Shown: positions 1 through 44,032 of the stretch, piece by piece
Layout: every line of letters begins with the position of its first letter
Position numbering within the stretch: position 1 is the stretch's first letter
Origin: a virus
Lineage: Duplodnaviria; Heunggongvirae; Uroviricota; Caudoviricetes
Reading direction: 5' to 3' (one strand)
DNA length: 44,032 nt
IMG/VR virus record: IMGVR_UViG_2740892015_000005
Location: 1-44,032 of that record
Program-made: the position numbers and the translations under genes
Notes under the pieces: model-generated
The model's database searches: none
Told to the model about the DNA's origin: nothing
The model's input: the letters and a program-made list of their open reading frames with translations, nothing else

Positions 1-3000
1 CTATCCCGGGGTTTCCTCCTTCATGTTGTGCTGGCGATGGAGAGCAGTACTGCTGACGCTGTCATGCCATAAGCGGGTATAGAGGCCGCCCGCAGATAAC
101 AGCTGTTCGTGGGTTCCGTATTCCGCAAGTAACCCCTTATCAATAACGGCAATCAGATCGCAGCGTTGCGCGGTGGTCAGACGATGTGCAACAATCAGCG
201 CCGAGTGCTTCCCGGCATGCACGACATCTGTTAACGATGACATCAGTCGTTCTTCGGATGTGCGATCCAGACATGACGTGGCTTCGTCGAGCAGCAGGAT
301 GTGGGCATTCGCCAGTTGCGCGCGGGCCAGCGCAATCAACTGGCGCTGACCTGCGGGCAGATCGGCTCCGCCGTTATTCACCGGTGTCCGGAATCCCTGC
401 GGCAGATTGCACACCATCTCATACAGCCCTGCCCGCTGTGAGGCAATTTCAACGTCTTCATTGGTGGCGGATGGCCGTGAATAACGAATGTTTTCTGCAA
501 TATCACTACTAAACAGTGCTACATCCTGATCGACAAGCCCAATCTGGCGACGATACTCAGTGAGCGAGGCATCATCGAGCATTTGCACACCGATTCTGAT
601 GTTGCCGTGCGTGGGGAAATACAACCCGGCAATCAGCTTAATCAGCGTCGACTTACCCGCACCGCTGCGACCGACGACCGCGACAACCATTCCCTCTGGG
701 ATCGTCAGGGTAAGTTTGTTCAGAGCTGGCTCGTGACTGTCGGGATAACTGAACGTGACCTCATCAAGATGCAGTGCACCGGTGACAGGGAGGACCGAAG
801 AGGACCCGAGGTTCTCAGTGCCTTCTGTCGCCAGTAGTTCATCAATATGTTTGCCGCTGGCTGTCGCCTGCTGCCAGGCGTCGACAATCCCTGATAACTG
901 CTGCACTGGCCCATAGAATTGCCCCAGCAACAGGAAGAAAGCCGCCAGTACCCCGGCAGTCATTTCTCCAGCGGCGACCTGCGAAGCTCCCACTAACAGA
1001 ACAGCGGCATAGGAGGCCTCGGTGCAGAATGTCAGGAACGGAAAATAGACTGCAAGGTATTTTTGTGCTCGCACACGGGTTGCGCGGAAACGCTCCGATA
1101 ACGCGCGCAGCCGGGCGCCCTCCAGTTCCTGCTGACCATGCGATTGCACGACACGCAGGCCAGAGACTTTTTCCTGCAGGGTGCTGTTGACTTTGCCTAT
1201 TTCCAGCCGTGCCTGTGCATAAGCAGGGGTACTGAGGCGGCGATAAATCATGGTTGCCAGTGCGGCCACTGGCACTGCGCTTAATGCCGTCAGCGCCAGG
1301 AACGGGTCGAGCCAGAACATGGTGGCGGCGATTGCGAACATCGTCACCAGACTGGTGGCCGCACCGGCAAGGCCGTTTTGCAGAAAGCGGGCGAGAGAGT
1401 CCACATCAACGGTCATGCGGGTAAGACGCGAATCGGCATGCTTTTCATGCCAGGGGAGTCCAAGACGCAGCATATGGCCGAAGCTGCGCAAGCGCACCGA
1501 ATGCTGAACTGATTCCGCCGCTCTGGCGGCGAAGACCGTCTGCAGAGAATAACTGCACCAGCCCACAATGACCAGGCACAGGGCGAGCAGGGCACAGAGG
1601 CCGATGATCGACATATCGCCTGCGGCGACACCGGAGTCAATGCCGTGCTGCAACAGTATCAGTACCCCTACGCCTGCCGCAGAATCGAGTGCGATCAGCA
1701 GAGCGGCGATGACGAACATCCACGCCACAGGCTTCAGTAGTGACGTGACTTTGCGACCTTTACCGGCCAGCGCCTGCTGTACTGCATTTTCCGGTACGCG
1801 GGTCATACGGGCGACAAAACCTTTATCCCCCGTATCCGTTACATCGTCTTGTGTCGCTGGTTCAGCCGGCCACAATTCGTTGTGGCTATTGTGGGACGTG
1901 GCCAGAAAATCGCTGTCGCCGGTCATCAGTGCGCGGAACGCCGGACAGCGCGCTTCAAGTTCTGCCGGGGTTCCGGTATCCACCATACGGCCCTTATCCA
2001 GCACCACAACCCGGCTGGCTAGCTGAAGTGTTGAACGCCGTCGGGCAATCACCAGCAGCATATGCCCTTCGTCAGCATAGCGACCCAGCGCGGTATTAAT
2101 CTCCGCTTCCGTAACAGCATCAACCGCTGAGGTAGTATCATCCAGGATTAACACGTCCGGTGCAGTAATGAGCGCCCGCGCCAGCGCTATTCGCTGCCTC
2201 TGCCCGCCGGAAAGATTCGTACCCCGTTCGGTTAACAGGCTATCGAAGCCTTTCGGCAGGGCGTTAATAAAATCGCTGGCTCCTGCAGCAGCTGCCGCAC
2301 GGCGAATGTCGTCCGCCGTTGCCTGAGGGTGGCCATAGGCGATATTTTCCGCCACCGTACCGGCAAACAGAAAAGCATCTTCAAATACGATGCCTACCCG
2401 GCGACGAAGCGCCTCCAGTCTGATATCGCGAAGATTTTGTCGGCCTTCGCTGGTGTTGAGCCATATCTTTCCGGAGCAGGGATCATAAAAACGCGCCAGT
2501 AGCATCAACAGGGTCGATTTTCCTGAACCCGATGCGCCCACCACCGCCACGGTTTCACCGGCGCGCAGGGAAAAGGAGATATTGCTGAGGATATGTCTGT
2601 CGCCATGGTGGTAGTCAAAGCTCATATTCTCCAGTTCCAGTCCGACAACCTGACTGTTAATCGACTCCGTCCCGTCCTCCATCTGTGAACGGGTGTCGAT
2701 CAGTGCAAACACCCGCTCCACGGACGCCTGAGTGCGCTGTGCGATAACCAGAAACGATGCCAGTACGCGGGTTGGCCCGGTCAGCATCGCGAGGAAGCTG
2801 GCGAATGCAACGAAGGTACCGAGATCGATCCGCCCGTGCATGACCGACCACCCGCCGTAGCACAGCAGGACGATTTGCCCGAGCACCGGTAGCGCCAGCA
2901 TGGTGGCCCCAGGCATCGCCTGCGAGATAACCGCACCGATGCGTACACGCACAATCTGCCGCGACTGCCTATCGAGCCAGTGCGTTTCACGCATCTCTGC

Positions 3001-3660
3001 CACACAGGATTTTACCACTGAGATCTGTGCCAGCACCTCGCGTATATGTTCGGTGAGATTCGCCAGTTGGTCCGAGGCCAGCCCGGTTTGCGCGAAGACC
3101 CTACGACGCGCACGAAGCGCGGTGATCGCCAGGCATACCAGTACGCACACGACGATAAGCGTCATGGCAGGGGACATCCACAGCATCACGGCAATGCCGG
3201 CAATGTAATAAGTGAACACTGCCAGCGGCACCGGGCACATCTGCAGCAGGGTATGCACCTGCTGCAGATCGCTGTTGGTCCGTGAAATCACCTGCCCGGT
3301 GCGCAGCGCATCCTGGCCTGCGCCGTCAAGTTTCTGAATACTGTCGAATACCCGTCCTCTGAGGGTATGCTGCACCCAGAGTGAGAGCATCCCGGCATAA
3401 CCACGGCGCACATAGTTACCGATGAAATCAAAAAAAGCGATCAACAGTAACCCGCAGGCCAGCCACGGCAGGCGGGCCGGATTGCCCGCCAGTGCGTCAT
3501 TCACAGCCTGTCTTGTCAGCAGTGGCGTCAGCGCAGCCAGCAAAATAGTCGATACTGACGCTACCACCACGATGACACTAAGTTTCTTACGTTCCCAGCA
3601 CACGCGCGCTAGGCGAACTATCCATGACTGAGCCGGTGTGGGAGTGTGATTCGCAGGCAT
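1..3660 (-). CDS. Fused ABC exporter (TMD-NBD-TMD-NBD), siderophore/peptide-exporter type (IroC-like architecture); chromosomal flanking gene
   Basis: Two Walker A motifs (GASGSGKST and GRSGAGKST), two LSGGQRQR signature motifs and two hydrophobic permease domains in one ORF. The ORF track extends to 3786, but a GGAGG Shine-Dalgarno precedes the ATG at 3660 (MPANHTP...), giving about 1219 aa. GC content is visibly higher than in the prophage. Confidence 0.8.
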   Translation of the reverse strand: MPANHTPTPAQSWIVRLARVCWERKKLSVIVVVASVSTILLAALTPLLTRQAVNDALAGNPARLPWLACGLLLIAFFDFIGNYVRRGYAGMLSLWVQHTLRGRVFDSIQKLDGAGQDALRTGQVISRTNSDLQQVHTLLQMCPVPLAVFTYYIAGIAVMLWMSPAMTLIVVCVLVCLAITALRARRRVFAQTGLASDQLANLTEHIREVLAQISVVKSCVAEMRETHWLDRQSRQIVRVRIGAVISQAMPGATMLALPVLGQIVLLCYGGWSVMHGRIDLGTFVAFASFLAMLTGPTRVLASFLVIAQRTQASVERVFALIDTRSQMEDGTESINSQVVGLELENMSFDYHHGDRHILSNISFSLRAGETVAVVGASGSGKSTLLMLLARFYDPCSGKIWLNTSEGRQNLRDIRLEALRRRVGIVFEDAFLFAGTVAENIAYGHPQATADDIRRAAAAAGASDFINALPKGFDSLLTERGTNLSGGQRQRIALARALITAPDVLILDDTTSAVDAVTEAEINTALGRYADEGHMLLVIARRRSTLQLASRVVVLDKGRMVDTGTPAELEARCPAFRALMTGDSDFLATSHNSHNELWPAEPATQDDVTDTGDKGFVARMTRVPENAVQQALAGKGRKVTSLLKPVAWMFVIAALLIALDSAAGVGVLILLQHGIDSGVAAGDMSIIGLCALLALCLVIVGWCSYSLQTVFAARAAESVQHSVRLRSFGHMLRLGLPWHEKHADSRLTRMTVDVDSLARFLQNGLAGAATSLVTMFAIAATMFWLDPFLALTALSAVPVAALATMIYRRLSTPAYAQARLEIGKVNSTLQEKVSGLRVVQSHGQQELEGARLRALSERFRATRVRAQKYLAVYFPFLTFCTEASYAAVLLVGASQVAAGEMTAGVLAAFFLLLGQFYGPVQQLSGIVDAWQQATASGKHIDELLATEGTENLGSSSVLPVTGALHLDEVTFSYPDSHEPALNKLTLTIPEGMVVAVVGRSGAGKSTLIKLIAGLYFPTHGNIRIGVQMLDDASLTEYRRQIGLVDQDVALFSSDIAENIRYSRPSATNEDVEIASQRAGLYEMVCNLPQGFRTPVNNGGADLPAGQRQLIALARAQLANAHILLLDEATSCLDRTSEERLMSSLTDVVHAGKHSALIVAHRLTTAQRCDLIAVIDKGLLAEYGTHEQLLSAGGLYTRLWHDSVSSTALHRQHNMKEETPG

Positions 3661-3813
3661 TAAGCCTCCTCCGTCTGTAAAATACGATCCACTGGCCGGA
3701 TCGTTCCGCAAAAAAGCCAGCACGCTCCGGTCCCGCATTGTTATGGATGCATGACTCCTGGATGGGTGCTGGCATATGATGTCCATGCAGGTGTAGGTTT
3801 TGTAACCTGTTGA

Positions 3814-5118
3814 CTATGCTTGTTTAATTACATCCGATCCCACAGCGTGGGGCATGGATGGGGCAAACTCACTCAATTTCTGGTTTAAAATGGATACCTG
3901 ATCCTGATTGTTTTCTGCCATCCACGATCCGTAAACGCGATAAACCATCTGAGCATCAGAGTGTCCCATTTGCTTCGCGATGAAGTTAGGGTTAGCTCCA
4001 GCGGTCAAAGACCAACATGCATAAGTGTGCCTGGACTGATATGCTTTGCGGTAGCGAATCCCGGCGCGTCGCATTGCAGTTTCCCATGACTGATTAATCG
4101 ACCCAACTGCATAATGGTGCCCGGCAAGGCCATTACGCGTAACGATTTGCGGATTGAAAACAAAAGTGCACGGATGCATTTCAGTTCGACCATACTCACG
4201 AAGTTTCACTTCAACCTGATACTGCTTACCAAGCCGTGTCATTTCAGCCTGATTCTTAAGCACGTCTATTGCAGGTTGAATAAGGTTGATAACACGGTTT
4301 GTTCCCGCTTCGGTTTTTGGAAGAGTGAACTCTTTCGTTAATGTGTGGTTTCTTCTGATCGTCATTGTCCCAGCCTTCAGGTCTATATCTTCCCATGCCA
4401 GAGAAACCAACTCTCCGTGGCGAACTCCCGTATAAACAGCCAGTGACCACATATTTTTTAATTGCTGATGCTTAAATGCGTTAATCAACCTGACAAATTC
4501 ATCACGGGTTAACGGATCAGGTTCCGTTCGTGATCTCTTCAGTTGCGAAATGGCTGCGAACGGATTTTCTTTGATGTATCCGCTGTCGGCTGCGAACTGA
4601 AACATCCCCGCCATGGTGTTCATGTAGTTATTAACAGTTGGCACGGAACGTCCCTTAATGGGTGTTTTTTGCCCACGTTTCAGAACGTGATATCCGGTCA
4701 GCAAATCCTTTCGTATGAACAGTAGCTCTTCCTGAGTCACAGCAGATGCAAGTCTGTTGCCTCCGATTCGGGGAACCATATTTCTTACAATGGAGCTGTA
4801 ACGCCCCATCGCATTGGTACTGATTTCCAGCTTTTTCAGATCCAGCCATTTCTCAGCCAGGTCTGCGACGGTAATTTCCTTACTTTCCGCACCAAATTTT
4901 CTCAGGTTGGGAGAGTCCGGAAACTGAGCGGCATAGTCGAAATTACCCGTCTTAATGGAAAAACAAACAGATGCTCGTAGCTCGCCAGCTATTTTCCTGT
5001 TTTTTGGTGTATCCGGCACACCGAGACTTTCCCGCACTCGTGTGCCTTTATACATGAACCATATGCGGAGTGATCCGCCATGGTTCTCAACGCCTGTTGG
5101 GTATGCTGTCTTAGCCAT
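3814..5118 (-). CDS. int: Phage integrase (tyrosine recombinase)
   Basis: 434-aa ORF at the prophage edge with a C-terminal tyrosine-recombinase-like region (...HTYACWSL...). It lies next to an excisionase-like gene and marks the left boundary of the phage genes. Confidence 0.85.
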   Translation of the reverse strand: MAKTAYPTGVENHGGSLRIWFMYKGTRVRESLGVPDTPKNRKIAGELRASVCFSIKTGNFDYAAQFPDSPNLRKFGAESKEITVADLAEKWLDLKKLEISTNAMGRYSSIVRNMVPRIGGNRLASAVTQEELLFIRKDLLTGYHVLKRGQKTPIKGRSVPTVNNYMNTMAGMFQFAADSGYIKENPFAAISQLKRSRTEPDPLTRDEFVRLINAFKHQQLKNMWSLAVYTGVRHGELVSLAWEDIDLKAGTMTIRRNHTLTKEFTLPKTEAGTNRVINLIQPAIDVLKNQAEMTRLGKQYQVEVKLREYGRTEMHPCTFVFNPQIVTRNGLAGHHYAVGSINQSWETAMRRAGIRYRKAYQSRHTYACWSLTAGANPNFIAKQMGHSDAQMVYRVYGSWMAENNQDQVSILNQKLSEFAPSMPHAVGSDVIKQA

Positions 5119-5163
5119 TGTTCCCTCCTGACGCCCAAGAGCGCATTAAGCATAAACGGTTCT

Positions 5164-5409
5164 TCATCGACGCGCACCAGGCTGTTTTTTTGACATACTC
5201 TCAACCCACTGGTCGATAGCCTTGCGGTTATACATGCATTCGCTGTTTTCTTTTGGAATACCGTCCGGTGCAACATGGAGATATTCACGACCGACAAGCC
5301 AGGATTGTTTACGTGCTCTCTCAATGGTTCCTGGGCGTAAACCTGTAATTTCGATCAGTTTTTGCTCTGTCACCCAGTCGTTGGGCACAATTAAGTTAAC
5401 TTCGCTCAT
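5164..5409 (-). CDS. xis: Excisionase-like small DNA-binding protein
   Basis: Small ORF immediately upstream of int on the same strand. The ATG at 5409 is preceded by GGAGAAAACA; the basic, HTH-like sequence (MSEVNLIVPNDWVTEQKLIEITGLRPGTIERARKQ) fits an excisionase. Confidence 0.6.
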   Translation of the reverse strand: MSEVNLIVPNDWVTEQKLIEITGLRPGTIERARKQSWLVGREYLHVAPDGIPKENSECMYNRKAIDQWVESMSKKQPGARR

Positions 5410-5482
5410 TGTTTTCTCCGGTGCTGGAATGAAAGGGGGGGTTAACATGCCTCATTGGGGTTGAGGCTGTGTGATTCCATGG

Positions 5483-5827
5483 TTAGTCCTTGCGTAGCTC
5501 GCTGATTCTTCTGTAAGTCTCTGGTGCTTTGTTACCGTACGTCTTCATTTCAGACTTCAACAGAGCAACGAGGGAATCCCATTCGTTGAGGATGCCTTTG
5601 AATGCCGGAACGCGCTTTGCAACCTTGTCGAATGAATCTCTGATTTCTGGAATCTGCTCAACAAGTGCAACGCATCGTCGGAAATCGGCTGCGTCATGTG
5701 GAGCGCCGAAGTGATGACCATAGATATTCTTTTTCAGTCCACATGCGATTGAGGCAAGAGTTGCGCTACTGATGCCAACATCGCCAGTTGATTGCCATTT
5801 CAAAACCTTCATAGCCAAATCTGACAT
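5483..5827 (-). CDS. Hypothetical phage protein (114 aa)
   Basis: ORF with GGAGA Shine-Dalgarno before the ATG at 5827, in the integrase-proximal accessory region. No recognisable motifs. Confidence 0.5.
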   Translation of the reverse strand: MSDLAMKVLKWQSTGDVGISSATLASIACGLKKNIYGHHFGAPHDAADFRRCVALVEQIPEIRDSFDKVAKRVPAFKGILNEWDSLVALLKSEMKTYGNKAPETYRRISELRKD

Positions 5828-5840
5828 TTCTTGTCTCCAA

Positions 5841-5868
5841 TAAAAAAACCGCCATCAGGCGGCTTGGT
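5841..5868 (-). terminator. Rho-independent terminator (minus strand)
   Basis: Minus-strand reading GCCGCCTGATGGCGG hairpin followed by TTTTTTT. It overlaps the stop codon of the 55-aa ORF. Confidence 0.5.
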
Positions 5869-6022
5869 GTTCTTTCAGTTCTTCAATTCGAATATTGGTT
5901 ACGTCTGCATGCGCTATCTGCGCCCATATCATCCAGTGGTTATAGCAGTCGTTGATGTCCTCTGCTTCGATAACTCTGTTGAATGGTTCTCCATTCCATT
6001 CACCTGTGACTCGGAAGTGCAT
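5855..6022 (-). CDS. Small hypothetical protein (55 aa)
   Basis: ATG preceded by GGAGATGATAA; translation MHFRVTGEWNGEPFNRVIEAEDINDCYNHW.... It is below the 60-aa cutoff of the ORF track. Confidence 0.35.
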   Translation of the reverse strand: MHFRVTGEWNGEPFNRVIEAEDINDCYNHWMIWAQIAHADVTNIRIEELKEHQAA

Positions 6023-6110
6023 TTATCATCTCCATAAAACAAAACTCGCCGTAGCGAGTTCAGATAAAAGAAATCCCCGCGAGTGCGAGGATAGTTACTT
6101 GTTCATATTA

Positions 6111-6410
6111 TTAATCGTCAATGTATTTTGAGCATTGTGGGCAATCATCGATCCCACAATACGATTCATATGCATCCTTTATTGCGTCGCGGGCTTCAGT
6201 AAGAGTATTGAATAAGTTGCAGCTATTATCTTTTTGATATAGGTAAGTTCCTAATTTATAAGCAGAAGAAGCATCATTTCCGCTGTCTAAAATCACATCG
6301 TTATGGATTCTGCACCTTGCAAGAACTCCTGATCCCATAAGGGTCTGCATAGCCCATTGCTCTTGATCTTCACACAAATCATGAATGCTCATTTCAACAC
6401 CTCTCTTCAC
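6111..6410 (-). CDS. Hypothetical cysteine-containing protein, AT-rich (moron-like)
   Basis: Low-GC ORF followed upstream by an AT-rich intergenic stretch (6411..6506). C-terminal CGIDDCPQC motif. The true start may be the internal MSIHD... (about 6392). Confidence 0.45.
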   Translation of the reverse strand: MKRGVEMSIHDLCEDQEQWAMQTLMGSGVLARCRIHNDVILDSGNDASSAYKLGTYLYQKDNSCNLFNTLTEARDAIKDAYESYCGIDDCPQCSKYIDD

Positions 6411-6506
6411 GTTTCACACACGTTAAGATTAACAGTGTTTTTACATGCTTTGGAAGATTTATTTTATAAAAACTCTTTTAATACAAATAGATATAATAGT
6501 TCACTA

Positions 6507-7061
6507 TTATAGCTCCTTTAATCGAGGCGGTTCTGGTAGAGGCATCCAGTGGGTTACATCGCATTCAGGGATGCTGATATCATCACCAAGCCACCCTTGA
6601 CCTTCAGACCAGCATTGCACGTAATACCTGTATTCTGTGTTCACTACGCACCACTGCGCGTCGTCCGGCATTCGCTCACTACAGCTTATCCAACCATCCG
6701 GAGTTACCGGAGAGTTGCCCGATGGCTCGTTCAACTTGCAAGTTTGGCTTACAGGTTCGGCTTCCAGTTCTGCTATGCGCTTTTTTGCTGCTTCCAGCTC
6801 GCCAAGCAGCGCCAAGACGGTAGCCGGATTGGCTGCGGCGATGAATTCAGCATTGGCCTGCTGTTCCATTTGGAAATCTTCATCGAAACCGCTTTCTGGA
6901 TGCGCTCCCTCAATTCTGCAAATGGGAATATATCCAGCAACTTCACGATGAATTAGCGCATCATCACCATCAAATCGGTCCTCTCCATATTCGAGCGACC
7001 ACACACCACACGTTGCTTTCTCTGCCTTTTCACGCAGTGCCTGATAGTCAATCTTGCTCAT
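6507..7061 (-). CDS. Ea22-like early protein with C-terminal DUF551-like domain
   Basis: C-terminal segment WISCSERMPDDAQWCVV...THWMPLPEPP is typical of DUF551-type domains in lambdoid ea-region proteins. Position between int/xis and the recombination genes fits. Confidence 0.55.
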   Translation of the reverse strand: MSKIDYQALREKAEKATCGVWSLEYGEDRFDGDDALIHREVAGYIPICRIEGAHPESGFDEDFQMEQQANAEFIAAANPATVLALLGELEAAKKRIAELEAEPVSQTCKLNEPSGNSPVTPDGWISCSERMPDDAQWCVVNTEYRYYVQCWSEGQGWLGDDISIPECDVTHWMPLPEPPRLKEL

Positions 7062-7062
7062 G

Positions 7063-7362
7063 TCACATCACCCTGAATCCATTGCATTTACGTAAAAAAT
7101 CGCAGATATAGCCCTTCATTTTTTCATGCCAATCTCGATCATTCCCATTGCACCAACCATCAGGTGGAGTCCAGTTTTCTATCAGAGCAGCAATTTTCTT
7201 TGCTTTCGCCGGAGTAGCTGTTGCGGTATCGCAGTAATGACGAGTGTCAACAAACTTATCCATACCATCGATATCAAGTACGCAAAACCATGTGTGATTC
7301 GGCATTTCAACAGATGGTATTTGTTGCCCACGTCGACGTTTATCAATAAGACATACAGTCAC
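7063..7362 (-). CDS. Hypothetical phage protein (99 aa, GTG start)
   Basis: GGAGG Shine-Dalgarno 8 nt upstream of a GTG start that overlaps the stop of the upstream small ORF (translational coupling). Confidence 0.45.
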
Positions 7363-7526
7363 TGGTTGCCTCCTTTGCGCAACATCGCATTCAGATATTT
7401 TTTGTCATTAACAGAACCGAAACTATTTCTCTTAAGCAATTCCTCTCTCGATGGCATTGGCTTTACGCGTTGGCGAATAATCATTTCTGCCGGAAGAATG
7501 CCGGGATTGTATGCAAGTCCTCTCAT
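7359..7526 (-). CDS. Small hypothetical protein (55 aa)
   Basis: ATG preceded by GGAGAG; start and stop overlap neighbouring genes by 4 nt (ATGA-type coupling). Confidence 0.35.
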
Positions 7527-7804
7527 GATTTACTCTCCACGAACTGGTCAATAGCCATGCTAAGTGACATACCTAAAGTTTCGATATGTTGCTGAATATC
7601 CTGTAGCGTCTGCGCCTGAGATAACAGGATTTCACGGTTGCATAACTCTTTAACCAGATGCTCAAACTTGCTGTAATAACCGATACGGCTTAGTGTTTCT
7701 TTCCCTGCATTCTCGCCTTCTTTGATAATTCCTCTTTCATTAAGAATCAGGTCGTGTTTTGTTCCAGTAATAACGTATTTTCCGAGGTCGATGTTCAGCT
7801 TCAT
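7523..7804 (-). CDS. Hypothetical phage protein (93 aa)
   Basis: ORF within the compact leftward early operon; no recognisable motifs. Confidence 0.45.
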
Positions 7805-7820
7805 TGTTAATTACTCCATG

Positions 7821-8135
7821 TTAATTTATTCGTATGCCTGCTCTTTCTTCATCGAGTTTTTTTAGCTTGTATCGCATAGCTCTTACTGAATAAATTGAGC
7901 GGCAGGTTGCAATTGCTATTTCTTCTGCGGAGAACTTACCGAAAAGTGATACTTCGGCTCTTGTCCAGCGTCTTCCACGAAGTCGGCTAACAATGTCAGC
8001 TCCAATCCTTGTTGCTTTCGCCATTACTGCTTTTTCAGTCCTTTCCAGTTTTTCAGCGATAACTTCAACTGGCATTGTCGCAGCCACTTCGCGCAAGAAA
8101 TCGACTTCCCATTTCTCCCATGGAGTCTTTTTCAT
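7821..8135 (-). CDS. Hypothetical protein with two Myb/SANT-like W-x2-E repeats
   Basis: Internal duplication (TPWEKWEVDFL... and RRWTRAEVSLF...) suggests a tandem helical DNA-binding-like fold. Domain assignment is uncertain. Confidence 0.4.
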   Translation of the reverse strand: MKKTPWEKWEVDFLREVAATMPVEVIAEKLERTEKAVMAKATRIGADIVSRLRGRRWTRAEVSLFGKFSAEEIAIATCRSIYSVRAMRYKLKKLDEERAGIRIN

Positions 8136-8146
8136 AGTCGATACCG

Positions 8147-8635
8147 TTATTTGATAAGAAGTGAAGGTTTCCCAACTTTGAGTTGAGCGCCGGGGATATT
8201 TATTCCTGCTTTTAGTTGGTGTTTGATTGCCAGTTTGTCGGCTTTAATTGTCGTTTCGAACTCAACGTATTCAGGAGGAAGGGCGCTTGAGTCGATGATT
8301 TCTACAATTTCTGACGGTTTGCGGATTGTTACCTGGTGAATGCCTGCTCGAATATTTTTCTTGCCAACCATTTCAAGCGATGACGCTATATATGATTTGA
8401 TGCTCTCAATCTTATTTTGAATTACTGCGGCTCGCTCATTCAGTGACTTTGCCTCTTCCTTGAGGCGTTCGGCATAACCAGATTCATTTTTAATGACGGA
8501 AAGAAGTTGCTCTATTTTATCGGTAAATTCTCCTTCCATGCCTTCTATTGTGTCAGCAATCATCTCTGGCTCTAAATCTGAATCCATCAATTTTGCGTAT
8601 TCATTGGCTATTTCATATAGTTTGCTCACTGGCAA
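8147..8635 (-). CDS. Gp157-like coiled-coil protein adjacent to recT
   Basis: Roughly 160-aa coiled-coil-rich protein immediately downstream of recT. The architecture matches the siphovirus Gp157 family as I recall it. Confidence 0.4.
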   Translation of the reverse strand: MPVSKLYEIANEYAKLMDSDLEPEMIADTIEGMEGEFTDKIEQLLSVIKNESGYAERLKEEAKSLNERAAVIQNKIESIKSYIASSLEMVGKKNIRAGIHQVTIRKPSEIVEIIDSSALPPEYVEFETTIKADKLAIKHQLKAGINIPGAQLKVGKPSLLIK

Positions 8636-9524
8636 CCTCCAGTTTCGCTTTGCATTCTATGTAAATGGCTTGTATGTTCTGCTGCAATTTCATTCCAGAT
8701 GTCAGGCGATATGCTTCTGCAAAATATCTCTTCAAATCATCCATGTTTTCAGCCTGAGCCATTTCATCACAAAGAAGTTGTGCTTTATCCGTTATTTCCT
8801 GCTGGCGTTTCCGTTCATCTTCGCGGATATCTTCCTCTGATTTGTGCGGCATAACTGGTTCAGTCCATACACCTTCTTCTTCGTTTAGTACGTGAATAGC
8901 ACTATCAAGACGTGATGCCTTAGGCCAATACTTGCTTGCACGCTTTACGACCGTCTTTCGCGCCATCTCATTCCAGTGATTTACCCATGGTCCTTTATCG
9001 CTGAATGCCGCCTTGCTTGTTTTCCTTACAGCCTCAATTTCAGCCAGACTCATCTCTTCCGTTAGATAATCACCTGCTGGCGTCTTAACTGTGCAGTAAA
9101 CGCCAACGATATCACCACGATCACCGAAGGCGTTGTATTTATGGGTTGGTGCTTTATCAAGTCCGTTTGACTCATAAGTATCGTTAGCATGAACAAGCTT
9201 TGCCTGACCCCATGAGATAACACCAGACTCCATTGCAATATGTAGCAATCCCATATAGCTGATATCAAGGCAAACCATGCCGTCGCGCGGAACCAGATAA
9301 GCCAGTTTGCTAGCCGGGTTTAAGGTGATACCGATCGCCGCAACATTGATGATGGCGTTCTGTGCGCTGGTTGGATTTGCCAGTGCTGTTTTAGCCAGGT
9401 AATCATTTTTCTGGAAATACTGAATTGCAAACTGGCTTTCCTTAGCCCATGTCACCGTCTGTTCAGTCAATGCCCCGCAGAATAACTGCTCCTGCTGTTT
9501 AACGAATTCAACGATATTGCTCAT
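8613..9524 (-). CDS. recT: RecT/Red-beta family single-strand annealing protein
   Basis: Motif GPWVNHWNEMARKTVVKRASKYWP closely parallels Rac RecT GPWVTHWEEMAKKTAIRRLFKYLP. Size and position in the PL operon fit. Confidence 0.8.
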   Translation of the reverse strand: MSNIVEFVKQQEQLFCGALTEQTVTWAKESQFAIQYFQKNDYLAKTALANPTSAQNAIINVAAIGITLNPASKLAYLVPRDGMVCLDISYMGLLHIAMESGVISWGQAKLVHANDTYESNGLDKAPTHKYNAFGDRGDIVGVYCTVKTPAGDYLTEEMSLAEIEAVRKTSKAAFSDKGPWVNHWNEMARKTVVKRASKYWPKASRLDSAIHVLNEEEGVWTEPVMPHKSEEDIREDERKRQQEITDKAQLLCDEMAQAENMDDLKRYFAEAYRLTSGMKLQQNIQAIYIECKAKLEVASEQTI

Positions 9525-9832
9525 GCTGCTTCTCCATAAATGTGTCTGCGTTTGAATATTGCGAAGGCATATTCAGCCTTAACTCTTTCGGTTATTGCAT
9601 CCCAGAACCATTCAGCGGCTTTTTCCTGATAGTTACAGTCATCATCTTCCAGCCAGTCGATAGCGTCCTTAGTGTGTTCATCTGGTTTATATGAGCGAAG
9701 CATTTCGCTTATTGGGTCGCAACGTTTGCAGAGGCGATCAACTTCACTGTTGATTCGTTCGTAATCTTCATCAGTAAAACTTGCGATTATTTGCGATATT
9801 TCACGCTTATCATTCAGAGTCAGAATCATCAT
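9521..9832 (-). CDS. Hypothetical phage protein (103 aa)
   Basis: ORF overlapping the recT start by 4 nt; acidic protein at the position of kil/gam-type accessory genes. Confidence 0.45.
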   Translation of the reverse strand: MMILTLNDKREISQIIASFTDEDYERINSEVDRLCKRCDPISEMLRSYKPDEHTKDAIDWLEDDDCNYQEKAAEWFWDAITERVKAEYAFAIFKRRHIYGEAA

Positions 9833-9913
9833 CTTTCTCCTGTTCTTTGTGCTGATTGAGCATTTTGTTCATCTGACGAATGAATTCTTCGTCTGACCAG
9901 TTATCTGTAAAAC

Positions 9914-10084
9914 TCATGGACGGCCTTGTTGTTTCAAAATATCCCAAAGCTTTTCGAGCAAGCTTTTCATTCTTGGTTGTTTAAAGTCTGCTCCGGTTAA
10001 AATGTTTTTTCGTGAATGCTGTACCGATAAAATCGGGTTGAAAGGGCGAACCGATGCCGCCCCTGCAATAGCGAACTGTTGCAT
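9914..10084 (-). CDS. cIII: cIII-like protease-inhibitor protein
   Basis: 56-aa product MQQFAIAGAASV...SLLEKLWDILKQQGRP resembles lambda CIII (MQYAIAGWPVAG...SLLERITRKLRDGWKRLIDILNQPGVP). GGAGCATCCT precedes the ATG. Confidence 0.5.
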   Translation of the reverse strand: MQQFAIAGAASVRPFNPILSVQHSRKNILTGADFKQPRMKSLLEKLWDILKQQGRP

Positions 10085-10149
10085 AGGATGCTCCTTCTGT
10101 TTGATTGCATAACGAAAACGCCTCGAGTGAAGCGTTATTGGTATGCATA

Positions 10150-10174
10150 TAAAAAAGCCCTCACATTGGAGGGC
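10150..10174 (-). terminator. Rho-independent terminator (minus strand)
   Basis: GCCCTC-ACATTG-GAGGGC hairpin followed by a T-run on the minus strand, between the 65-aa moron and cIII. Confidence 0.5.
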
Positions 10175-10278
10175 AAAGAAGATTTCCAATAATCAGAACA
10201 AGTCGGCTCCTGTTTAGTTACGAGCGACATTGCTCCGTGTATTCACTCGTTGGAATGAATACACAGTGCTTCTCTGTG

Positions 10279-10476
10279 CTAAATAATTAAATCATATTCT
10301 GATTTGGTTAGTTTATAAGTACCTCCTCTGGTGTAATATGCAAATCTGTCTTTGCTTCCATCAGAATTGTATACCCATCCACCAAATGGAAAGATAGTGT
10401 CTATTTCTCCAATATCTTTTTCACAACTAAATGTCTTTCCATTTTTAGTTGAATATGACTTACCAACTGTCAACAT
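10279..10476 (-). CDS. AT-rich small protein (65 aa), moron-like
   Basis: GAGG Shine-Dalgarno before the ATG; low GC; bracketed by terminator-like hairpins on both sides. Confidence 0.45.
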   Translation of the reverse strand: MLTVGKSYSTKNGKTFSCEKDIGEIDTIFPFGGWVYNSDGSKDRFAYYTRGGTYKLTKSEYDLII

Positions 10477-10497
10477 CTTCGCCTCTGCTGTTTATGC

Positions 10498-10530
10498 CAA
10501 AAATAAAGGCCACCATCAGGCAGCCTTGTT
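10498..10530 (-). terminator. Possible terminator after ral (minus strand)
   Basis: Imperfect hairpin (AGGCTGCC...GGTGGCCT with G-U pairs) followed by TTATTTTT on the minus strand. Confidence 0.35.
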
Positions 10531-10716
10531 TTTCTGTTTACCAAGTTCTCTGGCAATCATTGCCGTCGTTCGTATTGCCCATTTATCGACATATTTCCCA
10601 TCTTCCATTACAGGAAACATTTCTTCAGGCTTAACCATGCATTCCGATTGCAGCTTGCATCCATTGCATCGCTTGAATTGTCCACACCATTGATTTTTAT
10701 CAATAGTCGTAGTCAT
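10516..10716 (-). CDS. ral: Restriction-alleviation protein Ral-like
   Basis: 66-aa product MTTTIDKNQWCGQFKRCNGCKLQSECMV... matches my recollection of lambda Ral almost residue for residue. A 28-aa acidic ORF sits just upstream, as orf28 does in lambda. Confidence 0.6.
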   Translation of the reverse strand: MTTTIDKNQWCGQFKRCNGCKLQSECMVKPEEMFPVMEDGKYVDKWAIRTTAMIARELGKQKNKAA

Positions 10717-10919
10717 ACGGATAGTCCTGGTATTGTTCCATCACATCCTGCGGATGCTCTTCGAACTCTTCAAATTCTTCTTCCATATATCACCTCAAAT
10801 AAGTGGTTTGCTGCCTAATTTCATTTTCTGGCGACCAACACAAGTCACACCCATTTCACTGCGTGGCTTGCGGTAGTAAATACGGTTATTTATGTCATTA
10901 AAAACCAGCGTGAGCGTGG

Positions 10920-11186
10920 TTATTTTTTCTTTCCAAGAGATGGAAGACCTCCAGAATAATCTGGACCACTTGAACGATGCATTTGATACAATATTGCGTT
11001 TTTGTTGGCGTTTAGTGGCTTTGTTGCGAAAGAAATTTTTTCTCGTTTTACATCTCTTATCATCATCAACTCACGTTCTGATGCTTTTGGATGATAATCA
11101 TTGATATGCTTCCATGCTGCCTTGGCGCTGAATTTTCTTCCACATAAAGGGCAATAGCATTTATATGATACTTGTTTGCTAGTCAT
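10920..11186 (-). CDS. Small C2H2-like zinc-finger protein (88 aa)
   Basis: Motif CPLCGRKFSAKAAWKHINDYH (C-x2-C-x12-H-x4-H). Low-GC ORF directly downstream of N. Confidence 0.45.
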   Translation of the reverse strand: MTSKQVSYKCYCPLCGRKFSAKAAWKHINDYHPKASERELMMIRDVKREKISFATKPLNANKNAILYQMHRSSGPDYSGGLPSLGKKK

Positions 11187-11188
11187 TT

Positions 11189-11497
11189 CTATCTCGCCGT
11201 AATTGATTTCATTGACCTGTAACCAGCAGCATACAGTGCAACTTCAGGCAAACAAACGCTTCCGCCATTCGCATCTGTATTTGATTTACTGATGATGCCG
11301 AGTGATATTGCTTTTTCAGAAAGACTTAAACGCTTTCTCGGTTCTTCCTGAACAGCTTCCTCACTGTCTGTGCCGAAGATCGAATCGATGATGTTGCAGA
11401 TGGAATCACGCTCGATAGCCAGCTTTCTGCGCCGCTCATGACGGCGAGTTTTGGCATTTCCTGCAAATGTTGATTTTCCGTACACGATTACCGTCAT
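11189..11497 (-). CDS. N: Antitermination protein N (P22 gene 24 type)
   Basis: N-terminal arginine-rich motif GNAKTRRHERRRKLAIER is the P22 N boxB-binding peptide. GAGGAA Shine-Dalgarno precedes the ATG at 11497; the ORF track's longer 130-aa form is probably an over-extension. Confidence 0.8.
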   Translation of the reverse strand: MTVIVYGKSTFAGNAKTRRHERRRKLAIERDSICNIIDSIFGTDSEEAVQEEPRKRLSLSEKAISLGIISKSNTDANGGSVCLPEVALYAAGYRSMKSITAR

Positions 11498-11616
11498 GAT
11501 GTTTTCCTCATGTGAAATGGCTTTGGTGGTGATGCGCCAGGTGCTGATCTTCTGGTTGCTGTCGTTGCAGCTGCAACTCACATCACCGCCAAACCCATCT
11601 CGTTTGGTATCTGTTT

Positions 11617-11650
11617 GCGCTTTGTCAGCGCCCCATCGAAGTTAAAGAGC
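11617..11650 (-). promoter_or_regulatory. nutL (boxB hairpin plus boxA-like element)
   Basis: Minus-strand GCGCTGACAAAGCGC equals the P22 boxB-left sequence. GGCTCTTTAAC, resembling boxA CGCTCTTTA, lies just upstream in the transcript. Confidence 0.65.
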
Positions 11651-11694
11651 CTGCCAATCTGTTCCGTTTGGCTTCCAGCTTCCTGCTGATGGCT

Positions 11695-11730
11695 AAATAG
11701 TACGATGTGTACTTTATTGAGTCAATACAA
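11695..11730 (-). promoter_or_regulatory. Putative PL promoter with overlapping operator palindrome
   Basis: Minus-strand TTGACT, 17-nt spacer, TACTAT. The palindrome AGTACGATGTGTACT overlaps the -10 region. Coordinates are approximate to within a few bases. Confidence 0.4.
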
Positions 11731-11789
11731 AATGTTCTAAATGCGGTTAGTTTTTTATAACACTTTGTATTTTATTGATTTATATTTTG

Positions 11790-11818
11790 GAAAAAGAAAA
11801 CCCGACGATAAGGTCGGG
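11790..11818 (-). terminator. Terminator downstream of cI (minus strand)
   Basis: CCCGAC-CTTATCG-TCGGG hairpin followed by TTTTCTTTTT on the minus strand. Confidence 0.55.
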
Positions 11819-11850
11819 TTATTGTTGTGTGTTTTAGAGTGGTGAGGCTG

Positions 11851-12510
11851 TTAACTAAATGTCTCTTCAGGCCACTGGCTGGCGATAACTTTCCCTACTA
11901 CGGAACAGCTATCATTGCATGGGATCATTGGATATTGCGGGTTTAGTGGTTGTAGGAACACCTGACCGCTATCCCTGATCAGTTTCTTGAAGGTAAACTC
12001 GTCACCACCAAGTCTGGCTATGCAGAAATCACCTGGCTCAACAGCCTGCTCAGGGTCAACGAGAATTAACATCCCGTCAGGAAAGCTTGGCTTGGATCCT
12101 GTTGGTGCGGTCATGGAATTACCTTCAACTTCAAGCCAAAACGCACAATCACTGGCTTTTTTGGTTGTGCTGACCCATCTCTCCGCATCACCTTTGGTAA
12201 AGGTTCTAAGCTCAGGCGAGAACATCCCGGCCTGAACATGAGAAAAAACAGGGTACTCATATTGTTTTTTAACGGGGGCAGATGAGTATTCGCCAACAGG
12301 TGAAAATGTACCGTCGTGGTTGAATGAGACGTTATCAATACCAAGGTATTTAAACACCACACCAATCTCGTCAAGAGATGGATGACGAGATCCGCGCAAC
12401 CAGTGACCAATTCCACCCTGCGTCATACCAAGCTCTTCAGCTAACTTCTCTTGAGTTATGCCGAGTTCTTTCATTCTGGATCTAGCCAGTTCATACCATT
12501 TCATTTTCAT
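11851..12510 (-). CDS. cI: CI-type prophage repressor (HTH N-terminal domain plus LexA/S24-like C-terminal domain)
   Basis: The C-terminal roughly 130 aa ([39 protein letters not shown]...) is near-identical to the lambda cI C-terminal domain as I recall it. The N-terminal HTH domain is different. AAGGA Shine-Dalgarno precedes the ATG at 12510 (MKMKWYEL...). Confidence 0.9.
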
Positions 12511-12567
12511 ATCCTTATTATTACGCTCTGTACTAAAACCATCCATGCACAAGATGTATTTTTTTGT

Positions 12568-12596
12568 TTGCATTCCAAAAGTACATATCGTATTAT
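12568..12596 (+). promoter_or_regulatory. Putative PR promoter / OR operator region
   Basis: TTGCAT, 17-nt spacer, TATTAT upstream of cro. AGTACATATCGTATT resembles the OL palindrome and overlaps the -10. Confidence 0.45.
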
Positions 12597-12621
12597 TGTT
12601 TCATGGTTACTATGGAGGGCA

Positions 12622-12838
12622 TATGAGCAACCTACGAAAATATCGAGAGTCACTGAATATCTCTCAAACAACACTTGCTAAGGCGGTTGGATGCACACAG
12701 GGAGCTATCGGACATTGGGAATCTGGTCGTCGCTTCCCAGACCTTAAAACATGCCGTGCTCTTGTTGCGTGCCTAAACAAGTTAGGCGCAAAAGTCAGTC
12801 TTGATGACGTGTTCCCACCGGAACACAAAGCCGCTTAA
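12622..12838 (+). CDS. cro: Cro-like HTH repressor
   Basis: 72-aa XRE-type HTH protein (LNISQTTLAKAVGCTQGAIGHWESG) transcribed divergently from cI. GGAGGG Shine-Dalgarno precedes the ATG at 12622. Confidence 0.8.
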
Positions 12839-12848
12839 TAAGCGGATC

Positions 12849-12883
12849 CGCTCTTTATCAATCTGCACCGCCGACAACGCGGT
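12849..12883 (+). promoter_or_regulatory. nutR (boxA CGCTCTTTA plus boxB hairpin)
   Basis: CGCTCTTTA at 12849..12857, followed by ACCGCCGACAACGCGGT, which matches the P22 boxB-right hairpin. Confidence 0.7.
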
Positions 12884-12947
12884 AACTAATTAATCACTCA
12901 TCGAAAGATGAGTATTAGTGATTATTTACCTATGGAAATAGTAAGAA

Positions 12948-13244
12948 ATGGAACAAACAAGTTACAGCAAACTATCACAGCGCGACGTTGATCGCGCAGA
13001 AACAGATTTACTCATCAACCTGTCAACGCTTACCCAGCGCGGTCTGGCAAAGATGATTGGCTGTCATGAATCGAAGATCAGTCGTACCGACTGGCGGTTT
13101 ATTGCTTCGGTCTTGTGTGCTTTCGGAATGGCATCAGACATCAGTCCGATTAGCAGGGCTTTTAAGTATGCGCTTGATGGACTCACCAATAAAAAACGCC
13201 CGGCGGCAACCGAGCGTTCTGATCAAATACAAATGGAATTTTAA
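12948..13244 (+). CDS. cII: CII transcriptional activator
   Basis: C-terminus LTNKKRPAATERSDQIQMEF is near-identical to the lambda CII C-terminus (ILTNKKRPAATERSEQIQMEF); central HTH region. Confidence 0.8.
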   Translation: MEQTSYSKLSQRDVDRAETDLLINLSTLTQRGLAKMIGCHESKISRTDWRFIASVLCAFGMASDISPISRAFKYALDGLTNKKRPAATERSDQIQMEF

Positions 13245-13266
13245 CAACATCCAACGAGGTAATTAT

Positions 13267-13539
13267 ATGCGAAACAAAGGCTTTAATCCACCTGATACAC
13301 ACAAAGAAGCTAAGCGTTTGCGCTTCCTTCGTTCCATTGATGAAAGAACTCAAATCTCTTTTGTGAAAGTTGCCAGAACTGAGCTTCTGAAGGCTGAGGC
13401 GAGGGCGTTGCTCCCGTCTCTACCAAAAGAGGAGGGATATACGTTCATTCCAAACGCATTTCTGGAAAAGCTTCTCAAAGAAGACATATCCGTAAGTCAG
13501 TTTAACGATGTTCTTAAGGTCTTTCGTCAAGGCAGGTAG
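13267..13539 (+). CDS. Hypothetical protein (90 aa) between cII and O
   Basis: ATG preceded by GAGG; occupies the cII-O interval, which is usually gene-free in lambda. Confidence 0.4.
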   Translation: MRNKGFNPPDTHKEAKRLRFLRSIDERTQISFVKVARTELLKAEARALLPSLPKEEGYTFIPNAFLEKLLKEDISVSQFNDVLKVFRQGR

Positions 13540-13541
13540 TT

Positions 13542-14489
13542 ATGAGCAATACAGCAAAAATCTACGATTTCAGCGCCGCACACGAGCGCAGGAGCAACAG
13601 GATGGAGAACCAGAAAACTGGTTACATTCCGTTGTACCGGAGCATTCTGAAACAGTCATGGGCGAAAGATGTTTATCTTCGCACCCTGTGGGAAAACCTT
13701 CTCCTGAATGCTGCCAGAAAGCCATACAAAGCGAATTTCAAAGGTCATGAATGGCATCTGCAACCCGGTCAACTGGTTGTGACAGCAGCTGATTTAGGTC
13801 TTCAGTTATGCGACAGGCATGGCAAGCCGGCAAGCCGTGATCAGGTTGAGCGGATGCTTCAGGTTTTTGTGAAAGAGGGGATGATCTCCATTGATGGAGA
13901 GAAGCAAAAAGGTCGTGTGATCACCATCACAAATTACCATGAATATGCTCAAAAAATGGACGATTCACCCGCACATGAAGCCGCACAAACAACCGCACAT
14001 GAAGCCGCACATGATGAAGCCAGTAATGGCGCGGCTTTCAGCGTACATGCCACACATGAAAGCGCACATGAAGCCGCACAAACAACCGCACATCATGAAC
14101 AAGAAGGTATTAACAAGAATATAAATAATACCCCCCTACCCCCCAATGGGGGAGGCGATGGGCAGGTTAAACCTGAACGTCGCAAGGCAGAACGAATCGA
14201 CTACGAATCCTTCCTGAACGCCTACAACACCGAAGTCGGTGACAGACTGCCACACGCTGTTGCGGTCAACGAGAAACGAAAACGCCGCCTGAAGAAAATC
14301 ATCCCGCAACTGAAAACGCCAAACGTTGACGGTTTCAGAGCGTATGTCAGGGCGTTTGTGCATCAGGCTAAGCCGTTTTACTTCGGAGACAACGACACGG
14401 GCTGGACGGCCGATTTTGATTACCTGCTGAGGGAAGACTCGTTAACGGGAGTTCGGGAAGGGAAGTTTGCAGACAGGGGGATTGCATGA
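13542..14489 (+). CDS. Replication initiation protein (O-like, helicase-loader-interacting type)
   Basis: N-terminus [10 protein letters not shown] resembles lambda O (MTNTAKILNF). Internal iterons lie within the gene; it is immediately upstream of, and overlapping, a DnaB-like helicase gene. Confidence 0.7.
13960..14160. repeat. Putative replication origin: iterons, AT-rich tract and GC palindrome inside the O-like gene
   Basis: At least five copies of about 12 bp (CGCACATGAAGC variants), then an AT-rich stretch (AAGAATATAAATAATA), then CCCCCCAATGGGGG. Confidence 0.55.
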
Positions 14490-15862
14490 GACAGGATATC
14501 GAAGCGAGCGTTATCGGTGGCCTGCTGATTGGTGGATTAACTCCAACCGCCAGCGACGTTCTGGCAACGCTGGAGCCGGAAGCGTTTTCAATTCCGCTCT
14601 ACCGGAAAGCCTTCGAGGTTATCCGCAAGCAGGCGCGAAACAGAAACCTAATCGACGCACTGATGGTTGCCGAGGCGTGCGGAGAGGAGCATTTCACGTC
14701 AATCCTGATGACCAGCAAAAACTGCCCGAGTGCCGCAAACCTGAAGGGATATGCCGGAATGGTCGCGGATAACTATCACCGCCGTCTGGTGCTGGAAATC
14801 ATGGATGAAATGCGTGAACCAATTCAGAGCGGAACCATCGACGCATCGAGTCAGGCGATGGATGAACTTGTAAAACGTCTCTCAGCCATCAGAAAGCCCC
14901 GTGACGAGGTAAAACCTGTACGGTTAGGGGAAATCATTACTGACTACACTGACACGCTTGACAGGCGTCTGAGGAACGGAGAAGAGTCAGATACCCTGAA
15001 GACCGGAATCGAAGAACTTGATGCCATCACCGGAGGGATGAACGCGGAAGACCTGGTGATTATCGCTGCTCGTCCTGGTATGGGGAAAACCGAGCTGGCG
15101 CTGAAGATTGCCGAAGGCGTTGCAAGCCGCGTTATTCCTGGTTCTGACGTCCGGCGCGGGGTATTGATTTTCTCAATGGAAATGAGCGCATTGCAGATTG
15201 CAGAGCGAAGCATTGCCAACGCCGGGAGAATGTCGGTTAGCGTGCTGCGAAATCCTGCATCGATGGATGACGAGGGCTGGGCACGTGTTGCTAACGGCAT
15301 GAGTCAGCTTGCGGATTTGGATGTATGGGTAGTCGATGCCTCGCGGTTATCGGTCGAAGAAATACGCTCAATCGCAGAACGGCACAAACAGGAAAATCCA
15401 AACCTGTCACTCATCATGGCGGATTATCTTGGCCTGATTGAGAAGCCGAAAGCAGATCGCAACGACCTCGCAATTGCTCACATCTCCGGAAGCCTTAAGG
15501 CGATGGCGAAAGACCTGAAAACGCCTGTTATCTCCCTGAGTCAGCTTTCACGCGATGTTGAGAAGCGACCAAACAAACGCCCGACAAACGCAGATTTGCG
15601 TGATTCAGGAAGCATTGAGCAGGACGCAGACTCAATCATCATGCTCTATCGGGAAGCGGTATATGACGAGAACAGTAGCGCCGCGCCATTTGCTGAAATC
15701 ATTGTGACGAAAAACCGTTTTGGCTCGCTTGGTACGGTTTACCAGCGGTTCTGTAACGGACACTTTGTTGCATGTGACCAGGATGAAGCCAGACAGATTT
15801 GCACAGCATCAAATGCACCTGCTGCGCGTGGCAGACGATATGCACAAGGGGCGGACGTATGA
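14486..15862 (+). CDS. DnaB-type replicative helicase (phage-encoded)
   Basis: Walker A GMGKT, RecA-like core and DnaB-type C-terminal motifs ([13 protein letters not shown]..., IIMLYRE). Confidence 0.9.
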
Positions 15863-15940
15863 CCATCTACATCACTGAGCTAATAGCATGGTTATCGTTA
15901 CTAATGGTTCTTACTGTATATATTATTAAGTATATTCTTT

Positions 15941-16552
15941 ATGCGAATAAAAAAACTAATTGATCACGATGAGCTTCTGTCAACATTATCATATGACTCA
16001 GAAACAGGAATATTTAAATGGCTAAAAACAAATTCAGTAGTAAGAGTAAAAGGTAGTATTGCTGGAGGTGTTAGTGGTGGTTATATATGCATTAGCATAA
16101 ATAATGTTTTGTATTATGCGCATAGACTTGCTTGGTTCTATGTATACAAAAAATGGCCTCCTAAGTTTATTGATCATGTAAATGGGAACAGACTTGACAA
16201 TAGGATTTCAAATCTAAGACTGGCAACAGAAGAGCAGAATGCAAGAAACATTGTAGGGAATAGATTAAACACATCCGGTGCAATTGGAGTGTCTTGGTAT
16301 AAGCCAACTGGCAGGTGGAAGTCTTATGTTGGTTATAAAAATAAGACAATATCGTTAGGGTATTTCGATAGCAAAGAAGATGCAGCATTCATAGCAGCAC
16401 TAGCAAGAAAGAAACTATATGGAACTTATGCGAGTAAAGCACTTAATTGCGAGCATGAGCTTTTATCTCAATTTAATAATGATGAGGATAAACTTGCGGA
16501 ATATCTTAAGGAAAAATCTAAAAGGACTCGAAAGCGTGTTAAAAACAGATAA
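15941..16552 (+). CDS. HNH homing endonuclease (HNH plus AP2-like domain)
   Basis: Motifs YAHRLAW...IDHVNGNRLDNRISNLRLAT (HNH) and GVSWYKPTGRWKSYV (AP2-like). Strongly AT-rich and followed by its own terminator. Confidence 0.8.
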   Translation: MRIKKLIDHDELLSTLSYDSETGIFKWLKTNSVVRVKGSIAGGVSGGYICISINNVLYYAHRLAWFYVYKKWPPKFIDHVNGNRLDNRISNLRLATEEQNARNIVGNRLNTSGAIGVSWYKPTGRWKSYVGYKNKTISLGYFDSKEDAAFIAALARKKLYGTYASKALNCEHELLSQFNNDEDKLAEYLKEKSKRTRKRVKNR

Positions 16553-16583
16553 AGGCCTGCTGGTAATCGCAGGCCTTTTTATT
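16552..16583 (+). terminator. Rho-independent terminator
   Basis: AGGCCTGC-TGGTAATC-GCAGGCCT hairpin followed by TTTTTATTT. Confidence 0.65.
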
Positions 16584-16599
16584 TGGGGGAGAGGGAAGT

Positions 16600-16926
16600 G
16601 TGGCTGACTGGCAAATTCCAATCATCATTCTTGCCGGAGCTTCGCTGGTTGCTGGCTTTATCCTTCTGAAAAAGCATAAAGACCGTGATCAAAAAGTCGA
16701 AGTTCTCTATGGGTATCCAGCGAACAGCACAACATGGCTGACCATTTACCACTACCGAAAATCAGGCCGCTGGGTATTCGAATGGGATGATCTGTTCGCT
16801 GAAAAGCGACCAAAGTCATGGGGAGACATCAGCGAATGCGTGATGTTTGAAGAAAGAAAATCCGGCGCAACCCGAGAAGAGTTTAACGAAGCGTGGGCGC
16901 GATTAAGTGAGAGAGGGTATTTGTGA
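16600..16926 (+). CDS. Hypothetical nin-region protein with N-terminal transmembrane helix (GTG start)
   Basis: GGGGGAGAGGGAAG Shine-Dalgarno before GTG; hydrophobic N-terminus IPIIILAGASLVAGFILL. Confidence 0.45.
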   Translation: MADWQIPIIILAGASLVAGFILLKKHKDRDQKVEVLYGYPANSTTWLTIYHYRKSGRWVFEWDDLFAEKRPKSWGDISECVMFEERKSGATREEFNEAWARLSERGYL

Positions 16927-17123
16927 GCAAGTACGAAAAATTAGATCAAAACATTCTTTCAATGCTGAGTGAAAGACCAACACCTGTTTTTGATATCTGG
17001 CTTAAATGGCGGAGCAATGGAATGTATATCGAAACCATCGATCGCCGTATGCAATACCTGAGAAAGAAAGGGCTTGTTGCAAATGTGCGTGGGAAGGGTT
17101 GGGTGAAAATTAACCTGTCATAA
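16923..17123 (+). CDS. Hypothetical nin-region protein (66 aa)
   Basis: Start overlaps the preceding stop; basic small protein. Confidence 0.4.
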   Translation: MSKYEKLDQNILSMLSERPTPVFDIWLKWRSNGMYIETIDRRMQYLRKKGLVANVRGKGWVKINLS

Positions 17124-17134
17124 CGGGGATTGAT

Positions 17135-17449
17135 ATGGACGAATCAAGAAAGAAGTTTGAGGAATACGTTGCCAAAAAATTGAGATTACCATTCGAGATG
17201 ATAACCGAGGCAAGAAATGGTGATAGGTACTTCGCATTTTCAAGCATGGATATTCGTCACTCCTTAAATGAGTGGTGGGCTTTATGGCAGGCATCGCGAG
17301 CAGCTATTGAAATAACCGCGCCAAAGTTTATCGACAGCAGAGAAGCATTAGCCAAAGGGTTTACTGTTGATTATTCCAATGGCTTCGGTGATGCAATGGA
17401 TGCTTATGAGGAAAACATCCGCTCTGCTGGAGTCAAAGTGAAGGAGTAA
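17135..17449 (+). CDS. Hypothetical nin-region protein (104 aa)
   Basis: ATG preceded by GGGGA; no recognisable motifs. Confidence 0.45.
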   Translation: MDESRKKFEEYVAKKLRLPFEMITEARNGDRYFAFSSMDIRHSLNEWWALWQASRAAIEITAPKFIDSREALAKGFTVDYSNGFGDAMDAYEENIRSAGVKVKE

Positions 17450-17451
17450 CG

Positions 17452-17862
17452 ATGAAGCAAACAATCTTCCTCCGAACTAAGCAACAACAGCAAGCTGCAA
17501 TAAATGCCATCCTCGCAACACCACTCGATAAAGACAAGCCAGTCACCATCCGCATTACTGACTACAAGCGAAATCTTGACCAGAACGCAAAATTTCACGC
17601 GATGCTGGCGGATATCGCTCGTCAGGTTCAATGGTGCGATAAGTGGTTAAAACCAGAACAATGGAAGGTTTTGTTGATTAGCGGTCATGCAGTGGCAACA
17701 AAGCAGGAAGCTGATGTTTTGCCCGGGCTTGAAGGCGAATACGTCAACATTCGCGAAAGCAGCGCGCAGATGAGCGTGAAGCGTATGGCAAGTCTGATCG
17801 AGTACACAACAGCATGGGCTATTGGTCAGGGAGTCAGATTTACCGACAGGAGGTACGAATGA
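17452..17862 (+). CDS. ninB: NinB (Orf-family recombination mediator)
   Basis: Alignable by eye with lambda NinB (RSLDQNRKLWACLGDVSRQVEWHGRWL versus [27 protein letters not shown] here). Confidence 0.8.
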
Positions 17863-18035
17863 GACGACAGCGACGAAGTTTCACCGACATCATCTGCGAA
17901 AACTGCAAATACCTTCCAACGAAACGCACCAGAAATAAACCCAAGCCAATCCCAAAAGAATCTGACGTAAAAACTTTCAATTACACGGCTCATCTGTGGG
18001 ATATCCGGTGGCTAAGACATCGTGCGAGGAAATGA
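17859..18035 (+). CDS. ninE: NinE
   Basis: [52 protein letters not shown] matches my recollection of lambda NinE. GGAGG Shine-Dalgarno; start overlaps the ninB stop. Confidence 0.65.
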
Positions 18036-18439
18036 CAATGCTTTTAATTCAACCTGGATTTGGCCTTAGCATCAAAAAAGGGCACATGTTTGGCGAGAAA
18101 GAGTCACAACGAAAAATGGTGTCTATCCGGTTGCCATTTATCAGTATTTATTGGCTAAACAGGGAGGCAACAAATTATTGGTATACATGTGCCAGAGCAG
18201 CATTTAACGACCCTGACTGGTTTGTGAAAAACCACCACGCAGTTCGTCAGGCAAAGAGAAAGGCCAATACGACATACATGAAGGCGTATCGAAAAGCATG
18301 GAAAGAACACCGCGATCGATACCAGCAAGACATGGAAAAGCTTGAATCAGAAAACATGGAATTAAGACGAAAGCTTGGTGAAGCAAAACGAGACATTGAT
18401 GCTTACAAGCGACTTTTTAATGGTGAAAGCCATGCTTAG
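18032..18439 (+). CDS. Hypothetical nin-region protein (about 135 aa) with C-terminal coiled coil
   Basis: ATGA overlap with the ninE stop; C-terminal heptad-like region ([27 protein letters not shown]). Confidence 0.4.
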
Positions 18440-18608
18440 TCCATCCCAATCTCTTCAATACCAGAAAGAAAGCGTCGAGCGAGCTTTAACGTGCGCTAAC
18501 TGCGGTCAGAAGCTGCATGTGCTGGAAGTTCACGTGTGTTCCGATTGCTGCGCAGAACTGATGAGCGATCCGAATAGCTCAATGTACGAGGAAGAAGACG
18601 ATGAGTGA
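18432..18608 (+). CDS. ninF: NinF
   Basis: [36 protein letters not shown]...ELMSDPNSSM matches my recollection of lambda NinF. Confidence 0.65.
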   Translation: MLSPSQSLQYQKESVERALTCANCGQKLHVLEVHVCSDCCAELMSDPNSSMYEEEDDE

Positions 18609-18813
18609 TTACCTGAAATGGTATCTCTGCCACCGCTGGTTAATTAAGTTTGCTGTAAAAGACTGGATGACAGCGGATGCCAACAAGCTTAAGCAAAGAA
18701 AGGACTATTACTACGCCAGAATGAAGGAAAACTACTGCTCAATTCGCACTCGCATATTTATTAAAAAAGACCTTCAGTCAATTCTTCAATTGCGAGGGAA
18801 GGTAAATGGCTAA
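18601..18813 (+). CDS. Hypothetical nin-region protein (70 aa)
   Basis: ORF overlapping its neighbours at both ends; no recognisable motifs. Confidence 0.4.
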   Translation: MSDYLKWYLCHRWLIKFAVKDWMTADANKLKQRKDYYYARMKENYCSIRTRIFIKKDLQSILQLRGKVNG

Positions 18814-19096
18814 CCTACGCAAAGAAGCACGCGGCAGAGAATGCCAGGTACGTATTTACGGCGTATGCAATGGCAATCCTGAAACTACAGTTCTGGCACA
18901 TTATCGGATGGCTGGAATTTGCGGAACTGGAATGAAGCCTGACGACCTGATCGGCGCATGGGCTTGTAGCGCGTGTCACGATGAAATCGACCGACGCACC
19001 CATAACCTCGACAACAAAGACGCCAGACTTTACCACCTGGAAGGCGTGATCAGGACGCAGGCGATACTGCTGAAGGAGGGGAAGATTAAGCCATGA
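18806..19096 (+). CDS. YbcO-like DUF1364 protein (putative nuclease)
   Basis: 96-aa cysteine/histidine-rich protein (CQVRIYGVC...CSACHDEID) immediately upstream of rusA, as ybcO is in DLP12. Confidence 0.6.
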   Translation: MANLRKEARGRECQVRIYGVCNGNPETTVLAHYRMAGICGTGMKPDDLIGAWACSACHDEIDRRTHNLDNKDARLYHLEGVIRTQAILLKEGKIKP

Positions 19097-19455
19097 ACGA
19101 ATATCAGTTTGTGCTTCCATACCCGCCGTCGGTGAACACCTACTGGCGAAGACGGGGAAGCCAATACTACATCAGCGATAAAGGCCAGAAATACCGAAAA
19201 GACGTTCAGCAAATCATCCGCCAACTTAAGTTAGACATTTTCACCAAATCACGACTCCGCATCAAAGTCATCGCAGACGTTCCAGACTCCCGCCGCCGCG
19301 ACCTCGACAACATCCTGAAAGGTTTACTCGACTCCCTTATCCACGCCGGATTTGCGGAAGACGACGAGCAATTCGATGACATTCGCGTAATTCGTGGTGT
19401 GAAAGTACCAGGCGGAAGGCTTGGAATAAAAATCACCGAACTGGAGAACGTATGA
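19093..19455 (+). CDS. rusA: RusA Holliday junction resolvase
   Basis: 120 aa; alignable with E. coli RusA (LPYPPSVNTYWRRRG..., DxxRRRDLDN motif, GGRLGIKITEL). Confidence 0.85.
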   Translation: MNEYQFVLPYPPSVNTYWRRRGSQYYISDKGQKYRKDVQQIIRQLKLDIFTKSRLRIKVIADVPDSRRRDLDNILKGLLDSLIHAGFAEDDEQFDDIRVIRGVKVPGGRLGIKITELENV

Positions 19456-19640
19456 ACGCCACAATTCAAACGATACCAGAGCTTCTTATCCAGACACGAG
19501 GCAATCAGACCGAAGTGGCGAGGATGCTTTCCTGCGCAAGAGGAACAGTGCTCAAGTACAACCGAGACAGCAAAGGCGAGCGTCACGTAATAGTTAACGG
19601 CGTCCTGATGGTCAAACAGGGCAAGAGGGGAAGACGATGA
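19452..19640 (+). CDS. ninH: NinH-like protein
   Basis: IPELLIQTRGNQTEVARMLSCARGTVLKY...VLMV resembles lambda NinH (IPDMLVEAYGNQTEVARRLKCSRGTVRKY). Confidence 0.65.
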   Translation: MNATIQTIPELLIQTRGNQTEVARMLSCARGTVLKYNRDSKGERHVIVNGVLMVKQGKRGRR

Positions 19641-20155
19641 GTATAAGAGAACTAAACCTCACCAAAGAACAGCACGATTGGCTGAATGGCTGGCTTGAAC
19701 TGTGGGGCGCATGGGTTTATTCAGGCCGCCTGGAAAAGCGCATGAGCAGCGTAATAGCGAAGTTCATGGAGAGCGTAGAGCCGGGAAGAGTTATGACAAG
19801 GCCAATGTGTAATGATGATGATGGAATGTTGATTTCTCAGGTCGTCGATTCCGTGATGTACATTGACAAGAAAGCCTTTGGCATCCTCCTCAGCTACTAC
19901 GCTCATGGTTCATCTAAGCGAGCAATTGCATCCTACTATCACGCGACTGCAAAGCCACGCAAGATGTGTGGGCGTGGTGGCGAGGGATGGAGAAAACCTT
20001 CACTGGCAACCTGTAGAAACGAAATTGACGATATCCTGAAAGCGTCATTATTTGTTTTGTACCAACCAATGCAAAATGCTTTCAAAATGCGTAAACGTGT
20101 TGAGAAAGTTAAGCATGTTGCTGTTAAAAGCCTTGACATGCAATTAGCCATTTAG
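19637..20155 (+). CDS. Q: Late antitermination protein Q (phage 82 type)
   Basis: Position immediately upstream of the PR'/tR' elements and the lysis cassette. N-terminal LELWGAWV-type motif and cysteine cluster as in Q proteins I recall. Confidence 0.65.
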   Translation: MSIRELNLTKEQHDWLNGWLELWGAWVYSGRLEKRMSSVIAKFMESVEPGRVMTRPMCNDDDGMLISQVVDSVMYIDKKAFGILLSYYAHGSSKRAIASYYHATAKPRKMCGRGGEGWRKPSLATCRNEIDDILKASLFVLYQPMQNAFKMRKRVEKVKHVAVKSLDMQLAI

Positions 20156-20162
20156 CCATAAT
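20133..20162 (+). promoter_or_regulatory. Putative late promoter PR'
   Basis: TTGACA, 17-18-nt spacer, CATAAT overlapping the Q stop codon; about 50 nt upstream of the tR' hairpin. Confidence 0.45.
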
Positions 20163-20202
20163 ATTCACATATGCTGCTGCTTTTGTATTCAGCAACCATC
20201 AC

Positions 20203-20228
20203 AAGCCCACCTCCTGTGGGCTTTTTTG
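20203..20228 (+). terminator. tR'-like terminator (Q antitermination target)
   Basis: AAGCCCAC-CTCCT-GTGGGCTT hairpin followed by TTTTTT, directly downstream of PR'. Confidence 0.6.
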
Positions 20229-20349
20229 CATTCGCGTGCAATCAAAACAAGAGTCTTAGTGATATGGGCCTGAGATATGGTGGTGGAAACATCGCTCCGC
20301 TCTTGGCTGTCATATCTACGCGAACAGGCTCTATCCCTAAGGTAAAGCG

Positions 20350-20862
20350 ATGAAAGAAATAAAATTAACGCCAGAAATGGTGCTTTCTGTTGTTGATTAC
20401 AATCCATCATCAGGCGACTTTCACTGGAGATGGAGGCAGGGGAGAGAGAGGACCACTTTGACATGGAACTCTCGTTTTGCTTTCAAGAAATGCTCATCAA
20501 TAAATTCTGATGGGTATTTAATGATTATGATTAATGGTAAAGCATACCCTGCTCACAGACTGGCATGGTTGATTGTTTATGGCACCATGCCCGATGGTTT
20601 TATTGATCACATCAACAGGGTAAGAACAGATAACCGGATATCAAATCTTCGTCTTGTCACTCATTCCGAAAATATGCAAAACAGGAAAATTCAGAAGAAT
20701 AATAAATCTGGATACCGTGGCGTGTCTTGGGATGCTAAGTACGGGAAATGGAGAGCAAGAATTAATGCGTCTGGAAAGTGTATTAACCTTGGATACCATG
20801 ACACTGCCGAACTTGCCGCTGCGGCTTTTGAGGCAGCCAGAATGAAATATCATACCGTTTAA
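20350..20862 (+). CDS. HNH homing endonuclease (HNH plus AP2-like domain) in the late leader
   Basis: AHRLAWLIVYG...IDHINRVRTDNRISNLRLVT (HNH) and GYRGVSWDAKYGKWRARI (AP2-like). Paralogous to the ORF at 15941..16552; AT-rich. Confidence 0.8.
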   Translation: MKEIKLTPEMVLSVVDYNPSSGDFHWRWRQGRERTTLTWNSRFAFKKCSSINSDGYLMIMINGKAYPAHRLAWLIVYGTMPDGFIDHINRVRTDNRISNLRLVTHSENMQNRKIQKNNKSGYRGVSWDAKYGKWRARINASGKCINLGYHDTAELAAAAFEAARMKYHTV

Positions 20863-21429
20863 AGATGTAAGCTGCCGTTAGTGACTCTTAAGTTGCAACG
20901 GTGGCTTTTTTGTTTGCACAACAGGTAAGAGCATTGAACCCGCAGACCTCGCGGAATTGGTGAAAGGTGCCGCGCAGTACTCTTATCGTTGTGGTGAATA
21001 CGCAGGCTGATGCGTTAATCAGGTGAACGAGACACCCGCCGGTCCGTGATATGGCACACCGTGCCGGTCATATCTGCCGCGGTTAGGTTTACGAGGATTT
21101 CGTAAAGCTGGTCTAGGGTGAAGCCGTGAAAGCGGAGGAAGTAAAACGAGGCGTCGGTACACGCCTATCGTCATTAAGTCGGAGTTCAGCACCGACCGCC
21201 ACAACCCAAACTGAGCCGTAGCCACTGGCTGTCCTGAATTCATCAGTGATAGTTATGCTGCGGCCTTCTACACATGACCTTCGTGAAAGCGGGTGGCATG
21301 AGGTTGCGCTAACAACCTCATGCCGTTTTGCCCGTGCATATCGGTCACGAACAAATCTGATTACTAAACACAGTAGCCTGGATTTGTTCTATCAGTAATC
21401 GACCTTATTCCTAATTAAATAGAGCAAAT

Positions 21430-21443
21430 CCCCTTATTGGGGG
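21430..21443 (+). promoter_or_regulatory. Stem-loop overlapping the S ribosome-binding site (sdi-like translational control element)
   Basis: CCCC-TTATT-GGGG hairpin immediately 5' of the tandem starts ATGAAGATG of S, as in lambda S107/S105 dual-start regulation. Confidence 0.45.
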
Positions 21444-21449
21444 TAAGAC

Positions 21450-21773
21450 ATGAAGATGCCAGAAAAACATGACCTGTTAGCCGCCATTCTCGCGGCAAAG
21501 GAACAAGGCATCGGAGCAATCCTTGCGTTTGCAATGGCGTACCTTCGCGGCAGATATAATGGCGGTGCGTTTACAAAAACAGTAATCGACGCAACGATGT
21601 GCGCCATTATCGCCTGGTTCATTCGTGACCTTCTCGACTTCGCCGGACTAAGTAGCAATCTCGCTTATATAACGAGCGTGTTCATCGGCTACATCGGTAC
21701 TGACTCGATTGGTTCGCTTATCAAACGCTTCGCTGCTAAAAAAGCCGGAGTAGAAGATGGTGGAAATCAATAA
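21450..21773 (+). CDS. S: Holin S (class I, dual start)
   Basis: Sequence [62 protein letters not shown]... is essentially lambda S as I recall it. Confidence 0.9.
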
Positions 21774-22233
21774 TCAACGTAAGGCGTTCCTCGATATGCT
21801 GGCGTGGTCAGAGGGAACAGATAACGGACGACAGAAAACCAGAAATCATGGTTATGACGTCATTGTTGGCGGAGAGCTATTCACTGATTACTCCGATCAC
21901 CCTCGCAAAGTTGTCACGCTAAACCCCAAACTCAAATCAACAGCGGCCGGACGTTACCAGCTTCTTTCCCGTTGGTGGGATGCCTATCGTAAGCAGCTTG
22001 GCCTGAAAGATTTCTCTCCGAAAAGCCAGGACGCTGTGGCATTGCAACAGATTAAGGAACGTGGCGCTTTACCGATGATTGACCGCGGTGATATTCGTCA
22101 GGCAATCGACCGTTGCAGCAATATCTGGGCTTCACTGCCGGGCGCTGGTTATGGTCAGTTCGAGCATAAGGCTGACAGCCTGATTGCAAAATTCAAAGAA
22201 GCAGGCGGAACGGTCAGAGAGATTGAGGTATGA
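21757..22233 (+). CDS. R: Endolysin R (lytic transglycosylase)
   Basis: [51 protein letters not shown]... is essentially lambda R as I recall it. Confidence 0.9.
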
Positions 22234-22667
22234 GCAGAGTAACCGCGATTATCTCCGCTCTGGTTATCTGCATCATCGTCTGCCTGTCATGGGCTGTTAA
22301 TCATTACCGTGATAACGCCATGACCTACAAAGAGCAGCGCGATAAAGCCACATCCATCATCGCTGACATGCAGAAGCGTCAACGTGATGTAGCAGAACTC
22401 GACGCCAGATACACAAAGGAGCTTGCTGATGCTAACGCGACTATCGAAAGTCTCCGTGCTGATGTTTCTGCTGGGCGTAAGCGCCTGCAAGTCGCCGCCA
22501 CCTGTGCAAAGTCAACGACCGGAGCCAGCGGCATGGGCGATGGAGAAAGCCCAGGACTTACAGCAGATGCTGAACTCAATTATTACCGTCTCCGAAGCGG
22601 AATCGACAGGATAACCGCGCAGGTTAACTACCTGCAGGAATACATCAGGACGCAATGCCTTCGATGA
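22230..22667 (+). CDS. Rz: Spanin inner-membrane subunit Rz
   Basis: N-terminal transmembrane helix ([18 protein letters not shown]) plus coiled coil; position after R. Confidence 0.8.
22423..22614 (+). CDS. Rz1: Spanin outer-membrane lipoprotein Rz1 (embedded in Rz, +1 frame)
   Basis: Signal peptide with lipobox VSAC and a proline-rich mature region ([16 protein letters not shown]), wholly within Rz. The exact start is uncertain. Confidence 0.6.
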
Positions 22668-22821
22668 TAGCGATAATTTTACTCATCATCCTTCACATCT
22701 GGCTCTGTAGACAGGGTGGTGATCACTTCTGGAGTAAATCCAGATTAAACATCTCATTGCTGATGCTTGATATTGAGCATCTGGCGCGCTGTAAGGGGCT
22801 GCGTTGAGATAAGAGCCAGTT

Positions 22822-22863
22822 CATTACAAAGCCCATCTACGGGTGGGCTTGATAATGAAACCG
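22822..22863. repeat. Hairpin-containing repeat element, copy A (TTACAAA-stem-loop-TTGATAATG)
   Basis: TTACAAAGCCCA-tctacggg-TGGGCTTGATAATG; a second copy lies at 23484..23528. Confidence 0.4.
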
Positions 22864-23104
22864 TGATTTACATCCCTCACAATCCAGGTATGTAAAAGCT
22901 GGATCATGCGAGAACGGATTTAACTAAATCTGTGCACCACCAGTTACGGCAGTACAGCGAAACAACCCAAGCCAGTAAGTGGGGAAATAACACTGGCAGC
23001 CACTGAAAGATGAACCTCCTGCCTTATGGCAAAAAAGATTCTTTGTGGTGGCGGACTGATGGAAAGACATCCTAATCAAGCAACCACTCCACAGGGTCAT
23101 AATT

Positions 23105-23485
23105 ATGAACGACCAGCAAATCGAAAAAGAAATCGTTGAGAAAGGCAAAACGGCACCGCGAATCACCCCGCAGCACATCGAAGACGTGATTAAAAGCGAG
23201 CATTACTTTACTGCTTATGATGGACGTAATGGTGCCATTTCCAGCAACGAATATTGTGGCAGAGAAAAACCAGAAGAAGGCGATCGTGATTTATCACCAT
23301 TGAAGTTGCTCACTTTCTGCGTACTGGTGCTGAAGAATGGCTTCACCGTCACCGGAGAGAGCGCCTGTGCAAGCCCGGAAAACTTTGATGCAGAAATTGG
23401 TCGGAAGATTGCCCGGCAGAATGCTGTAAACAAAATCTGGATGCTCGAAGGTTACTTGCTGAAGCAGAAGCTAAGCGAACAGTAG
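23105..23485 (+). CDS. Hypothetical phage protein (126 aa) between lysis and packaging genes
   Basis: ORF bracketed by the two hairpin repeat copies. Any family assignment (for example N15 Gp49-like) would be speculative. Confidence 0.45.
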   Translation: MNDQQIEKEIVEKGKTAPRITPQHIEDVIKSEHYFTAYDGRNGAISSNEYCGREKPEEGDRDLSPLKLLTFCVLVLKNGFTVTGESACASPENFDAEIGRKIARQNAVNKIWMLEGYLLKQKLSEQ

Positions 23486-23528
23486 TTATTACAAAAGCCA
23501 TTCCCTACAGAGTGGCTTTGATAATGGC
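23484..23528. repeat. Hairpin-containing repeat element, copy B
   Basis: TTACAAAAGCCA-ttccctacagag-TGGCTTTGATAATG, starting at the stop codon of the 126-aa gene. Confidence 0.4.
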
Positions 23529-23588
23529 TTATACCCTACACGGGATAACTTAACTGATATCCCTTTTAACGGATAAACGGAGCCAATA

Positions 23589-23831
23589 ATGGCAGAGATT
23601 ATTCCCATGACTGAAGAACAGAAATTCCAGTTAGAGATTTACAAGCTGGTCATGAACCAGAACGCAGCCGCAGAAGAAGCATTTCAGTTCATTGGCACTG
23701 ACGAGCTGAGGCTTGAGCTATTCAAAATTCACTTCCAGTCAGGTGGCGCTAATTCGGATATCACGATCCGCACATTTGAAGCGGTGCGTAAATCGAAGGA
23801 AGCGTTAGACCTGTTCACTACCGGAGCATAA
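23589..23831 (+). CDS. Hypothetical protein (80 aa) upstream of terminase small subunit
   Basis: ATG preceded by GGAG; stop is adjacent to the TerS start. Confidence 0.4.
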   Translation: MAEIIPMTEEQKFQLEIYKLVMNQNAAAEEAFQFIGTDELRLELFKIHFQSGGANSDITIRTFEAVRKSKEALDLFTTGA

Positions 23832-23833
23832 AC

Positions 23834-24274
23834 ATGGCGCGCCCAACAAAGTATCAAGAGGCGTACGCCGAACAGGCACGCAAACTGTGCTTGCTGGGCT
23901 ACACCGATGCAGAGCTTGCTGATTTCTTCGAAGTTAGTGAGTCAACTATTAACAAGTGGAAGCTTGATTATCCTAAGTTTTCGGAGTCCATAAAAAAGGG
24001 TAAGGCCGTCGCTGATGCAGAAGTTAGTGATCGTCTTTATCAACGCGCTATGGGCTTCGTGGCTCCAGACATCGATATTCGTGTTATTGAAAACAGAATT
24101 GTCGAAACTCCGCTTGAGAAGTATTACCCGCCTGATACAACCGCCGCCATCTTCTGGCTTAAGAACCGACAGAAGGATAAATGGCGCGACAAGGTTGATC
24201 ACGAGCTAACAGGCAAAGACGGCGGCGCAATCCAGATTGAAACATCACCGATGAGCAATCTATTCGGAAAATGA
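23834..24274 (+). CDS. Terminase small subunit
   Basis: N-terminal HTH-like region (LGYTDAELADFFEVSESTINKWK) and position directly upstream of, and overlapping, the large terminase gene. Confidence 0.7.
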   Translation: MARPTKYQEAYAEQARKLCLLGYTDAELADFFEVSESTINKWKLDYPKFSESIKKGKAVADAEVSDRLYQRAMGFVAPDIDIRVIENRIVETPLEKYYPPDTTAAIFWLKNRQKDKWRDKVDHELTGKDGGAIQIETSPMSNLFGK

Positions 24275-25686
24275 CCTCGATTAATCCTATCTTTGAACCG
24301 TTCATTGAGGCGCATCGCTACAAAGTCGCCAAAGGCGGTCGAGGTAGCGGTAAGTCATGGGCAATTGCGAGGCTTCTTGTTGAAGCGGCGCGTCGGCAGC
24401 CTGTGCGTATTCTCTGCGCTCGTGAACTGCAAAACAGTATCAGCGATTCAGTAATCCGGTTGCTTGAAGACACCATAGAGCGGGAGGGGTATTCGGCTGA
24501 GTTTGAAATTCAGCGTTCCATGATTCGTCATCTCGGAACGAATGCTGAGTTCATGTTCTACGGCATCAAAAACAACCCGACGAAGATTAAATCGCTCGAA
24601 GGCATTGATATCTGCTGGGTGGAAGAAGCGGAAGCGGTAACAAAGGAATCGTGGGATATCCTGATACCAACCATCCGCAAGCCGTTCTCTGAAATATGGG
24701 TGAGCTTTAACCCGAAGAACATCCTCGACGATACCTATCAGCGATTCGTTGTAAATCCTCCCGATGATATTTGCCTGCTGACGGTGAACTACACCGACAA
24801 CCCGCATTTTCCTGAAGTTCTCTGTCTGGAGATGGAAGAGTGCAAACGCAGAAATCCGACACTGTATCGTCACATCTGGCTTGGTGAGCCGGTAAGCGCA
24901 AGTGATATGGCAATCATCAAACGTGAATGGCTTGAAGCTGCTACCGATGCGCACAAGAAACTCGGATGGAAAGCGAAAGGCGCTGTTGTCTCTGCGCATG
25001 ACCCATCAGATACAGGGCCAGATGCTAAAGGTTATGCATCGCGTCACGGTTCGGTGGTTAAGCGCATTGCCGAAGGTCTACTGATGGACATCAACGAGGG
25101 TGCTGACTGGGCTACTTCTCTGGCGATTGAAGACGGCGCTGACCACTACCTGTGGGATGGCGATGGCGTTGGTGCCGGGCTACGCAGACAGACAACGGAA
25201 GCATTCTCCGGTAAGAAAATCACCGCCACGATGTTTAAGGGCAGCGAATCGCCGTTCGATGAAGATGCACCGTATCAGGCCGGAGCATGGGCTGATGAAG
25301 TCGTGCAGGGCGACAACGTTCGCACTATTGGCGATGTGTTCCGCAATAAGCGAGCGCAATTCTATTACGCGCTGGCTGACAGGTTGTATCTGACATATCG
25401 GGCGGTTGTCCACGGTGAGTATGCAGACCCCGACGACATGCTGAGCTTCGACAAAGAAGCGATAGGCGAGAAGATGCTGGAGAAGCTGTTTGCAGAACTG
25501 ACGCAGATTCAGCGCAAATTCAATAACAACGGGAAGCTGGAGCTAATGACTAAGGTCGAAATGAAGCAGAAGCTCGGTATTCCATCTCCTAACCTGGCTG
25601 ATGCGTTGATGATGTGTATGCATTGCCCGGAGTCGGTTGCGCAACCAGACTATTCCAGTTACTCAATTCCTTGTGGTGTAGGTTGA
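24271..25686 (+). CDS. Terminase large subunit (ATPase/nuclease)
   Basis: Walker A KGGRGSGKSWA, Walker B-like ICWVEEAEA and a C-terminal nuclease-like domain. The 471-aa size is similar to Sf6-type TerL. Confidence 0.9.
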   Translation: MTSINPIFEPFIEAHRYKVAKGGRGSGKSWAIARLLVEAARRQPVRILCARELQNSISDSVIRLLEDTIEREGYSAEFEIQRSMIRHLGTNAEFMFYGIKNNPTKIKSLEGIDICWVEEAEAVTKESWDILIPTIRKPFSEIWVSFNPKNILDDTYQRFVVNPPDDICLLTVNYTDNPHFPEVLCLEMEECKRRNPTLYRHIWLGEPVSASDMAIIKREWLEAATDAHKKLGWKAKGAVVSAHDPSDTGPDAKGYASRHGSVVKRIAEGLLMDINEGADWATSLAIEDGADHYLWDGDGVGAGLRRQTTEAFSGKKITATMFKGSESPFDEDAPYQAGAWADEVVQGDNVRTIGDVFRNKRAQFYYALADRLYLTYRAVVHGEYADPDDMLSFDKEAIGEKMLEKLFAELTQIQRKFNNNGKLELMTKVEMKQKLGIPSPNLADALMMCMHCPESVAQPDYSSYSIPCGVG

Positions 25687-25687
25687 T

Positions 25688-27886
25688 ATGGCAGAAAAAA
25701 AGATGACTGACTGGCATCGCAAGGTGCTGTGCAACTTTGATAATGCCTGGTCAGCAACGCAGGATATGCGTGAGCAGATTATTGAGGCTCAACGTTTCGT
25801 CCGGGTATCCGGCGCACAGTGGGAAGGCAGCACAAACGCTGGTTACTCATTTGATGAAGGCAGGTTTGAGCATTATCCGCGCTTTGAACTGAATAAGATT
25901 GCCCGTGAATGTGATCGCATCATTGGCGAGTATCGACAGAATCGCATAAGCGTTAAATTCAGGCCGAAGGACGATAAGGCATCGGAAGCGTTAGCCGAAA
26001 AGATGAACGGCAAATTCCGCGCTGACTATCAGGAAACATCCGGTGGCGAAGCGTGTGATAACGCATTTGATGATGCTGTAACGGGCGGATTCGGTTGTTT
26101 CCGCATGTGTGCCGATTACGAAGATGAAATGGACCCAAGTAACGAGCAGCGACGCATCAGCCTTCTTCCTGTTTACGACCCAGCGACATGCGTTTTCTTC
26201 GATCAGGACAGCAAGCAATATGACCGCTCTGATGCTATGTGGGCTATGGAAATGTTCTCCATGACGCCTAAAGCGTTCGAGGCTGAATACCCTGATTCCA
26301 TCGCGGCAAGCCTTTCTCGTGATGACACTGGTACTCAGTATGACTGGTCAACGCCCGATGCCATCTATGTTGGACGCTACTACGAAGTTCGCATAGAGAA
26401 GGTGAAGCTCACGGCGTGGCGCAACCCTGTTAGCGGAGAAACGGCAATTTATGATGAAGAGCAAATCAAAGATATTGTCGACGAGCTGACCGATGGTGCA
26501 TTCGAACTGATTGGCGAGCGAACGGTGAAGAAGCGCCGCGTTTATTGCGGTCTTCTGTCTGGCGCTGAATGGCTGGAAGAACCGAAGCGTATTCCGGGCG
26601 AACATATTCCTCTCATCCCGGTATATGGGCGTCGATCATTTGTTGATAATCAGGAGCGAATCGAAGGTCACGCAGCAAAAGCGATGGATGCACAGCGTCT
26701 TGAGAACCTGATGGTTTCCATGATTGCAGATAACGCTACTCAGGCTGGCGGTGATGGCATTCCTATCGTGGATGTTGATTTCATTCCCGGTCCATTAATG
26801 AATTACTGGGCAGAGAGGAATAAGAAAAGACCTGCAGTTCTTCCCATGACCAGCAAGAAGGACAAAAACGGAACGGTCATTTCAGAGGCTCAGGTTGCTG
26901 GCTGGACACCTCCGACACAAATGCCTCCAGCTCTTGCCGGGCTATTGCAGTACACCGGAACGGCTATTCAGCAAATTACAGGTGCGTCGCAGCTTGAGAA
27001 CATGCCGAGCAACGTCGCCACCGATACCGTTGATAGCATTTTTAACCGGATGGACACGCAGTCCTATATCTACATGGACAACATGGCTAAATCCATGCGT
27101 CGCGCTGGCGTTGTGTGGCTTTCTATGGCGCGTGAGGTCTATGGCAGTGATACGCCGATGCGTATCGTTAATGAGGACGGCAGCGATGACGTGGCGCTAA
27201 TGACTGGTGAAGTGGTTGACCGTCAGACAGGGCAGGTTATCGCGCTTAACGACCTTTCGCAGGGTAACTATGAAGTGACTGTCGATGTTGGTCAGTCGTT
27301 CGCTACTCGCCGTGATGCAACGGTTAAGTCGTTACTTTCCATGCTGGCACTTATCCCGCCCGGAACGCCGAAACACGACCTTGTATCGTCGATGATCCTC
27401 GACAATATGGACGGCGAAGGGATGGACGACCTTAAAGAATACAACCGCAATCAGTTGCTTCTGTCTGGCGTTATCAAGCCGAGAACGCCTGAAGAACAGC
27501 AGATGGTTGAACAGGCGAAACAACAACAGGCCAGTCAGCCAGATCCGGCTATGGTTGCTGCGCAAGGTCAGCTTCTTGCTGGTCAGGCTGAATTGCAGAA
27601 AGCGCAGAACGAGCAGGCAGCCATTCAGGTTAAAGCATTCCAGGCACAGACTGATGCTCAGGTTGCAGCGGCAAACGTTGTGAAAATCCTCGCATCTGCC
27701 GATAGCCAGCAGAAATCTGATATCCGCGAGGCTCTGAAACTGCTCGGACAGTTCCAGCAACAGCAAGGAGACAATGCCCGTGCTGATGCAGAGCTTGTCC
27801 TGAAAAGTCAGGCACAGGGCCATGCGCAGCGCATGGACATCAGCAGCATCCTGCAAAAATCAACTCAGCAACAACCACAGCAGTAA
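25688..27886 (+). CDS. Portal protein (P22 gp1-like)
   Basis: Segments alignable with P22 portal (GEHIPLIPVYG versus GEHIPIVPVFG; PEEQQMVEQAKQ...DPAMVAAQGQLLAGQAELQKAQN versus [41 protein letters not shown]); C-terminal glutamine-rich barrel region. Confidence 0.9.
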   Translation: MAEKKMTDWHRKVLCNFDNAWSATQDMREQIIEAQRFVRVSGAQWEGSTNAGYSFDEGRFEHYPRFELNKIARECDRIIGEYRQNRISVKFRPKDDKASEALAEKMNGKFRADYQETSGGEACDNAFDDAVTGGFGCFRMCADYEDEMDPSNEQRRISLLPVYDPATCVFFDQDSKQYDRSDAMWAMEMFSMTPKAFEAEYPDSIAASLSRDDTGTQYDWSTPDAIYVGRYYEVRIEKVKLTAWRNPVSGETAIYDEEQIKDIVDELTDGAFELIGERTVKKRRVYCGLLSGAEWLEEPKRIPGEHIPLIPVYGRRSFVDNQERIEGHAAKAMDAQRLENLMVSMIADNATQAGGDGIPIVDVDFIPGPLMNYWAERNKKRPAVLPMTSKKDKNGTVISEAQVAGWTPPTQMPPALAGLLQYTGTAIQQITGASQLENMPSNVATDTVDSIFNRMDTQSYIYMDNMAKSMRRAGVVWLSMAREVYGSDTPMRIVNEDGSDDVALMTGEVVDRQTGQVIALNDLSQGNYEVTVDVGQSFATRRDATVKSLLSMLALIPPGTPKHDLVSSMILDNMDGEGMDDLKEYNRNQLLLSGVIKPRTPEEQQMVEQAKQQQASQPDPAMVAAQGQLLAGQAELQKAQNEQAAIQVKAFQAQTDAQVAAANVVKILASADSQQKSDIREALKLLGQFQQQQGDNARADAELVLKSQAQGHAQRMDISSILQKSTQQQPQQ

Positions 27887-27976
27887 TTAACCCATAACGT
27901 GCAATGGCTGTCTTTATGAGGCCTGGCACCCTATTGCCTTCCGATGGGCTGAACATCGAGTAAACAGGGGTAACAA

Positions 27977-28870
27977 ATGGACCAGATGGCAGAAAACACA
28001 CCAGAAGTTGAAATCGAAACCGACGCGTCAGAGCAGATTCCTGATGATGTCGAACTGGCTGAAGAAGTCGAAACAGAAGATGGCAGTGAGTCCTCCGGTA
28101 ATGATGCAGAGGAAGCTACTGAAACTGATGACGACGAATCAGAACAGGAATTCTACTTTGGTGACGAAAAGCTGGATTCGCCAACCAGCGAAGATGGCGC
28201 AGAGCATGGACTGGTAAAACACCTGCGCAAGACGATTAAAGAGAAAGACCGTGAGCTGAAAGAGCTGATGCGTCAGTCCCAGAAACCCGTCGAGCAGCAG
28301 CCGGTAATCACTCAACCGCCGCGAATGCCAAAACTGGATGATGAGGACATCAGTTTCGATGAAGAAATCTACCAGCAACGCATGGCTAAGTGGGCAGAGG
28401 ATAACGGCAAGTACCAGCAACAGGAGATGGCTCGCAAGCAGAAGGAGCAGGAGCTTCAGGCTGCTTATCAAGAGCGATTATCCAAATATCAGCAACGTGT
28501 TAAGGCTCTCAAAGTTCCTGGCTATCAGGAAGCTGAGCAGGCCGTACTCGAGGAAATCCCCATCGAGACACAAAACGCGATCTTGTTTGAGTCAGAGAAG
28601 CCGGAAATCGTTGTTCTGGCACTCGGTCGCAACGCTGAACTGCGCAAGCAACTGGCAGAAGTTACCAACCCCGTAGCAATTGGTCGTCTGCTGGAACGTA
28701 TCGAATCGAAGGCCAGAATCATGCCAAAAGCAAAAACCACGGCAGCCACAACCCCGACAGTTAAGGGGAGCAACGGCGCAGTAATCAACAACCTCGACAA
28801 ACTGAAAGCCAAGGCGCTGGAAACTGGTGACTGGACGCCGTATTTCGCCGCTAAAAAGGCAAAAAAATAA
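27977..28870 (+). CDS. Scaffolding protein (P22 gp8-like)
   Basis: Acidic N-terminus and highly charged helical protein between the portal and coat genes. Confidence 0.75.
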   Translation: MDQMAENTPEVEIETDASEQIPDDVELAEEVETEDGSESSGNDAEEATETDDDESEQEFYFGDEKLDSPTSEDGAEHGLVKHLRKTIKEKDRELKELMRQSQKPVEQQPVITQPPRMPKLDDEDISFDEEIYQQRMAKWAEDNGKYQQQEMARKQKEQELQAAYQERLSKYQQRVKALKVPGYQEAEQAVLEEIPIETQNAILFESEKPEIVVLALGRNAELRKQLAEVTNPVAIGRLLERIESKARIMPKAKTTAATTPTVKGSNGAVINNLDKLKAKALETGDWTPYFAAKKAKK

Positions 28871-28888
28871 CCTATCGGAGCATTAAGC

Positions 28889-30142
28889 ATGGCTAACCAA
28901 TTAGCAAAAGACCTTGAAATCATGTTCGAAAACTACGTTGAAGGCTTTGAGGCCGCCTGCGTAGTTTCCCGTAACGCTAAAAAATTCCGTCCCGGTGATA
29001 CAGCAATGCAGCGAGCAGGTGATGTTCTGTATCGTCCGCAGCATTACCACATGAACATTGAGGAAGGCCTAGACCTCAGCGGCAAAACGCCAACAGCACT
29101 GGTTCAGCGCCTTGTTCCTTCTGTGTTCAAGGAGCCGAAAAACATTCTGTACACTCTGGATGCGCGTGAAATGCGTGACCCGGAACATAAAACTGAAGCT
29201 GGTCGCGCCGCAGGTATGCGCCTTGCTGCACAGATTGACTCTGACCTGATTTCCATGGTTACGCAGCGTGCTACTAACGTGATCACGATGGCTGACTCAA
29301 CCACAGGTTCACAGGGCCGTGATTTGTGGAACTGTGCGGCAGGTATTGATGCCACCATGACGGCGATTGGTGTACCTCAGGGTATCAACCGTCGCTCTTT
29401 CTGGAACCCCTTCAACTACAAAGACCTTGCTGGCGAGCTTGGTCACCGTGCCTATGCCCAGGGCGCAACCCTGACAGCATACGAAAAAGCGCAGATCCCT
29501 CCGGTTGCGTCATTCGATAGCTACAAGACCGATATTTCTGGTCGTGTTCCGAAGGGTACAGCAACTTCCATTACGCTGGCAGCAGCACCTGCGCACAAGG
29601 TTGAAGCGAAAGATGCTAACGATATGCCAGTGGATAACCGACAGGGGACCATTACGGTATCTACTGAAGGTTTGCAGGTTGGCGATGCGTTTACCATCGC
29701 AGGGGTGAATTCCGTACACCAGATCACCAAAGATACCACCGGGCAGCCGCAGGTATTCCGCGTTCTGGCAGTTAGCGGAACGACAGTAACTATCTCTCCG
29801 AAAATTCTGCCGCCTGACAACGCGGATGTCGCCAGCCGTCCATATGCAAACGTTGATGCTAATGCGGCAAGTAGCGCAGCAATCACCATTCTCAACAAAA
29901 ATGCCGCACCGGCTAACCTGTTCTGGGCTGATGGTTCTGTTGAACTGATGTACGGCAAACTGGCATTCCCGACTGGTCAGGGTCCACAGGTAATGACAGC
30001 AACCACCGAGCAGGGCGCTACGCTGATCATGTCTTACGCCTTCGACCACATCAAAGGCGTAACCACTGCTCGTTTCACCACTCTGTACGGTTGCTCTGTA
30101 CTTGTTCCTGAATATACGGGCATCGTTATTGCCGGGCAGTAA
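28889..30142 (+). CDS. Major capsid (coat) protein (P22 gp5-like)
   Basis: 417 aa between scaffold and gp4. Local similarity to P22 coat (NLFWADGSV versus NVFWADDAI). Followed by a strong terminator. Confidence 0.85.
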   Translation: MANQLAKDLEIMFENYVEGFEAACVVSRNAKKFRPGDTAMQRAGDVLYRPQHYHMNIEEGLDLSGKTPTALVQRLVPSVFKEPKNILYTLDAREMRDPEHKTEAGRAAGMRLAAQIDSDLISMVTQRATNVITMADSTTGSQGRDLWNCAAGIDATMTAIGVPQGINRRSFWNPFNYKDLAGELGHRAYAQGATLTAYEKAQIPPVASFDSYKTDISGRVPKGTATSITLAAAPAHKVEAKDANDMPVDNRQGTITVSTEGLQVGDAFTIAGVNSVHQITKDTTGQPQVFRVLAVSGTTVTISPKILPPDNADVASRPYANVDANAASSAAITILNKNAAPANLFWADGSVELMYGKLAFPTGQGPQVMTATTEQGATLIMSYAFDHIKGVTTARFTTLYGCSVLVPEYTGIVIAGQ

Positions 30143-30145
30143 TTT

Positions 30146-30170
30146 GGGTGGGGCTTCGGCCCCATTTTTA
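30146..30170 (+). terminator. Rho-independent terminator after the coat gene
   Basis: GGGGC-TTCG-GCCCC hairpin followed by ATTTTTATT. Confidence 0.6.
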
Positions 30171-30183
30171 TTGGGAGAAGACA

Positions 30184-30372
30184 ATGGCACGAACAATGCT
30201 CTATAAGCCGGGCAACATGATCACCTGTGGTCAGTTTGCTGTCGATTACATCATTGTTGATGACGAAGAAGTTAAATCTCACCTGAAAAAAGGCTGGGTA
30301 AAAACTCCTGAAGAAACCGCAACGAAGCAAAAAGTGGCTAAGGCGGAAGAAGATGGCGAAAACGAAGGGTGA
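30184..30372 (+). CDS. Small hypothetical protein between coat and gp4
   Basis: GGGAGAAGACA Shine-Dalgarno before the ATG at 30184 (MARTMLYKPG...); overlaps the gp4 start. Confidence 0.4.
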   Translation: MARTMLYKPGNMITCGQFAVDYIIVDDEEVKSHLKKGWVKTPEETATKQKVAKAEEDGENEG

Positions 30373-30814
30373 TCTCGTTCTTAAGGCTTTACGAAAAGCC
30401 GGGCTGTATTCCAATGCCACGTTGACAGATGCCGACCCTCAGGCAATTGAAGATGCCATTAATGACCTCGAAGACATGATGGCAGCATGGCAGGCGAAAG
30501 GTATCGAGCTTGGATATCAGTTTGCGGATACAGAAAACGGCATCATGCCGTTACCTGACGATGATTCAGGTATCCCTGCATGGGCAAATGATGGCGTCGC
30601 TTTGAAGCTCGCTGTGCAAGTGTGCATGGATAACGTCATTCAGCCGTCAGACGCTCTCCTTACCGCTGCTGACAGTGCATATCAGACAATCTGCATCGCT
30701 TTAACCAAAATACCACCACTTGAGCGGCGAAATGACATGCCTCGCGGTAGTGGTAACAAAAGCGCGTTTACGTGGAATCGGTTTTACATCGAGAAAGATG
30801 ATCCGAGTACGTGA
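30353..30814 (+). CDS. Head completion / tail adaptor protein (P22 gp4-like)
   Basis: Synteny (coat, gp4, gp10, gp26) and size of 153 aa. Confidence 0.65.
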   Translation: MAKTKGDLVLKALRKAGLYSNATLTDADPQAIEDAINDLEDMMAAWQAKGIELGYQFADTENGIMPLPDDDSGIPAWANDGVALKLAVQVCMDNVIQPSDALLTAADSAYQTICIALTKIPPLERRNDMPRGSGNKSAFTWNRFYIEKDDPST

Positions 30815-30823
30815 GGTGAATAA

Positions 30824-30928
30824 ATGCCGATTCAGCAACTTCCGCTTATGAAAGGTGTCGGCAAAGACTTCCTAAACGCCGACTATATCGACTATCTGCC
30901 AGTGAATATGTTGGCAATTTTGATATAA
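30824..30928 (+). pseudogene. Remnant 5' fragment of gene 10 (first 31 codons, then premature stop)
   Basis: MPIQQLPLMKGVGKDFLNADYIDYLPVNMLA matches the P22 gp10 N-terminus as I recall it, then runs into ILI-stop. GAGGTGA Shine-Dalgarno. The intact gene resumes at 31497 with a recoded copy of the same codons. Confidence 0.6.
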
Positions 30929-30964
30929 TAAGTACATGAAAAATCGAAACTTTAAGGAGTAGAT

Positions 30965-31549
30965 ATGCTTTCTGAGAATGCTAAAGATATACCTGGATTT
31001 GAAGGTGTTTATGCCGTAACAGAAGATGGCAGGGTATATTCTCACTCACGTGTTGTTAAGGCTGCGCATGGCAGCACGCAACTCAGAAAGGGGCGCTGGT
31101 TAAAGCCTAAAATCAATCAGGGAAGGGTGCTTTATAATATCGGAGCAAAATGGACTTTTGCCCATCGAATCGTTGCAATGACATTCCTGCCAAATCCTGA
31201 AAACAAGCCTCAGGTAAATCATATTGATGGCAATCCACTCAATAATAACGTCAATAATCTTGAGTGGTGCACTCAAAGCGAAAACATCAAACATGCATAC
31301 GCCACCGGATTAAAGAAACCAATCAAGTTTTTCGGAACCAAGCACCCAAAACACAAGTTGAGTGATGACGATGTTCTTGCAATCAAGTCATCAAAAGAAA
31401 GCTTGTCAGTAATTGCGGCTAAGTACGGAATATCTAAGACCTGGGCAAGTAGGCTAAAGCGTGATGCTAACTGGGTTCATATAAAGGCTGATTCCAATGG
31501 CAATACAACAACTACCACTAATGAAGGGATTGGGGAAAAGTGCGGTTAA
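30965..31549 (+). CDS. HNH homing endonuclease (NUMOD4-like N-terminus plus HNH)
   Basis: N-terminal [19 protein letters not shown] module and HNH motif (FLPNPENKPQVNHIDGNPLNNNVNNLEWCTQSEN). AT-rich. The 3' end overlaps the gene 10 start. Confidence 0.8.
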   Translation: MLSENAKDIPGFEGVYAVTEDGRVYSHSRVVKAAHGSTQLRKGRWLKPKINQGRVLYNIGAKWTFAHRIVAMTFLPNPENKPQVNHIDGNPLNNNVNNLEWCTQSENIKHAYATGLKKPIKFFGTKHPKHKLSDDDVLAIKSSKESLSVIAAKYGISKTWASRLKRDANWVHIKADSNGNTTTTTNEGIGEKCG

Positions 31550-32915
31550 TGCTGATTATATAGACCAACTTCCAGTCAATCTTTTAGCTACGCCCAAGGA
31601 GGTGTTGAATTCATCGGGATATCTTCGCTCATTCCCGGGCATTGCAAAACGTTCCGACGTGAATGGCGTATCGCGGGGCGTCGAGTACAACATGGCGCAG
31701 AGTGCTGTTTATCGTGTGTGTGGTGGCAAGCTGTACAAAGGAGAAAGTGAAGTCGGTGATGTTGCCGGAAGTGGTCGTGTATCAATGGCGCATGGTCGGA
31801 CATCACAGGCGGTAGGAGTTAATGGTCAACTGGTCGAGTATCGTTATGATGGCACGGTTAAAACCGTCTCAAACTGGCCAACAGACAGCGGATTCACGCA
31901 GTATGAATTAGGTTCGGTCCGTGACATTACGCGCTTACGTGGGCGTTATGCGTGGTCAAAAGACGGCACTGATTCATGGTTTATCACTGACCTTGAAGAC
32001 GAATCGCATCCTGACCGATACAGCGCACAATATCGCGCAGAATCGCAGCCTGACGGCATCATCGGCATCGGAACATGGCGAGACTTCATCGTATGCTTTG
32101 GTTCATCAACGATTGAATATTTCTCCCTGACTGGTGCAACCACCGTTGGTGCCGCTTTGTATGTCGCACAGCCATCGCTGATGGTGCAGAAAGGTATTGC
32201 CGGGACTTACTGCAAAACGCCATTCGCTGATTCTTATGCGTTCATCAGCAATCCGGCAACAGGTGCGCCGTCTGTATATATCATCGGCTCCGGTCAGGTA
32301 TCACCAATCGCCAGCGCGAGCATTGAGAAAATCCTCCGCTCCTACACTGCTGATGAACTTGCTGATGGTGTGATGGAGTCTCTGCGATTTGATGCGCATG
32401 AGCTGCTGATTATTCACCTGCCGCGCCATGTCCTCGTGTACGACGCATCTTCAAGCGCCAATGGTCCGCAATGGTGCGTACTGAAAACAGGCCTGTATGA
32501 CGATGTGTACCGCGCTATCGACTTCATTTACGAAGGCAATCAGATAACGTGCGGCGATAAGCTGGAGTCCGTGACCGGGAAACTGCAGTTCGATATATCT
32601 TCACAATACGAAAAACAACAAGAGCATATTTTATATTCCCCTCTAATAAAGGCAGATAACGCTTTAATAAATGACCTTGAATTAGAAACATCTGGCGGCG
32701 TGTGTGATAGAATAGATAAAATATTTATATCAGCCACTACAGATGGAATTAGTTACGGTCGTGAGCAAATGGTCGTATTACAAAAACCATTTGTATATGA
32801 CAATCGCGTTTTATGGCGAAAGGTTGGTCGAGTTAGACGCCTCATCGGATTTAAATTCAGAGTTATTGCAAAAGGTCCTGTCACATTATCAGGCCTTTCT
32901 ATTCGTGCAACATAA
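31497..32915 (+). CDS. Gene 10 product (P22 gp10-like tail hub protein)
   Basis: 472 aa, co-linear with P22 gp10 as I recall it. The first roughly 30 codons and the last roughly 110 codons are AT-rich (recoded) relative to the middle. Confidence 0.8.
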   Translation: MAIQQLPLMKGLGKSAVNADYIDQLPVNLLATPKEVLNSSGYLRSFPGIAKRSDVNGVSRGVEYNMAQSAVYRVCGGKLYKGESEVGDVAGSGRVSMAHGRTSQAVGVNGQLVEYRYDGTVKTVSNWPTDSGFTQYELGSVRDITRLRGRYAWSKDGTDSWFITDLEDESHPDRYSAQYRAESQPDGIIGIGTWRDFIVCFGSSTIEYFSLTGATTVGAALYVAQPSLMVQKGIAGTYCKTPFADSYAFISNPATGAPSVYIIGSGQVSPIASASIEKILRSYTADELADGVMESLRFDAHELLIIHLPRHVLVYDASSSANGPQWCVLKTGLYDDVYRAIDFIYEGNQITCGDKLESVTGKLQFDISSQYEKQQEHILYSPLIKADNALINDLELETSGGVCDRIDKIFISATTDGISYGREQMVVLQKPFVYDNRVLWRKVGRVRRLIGFKFRVIAKGPVTLSGLSIRAT

Positions 32916-32936
32916 ATCGAAACTCAAGGAGTAGAT

Positions 32937-33470
32937 ATGTTAAGTGAAAACGCAAAAGATATCGAAGGATATGAAGGACTGTACGCCATCACTAATGATG
33001 GTAGAGTTTACTCGCATTCAAGAGTAAATTTGAGGGGACGCCTTATTAAGGGTAGGTGGCTAAAGCATAATCATAACGTAAATGGATATAAGTATGTGTG
33101 TTTATATAAGGATGGCGTAAAAAAGAACATACTAATACATAAGCTTGTTGCATCTCACTTTGTTGGTGGATTTGCTGAAGGGTTACAGGTAAATCATATA
33201 GATGGTGATAAATATAATAATAACTATCTAAATCTTGAATGGGTTACTCCATCAGGAAACATCTCACACTCATATGGATTGGAGTCGAGAGGTAATGTAA
33301 AAGGAGAAAGGAATGGTAATTCTAAAATATCTAATGATGATGTCATAAAGATAAAAGAAATGGTTGCCAATGGATTTCCTCAGTGTGAAGTTGCTAAATT
33401 ATTTGGAATTCACAATTCAAAGGTTAGTAGAATTGTAAATGGCAAGGCATGGAGGCATGTTAATGGCTGA
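32937..33470 (+). CDS. HNH homing endonuclease (NUMOD4-like plus HNH plus C-terminal HTH), paralogue of 30965..31549
   Basis: Shares the upstream sequence AAATCGAAACT..AAGGAGTAGATATG and the N-terminus [25 protein letters not shown] with the other gene-10-associated HNH. Motif [22 protein letters not shown]. Confidence 0.8.
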
Positions 33471-34164
33471 TTCGAATCTCAACACCCCTGTTATTGTGCA
33501 GGCTACACGGCTCGACACATCAGTCCTTCCACGCAATATCTTCTCGCAGTCATATCTGCTGTACGTTATCGCACAGGGTACTGATGTTGGTAATGTGGCG
33601 AACAAGGCCAACGAGGCCGGACAGGGCGCTTACGATGCTCAGGTGAAAAACGATGAACAGGATGTCGAACTGGCTGATCACGACGCAAGAATCACCGCAA
33701 ACACAAAAGCGATAAATCTCCTTGAGGTCAGGTTAACAACCGCCGAAGGGAAGATAGTCGTACTGCGTAGCGATGTTGATTACTTGCTGGATGAGGTTAT
33801 CGATATTCAGGCGCATCTGGTCACTGTTGACCAAAGACTGGATGACGTAGAAAACGATGTCTCTGGCATTAAGAGTGATTACGTATCGAAAACCGTAACC
33901 GAATTGCAGTCTCTTGAGTCACCGCTGGATGTAAAAACATCATATTCAGTTGATGGAATTCAGGTTGTTGGAGCAAGAAATACCGGATGGACTGCAGCCA
34001 CAGGTACGCCACTTCTTGGCTCATTCAACGCTAACCAGTCATACACGGTCGGCACTACGTACACACAATCCGAAGTCGCAGCTCTCGCTACAGGTTTGCA
34101 GCAGGCGCGGCAGCGTATTCTGGCGCTCGAAACGGCACTTAGATTACATGGGCTGATTGACTGA
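33463..34164 (+). CDS. Tail needle protein (P22 gp26-like)
   Basis: 233 aa, alignable with P22 gp26 ([37 protein letters not shown]...; C-terminal [22 protein letters not shown]). Confidence 0.85.
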
Positions 34165-34619
34165 TGATTACATTCAAACCAACGCGAAACATCGACCTGA
34201 TCGAAGCTGTCGGAAATCACCCTGACATTATTGCCGGGAGCAACAACGGTGATGGATACGACTACAAGCCTGAATGCCGTTACTTTGAGGTGAACGTGCA
34301 CGGGCAGTTCGGCGGCATTGTTTACTATCAGGAGATTCAGCCGCTTACATTCGATTGCCACGCCATGTACCTGCCAGAGATTCGCGGCTTCAGCAAGGAA
34401 ATAGGGCTGGCGTTCTGGCGATACATTCTGACTAACACCACCGTTCAGTGCGTCACATCGTTCGCCGCACGCAAATTCCGCCACGGTCAGATGTACTGCG
34501 CAATGATTGGCCTTAAGCGTGTAGGAACCATCAAGAAATACTTCAAAGGCGTGGATGACGTGACGTTTTACAGCGCCACACGCGAAGAACTAATCGACTT
34601 CCTGAATCACGGGAGATAG
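34164..34619 (+). CDS. P22 gp14-like head/ejection-associated protein (assigned by synteny)
   Basis: Position between gp26 and gp7 homologues; size 151 aa. Confidence 0.45.
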   Translation: MITFKPTRNIDLIEAVGNHPDIIAGSNNGDGYDYKPECRYFEVNVHGQFGGIVYYQEIQPLTFDCHAMYLPEIRGFSKEIGLAFWRYILTNTTVQCVTSFAARKFRHGQMYCAMIGLKRVGTIKKYFKGVDDVTFYSATREELIDFLNHGR

Positions 34620-34621
34620 CC

Positions 34622-35314
34622 ATGTTATATGCATTTAAGCTGGGCAGAAAACTGCGCGGCGAGGAACCTTATTGCCCTGAAAAAGGCGGAAAAGGTGGCA
34701 GTTCTGATAAAAGTGCAAAGTATGCCGCAGAAGCTCAGAAGTATGCCGCAGACCTGCAAAATCAGCAGTTCAACACCATCATGAATAACCTAAAGCCGTT
34801 TACTCCTCTGGCTGATAAGTATGTCGGCAGCCTCGAGAACTTATCGTCTCTGGAAGGGCAAGGTCAGGCGCTAAACCAGTATTACAACTCTCAGCAGTAC
34901 AAAGATCTTGCTGGTCAGGCTCGCTATCAGAGTCTGGCGGCAGCGGAAGCAACAGGTGGATTGGGTTCCACCGCAACCAGTAATCAGTTAGCAACAATCG
35001 CACCAACGCTTGGTCAGCAATGGCTATCTGGACAAATGAACAATTACAACAACCTGGCAAATATCGGTCTTGGCGCTCTTCAGGGGCAGGCAAACGCCGG
35101 GCAAACATATGCCAACAACATGAGTCAGATTTCACAGCAAAGCGCGGCGCTGGCTGCGGCAAACGCCAACCGACCGTCAGCATTGCAGCAGGGGGTTAGT
35201 GGTGCTGCATCCGGTGCGCTTTTGGGTGGTGGCATAGCCAGTGCTCTCGAGCTATCAACTCCGTGGGGTGCTGGTATCGGTGCTGGTCTTGGTCTGCTTG
35301 GCTCGTTGTTTTAA
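34622..35314 (+). CDS. Ejection (internal virion) protein, P22 gp7-like
   Basis: Synteny and size (230 aa versus 229 in P22); Gln/Ala/Gly-rich low-complexity sequence typical of ejection proteins. Confidence 0.6.
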   Translation: MLYAFKLGRKLRGEEPYCPEKGGKGGSSDKSAKYAAEAQKYAADLQNQQFNTIMNNLKPFTPLADKYVGSLENLSSLEGQGQALNQYYNSQQYKDLAGQARYQSLAAAEATGGLGSTATSNQLATIAPTLGQQWLSGQMNNYNNLANIGLGALQGQANAGQTYANNMSQISQQSAALAAANANRPSALQQGVSGAASGALLGGGIASALELSTPWGAGIGAGLGLLGSLF

Positions 35315-35324
35315 GGGGTAATCA

Positions 35325-36674
35325 ATGGCTACGTGGCAACAGGGTATTAATTCTGGTGGGTTTCTTGCTGGCATCGGTGCGCAAAATGAGAATGCGCCAA
35401 AGGCAAGCGACATTAACGCAACGCTTGGTCTGATCCGCGAAAACAATGAACTGGCTCGCTCAGGTGCAAATAACGTTGGTCTGACCGCGTTACGTGGTCT
35501 GGCTGGAGTTGCTGATATTTACAATCAGGAACAGCAACAGAAAGCGATTAGTGCGTTCAATAAGGTTCACGCTGATGCATGGGCTTCTGGTGATCCATCG
35601 GGACTATTTAAGTTTGCCCAGGAAAATCCAGCGTTTGTTGCACAGGCACAACAGGCGTTTTCCGGTCTTAATGATCAGCAACGCAACGATATGGGCGATT
35701 TAGCCATGAGGGCTAACGTCGCTCTTTCTCAGGGACCGGAAGCCTACAGTAAATTCATTACTGATAACAAGGACAGGTTAAATCGCGTGGGTGCGAATGC
35801 TGACTGGATGATTCAGACAGGTATCCAGAATCCAGAGCAGCTATCACACATGCTGACTACTATGTCTCTCGGTGCGCTTGGACCAGAAAAGGCGTTTGCT
35901 GTTCAGGATAAGATGGTTGGTCGCCAACTAGAGAAAGGGCGATTGGATGAAAGCATTCGTCAGGCTGATATGGAGAATGCGAGAGGATGGGCAAATATCC
36001 AGAACGCTCAACTAGACAGGGCTCAGCGGGCACAAATGCATAATGATAACGTAGCCCTGAAGTTGCAGGAATTAGGGATGAAACAACAGGAAAGCGGAAA
36101 GATTGACCCAAAACTTGTTCGAGATCTGAATAGTGATATTAATGGGTTCTCAAAGAATTATTCTGCAATGCGCAGTGCTTCTGACAACCTACAAGCCCTT
36201 GGGAAGCGCAACACTCCAGCCGCGCAGTTGGGAATGATTTTCAACTATATGAAATCGCTGGATCCGCAATCTGTGGTACGCGAAGGTGAGCAAGTGCAGG
36301 TAAAACGCACTGATGGAATATTCGGCACACTTGGTAACTATGTTAGCCAATTATCTAACGGCAAGATGCTGAATAATGAGCAAGTCCAAGACTTAATCAA
36401 CACCTCAAAACTGATGGCAAATACTGAAGGCGAAAAGTTTAATCAGCAAATGGATGATTACCTTTCAACTTATGGAGACTCTCTCCCCAGCGGACTAACT
36501 AAGCAATTGCAATCCAGAAAAGCCAAGCTGTATGAAGATATTCAGCAGCCTGCGCAACAACAGACACAACAAGCAACATCTGGCGGTCAAACATTTCGAG
36601 AAGGTATGACCGCGAAAAATCCTAAAACTGGTCAGAAAATTATTTACAGGAACGGACAATGGCAACCAATGTAG
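35325..36674 (+). CDS. Ejection protein, P22 gp20-like
   Basis: Synteny and size (449 aa); coiled-coil-rich. Confidence 0.6.
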
Positions 36675-38782
36675 GTTTACCAGAGGGGTTTGTTCTGGAT
36701 GAACAGCCTGATAACTCACAACTTCCTGATGGCTTTGTGCTTGATTCCCAACCAGAACAGCAGCAATCTCCTTTGGTTTCACCAGAGGAAAATTCCAGAC
36801 AGGAAAATGTTGTTAATAATGCTAACGGTTTCGACCGTTTTATGTATGGCGTTCTCAGTGGATTGATGGATGTTGGTAAAGGTGTTGGCCTGTTTCAGGA
36901 TATGACACCAGAAGAGCAAGCCGCAATTCAGTCTCTACAGCAGAAGTTAGCGGCAAAACCATCAACCGCACAAGATGTTGGTGAGTTTGTTGGACAAGCA
37001 GCGCCATTTGTTAGTGGTGGTGGGATTATTTCTCAGGTTCCGAAAGGGGCGGCAAGGCTGGCTGCCGCCGCAGGGCTTGGTGCTGGAGAAGGGGCTATTG
37101 TAGCCAATGGAACAAATAGCGATGTTGCTTCCGGCGCTGCTATTGGCGCTGTGGCTGGCCCTGTAGCCGAGATTGTTGGTCCAGCGCTTGGGAAGATTGC
37201 AGGGAAAATTAAAAATAGTGCCGGGGATATTTATCGCTCATCCGTAGGGATGGGGAGTAAATCATCTAAAGCAACGTTAAAGAAAGCTGCTGGCGCAATG
37301 GATAATAAATTTATTGGCGGGCAACGAGCTATTCAAGGTTTCGCCGATGAAGTTAATCCTGATTTTAACGCGATAAATGCCATCCGTGAGCTAGAACTGG
37401 AAAATTATGCCACTCCAGGAATGATCTCTAATAATCCTGCTGTCAGGGCTCTTGATAATGCAGTGGCAAGTCTCCCTGGAACAGAGATTAGTGAGGCGCA
37501 TAAGCGCTTTATTACTGAATTAGGAAGAAAAGCTGATGAAATGATAACTTCATTTGGGGGAAACCTTGATAAGCAACTGGTTTCTGACAGGCTTGCAGAT
37601 AATTTTGATAAAACCATTTCATCATTACAAAATCAGTCAGATAACATCTACAACAAAATTGCCGAAAAGGTTCCAGTAAGAGACCGTATTGAGGCAACCA
37701 ATACATTGAATTTTTTAGAGGATTTTGCTGATGACATAGGTGGAATTGATGAATTATCTCCAATAATGAAGCGGACATTGAACCGACTTGATCCAAACAC
37801 CTTGCCAACGTATGGGCGTTTAGATCTCGCTAGAAAGCAGGTTGGGCAAGCTATTGGCAAAGGCTCTGGCCCATTCAAGGATGAAGAAACAGGTGTTCTT
37901 AAAAAGTTATATGCAGCTATAACAGATGACCAACAGGCTGTCGCAGAAAAATATGGCGCAGGGGAGTTATGGACGCTTGGTAAGGAGTTGGTAAAAAAAC
38001 GAAAATACATTGAAGATGATGCCGTAACCGTTTTGGGTAGAAAACTTCAGCAATCAGCAATTCCAAAAGTTGAAAGTGCCGTTGTTAATATGGCAAAAGG
38101 AAACGGTGGTGACTTTAGGCAATTAATGAAGTCAATTCCAAAGGATATGCGGCAGGAAGTTGCGCTCACCTCAATGAATAAAGCATTTACCAGCTATGCT
38201 AAATCACCAGGTCAGCAATTAGGGGTTGATGGATTTGTAAAATGGTATAACGGAATGTCACGCAATGGGGCCAATATGAAGGCTCTCCGTGATGCTATTG
38301 GCACAGATGCATCAAAGCGCCTTGATACGATTTATCAAGCAGCCAAGGCTATGAATAGACTCAATACTGGTAAGCAGTATGCTAGCAGCCTTGTGGATCA
38401 GCAAGTTAATAACTTTCTGAAGGAAAAGGGTAGTCTAGCAAAAATTTATGGAATAGCCTCAAAAGCTGCTGCGGCGGAAGGTGTTACAAGCTTATCTGGT
38501 CTTCCTGGTGTAGGTGCAACAGGGGTGATAACGTCCGCATTGATGTCAGGGAAAACAAGCAGGATAAAGGCTGCTGATGCTCTACTGTCTTCTCCTGAGT
38601 TTAAATCAATGCTATTTCGCCTGCAAAACGCACCAGTAGACAGAGCAGAAGTGAGACGCGTAATAGAAAGGAAACTGATGCAATCTGGGGCATTTAAGAG
38701 ATGGGAGAAAACCTTATCAACAGATGAAGCAAAAACCATTGCCCGCACGGGGATTATTACATGGCTCGCTAGTGACAGTTAG
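36659..38782 (+). CDS. Ejection protein, P22 gp16-like
   Basis: Synteny; last large gene of the head-to-ejection cluster (707 aa). Confidence 0.55.
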
Positions 38783-39006
38783 TCAACTTTGGTTATTTTG
38801 CCTTCTTTTTCTTGATGAACTTTGCATCCATCATCTTTTGATAGCCAAACTAAAAACTTTAAAACCTTAAACACAAGTACGGCTACTGCAATGAAAGCAC
38901 CAATCGCAATTATTGCTAGTGAAATTATTTGCATTGGTGCTTTTAATGCTGGGAAAACAGTGTAAATGAGCAAAAAAACAGCAATTATGATGATCCATTG
39001 CTTCAT
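38779..39006 (-). CDS. Small two-helix membrane protein (75 aa), last gene of the mnt-linked cassette
   Basis: Two hydrophobic segments (WIIIIAVFLLIYTVFPAL and IISLAIIAIGAFIAVAVLVF); AT-rich; convergent with and overlapping the gp16 stop. Confidence 0.5.
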   Translation of the reverse strand: MKQWIIIIAVFLLIYTVFPALKAPMQIISLAIIAIGAFIAVAVLVFKVLKFLVWLSKDDGCKVHQEKEGKITKVD

Positions 39007-39034
39007 GTTGTCCTCCCTGGTTTTATTGGTAAGA

Positions 39035-39595
39035 TCACTGCTTTATTTTGGTATCATGGGTTTCACTAGCGGCTTCCTTCGCAGTCGGCTCAGAAACCTT
39101 GAAGTAAGATTGAATCTGCGGAAGCGTTATGATTACCGCAAGCATAGCGAGAACCGCACCAACGAGCCATTGGGTCGCGGTCATGGATGTTTTAATGCCA
39201 TCAATTTGACCTTTGAGCCCTGCAACTTCGCCATTGCTAGCGAATATCTGTCCCTTAATTTCATTAAGTGACTGATTCATAGCTGTAAATTGCTTAGATT
39301 GGAATTCTCTGAAAGCTGAAATTTCAGCGCGCATGTTAGCAGATATTAACTCAATTTCTGCTTTGTTTTGACCAAGCTTCGCGTCAATCTCTTCTCTTGA
39401 TGGGCTGCCCATAGCATGCTCCTCAGTGTATTGTTTTCCAAGATAAGCGATATTATTGTTTTTGGTTATATCATTCTTGGTAACTGGAGGCGAAGCATTG
39501 GACTTTTCTCCGAAGCCACCTGTCGACCCCATACGACCAAGTGTTCTCTTTTTCTCCGCTGCATGATCAGCATTTACGGCAGGAAAAGTAATCAT
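39035..39595 (-). CDS. Coiled-coil protein with C-terminal transmembrane anchor (186 aa)
   Basis: Central heptad-like coiled coil (EIDAKLGQNKAEIELISANMRAEISAFREF...) followed by a transmembrane segment (QWLVGAVLAMLAVIITLP). The true start may be internal. Confidence 0.5.
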   Translation of the reverse strand: MITFPAVNADHAAEKKRTLGRMGSTGGFGEKSNASPPVTKNDITKNNNIAYLGKQYTEEHAMGSPSREEIDAKLGQNKAEIELISANMRAEISAFREFQSKQFTAMNQSLNEIKGQIFASNGEVAGLKGQIDGIKTSMTATQWLVGAVLAMLAVIITLPQIQSYFKVSEPTAKEAASETHDTKIKQ

Positions 39596-39602
39596 GGCTC
39601 TG

Positions 39603-39881
39603 TCAGCTTAATTTTTTTGATTCTTCGTGTTGAGAAACTATATACTTAGCCAGTTCAAGAAGTTGATTTTCACTCATGCGAATGTTGGCAATTTGGTATC
39701 TAACTGGCTGAATCTCCTCATTATTAACCCAGTCTGAAACATGCTTAAAAAATGCTATTGAACCAAATCTTGCTCCGACATCCCCAAAAGACGAGTAAGC
39801 AAATCCATCAGCATACTCATTTACAGCATCACTTGAGTCCTTGAAGATGGTTTCTCTGAAGTTCACTTTGGTATCTGTCAT
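39603..39881 (-). CDS. Hypothetical soluble protein (92 aa), first gene downstream of mnt
   Basis: ATG 3 nt after the mnt stop (same strand), implying co-transcription with mnt; AT-rich. Confidence 0.5.
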   Translation of the reverse strand: MTDTKVNFRETIFKDSSDAVNEYADGFAYSSFGDVGARFGSIAFFKHVSDWVNNEEIQPVRYQIANIRMSENQLLELAKYIVSQHEESKKLS

Positions 39882-39883
39882 AT

Positions 39884-40132
39884 TTATTTATCCTTACCAT
39901 ACATGGTCTTTAGCGTCTCAACATCGTGTTCAAGATCTATCAATCGTGATGCTATAGTTGCAAGGTCTAGTGCTTGAATGTGTTTATTTTTTTCGGTCCA
40001 CGCTTCAAGTGCCGCGACCATCTCAGCATTTAATGAACGAGAATTAGCCTCAGCCAGTTCAATAAGACGTTCCTTTATCTCTACAGGAAGCCTCAGATTC
40101 ACTTGAGGGTTTTTGTACTTACGATCAGACAT
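39884..40132 (-). CDS. mnt: Mnt-like ribbon-helix-helix repressor
   Basis: N-terminal RHH motif (NLRLPVEIKERLIELAEANSRSLNAEMVAALE) comparable with P22 Mnt/Arc; divergent from arc-ant. Confidence 0.7.
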   Translation of the reverse strand: MSDRKYKNPQVNLRLPVEIKERLIELAEANSRSLNAEMVAALEAWTEKNKHIQALDLATIASRLIDLEHDVETLKTMYGKDK

Positions 40133-40236
40133 CGGCGCATCCTGAATAATTATTTACCACAGGATATGTAGGTATCTATTGACTATCAATGCGTACCTAA
40201 ATACTATGTATGCGTACCACATACAAAGGAGCAAAA
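40133..40236. promoter_or_regulatory. Divergent mnt / arc-ant promoter-operator region
   Basis: Intergenic region between divergent RHH repressor genes containing two direct copies of ATGCGTACC and flanking TACTATGTA-type half-sites. Confidence 0.4.
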
Positions 40237-40383
40237 ATGAAAGTTAAGACATTAAGGATGCCAGAATGGCTGGAAAAGGCTTTGGAGCAGTCCGCGAAAA
40301 AGGATGATCGGTCGTTCAGTAATGAGGTATTGAGGAGACTAAAGGAGTCAGTAGCTAAGGATGGAATTGTTTGTCCAGAATGA
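40237..40383 (+). CDS. arc: Arc-like ribbon-helix-helix repressor (48 aa)
   Basis: AAGGAG Shine-Dalgarno; MKVKTLRMPEWLEKALEQSAKKDDRSFSNEVLRRLKE fits the Arc RHH pattern (compare P22 Arc ...PQFNLRWPREVLDLVRKVAEENGRSVNSEIYQRV). Below the ORF-track size cutoff. Confidence 0.6.
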   Translation: MKVKTLRMPEWLEKALEQSAKKDDRSFSNEVLRRLKESVAKDGIVCPE

Positions 40384-40449
40384 GTAAAGCCCAAGCTATT
40401 GCGAGTAGCTCGGGCTTAAATCGCCAGTAAATTTTGAGGAAAAACTGAC

Positions 40450-41379
40450 ATGAAAAGTATAGCAACAGCAGTATCTACTATCAACGTGCCATTCCACGGC
40501 GCAGAGCTTTATGTCGTCAATCACAACGGTGAGCCGTACACCCCAATGAAACCTATCGTTGAAGGTATGGGTATGGATTGGGCTTCACAGTTTACGAAAA
40601 TAAAGCAACGGTTTAAAACCTCCATTGTGAAAATCACAATGCAGCTTCCTGGTGATGAACAGTGCCGTGAGATTATTTGTTTGGCACTTCGCAAACTTGC
40701 TGGCTGGCTGCAAACCATCAGTCCAAACAAAGTCCGCCCTGAAATCCGCGACAAGGTAATCCAGTATCAGGAAGAGTGTGACGATGTGCTATACGAGTAC
40801 TGGACTAAAGGCCATGTAGTTAACCCACGCAAAGCTAAAAAGGCGTTGCCGGGTAAAATCACCACTGAACAGCAGGAAGCCATTAAACAACTCGTCATGA
40901 GTCGCGGTCAGTCTCTGCCAAAGGAAAAACAGGCTAAGGCGATGATCACCATGTGGTCGTCACTGAAATCCCATTTTGGATGTTCATACAAAGAAATCAG
41001 TGAGGAGCAGTTTACCGAAGCACTGTCACTTGCAGCTCGAGTTCCGCTTGAAGGTGAGTTCATTGGCAAACAAGAGAAGAAAACCAACGAGCTTTCTGCA
41101 AAAGAAGCAAACAGCCTTGTATGGCTATGGGATTATGCCAACCGCTCACAGGCATTATTCCGCGAACTGTATCCGGCATTAAAACAAATTCAATCGAACT
41201 ATTCCGGCAGATGCTACGACTACGGTCATGAATTCTCGTATGTTATCGGAATGGCGAGAGACGTTTTAATCAATCACACACGAGATGTTGATATCAATGA
41301 GCCAGACGGACCAACGAATATTTCCGCATGGATGAGACTTAAGAATAAAGAATTACCTCCTTCAGTACATAACTACTGA
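40450..41379 (+). CDS. ant: Antirepressor (P22 Ant-like)
   Basis: Position downstream of arc; 309 aa (P22 Ant is about 300 aa); N-terminal segment [32 protein letters not shown] fits the P22 antirepressor N-domain pattern. Confidence 0.65.
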
Positions 41380-41397
41380 CAGATAACCAACGCAACG

Positions 41398-41423
41398 ACC
41401 CAGCTTCGGCTGGGTTTTTTTAT
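41398..41423 (+). terminator. Rho-independent terminator after ant
   Basis: ACCCAGC-TTCG-GCTGGGT hairpin followed by TTTTTTT. Confidence 0.65.
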
Positions 41424-41557
41424 GCCCAAAATTCACCGCAGCAACTAAGCGGCGATGGCCTTGATGGATAGCACTACACAAAAAGTGTAGTGCAAAAAGC
41501 AAACAAATACTCACCGTAGCTACGCTGCGGCGATTCATTGTATCTGGAGCAAATTAA

Positions 41558-44032
41558 ATGACAGACATTACAGCCAATGTTGTGGTCAGCATGCCTTCGC
41601 AACTCTTCACTATGGCTCGTTCTTTTAAAGCCGTAGCCAATGGCAAAATTTATATCGGTAAAATTGACACTGACCCGGTAAATCCTGAAAACCAGATTCA
41701 GGTTTATGTGGAGAACGAAGACGGTTCTCACGTCCCTGTTTCGCAACCAATCATCATTAACGCTGCTGGATATCCGGTATATAACGGACAGATTGCCAAG
41801 TTCGTAACTGTGCAAGGCCATTCTATGGCTGTTTATGATGCATATGGTGCACAGCAGTTTTATTTTCCTAATGTGCTGAAGTATGACCCCGATCAGCTAC
41901 GGCCGCAATTAGAAGATCCAGATGGCGCTAAAAAATATCCTGAGTTGCAGATGGCACGATGGAGAGATTGTGGAGATGTTAGAGGGTGGGGAGCAAAAAT
42001 AGATGGGGTAACAGATGATTCAGATGCTTTTATTAAAGCTTTAAACTCTGGAAGGTCGGTTATAACAATTCCTGAAGGAATATGCATCATCAAGAAGAAT
42101 ATTAACATTCCGGAAGGATGTTCACTGGTTGGATCTGGCATTGATTATTGGGACACATATAGACCAGCGCCTGAAAGATTATTAAAAAGTTGGAGTAAAG
42201 GAACCCATCTTGTATTTACTGGTGATGGAGAAAAAAACAAATATTTTTTTAACATCTCTAATGAAAGACCAGCTAAAATTGTTGAAGGGATATCTTGTAA
42301 GTTCACTGAGTTTACGAATGAAGATTCTGTAGGTGTTACTCCTGCTACACCAAAAGCCATGAGCGTAGCTGTTAGTATCAACAGGGCATCACAGTTACGC
42401 AATCTGAGAATAATGGTAAGTAAAAATGGTATTGAAGGATACAATAACCCTGATTCTTATTCATTGGGTGATAACTGGGATATAGGGTTGCATGTATACG
42501 ATAGCTGTGATTCAGTTATTGATAACGTACAGATTGTCGGCTATTGGAGGGTAAAAGGACTACTACTGACAGAAAATGACGGGAGCCTTTCAATGAAGGG
42601 AAATCCTGAAAAAACGCACTTTAATAACGTTTATGTCCAGTCAGGAATCGCGATAAGGAATAGCCCTCAGATTGATCTTGTAAGTAATACTGAAAGCTCA
42701 GTGACATTTAAACATAAAAAGTCGATGAGAATAACTTCAGTTAAACAGTTTAAAATTGCTGGCAGTGAATCAGTATATACGTATTCAGATGCATCATTTG
42801 ATGGAACTAACATCACACTATCTGGTATTTCTCCTGAAATACAAGGTACAATAAGTGTAATCAGGTTTCCGTCAATTGGTAATAATTTTAGCGGGACTGT
42901 TTTTGAGAATACAGTAGCCACTACTCTTGATCATACATCAGGTAAGCCATCAGAATACTTTGGCCTTCCTGCATCCTTTGCATTAGAGGTTGATGGTTTC
43001 CCTGTTCGTAATTTAAGGTTTGATAAATTCAAAGCTCAAACAACATTTGATAAAGGAAATTGCATTTTTGGTGATTGCCGTGATGTTAAAATAACATCAT
43101 CTGAGTTTGAAAATGGAATTATGATTGCGTATAACCTGACCGAGACTCAGGGTTATACAGGAAATCTTAGATTTTTTGCTTCTGATCTTCAGAGCAGCGT
43201 TAACACAAGTGAGTTTAAACCAAGAGACGCATTTGTAGACAATAGACAAATAAAAACGGAGTTTACTGATGGTTCGTTCATTATAAAGAACTGGAGGCCT
43301 ACAGATACAAAAATACAATGGTCGTCTGGAGTAGATGCTATTGTTCTTAGAGAGTCACCTGACGAACAATCAAACGGAAATATTTACGGGTATCACATTG
43401 ATGGTAAAAGATGGATTAATGTTAGTGGATATAACAAAGATATAAATATTTCATCAAGAAACTTAAGCGTAAAAAACCATGGTGATGACTCTGCAGTTAT
43501 TAATATATTCGGCGACTCTGGAAATATTGCCATTAAAGGTAATTTTTCACCAATTATTGATAACAGCAAATCTCTTGGTGCACCATCATTTAGATGGGCT
43601 CAGATTTATTCTGCATCCGGGACTATAAGCACATCAGATGAAACACTTAAAACAATATATGACATTACTCAGGCAGAGCGTGATGCTGCGCTGGAAATAA
43701 AGGGAATTATATGCAAGTTCAGGTTTAATGAGTCGATTAATTTTAAAGGATTGGAGTTATCAAGGTATCATTTTGGAGTTGGCGCTCAAACCGTAGGAGA
43801 TATTCTTAGAAAGCATGGTTTAAATCCTGAGCAATATGCTTTTTGGTGTTACGATGAATGGCCAGACGTATGGGATGAAGAGGTGATAACTGAAGAGAGC
43901 ACAGATCCTGATACAGGTGAGAAAATTTATTCTCAATATAAAACAGGAAATATGATTCTTGTAAAAAAAGCAGGTGGACGCTACGGAATTCGTTATGACG
44001 AATTGGCTATGTTTATATTAATGGCAATGTAG
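41558..44032 (+). CDS. Tailspike: P22-type head-binding domain, beta-helix depolymerase-like domain and C-terminal intramolecular chaperone domain
   Basis: The first roughly 115 aa ([50 protein letters not shown]...VLKYDPDQ) are highly similar to the P22 gp9 N-terminus. This is followed by a [18 protein letters not shown] pectate-lyase-type motif and a low-GC body. The C-terminal region ([15 protein letters not shown]...) resembles S74 auto-cleaving chaperone domains. Confidence 0.85.

What the first reader, a model, noticed from the sequence alone, without database searches (positions are those of the whole stretch)
10150..11186. AT-rich morons within the PL operon: a 65-aa gene flanked by terminators and a C2H2-like zinc-finger protein next to N
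The 65-aa gene (10279..10476) has its own Shine-Dalgarno and is bracketed by hairpin terminators, the classic layout of an independently expressed moron. The 88-aa protein (10920..11186) has a eukaryote-like C-x2-C-x12-H-x4-H spacing that is rare in phage early genes. Both sit beside the Ral-like anti-restriction gene, where anti-defence functions tend to cluster.
Basis: partly seen in the sequence, partly recalled or inferred. Interest (0 to 1): 0.45.

Follow-up and report, generated by a model that had tools for sequence, protein, structure and literature searches.

The report
N-linked zinc-finger gene plus small cassette
Two small AT-rich genes in the early leftward operon of an E. coli lambda-like prophage are real: one is an orphan 65-codon insert of unknown role. 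The other belongs to an unstudied family of one-finger zinc proteins that always sits right behind the phage's early antitermination device, so it probably acts on host transcription.

Summary
Both ORFs exist as described, on the minus strand of a lambdoid E. coli prophage PL operon, in the order cI, PL, nutL, N, ZnF, remnant of a phage-21 N, orf28, ral, orf65, cIII. Neither is a classical moron.

**orf65 (10279-10476)** is a promoter-less 214-bp ORF cassette. It lies between hairpins that are also present in phages without the insert. It is an orphan with almost no sequence variation, and its function is unknown.

**The 88-aa protein (10920-11186)**
- Its motif is C-x2-C-x11-H-x4-H, not x12, and the four ligands are invariant across a real family under strong purifying selection.
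- Family members lie 2-33 nt behind N or Nun-like genes of at least six types.
- Others lie directly behind an HK022-type putL RNA, where HK022 has nun.
- Others replace N as finger::N-C-terminus chimeras, one of which passes Pfam's N_peptide threshold.
- Its tail, SGGLPSLGKKK, is a strictly C-terminal motif on more than 100 tiny basic proteins from distant bacteria.

My best reading is inferred, not shown: a modular N/Nun-like factor made of a recognition finger plus a docking peptide that acts on the transcription elongation complex. All database names are "hypothetical protein".

The parts
10279..10476 (-). orf65: a 65-aa orphan ORF (MLTVGKSYSTKNGKTF...), predicted to be beta-rich
   Evidence: ORF. 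PHROG 15499 (unknown function), E=6e-49. No Pfam, NCBIfam or PADLOC hit. Only near-identical homologues among 5.8 billion proteins. AF2 pLDDT 49. 18 of 20,000 shuffles reach this ORF length. Not annotated in the RefSeq record of the source genome.
10270..10483 (-). 214-bp inserted cassette that carries orf65. Empty sites have about 10 bp (AATAAACACT) instead.
   Evidence: Pairwise BLAST and alignment against phage 21, prophage MS1718 and IGC_RcoliRes. GC is 33%.
10506..10527 (-). Backbone terminator-like hairpin plus T-run overlapping the end of ral, just upstream of orf65
   Evidence: -13.9 kcal/mol. Also present where orf65 is absent, and behind a different 83-aa gene in L010.
10222..10266 (-). 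Conserved 14-bp-stem hairpin without a T-run, immediately downstream of orf65 (backbone)
   Evidence: RNAfold gives -20.6 kcal/mol. The sequence is present in about 2,230 of 5,426 E. coli genomes.
10117..10174 (-). Two tandem backbone terminator-like hairpins (10157-10174 and 10117-10136) before cIII
10516..10716 (-). ral (restriction alleviation)
   Evidence: Pfam PF11058, E=1.2e-47.
10700..10786 (-). orf28: an acidic 28-aa ORF (MEEEFEEFEEHPQDVMEQYQDYPYDYDY) overlapping the ral start, as in lambda
   Evidence: The equivalent lambda CDS is 34271-34357.
10795..10887 (-). Untranslated remnant of the 3' end of a phage-21-type N gene (...GVTCVGRQKMKLGSKPLI*). It marks a mosaic junction.
   Evidence: 98% identical to the end of phage 21 N. 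Translation. A frameshift fusion to it is seen in P0004.
10920..11186 (-). 88-aa zinc-finger protein. It has a finger C12/C15/H27/H32, a basic helix (ERELMMIRDVKREK), a disordered linker and the C-terminal tail SGGLPSLGKKK.
11189..11497 (-). P22-type N antiterminator. It has an Arg-rich motif NAKTRRHERRRK and the C-terminal peptide CLPEVALYAAGYRSMKSITAR.
   Evidence: Pfam PF25694, E=6.7e-37. Sequence.
11617..11650 (-). nutL: boxA-like GCTCTTTAA (11642-11650) and P22-type boxB GCGCTGACAAAGCGC (11617-11631)
   Evidence: That this sequence is the P22 boxB comes from my own knowledge.
11697..11725 (-). PL-like promoter (TTGACT, 17 nt spacer, TACTAT)

Best explanation
Both ORFs are real genes read as part of the N-antiterminated PL transcript. 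They are not self-contained morons.

**orf65** is a promoter-less single-ORF cassette dropped into the conserved, hairpin-rich spacer after ral. It depends on PL read-through and encodes a small beta-rich orphan protein. I treat it as host-interaction cargo of unknown target.

**The 88-aa gene** belongs to a conserved Enterobacterales phage family of one-finger, C2H2-like zinc proteins. This family is the fixed downstream neighbour of the early antitermination device, whether that device is N, a Nun-like gene or put RNA.

The family is modular. It consists of a finger and basic helix, followed by no tail, by the RNAP-engaging C-terminal peptide of P22-type N, or by the tail SGGLPSLGKK[KR]. Elsewhere that last tail is attached to Arg-rich mini-proteins.

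I therefore infer that the window protein works like N or Nun. The finger and basic helix would recognise a nucleic acid or a factor at the start of early transcription, and the C-terminal peptide would dock on the elongating RNA polymerase or another universally conserved partner. The effect would be to modulate elongation or termination.

**Shown:** gene reality, family, ligand conservation, synteny, chimeras and tail distribution.

**Inferred:** zinc binding, the RNA/RNAP target, and the direction of the effect.
For: **orf65**
- It is a clean 214-bp indel with backbone hairpins on both sides and no promoter.
- The ORF length is non-random, at 18 of 20,000 shuffles.
- It occurs in three different flanking contexts: ral or an 83-aa gene upstream, and ea10, a 56-aa gene or an 82-aa gene downstream.

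**Zinc-finger family: reality and fold**
- An exhaustive HMMER search finds a family with invariant C, C, H, H and an IRDxRR helix.
- pN is 0.21 against pS 0.91.
- AF2 gives beta-beta-alpha topology.
- The best PDB profile and fold matches are C2H2/UBZ fingers.

**Zinc-finger family: synteny**
- In 10 of 10 contexts of the 75%-identical variant, the gene lies 2 nt after an N gene, across different immunity regions.
- In 27 of 27 IMG/VR loci with the tail-type finger, it lies within 33 nt after (one overlapping by 4 nt) an Arg-rich N gene of several types. In one case the upstream gene is Nun-like (...VNHAHQRRPGKKW).
- 42 short-type loci lie behind N genes of five reference types (including lambda, P22 and phage-21-like Arg-rich motifs), 37 of them 7-8 nt away (others 13, 58, 611).
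- About ten short-type loci lie directly behind an HK022-type putL, with a compensatory stem change, where HK022 has nun.

**Zinc-finger family: chimeras**
- In N-less phages a finger::N-C-terminus protein is the first PL gene.
- One such protein passes Pfam N_peptide gathering, at 33.4 bits against a cut-off of 27.9.
- It is 72% identical to an N over the last 25 residues.
- It also matches annotated N genes of Stx phages.

**Tail**
- 117 of 120 retrieved proteins carry [SQ]GG[LIV]PSLG[KR] with 1-3 residues left to the C-terminus. They are a median of 61 aa long and 26% Lys/Arg.
- The tail is also found in Wenzhouxiangella, Pseudohaliea and Acidobacteriaceae.

**Precedent**
- HK022 Nun has an N-terminal Arg-rich motif that binds RNA and a C-terminus that binds RNA polymerase (PMC4124055, PMC5386594).
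Against: - There is no direct evidence for any target.
- The window protein itself does not hit N_peptide, and its profile shows no similarity to N.
- The same short finger occurs behind unrelated N types and behind put RNA, so it does not co-vary with N or nut specificity. This fits any generic immediate-early function, including anti-defence.
- A terminator right after the finger gene, which would make it an immediate-early unit with N, is present in the L016 type but in only 29 of 86 loci, and not in the window.
- Tail-bearing mini-proteins are not obviously in phage early regions.
- Structure models are low-confidence, with pLDDT 49 for both.
- For orf65 there is no variation to test selection, and NCBI's annotation pipeline did not call it in the source genome.
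Confidence: 0.35

Rival explanations
1. Both small proteins are anti-defence factors, such as anti-restriction or inhibitors of other immunity. They cluster with Ral and are expressed early to neutralise host defences.
For: - Both flank ral.
- The N-to-cIII interval is clearly a cargo hotspot. In otherwise similar prophages it holds sieB, Nmad5, DUF2528, ea10 or unknown genes.
- Both genes are AT-rich and patchily distributed, in 6 and 14 of 5,426 complete E. coli genomes.
- The short finger is independent of N type, as a generic early function would be.
- A very PL-proximal position gives the earliest possible expression.
Against: - There is no similarity to any known anti-defence protein or fold.
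- It does not explain the finger::N-C-terminus chimeras in N's place, or the strict adjacency to N, Nun or put, as opposed to a position anywhere in the hotspot.
- Ral itself is absent from several loci that carry the finger.
Confidence: 0.2
2. The 88-aa protein is a Nun-like superinfection-exclusion factor. It is made by the prophage or early in infection and arrests or terminates transcription of competing lambdoid phages rather than helping its own.
For: - Family members occupy exactly the nun position behind HK022-type putL.
- The modular build matches Nun: a recognition module plus a C-terminal RNAP-type peptide (PMC4124055).
- Neighbouring positions often hold exclusion genes such as rexAB and sieB.
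Against: - One locus has a Nun-like gene and the finger gene together (L123), so the two are not simple alternatives.
- No promoter for prophage expression was seen.
- No target RNA has been identified.
Confidence: 0.15
3. The 88-aa protein is an ordinary sequence-specific DNA-binding regulator, a single C2H2-like finger plus a basic helix, that controls a phage or host promoter. Its place next to N reflects only physical linkage at a mosaic boundary.
For: - It resembles C2H2 fingers, which classically bind DNA.
- The N plus finger block, with a remnant of another N gene behind it, moves as one recombination module.
Against: - A single finger rarely gives specific DNA binding (my own knowledge).
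- The linkage persists across at least six N/Nun types and across put phages, with silent sites saturated in the one pair compared (window vs L016). This is hard to explain by hitch-hiking alone.
- The universal C-terminal tail points to a conserved protein partner.
Confidence: 0.12
4. orf65 is not a functional gene. The 214-bp insert would be a recombination scar or a fragment of a larger gene that happens to keep an open frame.
For: - It is not annotated in the RefSeq source genome.
- All copies are about 99-100% identical, so purifying selection cannot be shown.
- The AF2 model is poor.
- There are no homologues outside the near-identical cluster.
Against: - The ORF fills 198 of the 214 inserted bases, with ATG and GAGG correctly placed.
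- That length is reached in 18 of 20,000 shuffles.
- The intact ORF is kept in three different flanking contexts and on several hundred contigs.
- No longer relative was found of which it could be a fragment.
Confidence: 0.1

Closest known systems
Lambda/P22 N antiterminators (Pfam N36 PF11438; N_peptide PF25694)
   Same: - Both are small, largely disordered proteins encoded at the very start of the PL operon.
- Both have a modular build: a recognition module at the N-terminus and a short C-terminal peptide.
- Relatives of the window protein carry the actual P22-type N C-terminal peptide and pass the PF25694 threshold.
   Different: - The window protein has a Cys2His2 finger instead of an Arg-rich motif.
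- It has a different tail, SGGLPSLGKKK.
- It gives no N_peptide hit.
- It coexists with a bona fide N and nutL, so it is not the phage's primary antiterminator.
HK022 Nun (transcription-arrest exclusion protein)
   Same: - Family members sit at the nun position behind an HK022-type putL.
- The logic is the same two-module one, recognition plus a C-terminal peptide directed at RNA polymerase (PMC4124055, PMC5386594).
   Different: - There is no sequence similarity to Nun.
- One locus has both a Nun-like gene and the finger gene.
- No evidence exists for arrest or exclusion.
Classical C2H2 zinc fingers (Pfam zf-C2H2 PF00096, zf-C2H2_4, zf-Di19; UBZ fingers)
   Same: - The ligand order is Cys-Cys-His-His, with Phe and an aromatic residue at the canonical core positions.
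- The predicted topology is beta-beta-alpha.
- The best sequence and fold matches are such fingers, for example ZFAT finger 12 at rmsd 1.3 A over 27 columns.
   Different: - The spacer is 11 residues, not 12.
- All Pfam scores are below the curated cut-offs (14-20 bits against 25-27.5).
- It is a single finger in a bacterial virus.
Morons of lambdoid phages (Hendrix/Juhala sense: an inserted gene with its own promoter and terminator)
   Same: orf65 is extra DNA between genes that are adjacent in relatives, and its base composition is atypical.
   Different: The insert carries no promoter or terminator of its own. The flanking terminators belong to the backbone.
TraR/DksA-like small zinc proteins of phages and plasmids, such as lambda Orf73 (from my own knowledge)
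   Same: It is a small zinc-finger protein encoded in the leftward early region of a lambdoid phage and proposed to act on RNA polymerase.
   Different: It has a Cys4 finger and coiled-coil fold that binds the secondary channel. There is no sequence relation, and it was not tested here.

Membership tests
Moron (self-contained inserted transcription unit) | Extra gene between two genes that are adjacent in related phages | tested here: met
   For orf65, a 214-bp indel is seen against phage 21 and prophage MS1718. For the zinc-finger gene this is not met: it is a constant partner of N.
Moron (self-contained inserted transcription unit) | Own promoter carried by the insert | tested here: not met
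   The insert has only about 7 nt upstream of the ATG. The sigma-70 consensus scan finds no minus-strand site between orf65 and ral. A consensus scan cannot exclude weak or unusual promoters.
Moron (self-contained inserted transcription unit) | Own terminator carried by the insert | tested here: not met
   The hairpins at 10506-10527 and 10117-10174 lie outside the insert and are conserved in empty sites.
Moron (self-contained inserted transcription unit) | Expression from the repressed prophage | not testable with these tools
   Needs RNA-seq or 5'-end mapping of the lysogen.
C2H2 zinc finger (Pfam PF00096 and relatives) | C-x2-4-C-x12-H-x3-5-H ligand spacing | tested here: not met
   The spacing is C-x2-C-x11-H-x4-H throughout the family.
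C2H2 zinc finger (Pfam PF00096 and relatives) | Score above the family's curated cut-off | tested here: not met
   zf-C2H2 scores 14.1 against 25.2, zf-C2H2_4 14.9 against 27, and zf-Di19 19.6 against 27.5. Relatives also stay below the cut-offs.
C2H2 zinc finger (Pfam PF00096 and relatives) | Beta-hairpin plus helix fold with Cys on the hairpin and His on the helix | tested here: inconclusive
   AF2 places strands at 9-11 and 18-20 and a helix at 21-31, but pLDDT is only about 65 there. Foldseek top hits are C2H2/UBZ fingers, but all have E>1.
C2H2 zinc finger (Pfam PF00096 and relatives) | Zinc binding | not testable with these tools
   Needs metal analysis of purified protein.
N antiterminator, P22 type (Pfam PF25694 N_peptide) | Score above the gathering threshold | tested here: not met
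   The window 88-aa protein gives no hit at E<=1. A chimeric relative from Yersinia scores 33.4 against 27.9.
N antiterminator, P22 type (Pfam PF25694 N_peptide) | N-terminal Arg-rich motif matched to a boxB hairpin in nutL/nutR | tested here: not met
   The 88-aa protein has no Arg-rich N-terminus. The window's own N has one, and a P22-type boxB is present.
Anti-restriction / anti-defence proteins (Ral, Ocr, Ard and others) | Sequence or fold similarity to a known member | tested here: not met
   There is no Pfam, PHROG-function or NCBIfam hit for either protein. PDB and viral fold searches gave nothing. No dedicated anti-defence library was available.
Anti-restriction / anti-defence proteins (Ral, Ocr, Ard and others) | Relief of a defence system in vivo | not testable with these tools
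   Needs plating assays.

The most novel reading that the evidence does not exclude
The strictly C-terminal peptide [SQ]GG[LIV]PSLGK[KR][KR] could be a previously unrecognised, phylum-spanning docking motif for a universally conserved bacterial machine, most plausibly the transcription elongation complex. If so, it defines a large hidden class of tiny two-module regulators, made of an Arg-rich motif or a zinc finger plus the tail, that work like N or Nun far outside lambdoid phages. The finger-bearing members would then be a third solution to early transcription control in lambdoid phages, beside Arg-rich N/Nun proteins and put RNA.
Probability: 0.2. Interest if true: 0.8.

Novelty: new variant of a known kind. 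Interest (0 to 1): 0.55.

Why it matters
The start of the lambda PL operon is one of the best-studied stretches of any genome. Even so, a conserved zinc-finger gene that follows N, Nun-like genes or put RNA in many Enterobacterales prophages has no name, no Pfam family and no study. Prophages of Escherichia, Salmonella, Leclercia, Yersinia and Arsenophonus carry it.

Three things would follow if it acts on the elongation complex:
- It would add a new type of recognition module, and possibly a new docking peptide, to the N/Nun paradigm.
- It would give a handle on more than 100 tiny basic proteins of unknown function that carry the same tail.
- It would make direct experiments possible, including pull-down, in vitro transcription and deletion in an inducible prophage.

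If it turns out to be anti-defence instead, its fixed immediate-early position would itself be informative.

orf65 matters less. It shows how single ORFs are inserted into the terminator-rich spacers of the PL operon and are missed by standard annotation.

Tried and rejected
**Homology and family searches**
- For orf65, Pfam, NCBIfam and PADLOC gave nothing. PDB phmmer gave only repeat-driven or sub-threshold matches, to a flagellin repeat and ChlaDub2.
- The word-indexed homology search found only near-identical copies of both proteins.

**Structure prediction**
- AF2 gave pLDDT 49 for both, so the models are weak.
- The fold search of the orf65 model against viral structures was meaningless.

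**RNA elements**
- An Rfam scan of the leaders in N-less phages found no put or nut family. The put identity rests instead on direct alignment to HK022 and on putL/putR repeats.
- I looked for a nutR-like copy of the structured leader hairpin in the Yersinia-type (L029/L032) phages. The result was inconclusive.

**Relation to N**
- Profile-profile comparison of N with the finger family was weak, and null for the tail type.

**The idea of an immediate-early unit closed by tL1**
- This holds only for a minority of loci, and I rejected it as a general rule.

**The tail**
- There is no PDB precedent and no paper with the string.
- I considered resemblance to the clamp-binding motif, the FtsZ C-terminal peptide, a sortase LPxTG signal, GlyGly-CTERM and a ClpX degron. 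None fits the spacing, and none was tested.

**Other**
- The first alignment given to the locus finder was too diverse to use.
- A literature search for zinc fingers next to N found nothing relevant.
Full report
**Setting.** The window is 100% identical over the region to a prophage in E. coli chromosome NZ_OZ040490.1. The minus strand carries a lambdoid early-left operon, in this order:
- a cI-like repressor at 11851-12573;
- a PL-like promoter at 11725-11697;
- a boxA-like GCTCTTTAA at 11642-11650 and a P22-type boxB GCGCTGACAAAGCGC at 11617-11631;
- N of the P22 type at 11189-11497 (Pfam N_peptide, E=6.7e-37);
- the 88-aa ORF at 10920-11186;
- a 93-nt remnant of the 3' end of a phage-21-type N gene at 10795-10887;
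- the acidic orf28 at 10700-10786, as in lambda;
- ral at 10516-10716 (Pfam Ral, E=1.2e-47);
- the 65-aa ORF at 10279-10476;
- a cIII-like gene, then the recombination genes.

**Observation check.** Both ORFs, the Shine-Dalgarno sequence of orf65 (GAGG, 5 nt before the ATG), the flanking hairpins and the low GC content are all present. GC is 31.3% for orf65 and 36.3% for the zinc-finger gene, against 46.8% for the window. Two details are wrong:
- The ligand spacing is C-x2-C-x11-H-x4-H, not x12.
- The hairpins are not part of a mobile unit.

**orf65.**

*Structure of the insert.* Comparison with phage 21, lambda-type phages and the near-identical prophage of strain MS1718 shows a clean replacement. 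About 10 bp (AATAAACACT) in those genomes is replaced by 214 bp (10270-10483) here. The insert consists of the ORF plus about 7 nt before it and 9 nt after it.

*The hairpins are backbone.*
- The hairpin and T-run that overlaps the end of ral (10506-10527, -13.9 kcal/mol) is present in the empty sites.
- So are a 14-bp-stem hairpin at 10222-10266 (-20.6 kcal/mol) and the two terminator-like hairpins at 10117-10174.
- The downstream flank is present in about 2,230 of 5,426 complete E. coli genomes.
- No promoter-like site lies upstream on the coding strand.
- orf65 must therefore be read from PL by N-modified polymerase, which ignores these terminators. That last point rests on established knowledge of N.

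*Distribution and contexts.*
- The cassette occurs in 6 of 5,426 complete E. coli genomes and 4 phage records, 2G7b and PhiR11_1. It also occurs on several hundred assembly contigs.
- Upstream it has ral or an unrelated 83-aa gene that shares the same 3' hairpin. Downstream it has ea10, a 56-aa gene or an 82-aa gene.

*Is it a real gene?*
- All copies differ at only two nucleotide positions, so selection cannot be measured.
- An ORF this long is rare by chance, at 18 of 20,000 shuffles of the insert.
- It has no relatives beyond the near-identical cluster and no family with a known function. Its model is poor: beta-rich, pLDDT 49.
- NCBI's annotation pipeline did not annotate it in the source genome.

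*Verdict.* It is a real but orphan cargo gene. It resembles a moron only in being extra AT-rich DNA.

**The 88-aa protein: gene and fold.**
- The ATG lies 2 nt after the N stop codon.
- The word-indexed search found only close copies. The exhaustive HMMER search found a family of 50-117-aa proteins.
- In the family alignment C12, P13, C15, F19, H27, I28, H32, L40, R44 and R48 are invariant or nearly so. The pattern is a finger followed by A-[ST]-[DE]-x-[ED]-L-x2-IRDARR.
- Against the 75%-identical variant, synonymous sites are saturated (pS 0.91) while pN is 0.21. The last 16 residues are identical except for the terminal K/R.
- AF2 gives strands at 9-11 and 18-20, a helix at 21-31, a second helix at 37-48 and a disordered remainder, with pLDDT about 65 in the finger.
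- Pfam zinc-finger families match every member tested but always below the cut-off.
- The family profile's best PDB matches are C2H2 fingers. The Foldseek top list is dominated by C2H2/UBZ fingers, but all have E>1.
- A C2H2-like finger is therefore the best reading, but formal membership is not met.

**The 88-aa protein: where the family sits.** This is the main result.
1. In 14 of 5,426 complete E. coli genomes the gene always follows the same N gene, while the downstream cargo varies: ral, a 156-aa gene or Nmad5.
2. The 75% variant lies 2 nt after a different N in 10 of 10 places. That N has another Arg-rich motif but the same C-terminal peptide. The immunity regions at these places differ.
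3. In IMG/VR, 27 of 27 finger genes with the GGLPSLGKK tail lie within 33 nt after (one overlapping by 4 nt) an Arg-rich N of several types. One follows a Nun-like protein ending ...VNHAHQRRPGKKW.
4. A short form of 48-66 aa follows N genes in 42 loci, 37 of them at 7-8 nt. These N genes have lambda, P22 and phage-21-like Arg-rich motifs and either lambda-type (...KSIPLI) or P22-type (...VTAR) ends.
5. In about ten N-less loci the same short form lies about 75 nt after a sequence roughly 90% identical to HK022 putL. That sequence has a compensatory change in the first stem (GACG/CGTC to GTCG/CGAC). This is the place where HK022 has nun.
6. In about 27 further N-less loci a longer form is the first gene after the repressor and PL.
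   - Several of these have put-like leaders with matching putL/putR repeats.
   - Thirteen of the long forms end in the C-terminal peptide of P22-type N (...CLPQVAIFSAGYRKSEAVTAR).
   - One, from Yersinia frederiksenii, passes Pfam N_peptide gathering at 33.4 bits against 27.9. It is 72% identical to an N over its last 25 residues and matches annotated N genes of Stx phages.

Only 2 of 50,697 deposited phage records carry any family member, phiKp_30 and PDP110P2, and neither is characterised. Every database name is "hypothetical protein".

**The tail.**
- A pattern scan of one genome per species found GG[LI]PSLGKK at the extreme C-terminus of unrelated small proteins. These come from Wenzhouxiangella, Pseudohaliea, an Acidobacteriaceae genome and an uncultured gammaproteobacterium. 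The Wenzhouxiangella protein has an N-terminal Arg-rich stretch.
- A profile of the tail retrieved 120 proteins of 29-77 aa, mostly from metagenomes. Of these, 117 have [SQ]GG[LIV]PSLG[KR] followed by only 1-3 residues. The median Lys/Arg content upstream of the motif is 26%. One has the same C-x2-C-x11-H-x4-H finger.
- The contexts are mixed, both phage-like contigs and chromosomal islands.
- There is no PDB precedent and no paper.

**Interpretation.** N proteins are visibly modular in these data. Arg-rich motifs and C-terminal peptides recombine; for example, L057 has a P22 Arg-rich motif with a lambda-type end. The finger family extends this grid in three ways:
- finger with the P22-type N end;
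- finger with the GGLPSLGKK tail;
- finger alone.

Arg-rich mini-proteins with the GGLPSLGKK tail also exist. By this modular logic the finger and basic helix stand in for the Arg-rich recognition module. The tail stands in for the C-terminal peptide directed at RNA polymerase. That peptide is known for Nun (PMC4124055, PMC5386594) and, from my own knowledge, for lambda N.

I therefore favour an N/Nun-like action on the early elongation complex, at confidence 0.35. Three points weigh against it:
- The short finger does not co-vary with N type and also follows put RNA.
- The window protein has no similarity to N.
- Nothing identifies the partner.

A generic immediate-early role, including anti-defence, remains open.

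**Novelty and score.** orf65 is an ordinary orphan cargo gene. The finger family is unstudied, and its fixed link to the N/Nun/put position, the chimeras and the widespread tail were not expected in so well-studied a region. I rate the finding as a new variant of a known kind, with interest 0.55.

Noticed in passing
window 10795-10887 (-): A 93-nt untranslated remnant of the 3' end of a phage-21-type N gene (...GVTCVGRQKMKLGSKPLI*) lies just after the zinc-finger gene. The 75% variant has an analogous remnant of a lambda-type N end (...KSIPLI*) after its terminator. The N plus finger block therefore seems to have been recombined into an older N gene at least twice. One database protein (P0004) is a frameshift fusion of the finger to this remnant.
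   Followed up: partly
window 10700-10786 (-): An acidic 28-aa ORF (MEEEFEEFEEHPQDVMEQYQDYPYDYDY) overlaps the ral start and begins 8 nt after the N remnant. It is the equivalent of lambda CDS 34271-34357. It is not annotated in the RefSeq source record.
   Followed up: partly
window 10222-10266 (-): A very stable 14-bp-stem hairpin without a T-run (-20.6 kcal/mol) lies directly after orf65. It is part of a spacer conserved in about 2,230 of 5,426 E. coli genomes. Its role is unknown; it could be a processing site or part of the tL2 cluster.
   Followed up: no
window 10279-10476; L003 (NZ_OZ040490.1): orf65 is missing from the RefSeq annotation of the very genome the window comes from, although other records annotate the identical protein.
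   Followed up: yes
L108-L111; proteins P0035-P0154: The strictly C-terminal motif [SQ]GG[LIV]PSLGK[KR][KR] occurs on more than 100 tiny, mostly very basic proteins (29-77 aa) from distant bacteria and metagenomes. It has no structural or literature precedent.
   Followed up: partly
L053, L071, L089, L101 around 3380-3450; L026, L037, L040, L047, L052 leaders: HK022-type and more distant put-like antiterminator RNAs lie upstream of finger genes in N-less prophages. Their first stem covaries (GACG/CGTC, GTCG/CGAC, AGTG/CACT, GCTG/CAGC around the loop AACGGCG/A), and matching putL/putR copies are present. Rfam has no model that detects them.
   Followed up: partly
L029 and L032 around 3370-3400: A conserved leader hairpin shows compensatory changes (GAAGTGA...TCACTTC against GGGGTGA...TCACCCC, loop GCGATGTAA) and is followed by a boxA-like GTGTTCTTTAA. 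It lies upstream of the finger::N-tail gene in Yersinia-type prophages. It may be a new nut- or put-like element. No clear PR-side copy was found.
   Followed up: partly
L123 around 2700-3000: A Nun-like protein has an Arg-rich motif (NRRYKERGELIAKRK) and a Nun-type end (VNHAHQRRPGKKW). It is followed 13 nt later by a tail-type finger gene.
   Followed up: no
L057 and L066, upstream of 3489: Natural N hybrids combine a P22-type Arg-rich motif with a lambda-type C-terminal end (...KTRGKSIPLI). This shows that N modules recombine.
   Followed up: no
L005, L006, L001 (interval between N and cIII): The interval after N and the finger gene is a cargo hotspot. In otherwise similar prophages it holds ral, a 156-aa unknown gene, an Nmad5-family gene, sieB, DUF2528 or ea10.
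   Followed up: partly

Follow-up and report, generated by a model that had tools for sequence, protein, structure and literature searches.

The window analysed here, a stretch of 44,032 nucleotides, represents a P22-like prophage of Escherichia coli that carries four HNH_3 genes in all. Two lie in the structural region, and the other two, referred to as HNH-A and HNH-B, lie farther upstream:

15941..16552, + strand: HNH-A gene, 203 aa, I-HmuI-like HNH_3 nuclease with an AP2-like domain and a basic C-terminal tail
20350..20862, + strand: HNH-B gene, 170 aa, I-HmuI-like HNH_3 nuclease with an AP2 domain
30965..31549, + strand: structural-region HNH gene 1, NUMOD4 plus HNH_3, inserted in the 5' end of gene 10
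32937..33470, + strand: structural-region HNH gene 2, NUMOD4 plus HNH_3, between gene 10 and the gene that follows it

Genes for a Rep O-like protein and a DnaB helicase precede HNH-A, which had been correctly placed after the helicase gene. NinB, YbcO, RusA, and Q genes separate HNH-A from HNH-B, and holin, lysozyme, and Rz genes lie downstream of HNH-B. Going by P22 gene order, the gene after structural-region HNH gene 2 is presumably tail-needle gene 26; no domain match identified it as such.

Domains and catalytic residues of HNH-A and HNH-B

The original prediction described HNH-A and HNH-B as AT-rich, mutually related HNH genes with AP2-like domains, and this description holds. Both open reading frames are real, with the predicted coordinates and on the + strand, and their GC contents (34.5% for HNH-A and 40.9% for HNH-B) are below that of the whole prophage (45.8%). 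HNH_3 (PF13392) matched with E values of 8e-16 in HNH-A and 2e-18 in HNH-B. AP2 (PF00847; Pfam gathering cut-off, 33.3 bits) scored 35.1 bits in HNH-B and 28.7 bits, below the cut-off, in HNH-A, whose AP2 region aligns with that of HNH-B and with plant AP2 structures. The two proteins are 40% identical across 161 aa (E 3e-30), and each matches phrog_99, "HNH endonuclease," at approximately E 1e-72. RefSeq calls both genes HNH endonucleases (WP_015980142.1 for HNH-A and WP_000658765.1 for HNH-B). An AAGG Shine-Dalgarno sequence lies approximately 8 nt 5' of the HNH-B start codon; no obvious Shine-Dalgarno sequence was found for HNH-A.

The catalytic HNH motif is intact in both proteins. The catalytic residues are D78-H79, N91, and N100/N103 in HNH-A and D86-H87, N99, and N108/N111 in HNH-B. 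Among 40 diverse homologues, HNH-A included, D86, H87, N89, N99, L100, R101, and N111 (HNH-B numbering) are invariant and N108 is near-invariant. Alignment to I-HmuI (1U3E) showed that the D-H, N(LR), and N positions are kept. An AlphaFold2 model of HNH-B (mean pLDDT, 91.5) gave I-HmuI 1U3E and the AP2 domains 1GCC, 7ET4, and 7ET5 as top Foldseek matches, with the N-terminal part fitting I-HmuI and the C-terminal part fitting AP2/ERF domains at 1.2 to 1.7 A. I-HmuI, an HNH homing endonuclease of Bacillus phage SPO1, is the closest structure for the ~107 residues at the N terminus (Foldseek probability, 1.0) and is of the same Pfam HNH_3 type with a common D-H…N…N arrangement, but sequence identity is just ~20%. 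Whereas HNH-A and HNH-B are free-standing with AP2 domains, I-HmuI is intron-encoded, has a C-terminal helix-turn-helix and NUMOD-type DNA-binding region, and nicks one strand.

An N-terminal HNH domain joined to a C-terminal AP2 domain defines a known homing endonuclease gene (HEG) family from protists, cyanobacteria, and phages (cited in PMC10448857). Members of this HNH-AP2 family (PHROG 99) share with HNH-A and HNH-B the order of the HNH_3 and AP2 domains and the form of small, free-standing, AT-rich open reading frames, and tblastn relatives, frequently more than one in the same genome, occur in 2,349 of 50,697 phage records. The multicopy cases listed for the family are in large (~110- to 120-kb) phage genomes, one of them T5-like, whereas the host here is a temperate lambdoid prophage. 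We consider it probable (roughly 0.7) that HNH-A and HNH-B are free-standing HNH-AP2 homing endonuclease genes of this family, carried on cassettes of approximately 0.7 kb. Their nuclease activity and the location of their cleavage sites are presumed.

Insertion of the cassettes at tR2 and in the PR' leader

Cassette A lies just downstream of the helicase gene:

15859..15890, + strand: left half of a boundary sequence (bsq6 in Sf6), forming the left flank of cassette A, from comparison of filled and empty alleles
15859..15963, + strand: small hydrophobic open reading frame of 34 aa, from the translations, overlapping the HNH-A start codon
15891..16555, + strand: cassette A, a 665-bp insertion, from clean indels against mEp213, Kapi1, Sf6, and ZH063
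16551..16588, + strand: resident lambda-type tR2 intrinsic terminator (hairpin 16551..16578 plus a T-run), from a terminator scan

The left half of bsq6 begins at an ATGA overlapping the stop codon of the helicase gene. It does not differ between filled and empty alleles, whatever replication gene stands in front (DnaB-type helicase, HK022 P, or ren). The uninterrupted 81 bp at site A corresponds to the boundary sequence of the Sf6 annotation. The cassette junction slides by 3 nt because AGG closes both the left flank and the insert. The insertion also alters a resident NinA-like mini-ORF, which in empty sites encodes 27 aa and runs through tR2: its first 9 to 11 codons begin the 34-aa frame, and cassette A supplies the remainder. 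This frame was not called by PGAP in the prophage, and its counterparts are annotated as HK022_56, H3H24_gp28, and Sf6 gene 45.

HNH-A had been credited with its own terminator, but the hairpin at 16551..16578 (fold, -20.7 kcal/mol; z, -4.4) is the resident tR2, which is also found at empty sites in relatives lacking the HNH gene and is annotated in Sf6 as "tR2, homology to phage lambda." tR2 belongs to the resident DNA rather than to cassette A, with the insertion just 5' of the hairpin. Since the cassette, which lacks a promoter, sits after the replication genes and before tR2, HNH-A would be a delayed-early gene transcribed from PR along with them. A promoter scan of the + strand inside cassettes A and B returned no further promoter-like site.

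Cassette B lies in the leader of the late promoter:

20133..20162, + strand: PR' late promoter, Q21 family, Sf6 subtype (TTGACA-18-CATAAT), overlapping the 3' end of Q
20144..20159, + strand: Q-binding direct repeat TTAGCCAT x2, within PR'
20163..20866, + strand: cassette B, 704 bp, from alignments with CUS-3, HK75, Sf6, and ZH063
20170..20175, + strand: -10-like hexamer TATGCT, at the predicted positions +2..+7 (predicted +1, 20169)
20203..20229, + strand: intrinsic terminator in cassette B, 5' of HNH-B (hairpin 20203..20223), from a terminator scan and fold
20867..20913, + strand: promoterless complete copy of the resident 21-type leader, the same as in the empty alleles of CUS-3, HK75, Sf6, and ZH063

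PR' is the best promoter match in 15700..21500 (11/12) and is identical to the annotated Sf6 late promoter. The positions of its TTAGCCAT repeat fit the essential C:G pairs reported at -21 and -13 (PMC6606751). Cassette B takes the place of the 6-nt discriminator TAGAAG (-6..-1), and the same arrangement occurs in HK629, a viable phage. The resident leader is thereby displaced intact, with its +1 G at 20867, its pause element TAAGCT at 20868..20873, and its tR' hairpin at 20869..20907 followed by a T-run (leader fold, -19.8 kcal/mol; z, -4.9); its counterpart is annotated as tR' in Sf6 and HK75. HNH-B is flanked by terminators on both sides, 20203..20223 and 20869..20907. The first of these has a counterpart annotated as rho-independent in HK629 and acts as the first tR'. 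The original prediction was right that HNH-B precedes the lysis genes but not that it simply follows tR', as the gene lies inside the PR' leader between the cassette terminator and the resident tR'. Nor does it occupy the equivalent of the lambda orf-64 region (tR' to S): the cassette replaces -6..-1 of PR', upstream of the resident tR'.

A pause element is needed at the position of TATGCT, together with -40..-1 (10.1101/651190). TATGCT lies 7 nt from the -10 element, the spacing that TAAGCT has both in true phage-21-type promoters and in the empty alleles, and is probably a replacement, brought by the cassette, for the sigma-dependent pause element of the resident leader. Besides its terminator, cassette B supplies a predicted +1 and, at +2..+7, the -10-like candidate pause element. 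Because the Q-binding repeat is upstream of the insert, Q would still load at PR', presumably on the substitute element, and pass both terminators, making HNH-B the first late gene. The predicted placement of HNH-B for expression from PR' under Q is borne out by this anatomy, which also suggests the late timing.

Distribution, mosaic context, and decay

Alignment with related prophages, which had been proposed as a way to define the insertion points, did so: a syntenic prophage in ZH063 lacks both cassettes and differs by clean indels of 665 bp and 704 bp. Clean indels were also seen against mEp213, Kapi1, and Sf6 for cassette A and against CUS-3, HK75, and Sf6 for cassette B. Among 5,426 complete E. 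coli genomes, cassette A is present in 126, with the uninterrupted site in 1,885, and cassette B in 41, with the uninterrupted site in 360. Counted by place, uninterrupted site A occurs 2,996 times in 2,052 of the 5,426 genomes, with a maximum of 6 per genome. A and B are sporadic cassettes, absent from most relatives, and not conserved core genes.

The same genes, with identical insertion junctions, occur in HK022, HK629, the Stx phages 1717, PA28, and SH2026Stx1, and E. coli E2348/69, where the annotation, "HNH endonuclease" or "hypothetical protein," does not analyse the sites. Cassette A is 98 to 100% identical in HK022, SH2026Stx1, PA28, and further Stx phages; the HK022 gene 57 protein is 100% identical to HNH-A, and HNH-B is 98 to 99% identical in HK629 (gp62) and E2348/69. 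Our literature searches, in which HK629 and the protein accessions were not used as terms, returned no paper reporting experiments with HK022 gene 57 or HK629 gp62. HK022 (with A) and HK629 (with B) are complete genomes of named phages in the "phages" collection, so the cassettes are compatible with phage function.

None of these records combines A with B, or has the two structural copies in addition. Each of the four cassettes is present in only 0.3 to 2.3% of the 5,426 genomes, and the whole segment with A and B is found in a single one, the source. Calling four homing-endonuclease-type genes an unusual load was therefore fair, although the HNH-A and HNH-B insertions are ordinary biology and the number of such genes per prophage is the sole slightly unusual point.

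Barth et al. report that HEGs cluster near essential protein-coding genes, whereas the DNA that holds HNH-A and HNH-B is regulatory and non-coding, a terminator in one case and a promoter leader in the other. Each cassette sits in a short regulatory sequence conserved across otherwise mosaic lambdoid phages, and both sites are annotated as mosaic "boundary sequences" in Sf6 and CUS-3 (bsq6 and bsq4). Cassette A is preceded by a DnaB-type helicase, HK022 P, or ren, and each cassette is seen with three different downstream modules. Q genes beside filled B alleles are not monophyletic, the filled E2348/69 allele being closest to the empty Sf6 allele (4 nt). Decayed forms also occur: PhiR12 phages retain just 69 nt of HNH-B, in one genome the alternative leader is present but the HNH-B gene is missing, and the HNH-A copy in H110 is split in two. 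These are the forms expected of selfish HEGs.

The boundary sequences are known linkers for recombination, and ordinary modular exchange there, with occasional deletion, could yield the same patchy distribution without endonuclease action. A corresponding alternative is that HNH-A and HNH-B are moron-like relics, no longer or never mobile here, with patchiness arising from homologous recombination and deletion. The coincidence of both sites with bsq6 and bsq4, the shuffling of modules on either side, the truncated or deleted derivatives, and the location of the right junction of cassette B at a natural boundary between modules, one that the true phage-21-type Q/promoter uses as well, would all fit. 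However, the HNH frames are full length with invariant catalytic residues, and the near-identity of cassette copies on far more divergent backbones, whose helicase, ren, and nin modules are unrelated, suggests recent spread. The junctions are nucleotide-identical in all contexts, with stop codons 3 to 5 nt from the right junction, as fits a site-specific element, and all four cassettes of the prophage are of HEG type. We consider the relic explanation unlikely.

Possible spread by homing and roles for the nucleases

Under the preferred reading as homing endonuclease genes, filled and empty lambdoid genomes would meet in one cell through superinfection or polylysogen induction, and the HNH enzyme would nick or cut the uninterrupted site in the empty genome. 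Repair by recombination from the filled allele would copy the cassette into that site, and the filled allele would be protected because the insertion splits the target. I-HmuI-type monomeric enzymes nick one strand only, and it is therefore uncertain how efficiently repair would start. Evidence for co-conversion is weak: among 12 alleles, 20059 is the only site near the cassette that tracks cassette B. Against ZH063, the 15800-15899 bin has 7 mismatches, all left of cassette A, compared with 0 to 6 in the other 100-nt bins of the helicase gene.

The nucleases could also be kept for the benefit of the phage, cutting competing lambdoid genomes with uninterrupted tR2 or PR' sites, whether these belong to superinfecting phages or to prophages in the same cell. 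Such an effect would amount to marker exclusion or competition between phages, with homing a by-product. Targets are very common (site A, up to 6 per genome), making polylysogen encounters likely, and the expression timing suggested by the anatomy, early for A and late for B, is suitable; PADLOC "homing endonuclease" models, candidate defence components, match HNH-A and HNH-B weakly. However, the cassettes are rare, with approximately 5 to 10% of sites filled, and their decay speaks against a strong benefit, which makes this explanation quite improbable. It overlaps homing mechanistically and differs only in the beneficiary.

HK97, a lambdoid phage, likewise encodes an HNH nuclease, gp74; we take gp74 to belong to another HNH subfamily, without an AP2 domain and conserved within its phage group. 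It lies directly upstream of the terminase genes and cos site, whereas neither HNH-A nor HNH-B adjoins the terminase genes (23834..25686). The virion gene set of the prophage is P22-type, and P22-type phages package by the headful mechanism, for which cos cleavage is not needed. These points argue against the HNH proteins being packaging accessory factors like gp74, a role suggested by the HK97-like phages, in which HNH proteins encoded next to the terminase genes enhance cleavage at cos (discussed in PMC10448857). AP2 domains bind DNA sequence-specifically and both genes sit on regulatory DNA, as would suit AP2-type regulators at tR2 and PR', but a pure regulator would not need the full nuclease motif that is conserved here. 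In most close relatives both genes are missing while the modules for packaging and regulation are the same, and either role is highly implausible.

The HNH-AP2 genes and their domains

Two AT-rich genes of this P22-like prophage, one after the replication genes and one in the late leader, had been predicted from the sequence to encode mutually related HNH endonucleases with AP2-like domains, and our comparisons bear this out.

15941..16552, + strand: HNH-A, an ORF of 203 aa
20350..20862, + strand: HNH-B, an ORF of 170 aa

The two proteins are 40% identical across 161 residues (E 3e-30), both belong to PHROG 99 'HNH endonuclease' (at about E 1e-72), and their genes have GC contents of 34.5% (HNH-A) and 40.9% (HNH-B) against 45.8% for the prophage. 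Both match the HNH_3 profile (PF13392; cut-off 24.8 bits), HNH-A at 57.8 bits (E 8e-16) and HNH-B at 66.1 bits (E 2e-18). HNH-B contains an AP2/ERF-type DNA-binding domain, scoring 35.1 bits against PF00847 and thus above the cut-off of 33.3 bits. HNH-A scores 28.7 bits, below that cut-off; the same domain is probable there, as the 40% identity with HNH-B continues through the region, which also gives weak matches to the WRI1 and TEM1 AP2 chains. An NCBIfam search with both proteins gave no match, and PADLOC, consulted for a defense assignment, returned only generic 'homing endonuclease' models.

The catalytic HNH motif is present in both proteins (D78-H79, N91, and N100/N103 in HNH-A; D86-H87, N99, and N108/N111 in HNH-B). 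Alignment with I-HmuI (1U3E) keeps the Asp-His pair, the Asn of 'NLR', and a downstream Asn (DH…N…N), which we take to be the general-base His with its preceding Asp, a structural Asn, and a metal-ligand Asn of that enzyme. Across 40 diverse homologues from Enterobacterales, Acidovorax, Delftia, Caulobacterales, and metagenomes, HNH-A included, D86, H87, N89, N99, L100, R101, and N111 (HNH-B numbering) are invariant and N108 is nearly so. An AlphaFold2 model of HNH-B (mean pLDDT 91.5) has I-HmuI as its top PDB match over the N-terminal ~107 residues (probability 1.0, 107 columns, E-value 2e-3), with a TM-score of 0.35 because one domain alone matches. The C-terminal ~50 residues superpose on plant AP2/ERF domains (AtERF1 1GCC; TEM1 7ET4/7ET5) at 1.2-1.7 A rmsd. 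As modeled, HNH-B therefore has a beta-beta-alpha-metal fold.

An N-terminal HNH domain joined to a C-terminal AP2 domain defines a known homing endonuclease family of protists, cyanobacteria, and phages (PMC10448857). Relatives found by tblastn occur in 2349 of 50,697 phage records; T5-like phages have as many as five per genome. The family, the architecture, and these same genes are already public: identical or near-identical copies in HK022, HK629, Stx phages, and E2348/69 are annotated as HNH endonucleases, and RefSeq names HNH-A 'HNH endonuclease' (WP_015980142.1) and HNH-B 'HNH endonuclease signature motif containing protein' (WP_000658765.1). Searches of the literature for earlier accounts of these particular lambdoid insertions turned up nothing more specific than general remarks that HNH genes occur sporadically in lambdoid phages (PMC12315714). 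As annotation, therefore, the finding is correct but ordinary and changes little.

Insertion points at tR2 and PR'

Neither gene is a core gene of the lineage. The prophage of E. coli ZH063, like those of many other strains, is syntenic and shows ~97.5% identity over the stretch between the helicase gene and Rz; it lacks both genes. Alignment with such relatives, proposed at the outset as the way to define insertion points, reduces the difference from ZH063 to one clean 665-bp indel (cassette A, around HNH-A) and one 704-bp replacement of 6 bp (cassette B, around HNH-B). This distribution also bears on whether the proteins could be packaging helpers of the HK97 gp74 type, which lie beside the terminase genes and are conserved in relatives with the same packaging module. 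Unlike gp74-type genes, HNH-A and HNH-B are not adjacent to the terminase genes (23834..25686), and relatives with the same modules do without them. A role in packaging, or as AP2 regulators, is highly improbable, given where the genes lie, how sporadically they occur, and that the nuclease motif is conserved.

The features around cassette A are as follows.

15859..15963, + strand: small hydrophobic ORF, starting at an ATGA that overlaps the stop codon of the preceding replication gene, whichever that is
15891..16555, + strand: cassette A, 665 bp inserted into the empty site with a 3-nt junction ambiguity
16551..16578, + strand: tR2 hairpin (terminator scan; fold -20.7 kcal/mol)

In mEp213, Kapi1, Sf6, and ZH063, the empty site after the replication genes reads ATGACCATCTACATCACTGAGCTAATAACAGG and then CCTGCTGGTAATCGCAGGCCTTTTTATTTGGGGG, with the insertion point between them. 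The Sf6 record annotates 81 bp of this site as 'bsq6; boundary sequence' and its hairpin as 'tR2, homology to phage lambda'. HNH-A stops 3 nt short of the right junction, and since the insert ends beside a hairpin already present in relatives without the gene, the terminator at 16551..16578, originally assigned to HNH-A as its own, is the resident tR2. A sigma-70 scan found no + strand promoter inside cassette A; given this and its position upstream of tR2, HNH-A would be transcribed early, from PR along with the replication genes. At the empty site, a hydrophobic mini-ORF of 27 aa runs through the tR2 hairpin (Sf6, L015:377-460); it is Sf6 gene 45 ('NinA-like'; 'similar to phage 21 NinA'). 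At the filled site, cassette A extends the frame to a 34-aa hydrophobic peptide overlapping the HNH-A start, an ORF that PGAP leaves uncalled in the window (15859..15963).

Cassette B lies at the late promoter.

20133..20162, + strand: PR' (TTGACA-18-CATAAT), the strongest promoter-like site of the region, overlapping the end of the Q gene
20144..20159, + strand: direct repeat TTAGCCAT TTAGCCAT between the PR' hexamers
20163..20866, + strand: cassette B, 704 bp in place of the six bases TAGAAG, found in the window and in phage HK629
20203..20223, + strand: intrinsic terminator of cassette B, preceded by a leader hairpin and upstream of HNH-B
126-nt spacer of cassette B, + strand: between the terminator and HNH-B, holding an AAGG ribosome-binding site
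20867 (+1) through tR' (hairpin 20869..20907), + strand: complete promoterless copy of the resident leader, directly after cassette B

The window PR' is identical to the annotated late promoter PR' of Sf6, and its predicted +1 is 20169 in the numbering of the Q21 papers. Empty alleles (CUS-3, HK75, Sf6, and ZH063) read CATAAT-TAGAAG-G(+1)-TAAGCT(+2..+7) and then the tR' hairpin, a stretch labeled 'bsq4; boundary sequence' in the CUS-3 record. Cassette B brings, in order, a new discriminator and +1, TATGCT at +2..+7, a leader hairpin and terminator, the spacer, and HNH-B. This Sf6/21-type PR' overlapping the end of Q was the only strong promoter match in the sigma-70 scan, which found no + strand promoter inside cassette B; matches within both cassettes were 9-of-12 sites on the - strand. 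The 'putative pR'' placed by the HK629 annotators just upstream of HNH-B had no counterpart in the scan.

The Q-binding element of Q21 lies between -35 and -10 and is made up of two subsites in direct repeat, in which the C:G pairs at -21 and -13 are essential (PMC6606751); positions -40..-1 are enough for Q loading when a sigma-dependent pause element is in its native place (10.1101/651190). Beside cassette B the Q-binding element is intact and the pause-like hexamer TATGCT sits at the correct spacing, which makes Q-dependent expression from PR' a well-founded prediction; HNH-B would then be the first Q-dependent late gene. The original prediction thus stands as to placement for PR' and Q, but not in likening the location to the orf-64 region of lambda: leader terminators lie on both sides of HNH-B, which is therefore inside the leader and not in an orf-64-like region downstream of tR'. 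HK629, listed as a complete phage genome, has exactly the same arrangement, which suggests that late genes can be expressed with cassette B in place.

The right junction of cassette B falls on a natural module junction. At 162 aa, the true phage-21-type Q (L019/L020, from E. coli 14EC001 and MB64) is 85% identical to the window Q, diverges from it in the C-terminal part, and has its own promoter, whose binding element, TGAGCA x2, lies between -35 and -10; the 172-aa Sf6-type Q of the window (gene at 19637..20155; 19637..20175 compared) pairs with TTAGCC(AT) x2. The Q protein and its binding element co-vary, and the two promoter types share one leader, which each joins precisely at TAAGCT, the pause element. 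Farther downstream, the interval from tR' to the holin gene holds unrelated ~200-bp filler in the window (20998..21195) and CUS-3, tRNA-Asn and tRNA-Thr in Sf6, E2348/69, and pCDF6_2, and yet another sequence in ZH063 and HK75. ARAGORN found no tRNA in the window, so the filler is not a tRNA cluster as it is in Sf6 and E2348/69, and an Rfam search of 15700..21600 gave no match even at E <= 1.

Distribution, decay, and proposed homing

The prophage also carries two structural-region homing endonuclease genes (HEGs), which makes four HNH-type genes, as originally counted, or ~1 HEG per 10 kb. This density is similar to that of T4, which carries 15 HEGs (PMC4837284).

Occurrence of the four cassettes in 5426 E. 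coli genomes
Cassette A: present in 126 genomes, at 138 places in all; site uninterrupted in 1885
Cassette B: present in 41 genomes (39 full length), at 44 places in all; site uninterrupted in 360
Structural HEG 1 (30965..31549, NUMOD4+HNH_3): present in 18-34 genomes
Structural HEG 2 (32937..33470, NUMOD4+HNH_3): present in 36 genomes

These population frequencies are an addition of this work. A P22-like prophage beside fliE in E. coli NZ_OZ040490.1 matches the window at 100% identity, and the 8.2-kb segment with both cassettes is whole in this source genome only. As each cassette is also rare, calling the load unusual was fair.

Both genes are intact, are carried in minimal cassettes at fixed points in conserved regulatory linkers, and occur sporadically on many backbones. 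Each site shows the presence/absence polymorphism of a HEG, and each cassette recurs on unrelated backgrounds. For example, identical copies of cassette A follow a DnaB-type helicase gene (the window and SH2026Stx1), the different P gene of HK022, or ren (PA28) and precede three different downstream modules, with identical junctions throughout. Cassette B likewise precedes CUS-3-type filler, tRNA-Asn/tRNA-Thr, or a module with another holin and RrrD lysozyme. The Q genes of its filled alleles are not monophyletic: those of E2348/69 and pCDF6_2 are each nearest empty Sf6 (4 nt), and 14 sites separate those of the window and HK629. Two flanking positions are candidate traces of co-conversion. 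Of the sites compared beside cassette B, 20059 alone, which lies ~100 nt from the junction, tracks the cassette (8/8 cassette-derived versus 1/4 empty alleles, a small sample). In a similarly small sample, G stands in place of A 5 nt left of the cassette A junction in each of the five filled alleles compared and in 0/4 empty ones; this base may itself be insert sequence.

Decayed forms occur as well. PhiR12 phages retain the alternative leader and the first 69 nt of HNH-B only, and one copy of HNH-A (H110) is split into two ORFs. A rare allele in 1-2 of the 5426 genomes (E. coli WCHEC115106; L010, 1495-1580) joins PR' and the alternative leader and terminator of cassette B directly to the common downstream sequence, with neither the HNH gene nor the 21-type leader. 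Since GGCTTTTTTG repeats end both terminators flanking HNH-B (20219 and 20903), deletion between them would give exactly this allele, which either arose in this way or is the ancestor from which the alternative leader came. An apparent gp4-HNH fusion (P0020), considered as a second insertion site for HNH-B, proved to be a deletion joining HNH-B to gene 4 in a defective prophage. In this prophage (Logan SRR31121835 contig 181; L014, 3767-4264), the deletion fuses the N-terminal half of HNH-B to the C-terminal part of gene 4, with loss of the genes for lysis, terminase, portal, scaffold, and coat.

The life cycle expected of a selfish HEG is to invade, spread to new backgrounds, and decay. In a cell holding a second lambdoid genome with an empty site, the enzyme would nick or cut near that site, and recombinational repair would then copy the cassette into it; I-HmuI nicks one strand. 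Because a single genome can have empty site A at as many as six places, encounters between filled and empty genomes in a shared cell are plausible. We consider it very probable that HNH-A and HNH-B are HNH-AP2 HEG family members and sporadic insertions, and somewhat favor the view that they currently home at these sites; our overall confidence, which weighs both, is about 0.7. The main rival, that the cassettes are passive passengers shuffled by linker recombination, draws on the same observations, as ordinary recombination at linker sequences could also yield the recurrence on unrelated backgrounds and the decay; we regard it as unlikely. Less likely again is that the nucleases are kept for inter-phage competition, a proposal that overlaps mechanistically with homing. 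If the enzymes do cut these linkers, HK022 and HK629 would offer a tractable temperate-phage system for intron-less homing.

What is new here is, first, that the insertion sites are defined to the nucleotide and fall on tR2, PR', and annotated boundary sequences, and second, that cassette B has a self-compensating layout. Both sites lie in regulatory linkers (tR2 and the PR' leader) given as mosaic boundaries in Clark and Casjens-style annotations. A speculative extension, which we consider doubtful, is that the enzymes cut the boundary sequences themselves (tR2/bsq6 and the PR' promoter/leader junction/bsq4), which would give rise to recombination hot spots at module junctions, and that the cassettes are made to restore whatever they disrupt. 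Cassette B, with its portable sigma-dependent pause element and terminator, may keep the late operon under Q control, and cassette A may repair its site by holding the small NinA-like ORF open and leaving tR2 intact. On this extension, the enzymes may actively drive lambdoid mosaicism rather than merely ride on it, and actual cutting of the linkers would supply a concrete mechanism for module recombination at these junctions. The left ends of the cassettes match their targets in register at 16/39 positions for A (p ~0.03) and 10/20 for B (p ~0.01), which is no more than suggestive of diverged target copies. Around the insertion point, the two empty sites agree at 8/14 positions (p ~0.01 with the register fixed and its choice uncorrected), and as a lead only, the enzymes might share a core recognition motif present at both, AGG/NNNGCTG (slash, insertion point).

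Structural-region HEGs and the antirepressor gene

Structural HEG 1 is inserted within the 5' end of P22 gene 10 (window 30824..31590). The native first 31 codons persist as an orphan fragment, called a pseudogene by PGAP (30824..30916), and the functional gene 10 (31497..32915) begins with a re-coded, AT-richer copy of them (61/93 nt and 23/31 aa identical) that overlaps the 3' end of the HEG ORF. A re-coded 5' end is a classic HEG way of restoring a target gene. Here the re-coding probably makes gene 10 cleavage resistant, and the 5' end that the HEG brings may serve as repair of the interrupted target. Structural HEGs 1 and 2 have near-identical 5' leaders, AATCGAAACTTTAAGGAGTAGATATG (30940..30967) and AATCGAAACTCAAGGAGTAGATATG (32912..32939), and their proteins share 42.5% identity (E 7e-39); to judge from the sequences, the pair, one on either side of gene 10, appears to belong to a single NUMOD4-HNH lineage.

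The antirepressor gene of the immI region is split by PGAP into an N-terminal pseudogene fragment (40450..40833) and a C-terminal ORF (40951..41379), and the ant gene of this prophage may be damaged.

Follow-up and report, generated by a model that had tools for sequence, protein, structure and literature searches.

Intra-operon stem-loops and terminators are recognised in the late operons of P22-like phages, where their role has been stated as unknown (PMC8022706). Among the lambdoid phages, such stem-loops occur after P22 gene 5, where the P22 record carries a putative stem_loop feature, and in HK97 and lambda, and intra-operon terminators have been predicted in phage L. The hairpins described in this study are like them in lying 3' of a gene within a long antiterminated transcript, and in one of their contexts they directly follow the gene for the major tail protein. 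Whereas the known late-operon stem-loops are individual and mutually unrelated structures, the hairpins reported here share an invariant base, a fixed CA/GA loop and the lack of a U-tract, and recur in different genera, behind many genes that are unrelated to each other. As read from sequence, they are best regarded as a well-defined form of the late-operon stem-loops and of the conserved intergenic motifs found at mosaic joints. We found no description of this hairpin family in the literature. It offers a concrete candidate for the question of what stem-loops do inside P22-like late operons (PMC8022706).

On the recombination side, the closest described analogue appears to be the promoter-early stem-loops (PeSLs) of T4-type phages (Arbiol et al. 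2010, PMC2839356; Comeau et al. 2014, PMC4122927). PeSLs are conserved intergenic motifs in hyperplastic regions of non-essential genes, and recombination between their copies leads to insertion, deletion and replacement of cassettes. The hairpins resemble them in these respects, and a conserved intergenic motif at the joints of indels and replacements is what we observed for the type represented by hairpin A of our locus. However, a PeSL consists of a strong sigma-70 promoter and a terminator that works effectively, and each genome has many of them, whereas our hairpins have no canonical terminator (nor was a strong sigma-70 early promoter found for either element) and number only one or two per phage genome. 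Their repetition is across the phage population, unlike the within-genome repetition of PeSLs. The lambdoid boundary sequences (bsq) of the Sf6 and CUS-3 records are likewise short, conserved, located at module boundaries and proposed as sites of homologous exchange, and the hairpin region is a mosaic hotspot as well. Nevertheless, the annotated bsq features lie elsewhere (bsq7 inside Rz in Sf6, bsq3 upstream of the holin gene in CUS-3) and are not defined by RNA structure, and neither record marks the hairpins. With a defined element of 40 bp present where the modules of a mosaic hotspot join, a regulatory RNA structure would be tied to lambdoid modular exchange, as PeSLs do in T4-type phages.

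The locus and the fold of its two hairpins

The window, by which we mean the whole 44,032-nt stretch of DNA analysed, is of the Sf6-like prophage type (P22-like, Lederbergvirus), and the hairpin region falls within its late operon (Table 1). The operon runs from the Q antiterminator gene through an HNH-AP2 gene, the holin, lysozyme and Rz genes and a 50-aa ORF to the hairpin region, followed by the DUF2560 gene, the small and large terminase genes and the portal gene. Positions 22600-23900 share 97.6% DNA identity with Shigella phage Sf6, in which the 126-aa gene of this region is named 'gene 66'. The 50-aa ORF matches no Pfam family.

Table 1. Coordinates of the hairpin region and its operon neighbours in the window
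Feature	Position	Strand	Basis or remark
Q antiterminator gene	19637..20155		
Rz gene	22230..22667		
50-aa ORF, homologue of Sf6 gene 65, overlapping the end of Rz	22655..22807	+	Sf6 record annotation; precedes hairpin A
Hairpin A	22820..22859	+	Lower stem 22820-22826/22853-22859; upper stem 22829-22837/22842-22850
Hairpin A, internal loop CA/GA	22827-22828/22851-22852	+	Fold; apical loop UACG
Nearly invariant noncoding core of ~135 nt, separating hairpin A from the gene 66 cassette	22940..23071	+	Alignment of 10 phages
Gene 66 leader, cassette-specific	23072..23104	+	Left mosaic joint 23071/23072
Gene 66, 126 aa, Gp49/Sf6-gene-66 family (Phage_gp49_66), the cargo	23105..23485	+	Pfam PF13876, E = 3.4e-35
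Hairpin B	23484..23529	+	Lower stem 23484-23491/23522-23529; upper stem 23494-23503/23510-23519
Hairpin B, internal loop CA/GA	23492-23493/23520-23521	+	Fold; apical loop of 6 nt
DUF2560 gene leader, conserved	23530..23588	+	Preceded by an A-, B- or C-type hairpin, depending on the phage
DUF2560 gene, homologue of P22 orf80 and HK620 hkbM, conserved right neighbour	23589..23831	+	Pfam PF10834, E = 1.4e-41
Small terminase gene	23834..24274		

The preliminary description of this DNA had noticed two copies of a roughly 40-bp hairpin element with a 7-bp stem, bracketing gene 66. Their presence is confirmed. The window contains two matches, and no more, to the pattern TTACAAA-N(18-32)-TTGATAATG, one at 22824-22857 and one at 23489-23526 and each on the + strand, whereas 100 dinucleotide-preserving shuffles of the window contain none. 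A covariance model of the family finds the same two places only, with 59.6 bits for copy A and 56.3 bits for copy B (E ~1e-10), the next-best match being the antisense of copy A at 15.9 bits. The stem, however, is not one of 7 bp, and the hairpin is more than twice as long as had been described; TTACAAA and TTGATAATG, which pair with each other, are parts of the helix rather than its flanks. The structure prediction that had been proposed as a check gives both copies a stable fold, in which an A/U-rich lower stem of 7-8 bp and an upper stem of 9-10 bp enclose a 2x2 internal loop and are capped by a loop of 4-6 nt (RNAfold). The predicted folding energies are -23.2 kcal/mol for A (z = -5.2 against shuffles) and -20.6 kcal/mol for B (z = -5.7), and both copies fold better on the sense than on the antisense strand.

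The bracketing of gene 66 is a loose one. Hairpin B starts on the gene 66 stop codon, which its base overlaps, whereas hairpin A begins 12 nt past the stop of the 50-aa ORF and 244 nt upstream of the gene 66 start, and is assigned to that ORF. Hairpin A would then be the tag of the preceding 50-aa ORF and not of gene 66.

Downstream of hairpin A lies the noncoding core of the spacer. This core alone separates the A-type and C-type hairpins in cargo-free phages (the ST64T arrangement), type C being the homologue of hairpin B in phages that lack gene 66 (eps34, CUS-3, Sf101, P22, ST64T and HK620). Against the Rfam family Proteo-phage-1 the core scores 18.6 bits, below the gathering score of 42. 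A mini-ORF of 21 codons (23011-23076) can be read within it, although its reality is doubtful. Following the annotation of eps34, the segment 23011-23071 was considered as a fossil of the N-terminus of ST64T orf118; this idea was dropped, as the segment is conserved noncoding spacer. The 'orf118' of ST64T is an over-extended start of the DUF2560 homologue, reading through hairpin C.

Covariation and the constrained base

The pairing of the hairpin is conserved while its sequence changes. Among 82 distinct sequences, standard pairs fill 93.5% of cells, compared with 29-53% when the partners are slid, and changes on both sides of the pair (compensatory) are seen at 14 of the 17 pairs; none of 500 shuffles matches any of the observed measures. 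The common architecture consists of an A/U-rich lower stem of 5-8 bp, an invariant 2x2 loop of 5'CA and 5'GA, a covarying upper stem of 9-10 bp and a variable apical loop, for a total of ~41-45 nt. Between types B and C, three compensatory changes convert the stem AAAGCCA/TGGCTTT to GAGACCA/TGGTCTC. Further stems, among others AAGGGTA/TGCCCTT, AAGCGTCTC/GGGGCGCTT, AAGGGCGGT/ACTGCCCTT and GCAGGCA/TGCCTGT, were recovered from the IMG/VR scans and from a scan of one genome per species. The matches from the broad pattern scan of IMG/VR were for the most part A/T-rich and due to chance, and a stem filter was applied to them; a scan of viral contigs with a fixed 17-N gap yielded six loci with five distinct sequences, four of which are new stem variants. 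The sense strand is 94.4% paired and the antisense strand 82.0%, a difference that comes from G.U pairs. Folded single-stranded DNA tolerates G.T pairs as well, so that strand asymmetry alone is compatible with a hairpin at the DNA level.

The base of the hairpin does not vary. The CA/GA loop and the adjoining AUU/AAU pairs are identical in 82 of 82 sequences, including 20 without an exact match to the flank strings, and the consensus of the base is 5'-AUU(A/G)CA...GA(U/C)AAU-3'. Invariance of the flanks is partly an effect of ascertainment in the pattern-based scans, a bias of which the locus sets chosen by tail protein or by DUF2560 are free. For the tail-protein set, 80 loci were picked solely by homology to a major tail protein whose gene precedes one member of the family (phrog_853; 72-100% amino acid identity), and 79 of them could be scored, the 80th contig ending inside the element. 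In all 79 the element begins at the stop codon and the same 22 flank nucleotides are present (ATTACAAAGGG...CCCTTGATAAT), whereas identity among these loci is 72% in the centre of the hairpin and 77% over the initial 120 nt of the gene that comes next. The ribosome-binding site (RBS) of that gene follows 4-5 nt past the element. By this comparison of sequences, the base of the predicted hairpin is constrained in sequence and its top only in pairing, which argues for recognition by a specific partner. The 22 invariant basal nucleotides also exceed what a generic exonuclease barrier would need, which again points to a specific partner.

Gene context, distribution and mosaic joints

The element is located just past the ends of genes. 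A stop codon of a same-strand ORF lies within -8 to +20 nt in 38 of 57 unique instances, compared with 8.5% of random positions, and a stop of an opposite-strand ORF lies in that range in 7 of the 57. The hairpin usually starts 0-12 nt past the stop codon. The genes immediately 5' of it are diverse: they encode Rha, KilA-N, an hkbL-like 85-aa protein, Gp49-family proteins, an Rz-like spanin, the major tail protein, several ORFans, and Tad2-like proteins, which are annotated 'anti-CRISPR' in phages Huey and Louie. Immediately 3', at ~13-70 nt, are small-terminase genes of unrelated PHROGs (phrog_1482 in locus L120, phrog_1206 in L127 and phrog_309 in L061), and in other loci the DUF2560 leader or a minor tail gene. 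At L120, L127 and a third locus (L038), the RBS and ATG of terS or of the next gene are placed within 10-20 nt 3' of the element. The orientation is strict. In 73 loci picked only for DUF2560, all 119 covariance-model matches are on the gene strand and no minus-strand copy was found. The distance from the last element to the DUF2560 ATG is fixed in 62 of 66 loci, at 63 nt from the end of the search motif or, equivalently, 59 nt from the end of the full hairpin. The preliminary description had also raised an RNA-level role, in processing or stability, and such a role agrees with the sense-strand-specific G.U pairing together with the position just past stop codons.

It had further proposed a search of other prophages for the motif and for the cargo between its copies. 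The motif does recur. A-type hairpins occur in 1359 of 5426 complete E. coli genomes (25%), at one to four places in each, always in unannotated intergenic DNA and, where the context was examined, always in prophage-type surroundings. Their main position is the interval that separates the lysis genes from the terminase genes, and they are found behind a major tail gene too; in O157:H7 and O26:H11 they occupy the same lysis-terminase slot in prophages that differ in their packaging genes. The B type was found in 31 phage records, including those of P22-like podoviruses, siphoviruses (mEpX1, mEp460 and HK544), an Stx2a phage and a Klebsiella phage. Scanning one genome per species returned 41 true copies in ~35 Enterobacterales species, with Enterobacter, Xenorhabdus, Pantoea, Serratia, Morganella, Budvicia, Leclercia and Kluyvera among the genera, along with 28 stemless chance matches, mostly in unrelated taxa. 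Taken from these sequences, the copies appear to form one sense-strand RNA hairpin family in the Q-antiterminated late operons of lambdoid/P22-like temperate phages of Enterobacterales. Neither the lambda genome nor the DLP12 and Qin regions of K-12 carry a copy, and the rich transcript and RNase III data for lambda and K-12 are therefore not applicable to it.

The edges of the element coincide with mosaic joints. The flanks of A-type hairpins fall into 19 upstream and 17 downstream sequence classes, similarity from phage to phage begins or stops at the element edges, and downstream flank class 1, the DUF2560 leader, is found after hairpin classes 0, 1 and 2 (A-, B- and C-type). In eps34, CUS-3 and Sf101, similarity to the window breaks exactly after CATTACAAA, and a canonical terminator and a different gene come next. 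A 10-phage alignment places the right joint of the gene 66 unit of the window at hairpin B and its left joint at the start of the cassette-specific leader (Table 1). The left joint, GACATC/CTAAT, is common to the window, 611R6 and O26, with Emek sharing the first bases past the joint, while P22, ST64T, eps34, HK620, Louie and CUS-3 read GACATC/GGTTATT at this point and continue into hairpin C. Deletions obtained by experimental evolution of Sf6 fall in the nin region and not at the hairpin locus.

What lies between the copies is variable. For the count of architectures, 66 loci were picked only for a 99%-identical DUF2560 gene; every one of the 66 carries one or more elements, all of them on the gene strand. 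Upstream of DUF2560 there is an A-type followed by a C-type hairpin in 23 of the 66 loci, A followed by B in 18, C only in 14, B only in 7 and A only in 4. The DNA between two copies may consist of the conserved spacer only, or hold a Gp49-family gene, whose length differs among several variants (118-126 aa), or a DUF551 gene, or ORFans of 59-89 aa, or a gene for a 246-aa trypsin-like peptidase with small ORFs. In locus L015 and in O157:H7 DEC4E, an A-type hairpin is fused directly to the right flank that is normal for B or C. By its sequence this joint is the product expected of A x B/C recombination, in which the intervening DNA would have been lost. The suggestion that the elements are boundaries or recombination sites of an exchangeable cassette therefore stands as far as recurrence, variable cargo, breaks at the element edges and A x B/C joints are concerned, but there is no sign of a dedicated site-specific system.

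A proposed expression element and homology patch, and other readings

The reading that we prefer, with a probability of roughly 0.55, is that the hairpin is an intercistronic cis-acting RNA element that also provides portable homology for cassette exchange. As an RNA element, it would uncouple expression of the upstream gene from that of the downstream genes, and it may do so as a barrier to 3' exonucleases, as a site at which the transcript is processed by RNase III or RNase E, or by weak attenuation of transcription. Because the same ~40 bp stand behind many unrelated genes, they could serve as a portable homology patch for the homologous-recombination systems of phage and host, presumably those of the Red/Erf/RecA type. 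Genes with their own 3' hairpin would be gained, lost and swapped at hairpin sites, and in the window gene 66 plus hairpin B would constitute one such exchange unit, inserted between the conserved spacer and the DUF2560 leader. The fixed presence of the element behind the major tail gene, where no cassette variation is seen, favours a role in expression and makes cassette exchange look like a by-product, rather than the purpose, of a conserved expression element.

Two known kinds of hairpin are comparable to the element. REP palindromes are 3' exonuclease barriers that set differential expression within operons. Our hairpins are like REP/PU palindromes in being imperfect, ~35-45 nt long, located just past stop codons and transcribed within operons, and unlike them in being phage-borne and strictly orientation-specific, with no arrangement in BIMEs and no RAYT transposase; whereas REPs are highly repeated in a chromosome, an E. 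coli genome has our element at one to four places. Judged by eye, the hairpins show no likeness to the REP consensus. RNase III hairpins of the T7 R1.1 type and lambda sib are intercistronic helices of ~17-20 bp with an internal loop, right after a gene. After processing of this kind, the upstream message could end in a 3' hairpin that protects it. With 17-20 helix positions including the 2x2 loop, the element is at the lower size limit of the two-turn helix of RNase III.

No match to other known signals was obtained. At the gathering threshold, Rfam gave no match in the window and only a tRNA in 20 related loci; in E-value mode, the stretch 22600-23700 gave a single match that overlaps an element, b55, at the noise level of 16 bits. 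A sigma-70 promoter composed of TTACAA and GATAAT was rejected, the spacing of 21-25 nt being too wide and the promoter scan negative. Readings of the flanks as sites for CsrA (no GGA in the loops), IHF or DnaA showed no match by eye. Stimulation of stop-codon read-through or frameshifting, considered for the tail-gene context, was rejected as a general role, since behind unrelated genes the element begins at variable distances from the stop codon (-1 to +12 nt or more).

It is possible, although we consider it unlikely, that the hairpins serve accessory genes (morons) as intrinsic terminators of a weak or conditional kind. Such terminators would keep non-Q-modified transcription, such as that coming from constitutive promoters of a lysogen, out of the terminase genes, and Q-modified polymerase would read through them in lytic growth. 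In several unrelated phages, the hairpin does lie directly after genes and upstream of terS, its 5' ACAAAG and 3' CUUGAU resemble the A- and U-tracts of a bidirectional terminator, and the record of phage Ayreon labels a B-type element 'terminator'. The upper stem is G+C-rich, with 4-6 G-C pairs in 9-10 bp and a core hairpin of -8.8 to -12.2 kcal/mol. The locus is moreover a known moron site: the single copy in P22, a type C at 40309-40350 inside which the annotated 'orf25' begins, ends 8 nt before the inserted pid moron (PMC8835761). However, no U-rich tract follows the hairpins, whose tails, UUGAUAAUG and UUUGAUAAUG, have only 2-3 U after the stem, and nT is 2.06-2.78 compared with 3.8-4.5 for real terminators of the same region. 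A discriminant of the d'Aubenton-Carafa type, with the formula re-implemented, is -14 for A, -24 for B, -32 for C and -23 for the tail-gene variant, in contrast to +12 to +27 for the canonical terminators that eps34, Emek and P22 have in this region. A terminator consensus scan of the window called neither hairpin. The missing U-tract and the negative discriminant led us to reject a canonical intrinsic terminator, in agreement with the earlier remark that neither copy has a convincing T-run. Against the weak or conditional form, a canonical terminator lies immediately 5' of the element in three loci (L027, L111 and L130), intrinsic termination makes no use of the invariant lower stem or of the CA/GA loop, and strong termination would be harmful at the fixed position between the major tail gene and the next gene. 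The promoter scan also found no promoter-like site at or beside either element and no sigma-70-like promoter for gene 66.

Very unlikely, in our estimate, is a structured DNA recombination site of the attC or REP/RAYT kind, folded as single-stranded DNA, at which a recombinase or nuclease would move units of gene and hairpin. The element is indeed like an integron attC in being an imperfect palindrome directly 3' of each cassette gene, in one orientation, with conserved ends or base and a variable but paired centre; many cargos carry the same element, and some joints fall exactly at the hairpin base. Unlike attC, it ends in CATTACA/GATAATG and has no R and L core sites (RYYYAAC/GTTRRRY), its 41-45 nt compare with 57-141 nt, and only one or two copies are present per phage genome. 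No recombinase gene is associated with it in the window or in related loci, and no integrase gene lies beside the region in the window or in annotated relatives. The same element is also fixed at a non-variable, non-cassette position of the structural operon, between the major tail gene and the next gene, in 79 of 79 scored loci, which speaks against a dedicated recombination site, and ordinary homologous recombination over ~40 bp suffices for the joints. A double-stranded DNA operator, in which the inverted repeat CATTAnnAAG...CTTnnTAATG would be bound by a dimeric phage or host protein, has two conserved 10-bp half-sites (8/10 symmetric) of invariant sequence in its favour, yet it is hardly credible, as the half-sites are separated by anything from 14 to 22+ bp, covariation maintains in the centre a pairing that a duplex-DNA site does not need, the G.U pairs make the structure strand-specific, and the orientation is strictly that of the flanking genes.

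For the preferred RNA element, the invariant base (AUU-R-CA/GA-Y-AAU, with a C.A/A.G loop) may be the recognition site of a specific protein or ribonuclease that Enterobacterales or their temperate phages have in common; the same base in folded DNA could instead be an attC-like exchange site. We put this forward only tentatively, as a proposal of low probability. If the base were a protein or ribonuclease recognition site, the hairpin would amount to a module dedicated to the post-transcriptional control of late-operon and accessory genes, anti-defence genes included, and under either version it would establish phage cis-elements of a new class and provide a sequence beacon by which accessory genes can be found. 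Its importance would be smaller if the hairpin were only a generic exonuclease barrier. The motif can be used as a computational beacon for the accessory slot between lysis and packaging genes, and hairpin scans of enterobacterial prophages, in their thousands, could yield a list of candidate genes for host takeover and anti-defence. In the loci collected for this study, the slot holds genes for Rha, KilA-N, Gp49-family and Tad2-like proteins (the latter a Thoeris anti-defence domain), DUF551, a trypsin-like peptidase and many ORFans.

Genes in the lysis-terminase slot and between Q and the holin gene

The genes directly upstream of the A-type hairpin in phages Huey and Louie, both deposited as encoding an 'anti-CRISPR protein', carry a Tad2-like domain (Thoeris anti-defence 2, PF11195), which the Huey protein matches at E = 1.7e-24 and which is also present in a 159-aa homologue from locus L297. 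The lysis-terminase slot therefore houses candidate anti-defence genes. Between the Q and holin genes, the window encodes an HNH_3 + AP2-domain protein of the homing-endonuclease type, at a position that is occupied in Sf6 by tRNA-Asn and tRNA-Thr genes. ARAGORN found no tRNA genes across window positions 20000-24000.

Coordinates of features in the window and in related phage loci
Feature	Location	Description
HNH_3 + AP2 gene	window 20350-20862	170 aa
Inverted repeat	window 22867-22896	TTTACATCCCT / AGGTATGTAAA; 11-nt arms, 8-nt gap
Noncoding core	window 22940-23071	~135 nt
Mini-ORF	window 23011-23076	21 codons, within the core
Huey 'anti-CRISPR protein' gene	L003 1790-2290	directly upstream of A-type hairpin
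Louie 'anti-CRISPR protein' gene	L008 1647-2117	directly upstream of A-type hairpin
P22 'orf25'	L137 (NC_002371) 40329-40406	start within type-C hairpin loop
ST64T 'orf118'	L141 (NC_004348) 5710-6066	DUF2560 homologue; assigned upstream start reads through hairpin

The noncoding core and neighbouring motifs

Among 10 P22-like and lambdoid phages, the noncoding core between hairpin A and the gene-66 cassette is nearly invariant, although the sequence on either side is mosaic; in ST64T, this core alone separates the A and C hairpins. Its match to Rfam Proteo-phage-1 (RF03044) scored 18.6 bits, below the gathering score of 42, and the primary sequence of the 3' tail (GAAAUAACACUGGCAGCC) agrees strikingly. 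The small inverted repeat adjoining hairpin A on its downstream side is found in HK620, Louie, and O26 and is missing from other relatives. After hairpin B and before the ribosome-binding site of the DUF2560 gene, positions 23530-23579 contain four TTATCCC-like motifs of alternating orientation (TATACCC, GGGATAA, TATCCC, and GGATAAA), an array that might bind a protein or form a structure in the 5' UTR. A divergent leader, present in loci L045 and L210, differs in sequence and retains the same motif arrangement.

Variant hairpins and deposited annotations

The deposited annotations of P22 'orf25' and ST64T 'orf118' are probably both wrong. In the Siccibacter colletis locus L207 (5562-5640), a complete copy is followed at once by a tandem duplication of the element's 3' half (TTACGGTCGCCCTTGATAATGTT), a local rearrangement at the hairpin. 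Two IMG/VR loci (L133 and L134) retain intact flanks (CATTACAAAG...CTTGATAATG), but their centre, CATTTGAATACCAACCA, is unable to pair, and this variant looks like a decayed copy of the element.

Follow-up and report, generated by a model that had tools for sequence, protein, structure and literature searches.

Organisation of the interrupted gene 10

The window, that is, the whole stretch of 44,032 nucleotides that was analysed, is part of an E. coli chromosome (NZ_OZ040490.1, 100% match), and the P22-like prophage that it contains carries a gene 10 with two starts and a homing endonuclease gene (HEG) between them. The features of the locus, all on the + strand, are listed below.

30353..30814, +, gene 4, which encodes tail accessory factor gp4 and lies next to the stub on its upstream side; Pfam P22_Tail-4, E=7e-41
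30824..30916, +, stub: resident gene 10 codons 1-31, a pseudogene fragment and putative left homology arm
30917..30964, +, cassette leader, which ends the stub ORF with ILI and TAA TAA; read from the sequence
30965..31549, +, HNH-1, a free-standing I-HmuI-like NUMOD4-HNH-HTH homing endonuclease gene, 194 aa; from Pfam, PDB and fold
31484..31498, +, fossil of gene 26 codons 1-5, AAGGCTGATTCCAAT versus native ATGGCTGATTCGAAT, 13/15 bases
31497..31616, +, imported gene 10 codons 1-40; 64% identical to CUS-3 at the nucleotide level (123 nt compared)
31497..32915, +, functional chimeric gene 10 (gp10, 472 aa); Pfam Phage_stabilise over the full length
32577..32915, +, variant AT-rich gene 10 3' end, linked to HNH-2; a replacement that left no remnant
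32937..33470, +, HNH-2, a second NUMOD4-HNH HEG, paralogous to HNH-1, separating genes 10 and 26; from Pfam

The stub has its own Shine-Dalgarno sequence (GAGGTG, about 30811-30816), and its ORF (30824-30928) encodes MPIQQLPLMKGVGKDFLNADYIDYLPVNMLA followed by ILI and a stop codon at 30926-30928. The original prediction, made from the sequence alone, had given the coordinates of a 31-codon gene 10 remnant correctly and had omitted the three extra codons (ILI), which derive from the inserted DNA. The stub aligns with the beginning of gene 10 in E. coli-type alleles that lack the insertion, and NCBI PGAP annotates it on NZ_OZ040490.1 as a pseudogene, 'packaged DNA stabilization protein, incomplete, missing C-terminus'. 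Comparison with CUS-3, E. coli 573, Sf6 and HZ41 bore out the view that the original target had been left behind as a fragment, in that resident codons 1-31 persist upstream of the inserted gene.

The third ORF matches Phage_stabilise over residues 4-471 (E=4e-279) and is therefore P22 gp10. Its start at 31497 lies, as had been predicted, inside the 3' end of the HNH gene, which it overlaps by 53 nt in another frame and which also contains the Shine-Dalgarno sequence for this restart. Imported codons 1-31 (31497-31589) duplicate the stub, and codons 32-40 replaced resident sequence without leaving a copy. An identity profile along gene 10 distinguishes three parts: a 5' end from the cassette, a central part that is resident and a 3' variant associated with the second HEG. 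The chimeric gene works, since the Salmonella phage UPF_BP1, which has the same chimeric start, is an isolated phage.

Origin of the second gene 10 start

The stub and the restart are in direct orientation, 673 nt apart, and alignment upheld the claim that they encode nearly the same 31 residues: 24/31 are identical (BLASTP E=4e-17), and the nucleotides are 65.6% identical over the first 90 nt, which is far above chance. The restart was also said to use AT-richer codons, in agreement with a GC3 over the first 41 codons of 0.37 for the restart versus 0.59 for CUS-3 and 0.56 for ST104. Describing this start as 'recoded', however, overstates design: 7/31 residues differ and the copy comes from a natural lineage. 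Its nearest relatives at the protein level belong to the L216/L222 lineage, and its distance from the E. coli type is similar to that between the E. coli type and the Salmonella type. The restart represents a natural third gene 10 lineage, found free of a HEG in L216 and as a gene body in L222. Among all cassettes of the window's clade the imported start is 99-100% identical, and no copy of it lacking a HEG occurred in the IMG/VR viral contigs; of nine metagenome matches to a looser restart pattern, the single HEG-free one was the divergent L216. A search of the protein database with the 61-aa N-terminus of the restart returned short gp10 fragments alone and was uninformative.

The direct orientation and the 673-nt spacing are what might be expected if the start of gene 10 had been duplicated in tandem within this phage lineage, had diverged and had later received an unrelated HNH gene between its copies. 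This scenario is highly improbable for three reasons: first, the copies are merely 65.6% identical, and divergence to 65% in situ would have destroyed an unselected stub. Second, the stub is instead near-identical to present uninterrupted alleles and tracks its backbone in each of 27 distinct haplotypes, only one of which (L008) is frameshifted. Third, the restart belongs to a foreign lineage (L216, L222). Duplication in situ was rejected on these grounds.

The predicted nuclease HNH-1

The AT-rich HNH gene was found at the predicted position, with a GC content of 42% versus about 50-52% in its flanks. Two Pfam domains match HNH-1 above their gathering scores, NUMOD4 (E=1.3e-8, 35.3 bits versus a cut-off of 23.4) and HNH_3 (E=1.9e-10, 40.6 bits versus a cut-off of 24.8), and its sequence match in the PDB is I-HmuI (1u3e, E=1e-8, identity about 25%). 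The AlphaFold model (pLDDT 86) has strands at residues 16-65 and helices at 134-142, 147-154 and 158-165. Foldseek comparison of this model with the PDB gave 1u3e as the sole match below E=0.001 (8.7e-7, 200 alignment columns), followed by the HTH domains of recombinases; the TM-score to 1u3e is 0.43-0.47, which is no surprise for an elongated protein with several domains. HNH-1 has the HNH (beta-beta-alpha-metal) motif, the NUMOD4 sheet and the overall I-HmuI fold. Residues N85, H86, N98 and N107 are invariant in 54 aligned relatives. N85 precedes the catalytic His and is Asp in I-HmuI, a difference that was weighed against the preferred explanation given below; because N85 is invariant in all 54 relatives, it is a family trait and not a sign of decay.

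Of 17 distinct alleles, 16 keep the ORF unbroken, and the variant sites comprise 12 synonymous and 8 non-synonymous changes over 125 and 457 available sites respectively (dN/dS about 0.18). HNH-1 is therefore under purifying selection, and the protein is used, for whatever purpose. Nuclease activity is predicted, as is the position of the cut.

HNH proteins assist terminases in some phages, and HNH-1 might accordingly be a packaging accessory nuclease as in HK97-like cos phages, the duplication beside it being incidental. P22-like phages, however, package by the headful mechanism. Furthermore, the gene is absent from about 98% of related prophages, it sits among tail accessory genes and not beside the terminase, and its NUMOD4-HNH_3-HTH architecture has the homing enzyme I-HmuI as its sole structural match. 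A packaging role is very unlikely on this evidence and was rejected. A group I or group II intron or an intein was also considered and rejected: Rfam gave no intron or other RNA family at E<=1 between 30300 and 33700, gene 10 is complete from 31497 and the HNH ORF lies in another frame.

The insertion junction and the predicted target

The comparison with insertion-free alleles that the original prediction had proposed was carried out with CUS-3, E. coli 573, Sf6 and HZ41, and it placed an insertion of roughly 672 nt, which brings in the HNH gene together with a second set of codons 1-31 of foreign origin, directly after gene 10 nt 92. The junction (...TTGGC|A...AGC|TACGCC) is identical in all loci with the HEG, giving a presence/absence polymorphism at one exact site. 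A duplicated start in the absence of a nuclease gene, the observation that would speak against homing, was found in none of 916 E. coli records, where coverage falls directly from at least 88% to 37%. The duplicated-start HEG in this P22-like E. coli prophage is real.

At gene 10 nt 85 and 90, beside the insertion point, the restarts of all five cassette lineages have bases other than those of the stubs and of HEG-free alleles, and in the window's clade 10 of the 21 bases just past the junction are changed as well. An invaded allele may for this reason be resistant to cleavage. Nevertheless, I-HmuI and I-HmuII cut both invaded and uninvaded alleles (PMC3428280), so a divergent start need not give immunity. 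The cut by HNH-1 is predicted to fall at AATATGYTGGC|ACNCC of gene 10 or close to it, nt 85 and 90 being critical. This prediction is sharp and cheap to examine, both allele types being available in UPF_BP1 and in HEG-free P22-like phages.

The cassette leader supplies the strong ribosome-binding site of HNH-1 (AAGGAG, 30954-30959) and contains TGATATAAT at 30921-30929, which resembles an extended -10 element. The motif TG[AC]TATAAT is kept in 5/5 diverged cassette lineages, and the element may work as a promoter. The string TGNTATAAT, however, occurs once in the window with 1.6 occurrences expected by chance, and this chance-level count weighs against the preferred explanation given below. 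A sigma-70 scan requiring both -35 and -10 boxes found no promoter at the junction. The same scan returned a weak terminator-like hairpin at 30897-30916, which was judged untrustworthy. The last ~26 nt of the leader are homologous to the leader of the HEGs at the gene 10/26 junction.

Distribution and diversity of the cassette

The inserted segment recurs with the same junction and spacing. Of 913 E. coli genomes carrying the region, 18 (2%) have it, as do 27 IMG/VR contigs and 8 metagenome contigs, and UPF_BP1, a viable phage, has it at 99% nucleotide identity. The site is uninterrupted in at least 120 contigs of IMG/VR and in about 895 genomes of E. coli. An assembly or annotation artefact, for which nothing was counted in favour, has a negligible probability and was rejected, as the identical arrangement recurs in 18 complete genomes, one phage isolate and dozens of independent viral and metagenome contigs.

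The loci that carry the cassette differ widely around it. Their gp4 is either 99-100% or about 40% identical to that of the window, their coat protein is 26-99% identical, and at least four unrelated gp4/coat backbones are represented. Per-site diversity is about 0.005 between ~30899 and ~31640, versus 0.035 in the stub and 0.03-0.14 in gene 10 beyond the cassette (about 0.06 for the adjoining gene 10); just 5' of the stub the pairwise difference is about 0.5. These patterns point to a recent horizontal spread of the cassette across unrelated backbones. Low diversity extends ~20 nt leftward and 30-60 nt rightward, a tract that either conversion or later recombination may have shaped.

In UPF_BP1, nt 1-53 of the stub are of Salmonella type (53/53) and nt 54-92 of E. 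coli type (38/39), and the left crossover therefore lies within the stub. Gene 10 of this phage is E. coli-type over its entire length, so that the transfer looks like the exchange of a large block rather than a short conversion tract. The layout also matters for annotation: in the GenBank record of UPF_BP1, gene 10 begins 36 codons downstream of its actual start and the stub goes unmentioned.

Four further cassette lineages occur in more distant P22-like phages, with the same junction, their own stubs and restarts, and nucleases that are 69-82% identical. A junction common to nucleases that have diverged this far indicates an old, inherited architecture, and the window's prophage was not the site of the founding insertion. 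An ancestral form, with the HEG between genes 4 and 10 and no stub, was found in none of the phage, E. coli, IMG/VR, GTDB species or protein data; the scan of GTDB species genomes gave relatives at most 49% identical, in unrelated bacteria.

A proposed terminal-replacement cassette

The preferred explanation, to which a probability of roughly 0.7 was assigned, is that a homing-endonuclease cassette of the 'terminal-replacement' kind, mobile and about 700 nt long (30917 to ~31620), lies inserted after gene 10 nt 92. The cassette consists of a leader, an I-HmuI-like HNH gene, a Shine-Dalgarno sequence in the 3' end of that gene and foreign codons 1-40 of gene 10. In the proposed mechanism, HNH-1 would recognise an uninvaded gene 10 at AATATGYTGGC|ACNCC... 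and nick or break the DNA, whereupon an invaded genome would serve as the template for repair of the broken gene. The left end would pair with the stub of the donor and the right end with the body of gene 10 beyond ~nt 124, and the sequence between the two pairing points would be copied into the recipient. Resident codons 1-31 would then remain upstream as a dead stub, and the essential gene 10 would be rebuilt from the cassette-borne start and the resident body, with no need for splicing. Both homology arms would lie within the conserved gene 10, so the cassette could enter P22-like phages whatever their gene 4. The founding event was presumably an illegitimate joining. A selfish nuclease gene that brings a spare gene end could in this way inhabit an essential phage gene and need neither an intron nor an intein.

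It is also conceivable, though rather unlikely, that the segment is a passive mosaic module with one origin by illegitimate recombination, which is now spread by ordinary homologous recombination through the conserved gene 10; the HNH protein would then no longer drive its own spread and may be kept for another task, for instance harming competing phages. The low prevalence (18/913 genomes) and the movement of the whole of gene 10 in UPF_BP1 are consistent with this, as is the mosaicism of P22-like phages, in which many gp4, coat and gp26 types surround the same gene 10. There is also a precedent for a homing endonuclease serving as a competition weapon (PMC11620839). Nevertheless, cassette diversity is tenfold below that of the adjoining gene 10 and rises within ~20-60 nt of the cassette ends, the pattern expected if exchange starts at the insertion site. 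In addition, the fixed differences between target and restart sit right at the junction, and the purifying selection on HNH-1 demonstrates that the protein has a use, though not which one.

A further proposal, that the duplication is an adaptation and not debris, combines conserved arms, an own promoter and a role in attack or exclusion, and is doubtful when these are taken jointly. The cassette may, from its extended -10 element, express the nuclease in a resident prophage, and the nuclease would cut gene 10 of superinfecting HEG-free relatives, either converting or crippling them. The direct repeats may moreover permit clean loss of the HEG that leaves a resistant allele behind, for which L216 is a candidate.

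Relationship to known systems

The closest analogue of the gene 10 cassette is the mORF of fungal mitochondria, where the same solution evolved independently; examples are Allomyces macrogynus atp6-ORF360 and the Glomus atp6, atp9, cox2 and nad3 hybrids, and mobilisation of this layout by its own endonuclease has been shown biochemically (PMC3630166). In both systems a duplicated terminus flanks the nuclease gene, the endonuclease gene carries a foreign terminus of the host gene, which becomes a hybrid, and the native terminus persists next to it as a fragment that is not translated or not used. This fragment is resident-like (91-98% identical to HEG-free relatives for mORFs, near-identical for the gene 10 stub) and the in-gene copy is foreign, at 63.5% identity for Glomus atp6 and 64-66% for the gene 10 restart. 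The mORFs, however, replace the 3' end, encode LAGLIDADG or GIY-YIG enzymes and reside in organelle genomes (PMC3630166), whereas the gene 10 cassette replaces the 5' end, encodes an HNH enzyme, resides in a temperate phage and has its own promoter-like element. Given that it is the 5' end that is replaced, the cassette must also bring a ribosome-binding site and a start codon. The original reading of the locus as the expected footprint of homing-endonuclease invasion stands with respect to an insertion that brings a foreign copy of the start; this is not the usual footprint of intronless homing in phages and resembles that of the mORFs (PMC3630166).

Among phage systems, the T-even enzymes SegF, SegB, SegG and MobE are, like the gene 10 cassette, free-standing and polymorphic (PMC155333, PMC2330249, PMC2790892), MobE being an HNH enzyme as well. 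Their genes also adjoin the presumed target gene, with co-conversion of flanking markers in the T-even case, but they are intergenic and cause no duplication, whereas the gene 10 cassette is intragenic and the gene is saved by the replacement end that it carries. The split nrdA of Aeromonas phage Aeh1, interrupted by mobE (PMC1851037), and the split gp43 of T4-related phages are similar in that a free-standing HEG lies within an essential gene whose function is kept. In these cases both halves are expressed and assemble, whereas the first piece of gene 10 is redundant and the HEG has a complete gene downstream of it. The nicking HNH enzyme I-HmuI of Bacillus phage SPO1 (1u3e) shares with HNH-1 the order of an N-terminal NUMOD4, the HNH and a C-terminal helical DNA-binding domain. 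Its gene, unlike the free-standing HNH-1, lies in a group I intron that interrupts the DNA polymerase gene. The terminal-replacement layout is known from fungal mitochondria, and no description of it in a phage was found. Literature searches on HEGs and HNH genes of P22-like phages, on UPF_BP1 and on duplication by phage HEGs turned up no account of the locus; two papers by Casjens on the diversity of P22-like prophages might mention it.

A second homing endonuclease gene and the gene 26 fossil

HNH-2, downstream of gene 10, is 42.5% identical to HNH-1 (tblastn) and has identical copies in IMG/VR loci L147-L151; a different HEG occupies its site in HZ41 and in L128-L138. The gene 10 3' end linked to HNH-2 is 48-73% identical to that of CUS-3 and E. 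coli 573 and 95-100% identical to that of HZ41, and its GC content falls to 0.35-0.39. Gene 10 of the window is in consequence a three-part chimera shaped by two HEGs, which bears on how mosaicism in P22-like phages is read.

The gene 26 fossil lies directly 3' of the conserved nuclease-gene end and runs on without a gap from the 3' ends aligned between HNH-1 and HNH-2; the native gene 26 starts of CUS-3 and UPF_BP1 share the same 15 nt. The fossil by itself would point to an origin of HNH-1 at the gene 10/26 junction, but it is no proof of this: the older lineages L218 and L219 lack it and show in its place an ordinary ribosome-binding site for gene 10. Because of these two lineages, gene conversion between the paralogous HEGs accounts for the fossil equally well.

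Similar terminal duplications beside HNH genes were also observed in unrelated prophages (L061, L054, L069 and L093). If they are true cases, a like layout in unrelated genes would constitute a general third way, beside introns and inteins, in which phage HEGs can reside within genes.

Architecture of the interrupted gene 10 locus

The window is a prophage within the E. coli chromosome NZ_OZ040490.1, and ORF reading bore out the three overlapping or adjacent frames of the original prediction (the second to fourth below) in the tail-accessory cluster of a P22-like phage, where gene 26 is the downstream neighbour of the gene 10 region.

30353-30814 (+), gene 4, upstream neighbour; P22_Tail-4
30824-30928 (+), stub ORF; encodes MPIQQLPLMKGVGKDFLNADYIDYLPVNMLA, then ILI and a stop
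30965-31549 (+), HNH-1 ORF, 194 aa; Pfam NUMOD4 and HNH_3 above curated cut-offs
31497-32915 (+), gene 10 (full-length P22 gp10), 472 aa; Pfam Phage_stabilise over residues 4-471, E=4e-279
32937-33470 (+), HNH-2, 177 aa, between gene 10 and gene 26; NUMOD4 and HNH_3

The stub (codons 1-31 of the resident gene 10), already labelled an incomplete pseudogene by the NCBI pipeline in NZ_OZ040490.1, aligns as described with the restart, the second gene 10 start at 31497, with 24 of 31 residues in common (E=4e-17) and 65.6% nucleotide identity over the first 90 nucleotides. The restart codons are AT-richer, as had been claimed, with a GC3 over the first 41 codons of 0.37 versus 0.59 and 0.56 in uninterrupted alleles of E. 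coli and Salmonella type respectively, and the HNH gene has a GC content of 42% in a region of around 50%. Comparison with CUS-3 and E. coli strain 573, which have the same gene 4 as the window and an uninterrupted gene 10, indicates that the window contains extra DNA after nt 92 of gene 10, the aligned junction being ...AATATGTTGGC / A...TTTTAGC / TACGCC.... This insertion, termed the cassette, comprises a leader, HNH-1 and a foreign gene 10 start. At its left junction (30921-30929) lies TGATATAAT, a match to the extended -10 consensus TGnTATAAT, which provides the stops that terminate the stub ORF and is the single such site in the 44-kb window, where 1.6 are expected by chance. A weak terminator-like hairpin at 30897-30916, across the same junction (8 pairs including G-T, then ATTTT), is probably a chance match.

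Distribution and spread of the cassette

The interpretation of the locus as an invasion of the 5' end of gene 10 by an HNH gene is essentially right and the feature is real. The region occurs in 913 of 5,426 complete E. coli genomes, and the cassette in 18 of these; the same duplication without a nuclease gene was sought in all 5,426 and not found, the next-best coverage being 37%. A further 27 IMG/VR contigs contain the cassette, all with identical stub spacing, as do 8 metagenome contigs, and carriers encode gp4 and coat proteins that are 40-100% and 26-99% identical, respectively, to those of the window. Across 33 distinct sequences, per-site diversity is ~0.005 from ~30899 to ~31640, as against 0.035 in the stub, 0.03-0.14 further into gene 10 and ~0.5 upstream; this low-diversity tract between variable flanks indicates a mobile unit of ~700 nt, with exchange ending within tens of bases. 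The nuclease ORF is intact in 16 of 17 distinct alleles (strain ES5 has a frameshift) and has a dN/dS of ~0.18, from 12 synonymous and 8 non-synonymous variant sites over 125 and 457 available sites. At the level of sequence, the diversity and this variation point to a recent spread and to a protein that works. The 27 stub haplotypes track the backbone and differ mainly at synonymous positions, a pattern that would be expected if each stub had been captured from a working allele; the stub of LD39-1 is frameshifted and that of the window carries R17L.

The isolated Salmonella phage UPF_BP1 has a 99% identical cassette at an identical junction, next to a gene 4 that differs greatly from that of the window and is of the 166-aa P22 type. 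Its stub is Salmonella-type over nt 1-53 (53/53, versus 39/53 for the E. coli type) and E. coli-type over nt 54-92 (38/39, versus 29-30/39 for the Salmonella type). Given this split identity, a Salmonella phage obtained the cassette from an E. coli-type donor, the left crossover falling inside the stub, which here served as a homology arm. Gene 10 to the right of the cassette is E. coli-type throughout and, on these alignments, the transfer was a long one on that side. In the GenBank record KX776161 the 34-codon stub of UPF_BP1 is unannotated, and the start of gene 10 (20965-22383; L001 2175-3593) is placed at 21073, 108 nt or 36 codons late.

Origin of the new start

Across 127 phage records, every uninterrupted allele shows 70-73% identity to the restart, with no intermediates, and neither the diagnostic peptide of the restart nor its post-junction sequence was found without a homing endonuclease gene (HEG) in IMG/VR. 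Over the corresponding stretch, identity between alleles of E. coli type and Salmonella type is itself no higher than 71.5%. Given that such divergence is ordinary for the region, the duplicate, described in the original prediction as recoded, is indeed AT-shifted and divergent but is not a special synonymous redesign; it reflects a third gene 10 lineage that has diverged naturally, with AT drift in addition. A looser metagenome scan identified one HEG-free allele, L216, whose N-terminus (MPIQQLPLMKGLGKSPANADYIDQLPVNLLA) has the diagnostic L12, S15, Q24 and L29 in common with the restart, from which it differs over 41 codons by 5 non-synonymous and 25 synonymous changes. This gene (L216 952-2370, contig ERZ1026872 NODE-82) has restart-type AATCTTTTAGC at the insertion point and is 100% E. 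coli-type over nt 1-30, identity dropping to 50% beyond. L216 may be a healed site, at which recombination of stub with restart removed the HEG and left a resistant allele; no less plausibly, it may just represent the natural donor lineage.

Older lineages and a candidate target site

Relatives that are 82, 81, 72 and 69% identical to HNH-1 in protein sequence are encoded, in every case, between genes 4 and 10.

Diverged cassette loci: L223, L222, L218 and L219-221; more distant P22-like phages; GC 43.5 to 51%

All of these loci have a stub that ends at one and the same codon of gene 10; the stub of L218 is decayed, with an early stop. TG[AC]TATAAT is present at the junction in all five diverged lineages. 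In each locus the conserved leader contains GGAG, the nuclease ORF overlaps gene 10 by 20-25 codons in a different frame, and the restart is provided with a Shine-Dalgarno sequence of its own. This common layout of junction, stub and leader indicates one founding junction, older than the 30% enzyme divergence. With the exception of one site close to the start codon (~nt 9), the fixed differences between all stubs and HEG-free alleles and all restarts are confined to two positions, nt 85 (A versus C/T) and nt 90 (G versus A), where stubs and HEG-free alleles read AATATGYTGGC and restarts AAT(CTT/TGC/CTG)TTAGC; in the clade of the window, the 21 bases following the junction also carry 10 changes, one amino acid being altered. 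The nt 85/90 region is the best available pointer to a candidate recognition site, and it fits the I-HmuI-type enzymes, whose cut sites lie no more than a few bases from the insertion site (PMC3428280).

The enzyme and its paralogs

HNH-1 matches I-HmuI (PDB 1u3e) in sequence (E=1e-8), and its AlphaFold model, built from 54 relatives (mean pLDDT 86), consists of an N-terminal sheet, an HNH core and three C-terminal helices, with 1u3e as the single significant structural match (E=8.7e-7). An Asn, invariant across the subfamily, precedes the catalytic His, where I-HmuI has Asp. Residues 178-194 are predicted to be disordered, this tail being gene 10 codons 1-17 in the other frame. Of the 15 nt that follow the conserved HNH-1 end (31484-31498, AAGGCTGATTCCAAT), 13 agree with the opening five codons of gene 26 (ATGGCTGATTCGAAT), and a 1-nt deletion puts the ancestral stop out of frame, giving a 20-residue tail. 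This gene 26 fossil, absent from the older lineages L218 and L219, points to descent of HNH-1 from, or gene conversion with, a HEG of the gene 10/26 junction. Over its first 47 residues HNH-1 is near-identical to the HZ41-type HEG of this junction (87% nucleotide identity over 164 nt, window 30965-31128 versus L003 2446-2610), with 55% protein identity overall; the paralogs appear to be mosaic.

Phage HZ41 carries a different HEG (181 aa) at the position of HNH-2, the second, paralogous HEG of the window. Gene 10 is AT-rich over its last ~340 nt (from 32577), where its identity is only 48-73% to CUS-3 and E. coli 573 but 95-100% to HZ41, and the variant gp10 C-terminus occurs in every IMG/VR contig with HNH-2 or the HZ41-type HEG. 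Since this 3' end was replaced cleanly and left no remnant, gene 10 of the window is a three-part chimera. A third HEG-like gene of the prophage (20350-20862, +, 170 aa) has HNH_3 (E=2e-18) and AP2 (E=1.6e-8) domains, and in IMGVR_UViG_2541047757_000009 (L121 4943-5447) some 500 nt of additional DNA, unlike HNH-1 or HNH-2, lie between gene 10 and gene 26.

Proposed mechanism and comparison with known systems

After the founding event, the element would act like an insertion at nt 92/93 of gene 10. Most probably, the enzyme would break or nick the uninvaded allele there, the left end would pair with the donor stub (90-100% identical) and not the restart (65% identical), and the right end, resected beyond the divergent 30 nt, would pair with the gene body. 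Repair would then copy the leader, nuclease gene and new start, leaving the resident start as a redundant stub. The founding event probably involved a homology-independent joining of the left break end to the donor, since gene 4 varies too much to offer matching sequence.

The closest match is the mitochondrial mORF, in which an endonuclease gene is accompanied by a foreign gene terminus and the native terminus is left as a fragment, an arrangement initially reported in Allomyces (atp6) and subsequently in Glomus (atp6, atp9, cox2 and nad3) (PMC3630166). There, the duplicated ends are 63.5% identical and the fragment is 91-98% identical to HEG-free relatives (PMC3630166), figures strikingly like those of the phage cassette. 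The cassette differs in replacing a 5' end, and so needing its own translation signals, in its HNH enzyme and in carrying a promoter-like element. In contrast, T4 intronless homing involves intergenic insertion with no duplication, genes in pieces require both halves (PMC1851037), and no intron RNA is present at the locus. A literature search that lacked two key P22-like prophage reviews found no description of it. The find would not astonish a specialist; its use lies in the conserved architecture, a pinpointed candidate target, a chimeric gene 10 with two HEGs, and terminal duplications that recur beside HNH genes elsewhere. Such duplicated gene ends also flank distant NUMOD4-HNH genes in unrelated prophages and MAGs.

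Duplicated gene ends at other loci (gene labels for L061, L054 and L093 assigned by eye from sequence)
L061, 814-1888: C-terminal duplication, endolysin-like gene (KRERNxRQVQAFINLIG)
L054, 984-2604: duplicated end of an integrase-like gene
L069, 2422-3723: C-terminal duplication fused to the HEG ORF
L093, 2729-3665: helicase-like gene, 35-aa N-terminal stub before the HEG and full gene after

Follow-up and report, generated by a model that had tools for sequence, protein, structure and literature searches.

The window (the whole 44,032-nucleotide stretch of viral DNA that was analysed) belongs to a P22-like prophage of E. coli and carries gene 10 at 31497..32915 on the + strand, which encodes the tail hub / packaged-DNA stabilization protein gp10 (472 aa). 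The assignment was made from Pfam Phage_stabilise, at 926 bits, and from matches to Sf6 gp8 (7SG7) and P22 gp10 (8TVR). We observed that the gene is a three-part mosaic, with a divergent 5' end (31497-31616), a canonical middle (31617-32596) and a divergent, AT-rich 3' end (32597..32915, + strand). This 3' end, the AT-type tail, consists of 106 codons plus the stop and was always linked to an HNH gene. It is followed by the endonuclease gene HNH#2 (32937..33470, + strand) and by gene 26, the tail needle gene (33463..34164, + strand), which is a canonical right flank as judged from the annotation and from its identity to empty-site phages. All the elements described in an earlier reading of this DNA (the original prediction) were confirmed to be present where it had placed them.

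That reading had proposed that the last 110 or so codons of gene 10 switch abruptly to AT-rich codon usage while the protein remains co-linear with P22 gp10. We observed a drop in GC between 32560 and 32600, from 0.50-0.55 to 0.32-0.42, and low values from there to 33470. The middle of the gene (31617-32594) has a GC of 0.52 and a GC3 of 0.52, while the tail (32595-32912) has 0.36 and 0.23, and the HNH#2 gene 0.35 and 0.27. The profile across gene 10 is thus non-uniform, as claimed, going from 0.52 to 0.36 at about 32597. Co-linearity with canonical gp10 also held, as the gene has 472 codons and zero indels against gene 10 of CUS-3 and HK620. When the comparison with these two phages was made per 60-nt bin, nucleotide identity dropped from 87-100% to 45-73%, starting with the bin at 32577, and the first run of differences from canonical gene 10 begins at 32597. 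The abrupt switch is therefore real, but the AT-rich end is 106 codons long and not about 110.

The endonuclease gene and its junctions

HNH#2 is predicted to be a free-standing, I-HmuI-like HNH endonuclease of 177 aa, on the evidence of Pfam, the I-HmuI structure 1U3E and PHROG 59 (HNH endonuclease; E = 2e-49). It contains a NUMOD4 domain at aa 7-57 (49.5 bits, above the Pfam cut-off of 23.4), an HNH_3 domain at aa 67-108 (39.3 bits, cut-off 24.8) and a weak helix-turn-helix at aa 129-168. The latter was matched by HTH_23 at 18.6 bits, which is under the cut-off of 24.6; the I-HmuI alignment extends through the same region, placing query residues 7-174 on chain residues 4-163 of 1U3E (E = 8.4e-21). 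His87, Asn99 and Asn108 were invariant in 6/6 relatives and aligned with the HNH motif of I-HmuI. At the position just before the His, all these proteins have an Asn where I-HmuI has Asp74, which we take to be a metal ligand. The gene is under strong purifying selection (dN/dS 0.04-0.07).

HNH#2 is a separate ORF with its own Shine-Dalgarno sequence, and its ATG lies 21 nt past the gene 10 stop. It is preceded by a leader, AAATCGAAACTCAAGGAGTAGAT (32914..32936, + strand), that starts within the gene 10 stop codon and includes the Shine-Dalgarno AAGGAG at 32926-32931. A search for RNA structure at this conserved leader gave no significant fold (z = -0.29), and a promoter/terminator search inside the cassette found none on the + strand. 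The Rfam search of 30600-33800 gave no match at E <= 1, to a group I intron or to any other known RNA. HNH#2 is not intron-borne.

At its 3' end, the HNH#2 stop (33468-33470) overlaps the gene 26 ATG at 33463 by 8 nt, within ATGGCTGA, in agreement with the overlap that had been predicted. In the empty sites, it is the gene 10 stop that overlaps the gene 26 start. Homology to the HNH-free phages restarts exactly at the right junction, TAATGGCTGA (33461..33470), as observed by alignment with the empty sites of CUS-3, HK620 and VTB96777v. A GGAGG at 33451..33455 (+ strand) sits 7 nt 5' of the gene 26 ATG, within the final HNH codons (W-R-H-V-N-G), and the C-terminal WRHVNG is kept in all three HNH clades found at this site. 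As read from the sequence, the cassette likely supplies the ribosome-binding site of gene 26 through this GGAGG.

A second HNH gene occupies the other end of gene 10. This HNH#1 cassette (30824..31616, + strand), found in the same arrangement in 28 IMG/VR loci, is made up of leftover canonical gene 10 codons 1-31 (30824-30916), a leader (30941-30964), HNH#1 itself (30965-31549) and, for gene 10, a divergent 5' end that replaces the original one (31497-31616). The two HNH genes had been described as paralogues that share upstream sequence and N-terminal residues, and all three points were borne out. The leader motif AAATCGAAACT-N1-2-AAGGAGTAGATATG was found in the window at two places only, 30941 and 32914, and 0/100 shuffles gave a match. 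The proteins share 43% identity across 181 aligned positions (E = 7e-39), with 24 of the first 30 residues identical. All three HNH clades at the gene 10/26 site have this motif upstream, and it also precedes an unrelated environmental homologue (L119). The description of both as sitting at gene boundaries stood for HNH#2, which lies between genes 10 and 26, but not for HNH#1, which lies inside the original gene 10, downstream of the remnant of its first 31 codons. Over its first ~140 nt, HNH#1 shares 87-97% identity with the clade B HNH. There are four HNH genes in the window, of which HNH#1 and HNH#2 are of the NUMOD4 type and the other two are HNH_3+AP2.

Linkage, divergence and crossovers of the AT-type tail

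We evaluated the linkage between the AT-type tail and the HNH gene in several collections. Among 5426 complete E. coli genomes, about 934-935 had the gene 10-26 region and 56 had the cassette, which puts its frequency at ~6% of E. coli P22-like prophages. An HNH gene directly followed the AT-type tail in 56/56 of these genomes (three of them IS-disrupted), in 34/34 loci of the first set (the window, E. coli and phage records, and IMG/VR) and in 8/8 metagenome loci. Canonical tails abutted gene 26 directly, with no HNH, in 27/27 and 72/72 cases (99/99). An AT-rich end in gene 10 homologues that have no adjacent endonuclease gene, which would have spoken against the original prediction, was thus seen in zero cases in these three sets. 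The functional phages P22, HK620, Sf6 and CUS-3, and most P22-like records, are without the cassette HNH.

Neither an HNH-free AT-type tail nor a donor lineage, one in which the AT-type gene 10 is native, turned up in searches of the viral, genome and metagenome collections. A word-indexed protein search returned fragments only, the GTDB representative genomes gave no match to the tail, and 1.84 billion representative proteins included no full-length gp10 at 69%-96% identity to it. The metagenome scan yielded 8 more tails, every one with an HNH gene, and a genome scan with an HNH alignment yielded just distant relatives (<=48% identity) in unrelated MAGs.

The gene 10 end had been called recoded. 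We observed that the AT-type tail has an amino-acid identity of only 63-69% (~66%) to canonical tails, so it is not a synonymous recoding. The 34% of residues that differ are spread over all 106 codons and not around one site. dN is 0.33, and synonymous sites are saturated, at chance level: at the 66 conserved residues, 20-26 codons were identical, against ~21 expected by chance. Directed synonymous recoding could be rejected, since codon identity equals chance (within-amino-acid permutation P = 0.6-0.9). The nearest relatives of the tail are the enterobacterial canonical tails, and the next separate gp10 group is at <=46%. The tail is an anciently diverged homologue of the gene 10 end, and "recoded" overstates the case.

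The left crossover zone was mapped to 32583..32630 by comparing 34 carriers base by base with the canonical consensus. There are at least two left crossover classes, ~30 nt apart and not tied to HNH clade. In the window (class J1) the canonical sequence stops at 32596, while in other carriers (class J2) it is kept to ~32627, with the AT-type sequence from ~32628. The two most conserved canonical stretches, which are candidate target sites, are 32600-32630 and the gene 10/26 junction. The former is unlikely as a common target for clade B, as class J2 carriers retain the canonical sequence there.

Identity among carriers was 97% for the tail and 98-99% for the HNH, as compared to 92-94% for the gene 10 middle and 59-85% for gene 26. 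The flanks of the window were best matched by HNH-free prophages, at 95.3%, while the cassette is 99.1% identical to that of other carriers. The 95.3% flanks were also the best of any empty site, and no near-isogenic filled/empty pair was found. The cassette is also present in backgrounds whose gene 10 middle protein is 69-79% identical (L034, L036), and the gp4, gp5 and gp26 types beside it range from 26% to 100% identity. By these identities, the flanks are older than the cassette. The variable junctions and the greater uniformity of the cassette relative to its flanks are each consistent with repeated transfer.

A probable selfish homing cassette and alternative readings

We consider it likely that ~32597-33462 is one selfish cassette of ~0.87 kb, consisting of an I-HmuI-like HNH homing endonuclease and a locked, co-transferred gene 10 flank. 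By analogy with T4 SegF, SegG and MobE, we infer nuclease activity, a target site, immunity and super-Mendelian inheritance for it. A cassette-bearing phage or prophage would encounter a cassette-free P22-like genome, and the canonical allele would be nicked or cut by the nuclease, within or close to the junction of the gene 10 3' end with gene 26. Resection and recombinational repair would then copy the cassette from the carrier genome. No crossover would fall between the tail and the HNH gene, because the tail is just 45-73% identical to the canonical one; crossovers would resolve in the first homologous DNA, on the left within 32583-32630 and on the right in gene 26. With crossovers only outside the heterologous tail, the tail would always be co-transferred. 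Probably the tail also abolishes or changes the target, which would leave carriers immune.

The cassette is arranged so as to do no harm, in that gene 10 remains full length and the HNH has its own strong ribosome-binding site, while the final HNH codons give gene 26 a GGAGG and restore a stop/start overlap. The original prediction had taken the AT-rich gene 10 end to be a flank that arrived with the HNH element. This central claim is supported: it came through both of the refuting checks set for it, and the linkage, the junctions and the uniformity of the cassette speak for it. The co-conversion would presumably be driven by the nuclease, and an arrival from elsewhere is putative, as no donor with a native AT-type gene 10 turned up in the collections searched.

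The tail-HNH linkage alone is explicable by the lack of homology, and an active nuclease is not required for it. This leaves room for an ordinary mosaic module, in which tail and HNH have spread by general homologous recombination and vertical descent among P22-like phages. The HNH would then benefit the phage by attacking competing or superinfecting P22-like genomes, or through some DNA-processing role, rather than serve its own homing. The heavy mosaicism of P22-like virion genes, seen above in gp4, gp5 and gp26, is in keeping with such a module, strong purifying selection is compatible with any useful function, and the cassette is rare, which is unlike the expectation for an efficient drive at equilibrium. 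We nevertheless regard this explanation as unlikely, since the architecture and the full-length similarity indicate a characterised homing endonuclease, and since P22, HK620, Sf6 and CUS-3 do without the cassette. It also sits poorly with a cassette younger than both flanks, with crossovers exactly at the edge of heterology, and with a second site on gene 10 that is occupied by the same family under the same flank-replacement logic.

The literal "recoding" reading would have the tail diverge in place, as a resistance allele under selection for escape from cleavage, and also by AT-biased drift as long as it was locked to the HNH. The absence of an HNH-free lineage with an AT-type tail from every collection searched fits with it, as do the enterobacterial canonical tails being the closest relatives and the tail GC3 matching that of the HNH gene. 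However, codon identity is at chance and not below it, giving no sign of directed recoding; residue change extends over the whole 106 codons; and class J2 carriers have 30 nt more of canonical sequence with no apparent harm. We therefore hold this origin to be improbable, and more so than the mosaic module. A terminase-associated HNH of the HK97 gp74 type, expected beside the terminase or portal genes and to be required for packaging throughout its family, could be rejected, as HNH#2 sits among the tail genes, with 10 and 26 on either side and the terminase gene ~7 kb away, and is missing in functional HK620 and CUS-3 and in most P22-like records.

Within the selfish cassette reading, the AT-type tail may even be a permanent part of the element, that is, a portable, cleavage-resistant end for an essential gene and not a passenger from a donor phage. 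We put this forward tentatively, as it is less likely than not. If true, ~22% of gp10 in carriers would be encoded by homing-endonuclease cassettes (the last 106 residues, plus the first ~40 where HNH#1 is also present) and would evolve separately from the remainder of the gene. The three HNH clades are 44-57% identical to one another and have this one tail in common; they would then be swapping bodies behind a common leader, and in temperate phages gene 10 would serve a diversifying endonuclease family as its dedicated landing pad.

Comparison with known systems

P22-like phages serve as one of the main models in the study of virion assembly and of mosaic genome evolution. Free-standing homing endonucleases with co-conversion of flanks are textbook knowledge for lytic T-even phages; in temperate P22-like phages they have seldom been documented, and our literature search found no description of this element in that group. 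The base-resolution view obtained here indicates how an essential tail gene can have both its ends rewritten by such an element and still stay intact, and the cassettes account for two mosaic boundaries inside gene 10. For annotation, the cassette accounts for the pseudogene labelled "partial gene 10", and for the unusually low GC at the gp10 end, in ~6% of E. coli P22-like prophages. As P22, Sf6, HK620 and CUS-3 are tractable and cassette-free, the predicted cleavage, immunity and biased inheritance are directly testable there.

Among characterised enzymes, I-HmuI of Bacillus phage SPO1 (PDB 1U3E) is an HNH homing endonuclease that nicks a single strand and has its gene within a group I intron of the DNA polymerase gene. 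HNH#2 resembles this enzyme in length class (174 aa for I-HmuI, 177 aa for HNH#2), in the order of modules (an N-terminal NUMOD4 region, the HNH core and a C-terminal helix-turn-helix, which is putative in HNH#2) and in the conserved His and two Asn of the HNH motif. It differs in being free-standing between two tail genes, with no intron, and in the Asn at the Asp74 position.

SegF, SegG and MobE of T4 carry out intronless homing with co-conversion and marker exclusion (PMC2988022). Like the cassette, they are free-standing, promoter-less endonuclease ORFs between essential genes of an existing operon; the flank of the neighbouring gene is carried along, and that neighbour has different alleles in carriers and non-carriers (PMC2988022). 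However, SegF and SegG are GIY-YIG enzymes, and MobE is an HNH enzyme with another C-terminal region. The T4 cases belong to lytic T-even phages and are experimentally proven, whereas the present one belongs to a temperate P22-like prophage and is predicted from sequence. The flank here is also different in being a saturated, 319-nt replacement.

HEG-islands (Barth, Dunham and Seed 2023, PMC10448857) have HEGs on either side of essential genes, a conserved cargo that they mobilise, and lie where genetic exchange has its boundaries. Gene 10 resembles them in having two related endonuclease genes around one essential virion gene, at recombination boundaries, and in the domain shuffling seen in the first ~140 nt of HNH#1. 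However, the would-be cargo, the gene 10 middle, shows no unusual conservation among carriers, its 92-94% lying below the identity of the cassette, and HNH#1 occurs together with the gene 10/26 HNH in just 3/34 carriers. A HEG-island was thus rejected, and HNH#1 and HNH#2 behave as two independent cassettes. Against this background, the gene 10/26 cassette would be a clear-cut, if unremarkable, example of intronless homing in phages.

Composition of the gene 10 tail and its downstream endonuclease gene

The prophage is P22-like (Lederbergvirus-type) and lies beside fliE on the E. coli chromosome NZ_OZ040490.1 (2036687-2080718). The cassette, which comprises an AT-type gene 10 tail, a leader and the endonuclease gene HNH#2, is located in its late operon, between gene 10 (31497-32915; tail hub, "packaged DNA stabilization protein") and gene 26 (33463-34164; tail needle). 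Codon usage of gene 10 had been predicted to turn abruptly AT-rich near its 3' end while the protein stayed co-linear, and we observed both. Between 32560 and 32600, GC fell to 0.32-0.42, from 0.50-0.55 before, and it did not recover until past 33470. GC/GC3 was 0.52/0.52 in the gene 10 middle, 0.36/0.23 in the tail (from ~32597) and 0.35/0.27 in the downstream ORF. The alignment with gene 10 of CUS-3 and HK620, two cassette-free P22-like phages, was exactly co-linear over 472 codons, with no indels. Identity per 60-nt bin was 87-100% from 31617 to 32576, and 45-73% (50-85% at the amino-acid level) from the bin starting at 32577 to the stop; the first block of differences starts at 32597.

The term "recoded" does not fit this end. 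Synonymous recoding was rejected, since 34% of residues differ from canonical tails (dN 0.33) and codon identity is at chance level. Only 20-26 of 66 conserved degenerate codons were the same as in CUS-3 or HK620, with ~21 expected under independent codon choice; the synonymous sites are thus fully saturated, agreeing neither more nor less than chance. In the gene 10 middle, by contrast, dS was ~0.28 and dN 0.003. The tail is a homologue of the canonical end of gene 10 that diverged long ago, attached to a canonical gene body. Three extra codons in one carrier (L030 2501-2845) were the only length variant among the tails seen. A 474-aa database protein outside the window (P0032) fuses the N-terminal portion of a DnaB-like helicase with the 130 C-terminal residues of canonical gp10; this chimera probably arose in assembly or gene calling.

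HNH#2 (32937-33470, 177 aa) belongs to PHROG 59 ("HNH endonuclease") and contains NUMOD4 and HNH_3, both above Pfam cut-offs, along with a weak C-terminal helix-turn-helix match. The homing endonuclease of solved structure, I-HmuI (1U3E), aligns with residues 7-174 (E = 8e-21). The His and two Asn of the HNH motif are invariant among relatives; the residue preceding the His is Asn in these proteins and Asp in I-HmuI. The proposed paralogy with the ORF at 30965-31549 (HNH#1) was borne out: the proteins are 43% identical (E = 7e-39), share 24 of 30 N-terminal residues, and are both preceded by the leader AAATCGAAACT-N1-2-AAGGAGTAGATATG, found at only these two places in the window and in 0/100 shuffles. 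The leader also accompanies related genes in other contexts (in full in L119, partially in a clade between Q and a holin gene), and hence is part of the endonuclease unit. It gave no significant RNA fold, and an Rfam search of 30600-33800 found no intron or other Rfam family. The HNH#2 stop overlaps the gene 26 ATG within ATGGCTGA, as predicted. With the composition switch, co-linearity, domains, paralogy, leader and overlap all verified, the original prediction was confirmed.

Two more endonuclease genes in the window (15941-16552 and 20350-20862) have another architecture, HNH_3 + AP2, and low GC (0.34 and 0.41); one follows the replicative helicase gene, and the other is flanked by the antiterminator gene Q and the holin gene. 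Annotation splits the antirepressor gene in two (40450-40833, 40951-41379), with a pseudogene for the N-terminal part and a distinct ORF for the P22AR C-terminal domain.

Linkage and probable transfer of the cassette

We evaluated the linkage by searching 5426 complete E. coli genomes with 32628-32975. A match was seen in 56, and in 53 of these a NUMOD4/HNH gene is annotated under its 3' end; the remaining three (ETEC6333, ETEC6334, M160133) have IS3 or IS1 near the HNH start, beyond which the gene continues, so that all 56 tails carry the gene. In a 61-locus set (window, E. coli, phage records and IMG/VR contigs), tails were either AT-type (at least 81% amino-acid identity, GC 0.35-0.42) or canonical (62-72%). 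An HNH gene followed 34/34 AT-type and 0/27 canonical tails; the gene 26 match starts 9-10 nt past the tail match end in all but two of the latter. A metagenome scan gave the gene with 8/8 AT-type tails and its absence from 72/72 canonical ones. No HNH body without the AT-type tail was found. An AT-rich end lacking an adjacent endonuclease, named beforehand as evidence against the prediction, did not occur, since the association is without exception in either direction.

On the right side, homology with empty sites (gene 10/26 junctions without the HNH gene) resumes exactly at TAATGGCTGA (33461-33470). The left junction is variable: the switch is at ~32597 in the window and ~15 other carriers, canonical sequence is retained to ~32627 in about a dozen (class J2), and a third variant also exists. 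These classes are independent of HNH clade. Among carriers, identity was 97% in the tail and 98-99% in the HNH gene, against 92-94% in the gene 10 middle and 59-85% in gene 26. The window flanks best match HNH-free prophages (95.3%), while its cassette is 99.1% identical to those of many other strains. Backgrounds with a gene 10 middle protein only 69-79% identical also hold the cassette (L034, L036), and the adjoining gp4, gp5 and gp26 types range from 26% to 100% identity.

Endonuclease clades and the HNH#1 cassette

Three HNH clades occupy the gene 10/26 site: A (177 aa, represented in the window), B and C (181 aa each). They are mutually 44-57% identical and under strong purifying selection (dN/dS 0.04-0.07 in all three). 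Clades A and B are 97-100% identical over the tail, leader and first ~40 nt of the ORF, then ~50% until its last ~30 nt. As high identity is confined to the tail, leader and ORF ends, endonuclease bodies have been exchanged behind a common tail. Within those first ~40 nt, IS1 (M160133, one IMG/VR contig) and IS3 (ETEC6333, ETEC6334) have inserted (L002 2909-3606; L003 1681-2909; L024), at least two separate disruptions of one short stretch. A fourth relative (L085-L091; e.g. L086 2501-3019), of 172 aa and 47% identical to HNH#2, likewise begins with MLSENAKDI, is preceded by a leader with partial similarity, and lies between a Q-like antiterminator gene and holin/lysozyme genes in lambdoid contigs.

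The HNH#1 cassette (30824-31616) is built differently. A dead fragment of the original gene 10 (codons 1-31, 30824-30916) is followed by HNH#1 (30965-31549) and a divergent replacement gene 10 5' end (31497-31616), which overlaps the HNH#1 3' end by 53 nt and is 60-67% (nucleotide) and 75-85% (amino-acid) identical to canonical. This arrangement recurs, down to the 31-codon fragment, in 28 IMG/VR loci beside very different gp4/gp5 types. A terminator-like hairpin, by consensus match only (TGCCAGTGAATATGTTGGCA then ATTTTGATAT, 30897-30916), stands exactly at the left junction, inside the late operon. The first ~140 nt of HNH#1 (30965-31105) are 87-97% identical to clade B HNH (L004 2878-3018), which in other prophages occupies the gene 10/26 site, and identity is random thereafter; the drop marks a sharp recombination breakpoint between the two paralogous endonuclease genes.

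Proposed intronless homing and known systems

Intronless homing, demonstrated experimentally for T4 SegF, SegG and MobE (PMC2988022), is the best-supported reading by analogy. The nuclease would damage a cassette-free allele, and repair would copy the cassette from a carrier genome. As AT-type and canonical tails lack homology, the heterologous tail is inseparable from the HNH gene. Carriers are likely immune, with the target destroyed by the insertion, by the tail or by the two together. The nuclease activity and its target are inferred, as are carrier immunity and biased inheritance. Conservation among canonical alleles peaks in two stretches, 32600-32630 and the gene 10/26 junction; the former is unlikely to be the clade B target, since J2 carriers keep canonical sequence there. 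The cassette would preserve host gene expression, with gene 10 at full length and a strong SD for HNH; GGAGG within the last HNH#2 codons (33451-33455) precedes gene 26.

The tail may have come from a low-GC lineage absent from current sampling, or may have diverged over a long time while locked to the endonuclease gene. Protein, genome and metagenome searches found neither a gene 10 that is AT-type throughout nor an HNH-free copy of the tail. It is most closely related to canonical enterobacterial tails, at 63-69% amino-acid identity; the gp10 homologues that form the next clearly distinct group reach 46% at most.

A terminase-associated HNH identity was rejected for HNH#2. A literature search of partial coverage found no prior description of the cassette in P22-like phages. 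Its sequence features and distribution are those of an I-HmuI-like HNH and a putative free-standing homing endonuclease gene. It differs from an HEG-island, in which homing endonuclease genes bracket conserved cargo (Barth et al. 2023, PMC10448857), as the gene 10 middle, here the bracketed segment, shows no special conservation in carriers and the two endonuclease genes co-occur in only 3/34 of them. The cassette is an unusually clean case, testable in a classic model system.

Follow-up and report, generated by a model that had tools for sequence, protein, structure and literature searches.

The 44,032 nucleotides analyzed here (the window) are from an E. coli P22-like prophage in which two genes, orf92 and orf186, follow the mnt-like repressor gene. 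Together they form a conserved gene pair found behind prophage repressor genes in many phages of gut bacteria. The initial annotation had joined these two genes and a third, orf75, into a single three-gene membrane cassette, a view that the comparisons do not support: the interval is a mosaic of two units, the orf92-orf186 pair and orf75. Both modules are candidates for blocking other phages, a function suggested by their position.

All three cargo genes proved to be real and to lie where the initial annotation had placed them, in a run of four minus-strand open reading frames that includes mnt (Table 1). The mnt product matches the Pfam Arc family (E 3.1e-10) and phrog_795 (E 7e-27) and is 32% identical to P22 Mnt (E 6e-12). 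Almost no spacing separates the genes, as had been remarked for the mnt stop at 39884 and the orf92 start at 39881. As read from the sequence, mnt and orf92 are 2 nt apart (AAGGA lies in the 3' end of mnt), orf92 and orf186 are 7 nt apart, and orf186 and orf75 are 28 nt apart, with a GGGAGG ribosome-binding site ahead of orf75. Because of these gaps and ribosome-binding sites, and because no promoter-like or terminator-like site was predicted on the minus strand from 40132 to 38779, mnt-orf92-orf186-orf75 is apparently one four-gene leftward operon, predicted to be read from Pmnt. The earlier suggestion that the cargo genes are expressed with mnt in the lysogen thus appears sound at the level of prediction. 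In the LF82 lysogen, mnt of another prophage of the P22 type, Gally, is transcribed (PMC9928086).

Table 1. Features of the mnt region of the prophage, in window positions
Feature	Position	Strand	Description
Gene-16-type ejection (DNA transfer) protein, 707 aa	36659..38782	+	phrog_6704 over its full length; phrog_770 'DNA transfer protein'
orf75, 75 aa	38779..39006	-	Two membrane helices (predicted)
orf186, 186 aa	39035..39595	-	Second gene of the pair; tail-anchored coiled-coil membrane protein (predicted)
Internal ATG, Met62 of orf186	39410..39412	-	GAGGAG upstream with a 6-nt spacer
orf92, 92 aa	39603..39881	-	First gene of the pair; small acidic protein, predicted soluble (S92 family)
mnt-like ribbon-helix-helix repressor gene, 82 aa	39884..40132	-	First gene of the leftward operon
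Divergent Pmnt/Pant-like control region, mnt-arc	40133..40209	.	Matches to consensus promoter hexamers only
arc	40210..40383	+	Pfam Arc, E 2e-5
sar-like antisense RNA	40383-40449	-	Rfam sar, full-length model, 29.3 bits against a gathering score of 43
ant	40450..41379	+	P22_AR_N, E 7e-45; P22_AR_C, E 5e-30

The surroundings of the operon are those of P22. The arc and ant genes diverge from mnt and are followed by the tailspike gene, as in P22 immI, and the control region has Pmnt-like hexamers on the minus strand (40189-40161 and 40178-40149) and a Pant-like promoter on the plus strand (40179-40207), a layout that matches the annotated overlapping Pmnt/Pant of P22. On the other side, the gene-16 homologue comes after homologues of gp7 and gp20, and its stop codon overlaps that of the convergent orf75. 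The cargo genes sit in the variable stretch that separates gene 16 from mnt, the place of sieA in P22, in keeping with what had been claimed for them, and so have gene 16 on one side and gene 9 on the other, the position used to recognize sieA in prophages of this type (PMC10883804). Comparison with other prophages places a homology breakpoint at about 39876-39890, where mnt ends. The low GC content reported for the whole group holds for orf92 (37.3%) and orf75 (33.3%) and is marginal for orf186 (43.5%) against 46.8% for the window; mnt itself has 40.6%.

The evidence for the pair comes from its recurrence. Among related IMG/VR loci, the orf92 homologue abuts a same-strand partner of 128-224 aa in 43 of 44 (19 distinct pairs), and at the remaining locus orf92 was not called by the ORF picking. 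The gap within the pair ranges from -14 to +12 nt in these loci, and the partner combines a low-complexity N-terminal part with a coiled coil and a single membrane helix; this helix, at the extreme C-terminus, is its sole hydrophobic segment. The same-strand gene upstream is of the CI type in 25 of the 44 loci, of the Mnt type in 16, and unclassed in 3. A search with an orf186 profile added 16 further loci, every one with a same-strand gene of 96-147 aa directly upstream, mostly in the order cI, small gene, coiled-coil gene, N. The arrangement also occurs in Morganella, Klebsiella, and Arsenophonus, and HK97 (gp48), HK542/HK244, and a Klebsiella phage have orf186 homologues that each stand behind cI with a small upstream partner. 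This recurrence behind CI or Mnt repressor genes strengthens the proposed link to lysogenic expression and suggests that the pair joins whatever lysogeny-repressor operon a phage offers, that of Mnt in P22-like phages and that of CI in lambdoid ones. In one Klebsiella prophage the pair lies away from any repressor, in an island of tail genes beside a YafO toxin gene. The pair is rare: it is present in 9 of 5,426 E. coli genomes and at 1 locus among about 185,000 species representatives, and a plasmid search found no copies.

Both genes of the pair are under purifying selection, with dN/dS of 0.10 for orf92 and 0.26-0.30 for orf186 at near-saturated synonymous sites, and this together with their conservation rules out chance open reading frames. 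The orf186 product has a single hydrophobic segment (about residues 143-160 of 186) with a heptad repeat ahead of it, which agrees with the coiled coil and C-terminal anchor predicted earlier. Residues 62-165 make up its conserved core and the N-terminal 61 residues vary. Met62 is nearly invariant, the Serratia and Yersinia homologues (P0006 and P0009) start there, and at two loci (L008 and L010) only a 125-aa orf186 open reading frame was called; the Met62 ATG is possibly a second start that would give a 125-aa form. Where the coiled coil and the membrane helix align, HK97 gp48 is 38% identical to orf186 (E 3e-21), and judging from this alignment it is a true homologue. A glycine-rich juxtamembrane stretch of orf186 was considered as a glycine-zipper pore lining and rejected, the glycines falling at heptad positions c/f and not in the a/d core. 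As to pore formation more generally, a single membrane helix with a periplasmic tail of 1-37 residues corresponds to no established pore former.

The orf92 product has a pI of 5.0 and an AF2 model (pLDDT 73) with three strands followed by a helix; the COMM-domain fold was weighed for it as a candidate, at the level of structural class only. Only 8 representatives at 50% identity turned up when its profile was run in an exhaustive HMMER search of 1.84 billion proteins, and by this measure orf92 has no distant annotated relatives. A 101-aa family of partner proteins appears to be a remote homologue (hhalign probability 81.5%, E 1e-5). For HK97 gp49 a relation to orf92 could not be demonstrated: it has no BLAST match and reaches hhalign values of 0.35% directly and 6% (E 0.006) via the 101-aa family; its AF2 model (pLDDT 46) is unusable for comparison.

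All four proteins were scanned against Pfam, NCBIfam, PHROGs, and PADLOC-DB v2, and only Arc was found, for mnt. The cargo proteins match PHROGs of 'unknown function' (phrog_4231 for orf92, E 3e-47; phrog_5820 for orf186, E 8e-97; phrog_7294 for orf75, E 5e-50 over its full length). Nothing in Pfam, NCBIfam, or PADLOC exceeded curated thresholds, and the initial annotation was right to assign no nameable family. Of the checks it had proposed, the PADLOC run returned no matches apart from a 2TM effector model for orf75 (E 0.52), and the profile and structure searches yielded no match that would give a mechanism. Against PDB sequences the orf186 profile gave noise, as did that of orf92 but for one unrelated designed PPR protein (E 1e-4). 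Some RefSeq copies of orf186 are named 'CCDC90 family protein', the match to that family (DUF1640, PF07798) being sub-threshold at 21.5 bits against a cut-off of 33.5. Similarly, one distant orf186 homologue matches XhlA weakly (PF10779; E 0.0046, with 17.5 bits where the cut-off is 34.7), and orf186 itself does not match it in Pfam. No relevant literature was found on HK97 gp48/gp49, on CCDC90 in connection with prophages, or under the protein accessions.

The third gene, orf75, behaves as a separate moron tied to one gene-16 allele. It has two hydrophobic segments, consistent with the two helices predicted earlier, and a charged C-terminus. The few comparisons possible did not reveal clear purifying selection (dN/dS 0.5-1.1 on only 5-16 substitutions), and the argument that it is coding rests on its strong ribosome-binding site, its full-length PHROG match, and an intact frame in the copies read. 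Of the 5,426 E. coli genomes, 34 have it, and in 34 genomes the 3' end of this gene-16 allele runs on into orf75; the pair accompanies orf75 in only 9. Homology around orf75 stops at 39005, its start codon, and at one locus (L020) two opposite-strand genes separate it from the mnt operon. Because the homology breakpoints fall at gene boundaries, the numbers of genomes differ (9 against 34), and orf75 is separated at L020, the cargo is best described, from these comparisons, as two independently mobile morons. That the three genes could still form one integrated three-component membrane system is improbable. They are on the same strand and apparently on one transcript here, and in P22-like contexts of several genera a gene for a small membrane or secreted protein nearly always lies 3' of the pair on the same strand. 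However, these third genes are mutually non-homologous (two-helix proteins of 75 and 78 aa; single-helix proteins of 76, 98, and 124 aa; signal-peptide proteins of 127 and 145 aa), which also speaks against a single cassette. Further, 25 of the 34 E. coli genomes with orf75 lack the pair, as do the orf75-bearing phages E212 and EC.P3, and no such third gene accompanies the pair behind cI or in the Klebsiella tail-region island.

The site downstream of cI is a known hotspot that holds rexAB and bstA (PMC8585504). Like lambda rexAB, the pair comprises two genes co-transcribed with a repressor (here by prediction), one for a soluble and one for an inner-membrane protein, and HK97, HK542/HK244, and many prophages hold an orf186-type gene at the rexAB position (PMC8585504). 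A two-gene unit downstream of the repressor and co-oriented with it, as in RexAB, is found behind CI or Mnt in 41 of the 44 related loci. In contrast, the pair has no sequence similarity to RexAB (no RexA or RexB match in Pfam, NCBIfam, or PADLOC at E <= 0.1-1) and its products are much smaller. RexB spans the membrane four times. It is described as an ion channel (PMC8585504), whereas orf186 is predicted to have one C-terminal helix and a cytoplasmic coiled coil. BstA of prophage BTP1 is likewise downstream of the repressor, presumably read from the same promoter, and highly expressed in lysogeny, but it is a single protein that localizes to sites where phage DNA replicates (PMC8585504), has no membrane component, and is unrelated in sequence, with no PADLOC match for any of the four proteins. 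In HK97 a small protein also precedes gp48 behind the repressor; unlike in the pair, gp49 has no demonstrable relation to orf92, and the 144-aa partner in HK542 is yet another family.

The likeness to P22 SieA lies in the slot between gene 16 and mnt/gene 9 and in an inner-membrane protein (here by prediction) made by the prophage (PMC10883804). Additionally, orf75, like sieA, faces gene 16 tail to tail with hardly any space between the two genes. SieA differs in having 164 aa and its own promoter behind a terminator, whereas orf75 has two predicted helices in 75 aa and orf186 has one. BLASTP of orf186 and orf75 against P22 SieA gave no alignment or E > 3, the motif FxRYPxEAxxFNK of the SieA family (types A-C) is absent from all three cargo proteins, and comparison with P22 orf59a found nothing. 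Across the SieA, RexA/B, Imm, and holin families, no similarity to the cargo proteins was found.

The explanation we favor, to which we give slightly less than an even chance, is that the pair is a Rex-like sensor and membrane effector made in the lysogen, and that orf75 fills the sieA slot as a SieA-like blocker. Because it sits on the operon of a lysogeny repressor, the pair would be expressed in the lysogen, and in lytic growth late transcription would run head-on against it. It would act like lambda RexAB or an abortive-infection pair of the toxin-antitoxin type: orf92, a small cytoplasmic protein, may hold or sense, and orf186, whose N-terminus is variable and disordered and whose coiled coil would lie in the cytoplasm ahead of a single C-terminal membrane helix, may oligomerize in the inner membrane such that a superinfecting phage is blocked or aborted. 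Separately, orf75 would be a small inner-membrane protein that blocks the ejection-protein conduit in the manner of SieA. Against this explanation stand the rarity of the pair, the lack of a PADLOC match and of similarity to the SieA, RexA/B, Imm, and holin families, the single membrane helix of orf186, and the want of clear purifying selection on orf75. A bolder proposal, which we regard as doubtful, is that the S92 superfamily and the tail-anchored coiled-coil proteins, HK97 gp48 and its partner included, constitute an unrecognized anti-phage system of Enterobacterales temperate phages. Such a system would plug into CI and Mnt operons and combine a constant membrane effector with interchangeable small sensors (S92, the 101-aa family, the gp49 type, the HK542 144-aa type, and zinc-ribbon types), with a mechanism unrelated to RexAB or SieA.

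The pair may instead have no role against phages and serve the prophage or host in lysogeny through repressor stability, induction, or envelope physiology, for the last of which bor and lom are precedents. This deserves weight even if it is unlikely, since the constant feature of the pair is its linkage to the repressor operon, for CI and Mnt alike, and genes at repressor sites are not always defenses: PMC3564112 describes Hex of phage 434 as co-transcribed with the repressor and preventing its RecA-mediated autocleavage. The mnt region of Gally is also induced 40-fold in macrophages (PMC9928086). Yet the pair partners unrelated repressor types, which argues against a specific repressor partnership, lies away from any repressor in the Klebsiella tail-gene island, and the characterized occupants checked (rexAB, bstA, and sieA) are exclusion or abortive-infection genes (PMC8585504, PMC10883804). 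It should be noted that a position behind the repressor also fits regulators or host-fitness genes.

That the pair is an addiction module that stabilizes the prophage, with orf92 as the antidote to a membrane toxin, orf186, and with other phages not its target, seems quite improbable. The order of a small acidic protein and a membrane protein at gaps of -14 to +12 nt, the possible internal start for a short orf186 form, and the YafO gene adjoining the pair in Klebsiella would all suit it, but Pfam, NCBIfam, and PADLOC show no similarity to toxin-antitoxin families and truncated (125-aa) orf186 copies persist. This alternative also overlaps the Rex-like explanation, many toxin-antitoxin modules being abortive-infection systems. 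Less credible still is that orf186 and orf75 are lysis accessories, XhlA-like and class II holin-like, respectively. The coiled coil followed by one C-terminal membrane helix in orf186 is the architecture of PBSX XhlA and of CCDC90, one distant homologue matches XhlA weakly, and the size, two helices, and charged C-terminus of orf75 fit a class II holin. However, the scores are under curated cut-offs, orf186 itself lacks the XhlA match and has a lysogenic, not lytic, context, and orf75 is inconsistently present with the pair. The prophage already has a complete lysis cassette (holin, endolysin, and Rz) at 21450-22667, and the cargo genes are antisense to the late operon, in that of the lysogeny repressor. 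Given the strand and operon of the cargo genes, and with lysis genes present at another site, we rejected a virion or lysis function for them; orf75 was likewise rejected as a class II holin, because of its distance from the lysis cassette, its antisense orientation to the late operon, and its unknown-function PHROG.

Sites downstream of repressors also hold HK022 nun and 933W stk, and the pair is another recurrent occupant of such sites, with clear boundaries, a conserved two-gene logic, and a homologue in HK97. If the Rex-like explanation is correct and the pair is a defense, it adds a family undetected by the PADLOC models scanned, represents one module used in immC and immI operons alike, and offers a small system in which to study phage arrest by a tail-anchored coiled-coil protein. 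Should neither module have a phenotype, they would be an ordinary pair of morons. Next to gene 16, P22-like phages have a slot occupied by a variety of small envelope proteins, possibly functional analogues of SieA, and such analogues would bear on the co-evolution of ejection proteins and exclusion. HK97, which carries the gp48 homologue, is a phage already used in genetic work on exclusion.

The best-supported reading of the region behind mnt is that it holds two lysogen-expressed morons, the orf92-orf186 pair (hereafter the pair) and orf75, and not the single three-gene membrane exclusion or defence cassette proposed in the initial annotation. The anatomy described there was borne out: the four minus-strand ORFs lie where they had been placed, the coordinates and gaps read from the sequence agree, and the genes are real and correctly described. 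It is the unity of the cassette that did not hold. A comparison with 5,426 complete genomes of E. coli gave 204 that matched at least a part of 38700-40200 and only 9 that matched the whole. Matches on the mnt side end at 39876-39890, the mnt stop codon, and those on the gene-16 side end at 39005, the orf75 start codon. The two modules also differ in distribution, with orf75 found in 34 of the genomes and the pair in 9, strains EC19 and ETEC-2264 among the latter. The 3' end of the 707-aa allele of gene 16 is continuous with orf75 in 34 genomes and has something else beside it in 11 more. Phages E212 and EC.P3, which have this 707-aa allele, carry gene 16 and orf75 and lack the pair; HK620 and CUS-3 have other alleles of gene 16. 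In strain L4_E1441 two opposite-strand genes separate orf75 from a different mnt operon.

The window represents a nearly complete P22-like (Lederbergvirus-type) prophage of E. coli, with 2 nt differences from NZ_OZ040490.1 in 11.3 kb. A host ABC-transporter gene, the integrase and a RecT gene occupy the left end; at the right end, the tailspike gene comes after a region of the immI type. An Arc-type ribbon-helix-helix domain is present in the mnt product (E 3e-10), which shares 32% identity with P22 Mnt, and arc and ant are placed after mnt and divergent from it. A match to the Rfam sar antisense RNA between arc and ant (40383-40449, minus strand) is full-length and sub-threshold (29.3 bits; gathering score 43), and hints that ant is under antisense control as in P22. 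Promoter-like hexamers that would make up a divergent Pmnt/Pant pair lie in the 77-nt mnt-arc spacer, and no promoter-like or terminator-like sites were predicted on the minus strand within the four-gene run. This differs from the order in P22, where mnt is followed by orf59a, a terminator and sieA with its own promoter. It is reasonable to predict that the four genes are co-transcribed from Pmnt. The GC content of orf92 (37.3%), orf186 (43.5%) and orf75 (33.3%) is below that of the window (46.8%), and the stop codon of orf75 overlaps that of the convergent gene-16 homologue.

Genes of the immI run and other prophage features in the window
Feature	Position	Strand	Remarks
N	11189-11581	-	
CI-type repressor	11851-12573	-	
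Holin, endolysin and Rz cassette	21450-22667		
Ejection-protein genes	34622-38782		gp7, gp20 and gp16 homologues
orf75	38779-39006	-	75 aa; 28 nt past orf186, GGGAGG site
orf186	39035-39595	-	186 aa; 7 nt past orf92
orf92	39603-39881	-	92 aa; 2 nt past mnt, AAGGA within the end of mnt
mnt	39884-40132	-	82 aa; first gene of the run

Both genes of the pair are clearly coding. The products belong to PHROG 4231 (orf92) and PHROG 5820 (orf186), families annotated as 'unknown function', and homologues with 40-86% identity occur in Serratia, Klebsiella, Enterobacter, Citrobacter, Morganella and Yersinia. Synonymous sites are close to saturation at a non-synonymous divergence of 0.17-0.48, and dN/dS, where computable, is 0.10 for orf92 and 0.26-0.30 for orf186. 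For orf75, a match to phrog_7294 spans the full protein and the ribosome-binding site is strong. As all copies of orf75 are close, the dN/dS of 0.5-1.1 derives from 5-16 substitutions and does not demonstrate constraint.

The pair is conserved as a unit well beyond E. coli. A scan of IMG/VR with an orf92 profile returned 44 loci, and in 43 of these (19 distinct pairs) a gene for a protein of 128-224 aa comes directly after the orf92 homologue, at a gap of -14 to +12 nt; at the 44th, orf92 was not called by the ORF picker used. The partners fall into two sequence types, the SREEIDAKL type to which orf186 belongs and a more divergent one, both of which combine a low-complexity N-terminal part with a coiled coil and, at the C-terminus, a membrane helix. 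This helix is the sole hydrophobic segment, at the extreme C-terminus, with a tail of 1-37 residues after it. The same-strand gene upstream of the pair is Mnt-type at 16 of the 44 loci, unresolved at 3 and CI-type at 25, the CI-type call being made by eye from a helix-turn-helix and S24 peptidase-like sequence and from BLAST similarity to HK97 CI or related CI. The pair also occurs in Morganella P22-like prophages, in an Arsenophonus genome and in a Klebsiella siphophage-type prophage, where it forms a stand-alone, oppositely oriented island between the tail-assembly and tape-measure genes, adjoining a YafO-toxin-family gene. The pair is therefore not strictly bound to repressor operons.

Searches with orf186 extended the repressor linkage. 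By tblastn, orf186 matched HK97 gp48 (38% identity, E 3e-21), ORFs of HK542 and HK244 and an ORF of a Klebsiella phage, all of which occupy the rexAB position immediately downstream of cI, with one small gene intervening. A profile scan added 16 loci, each with a same-strand gene of 96-147 aa directly upstream of the orf186 homologue and usually in the order cI, small gene, coiled-coil gene, N. The small partners comprise orf92-like, 101-aa, HK542 144-aa type, zinc-ribbon type and gp49 type families. Of these, the 101-aa family is remotely homologous to orf92 (hhalign probability 81.5%, E 1e-5, 76 columns), while a relationship between gp49 and orf92 is only hinted at by a common ITFxRH-like motif (hhalign E 0.006, probability 6%). 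Two CxxC motifs, zinc-ribbon-like, are present in partners that replace the orf92 type upstream of orf186 homologues at loci L075 (127 aa) and L085-L087 (118 aa), and the proteins of L075 and L085 share 28% identity (E 2e-6). In lambdoid phages, the cI-N interval is well known as a hotspot for cargo, rexAB and bstA included, on account of the strong promoter that drives the repressor in lysogeny (PMC8585504). In the window this interval (11581-11851, ~270 nt) is empty of cargo and the pair is located behind mnt instead. What is new is the conserved, uncharacterised pair together with its connection to HK97 gp48, and not the notion that a moron sits here. The region behind mnt was once named the 'ant moron' and its variability is known (PMC2629481).

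The orf92 protein is acidic (pI 5.0) and without a hydrophobic segment, and its AF2 model (pLDDT 73) shows, after a disordered N-terminus, strands at 26-32, 39-53 and 56-70 and a C-terminal helix at 71-91. In orf186, a variable basic N-terminus (1-61) precedes a conserved acidic coiled coil (62-142), a membrane helix into which the a/d heptad register continues, and a 26-residue tail. Since orf186 lacks a signal peptide and is anchored at its C-terminus, most of it should lie on the cytoplasmic side, together with orf92. Met62 of orf186 is almost invariant, and its codon lies behind a strong internal ribosome-binding site (GAGGAG with a 6-nt spacer; window 39410-39435, minus strand); Serratia and Yersinia homologues begin at this position, and for some E. 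coli copies only a 125-aa C-terminal ORF was called. A short 125-aa isoform is therefore possible, and long and short forms would resemble the dual starts of holin/antiholin genes.

Functional statements on the pair and orf75 are drawn only from position and architecture. On the best-supported reading, the pair is a portable unit inserting behind lysogeny repressors, designed as a small cytoplasmic protein tightly coupled to a membrane-anchored coiled-coil protein, with interchangeable small subunits. With this design the small protein may act as sensor or antidote and the coiled-coil protein as membrane effector, a logic like that of RexAB or toxin-antitoxin-type abortive infection. Among the possible alternatives, a regulatory or host-fitness role is the most likely; in the P22-like prophage Gally, mnt is transcribed in LF82 with a 40-fold induction in macrophages (PMC9928086). 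A pure addiction module ranks after it and an accessory role in lysis last. Family scans of the proteins found no match to holin, toxin-antitoxin, Rex or Imm families. A PADLOC scan of the proteins was likewise negative, and similarities to CCDC90-like proteins and XhlA score under curated thresholds. A defence function is a plausible candidate for these genes.

The orf75 protein has two hydrophobic helices and a lysine-rich C-terminus. It fills the slot beside gene 16, which in P22 is taken by sieA and in other contexts by small envelope proteins unrelated to it, and of the two modules orf75 is the likelier candidate for blocking injection. None of the three proteins resembles SieA or contains the SieA motif. 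Third genes, the small genes after the pair, vary in P22-like contexts and are mutually non-homologous, with versions of 75 or 78 aa (two helices), 76, 98 or 124 aa (a coiled coil plus one helix) and, with signal peptides, 127 or 145 aa. Functional analogues of SieA may be among the occupants of this variable slot. At loci L029, L040, L057-L063 and L012, in P22-like prophages from different genera, the proteins encoded between gene 16 and the pair are unrelated, 53-145 aa long, and contain either a signal peptide or membrane helices, one or two in number.

Several further observations concern the same prophages. In EC.P3 (locus L007, 2166-2702), the mnt-coupled gene encodes a different 178-aa protein, another type of mnt-proximal cargo, which by eye only resembles ClpP/SppA-type serine peptidases. 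The ant gene of the window (40450-41379, plus strand) is an intact 309-aa ORF, and a single-base difference in NZ_OZ040490.1 at window position 40687 coincides with the annotation of ant as a split pseudogene. Inside the virion assembly operon, the RefSeq annotation of the identical locus records a 177-aa NUMOD4-domain gene (32937-33470, plus strand), with the packaged-DNA stabilisation gene on one side of it and the next head/tail gene on the other; the NUMOD4 gene looks like a homing-endonuclease-type insertion.
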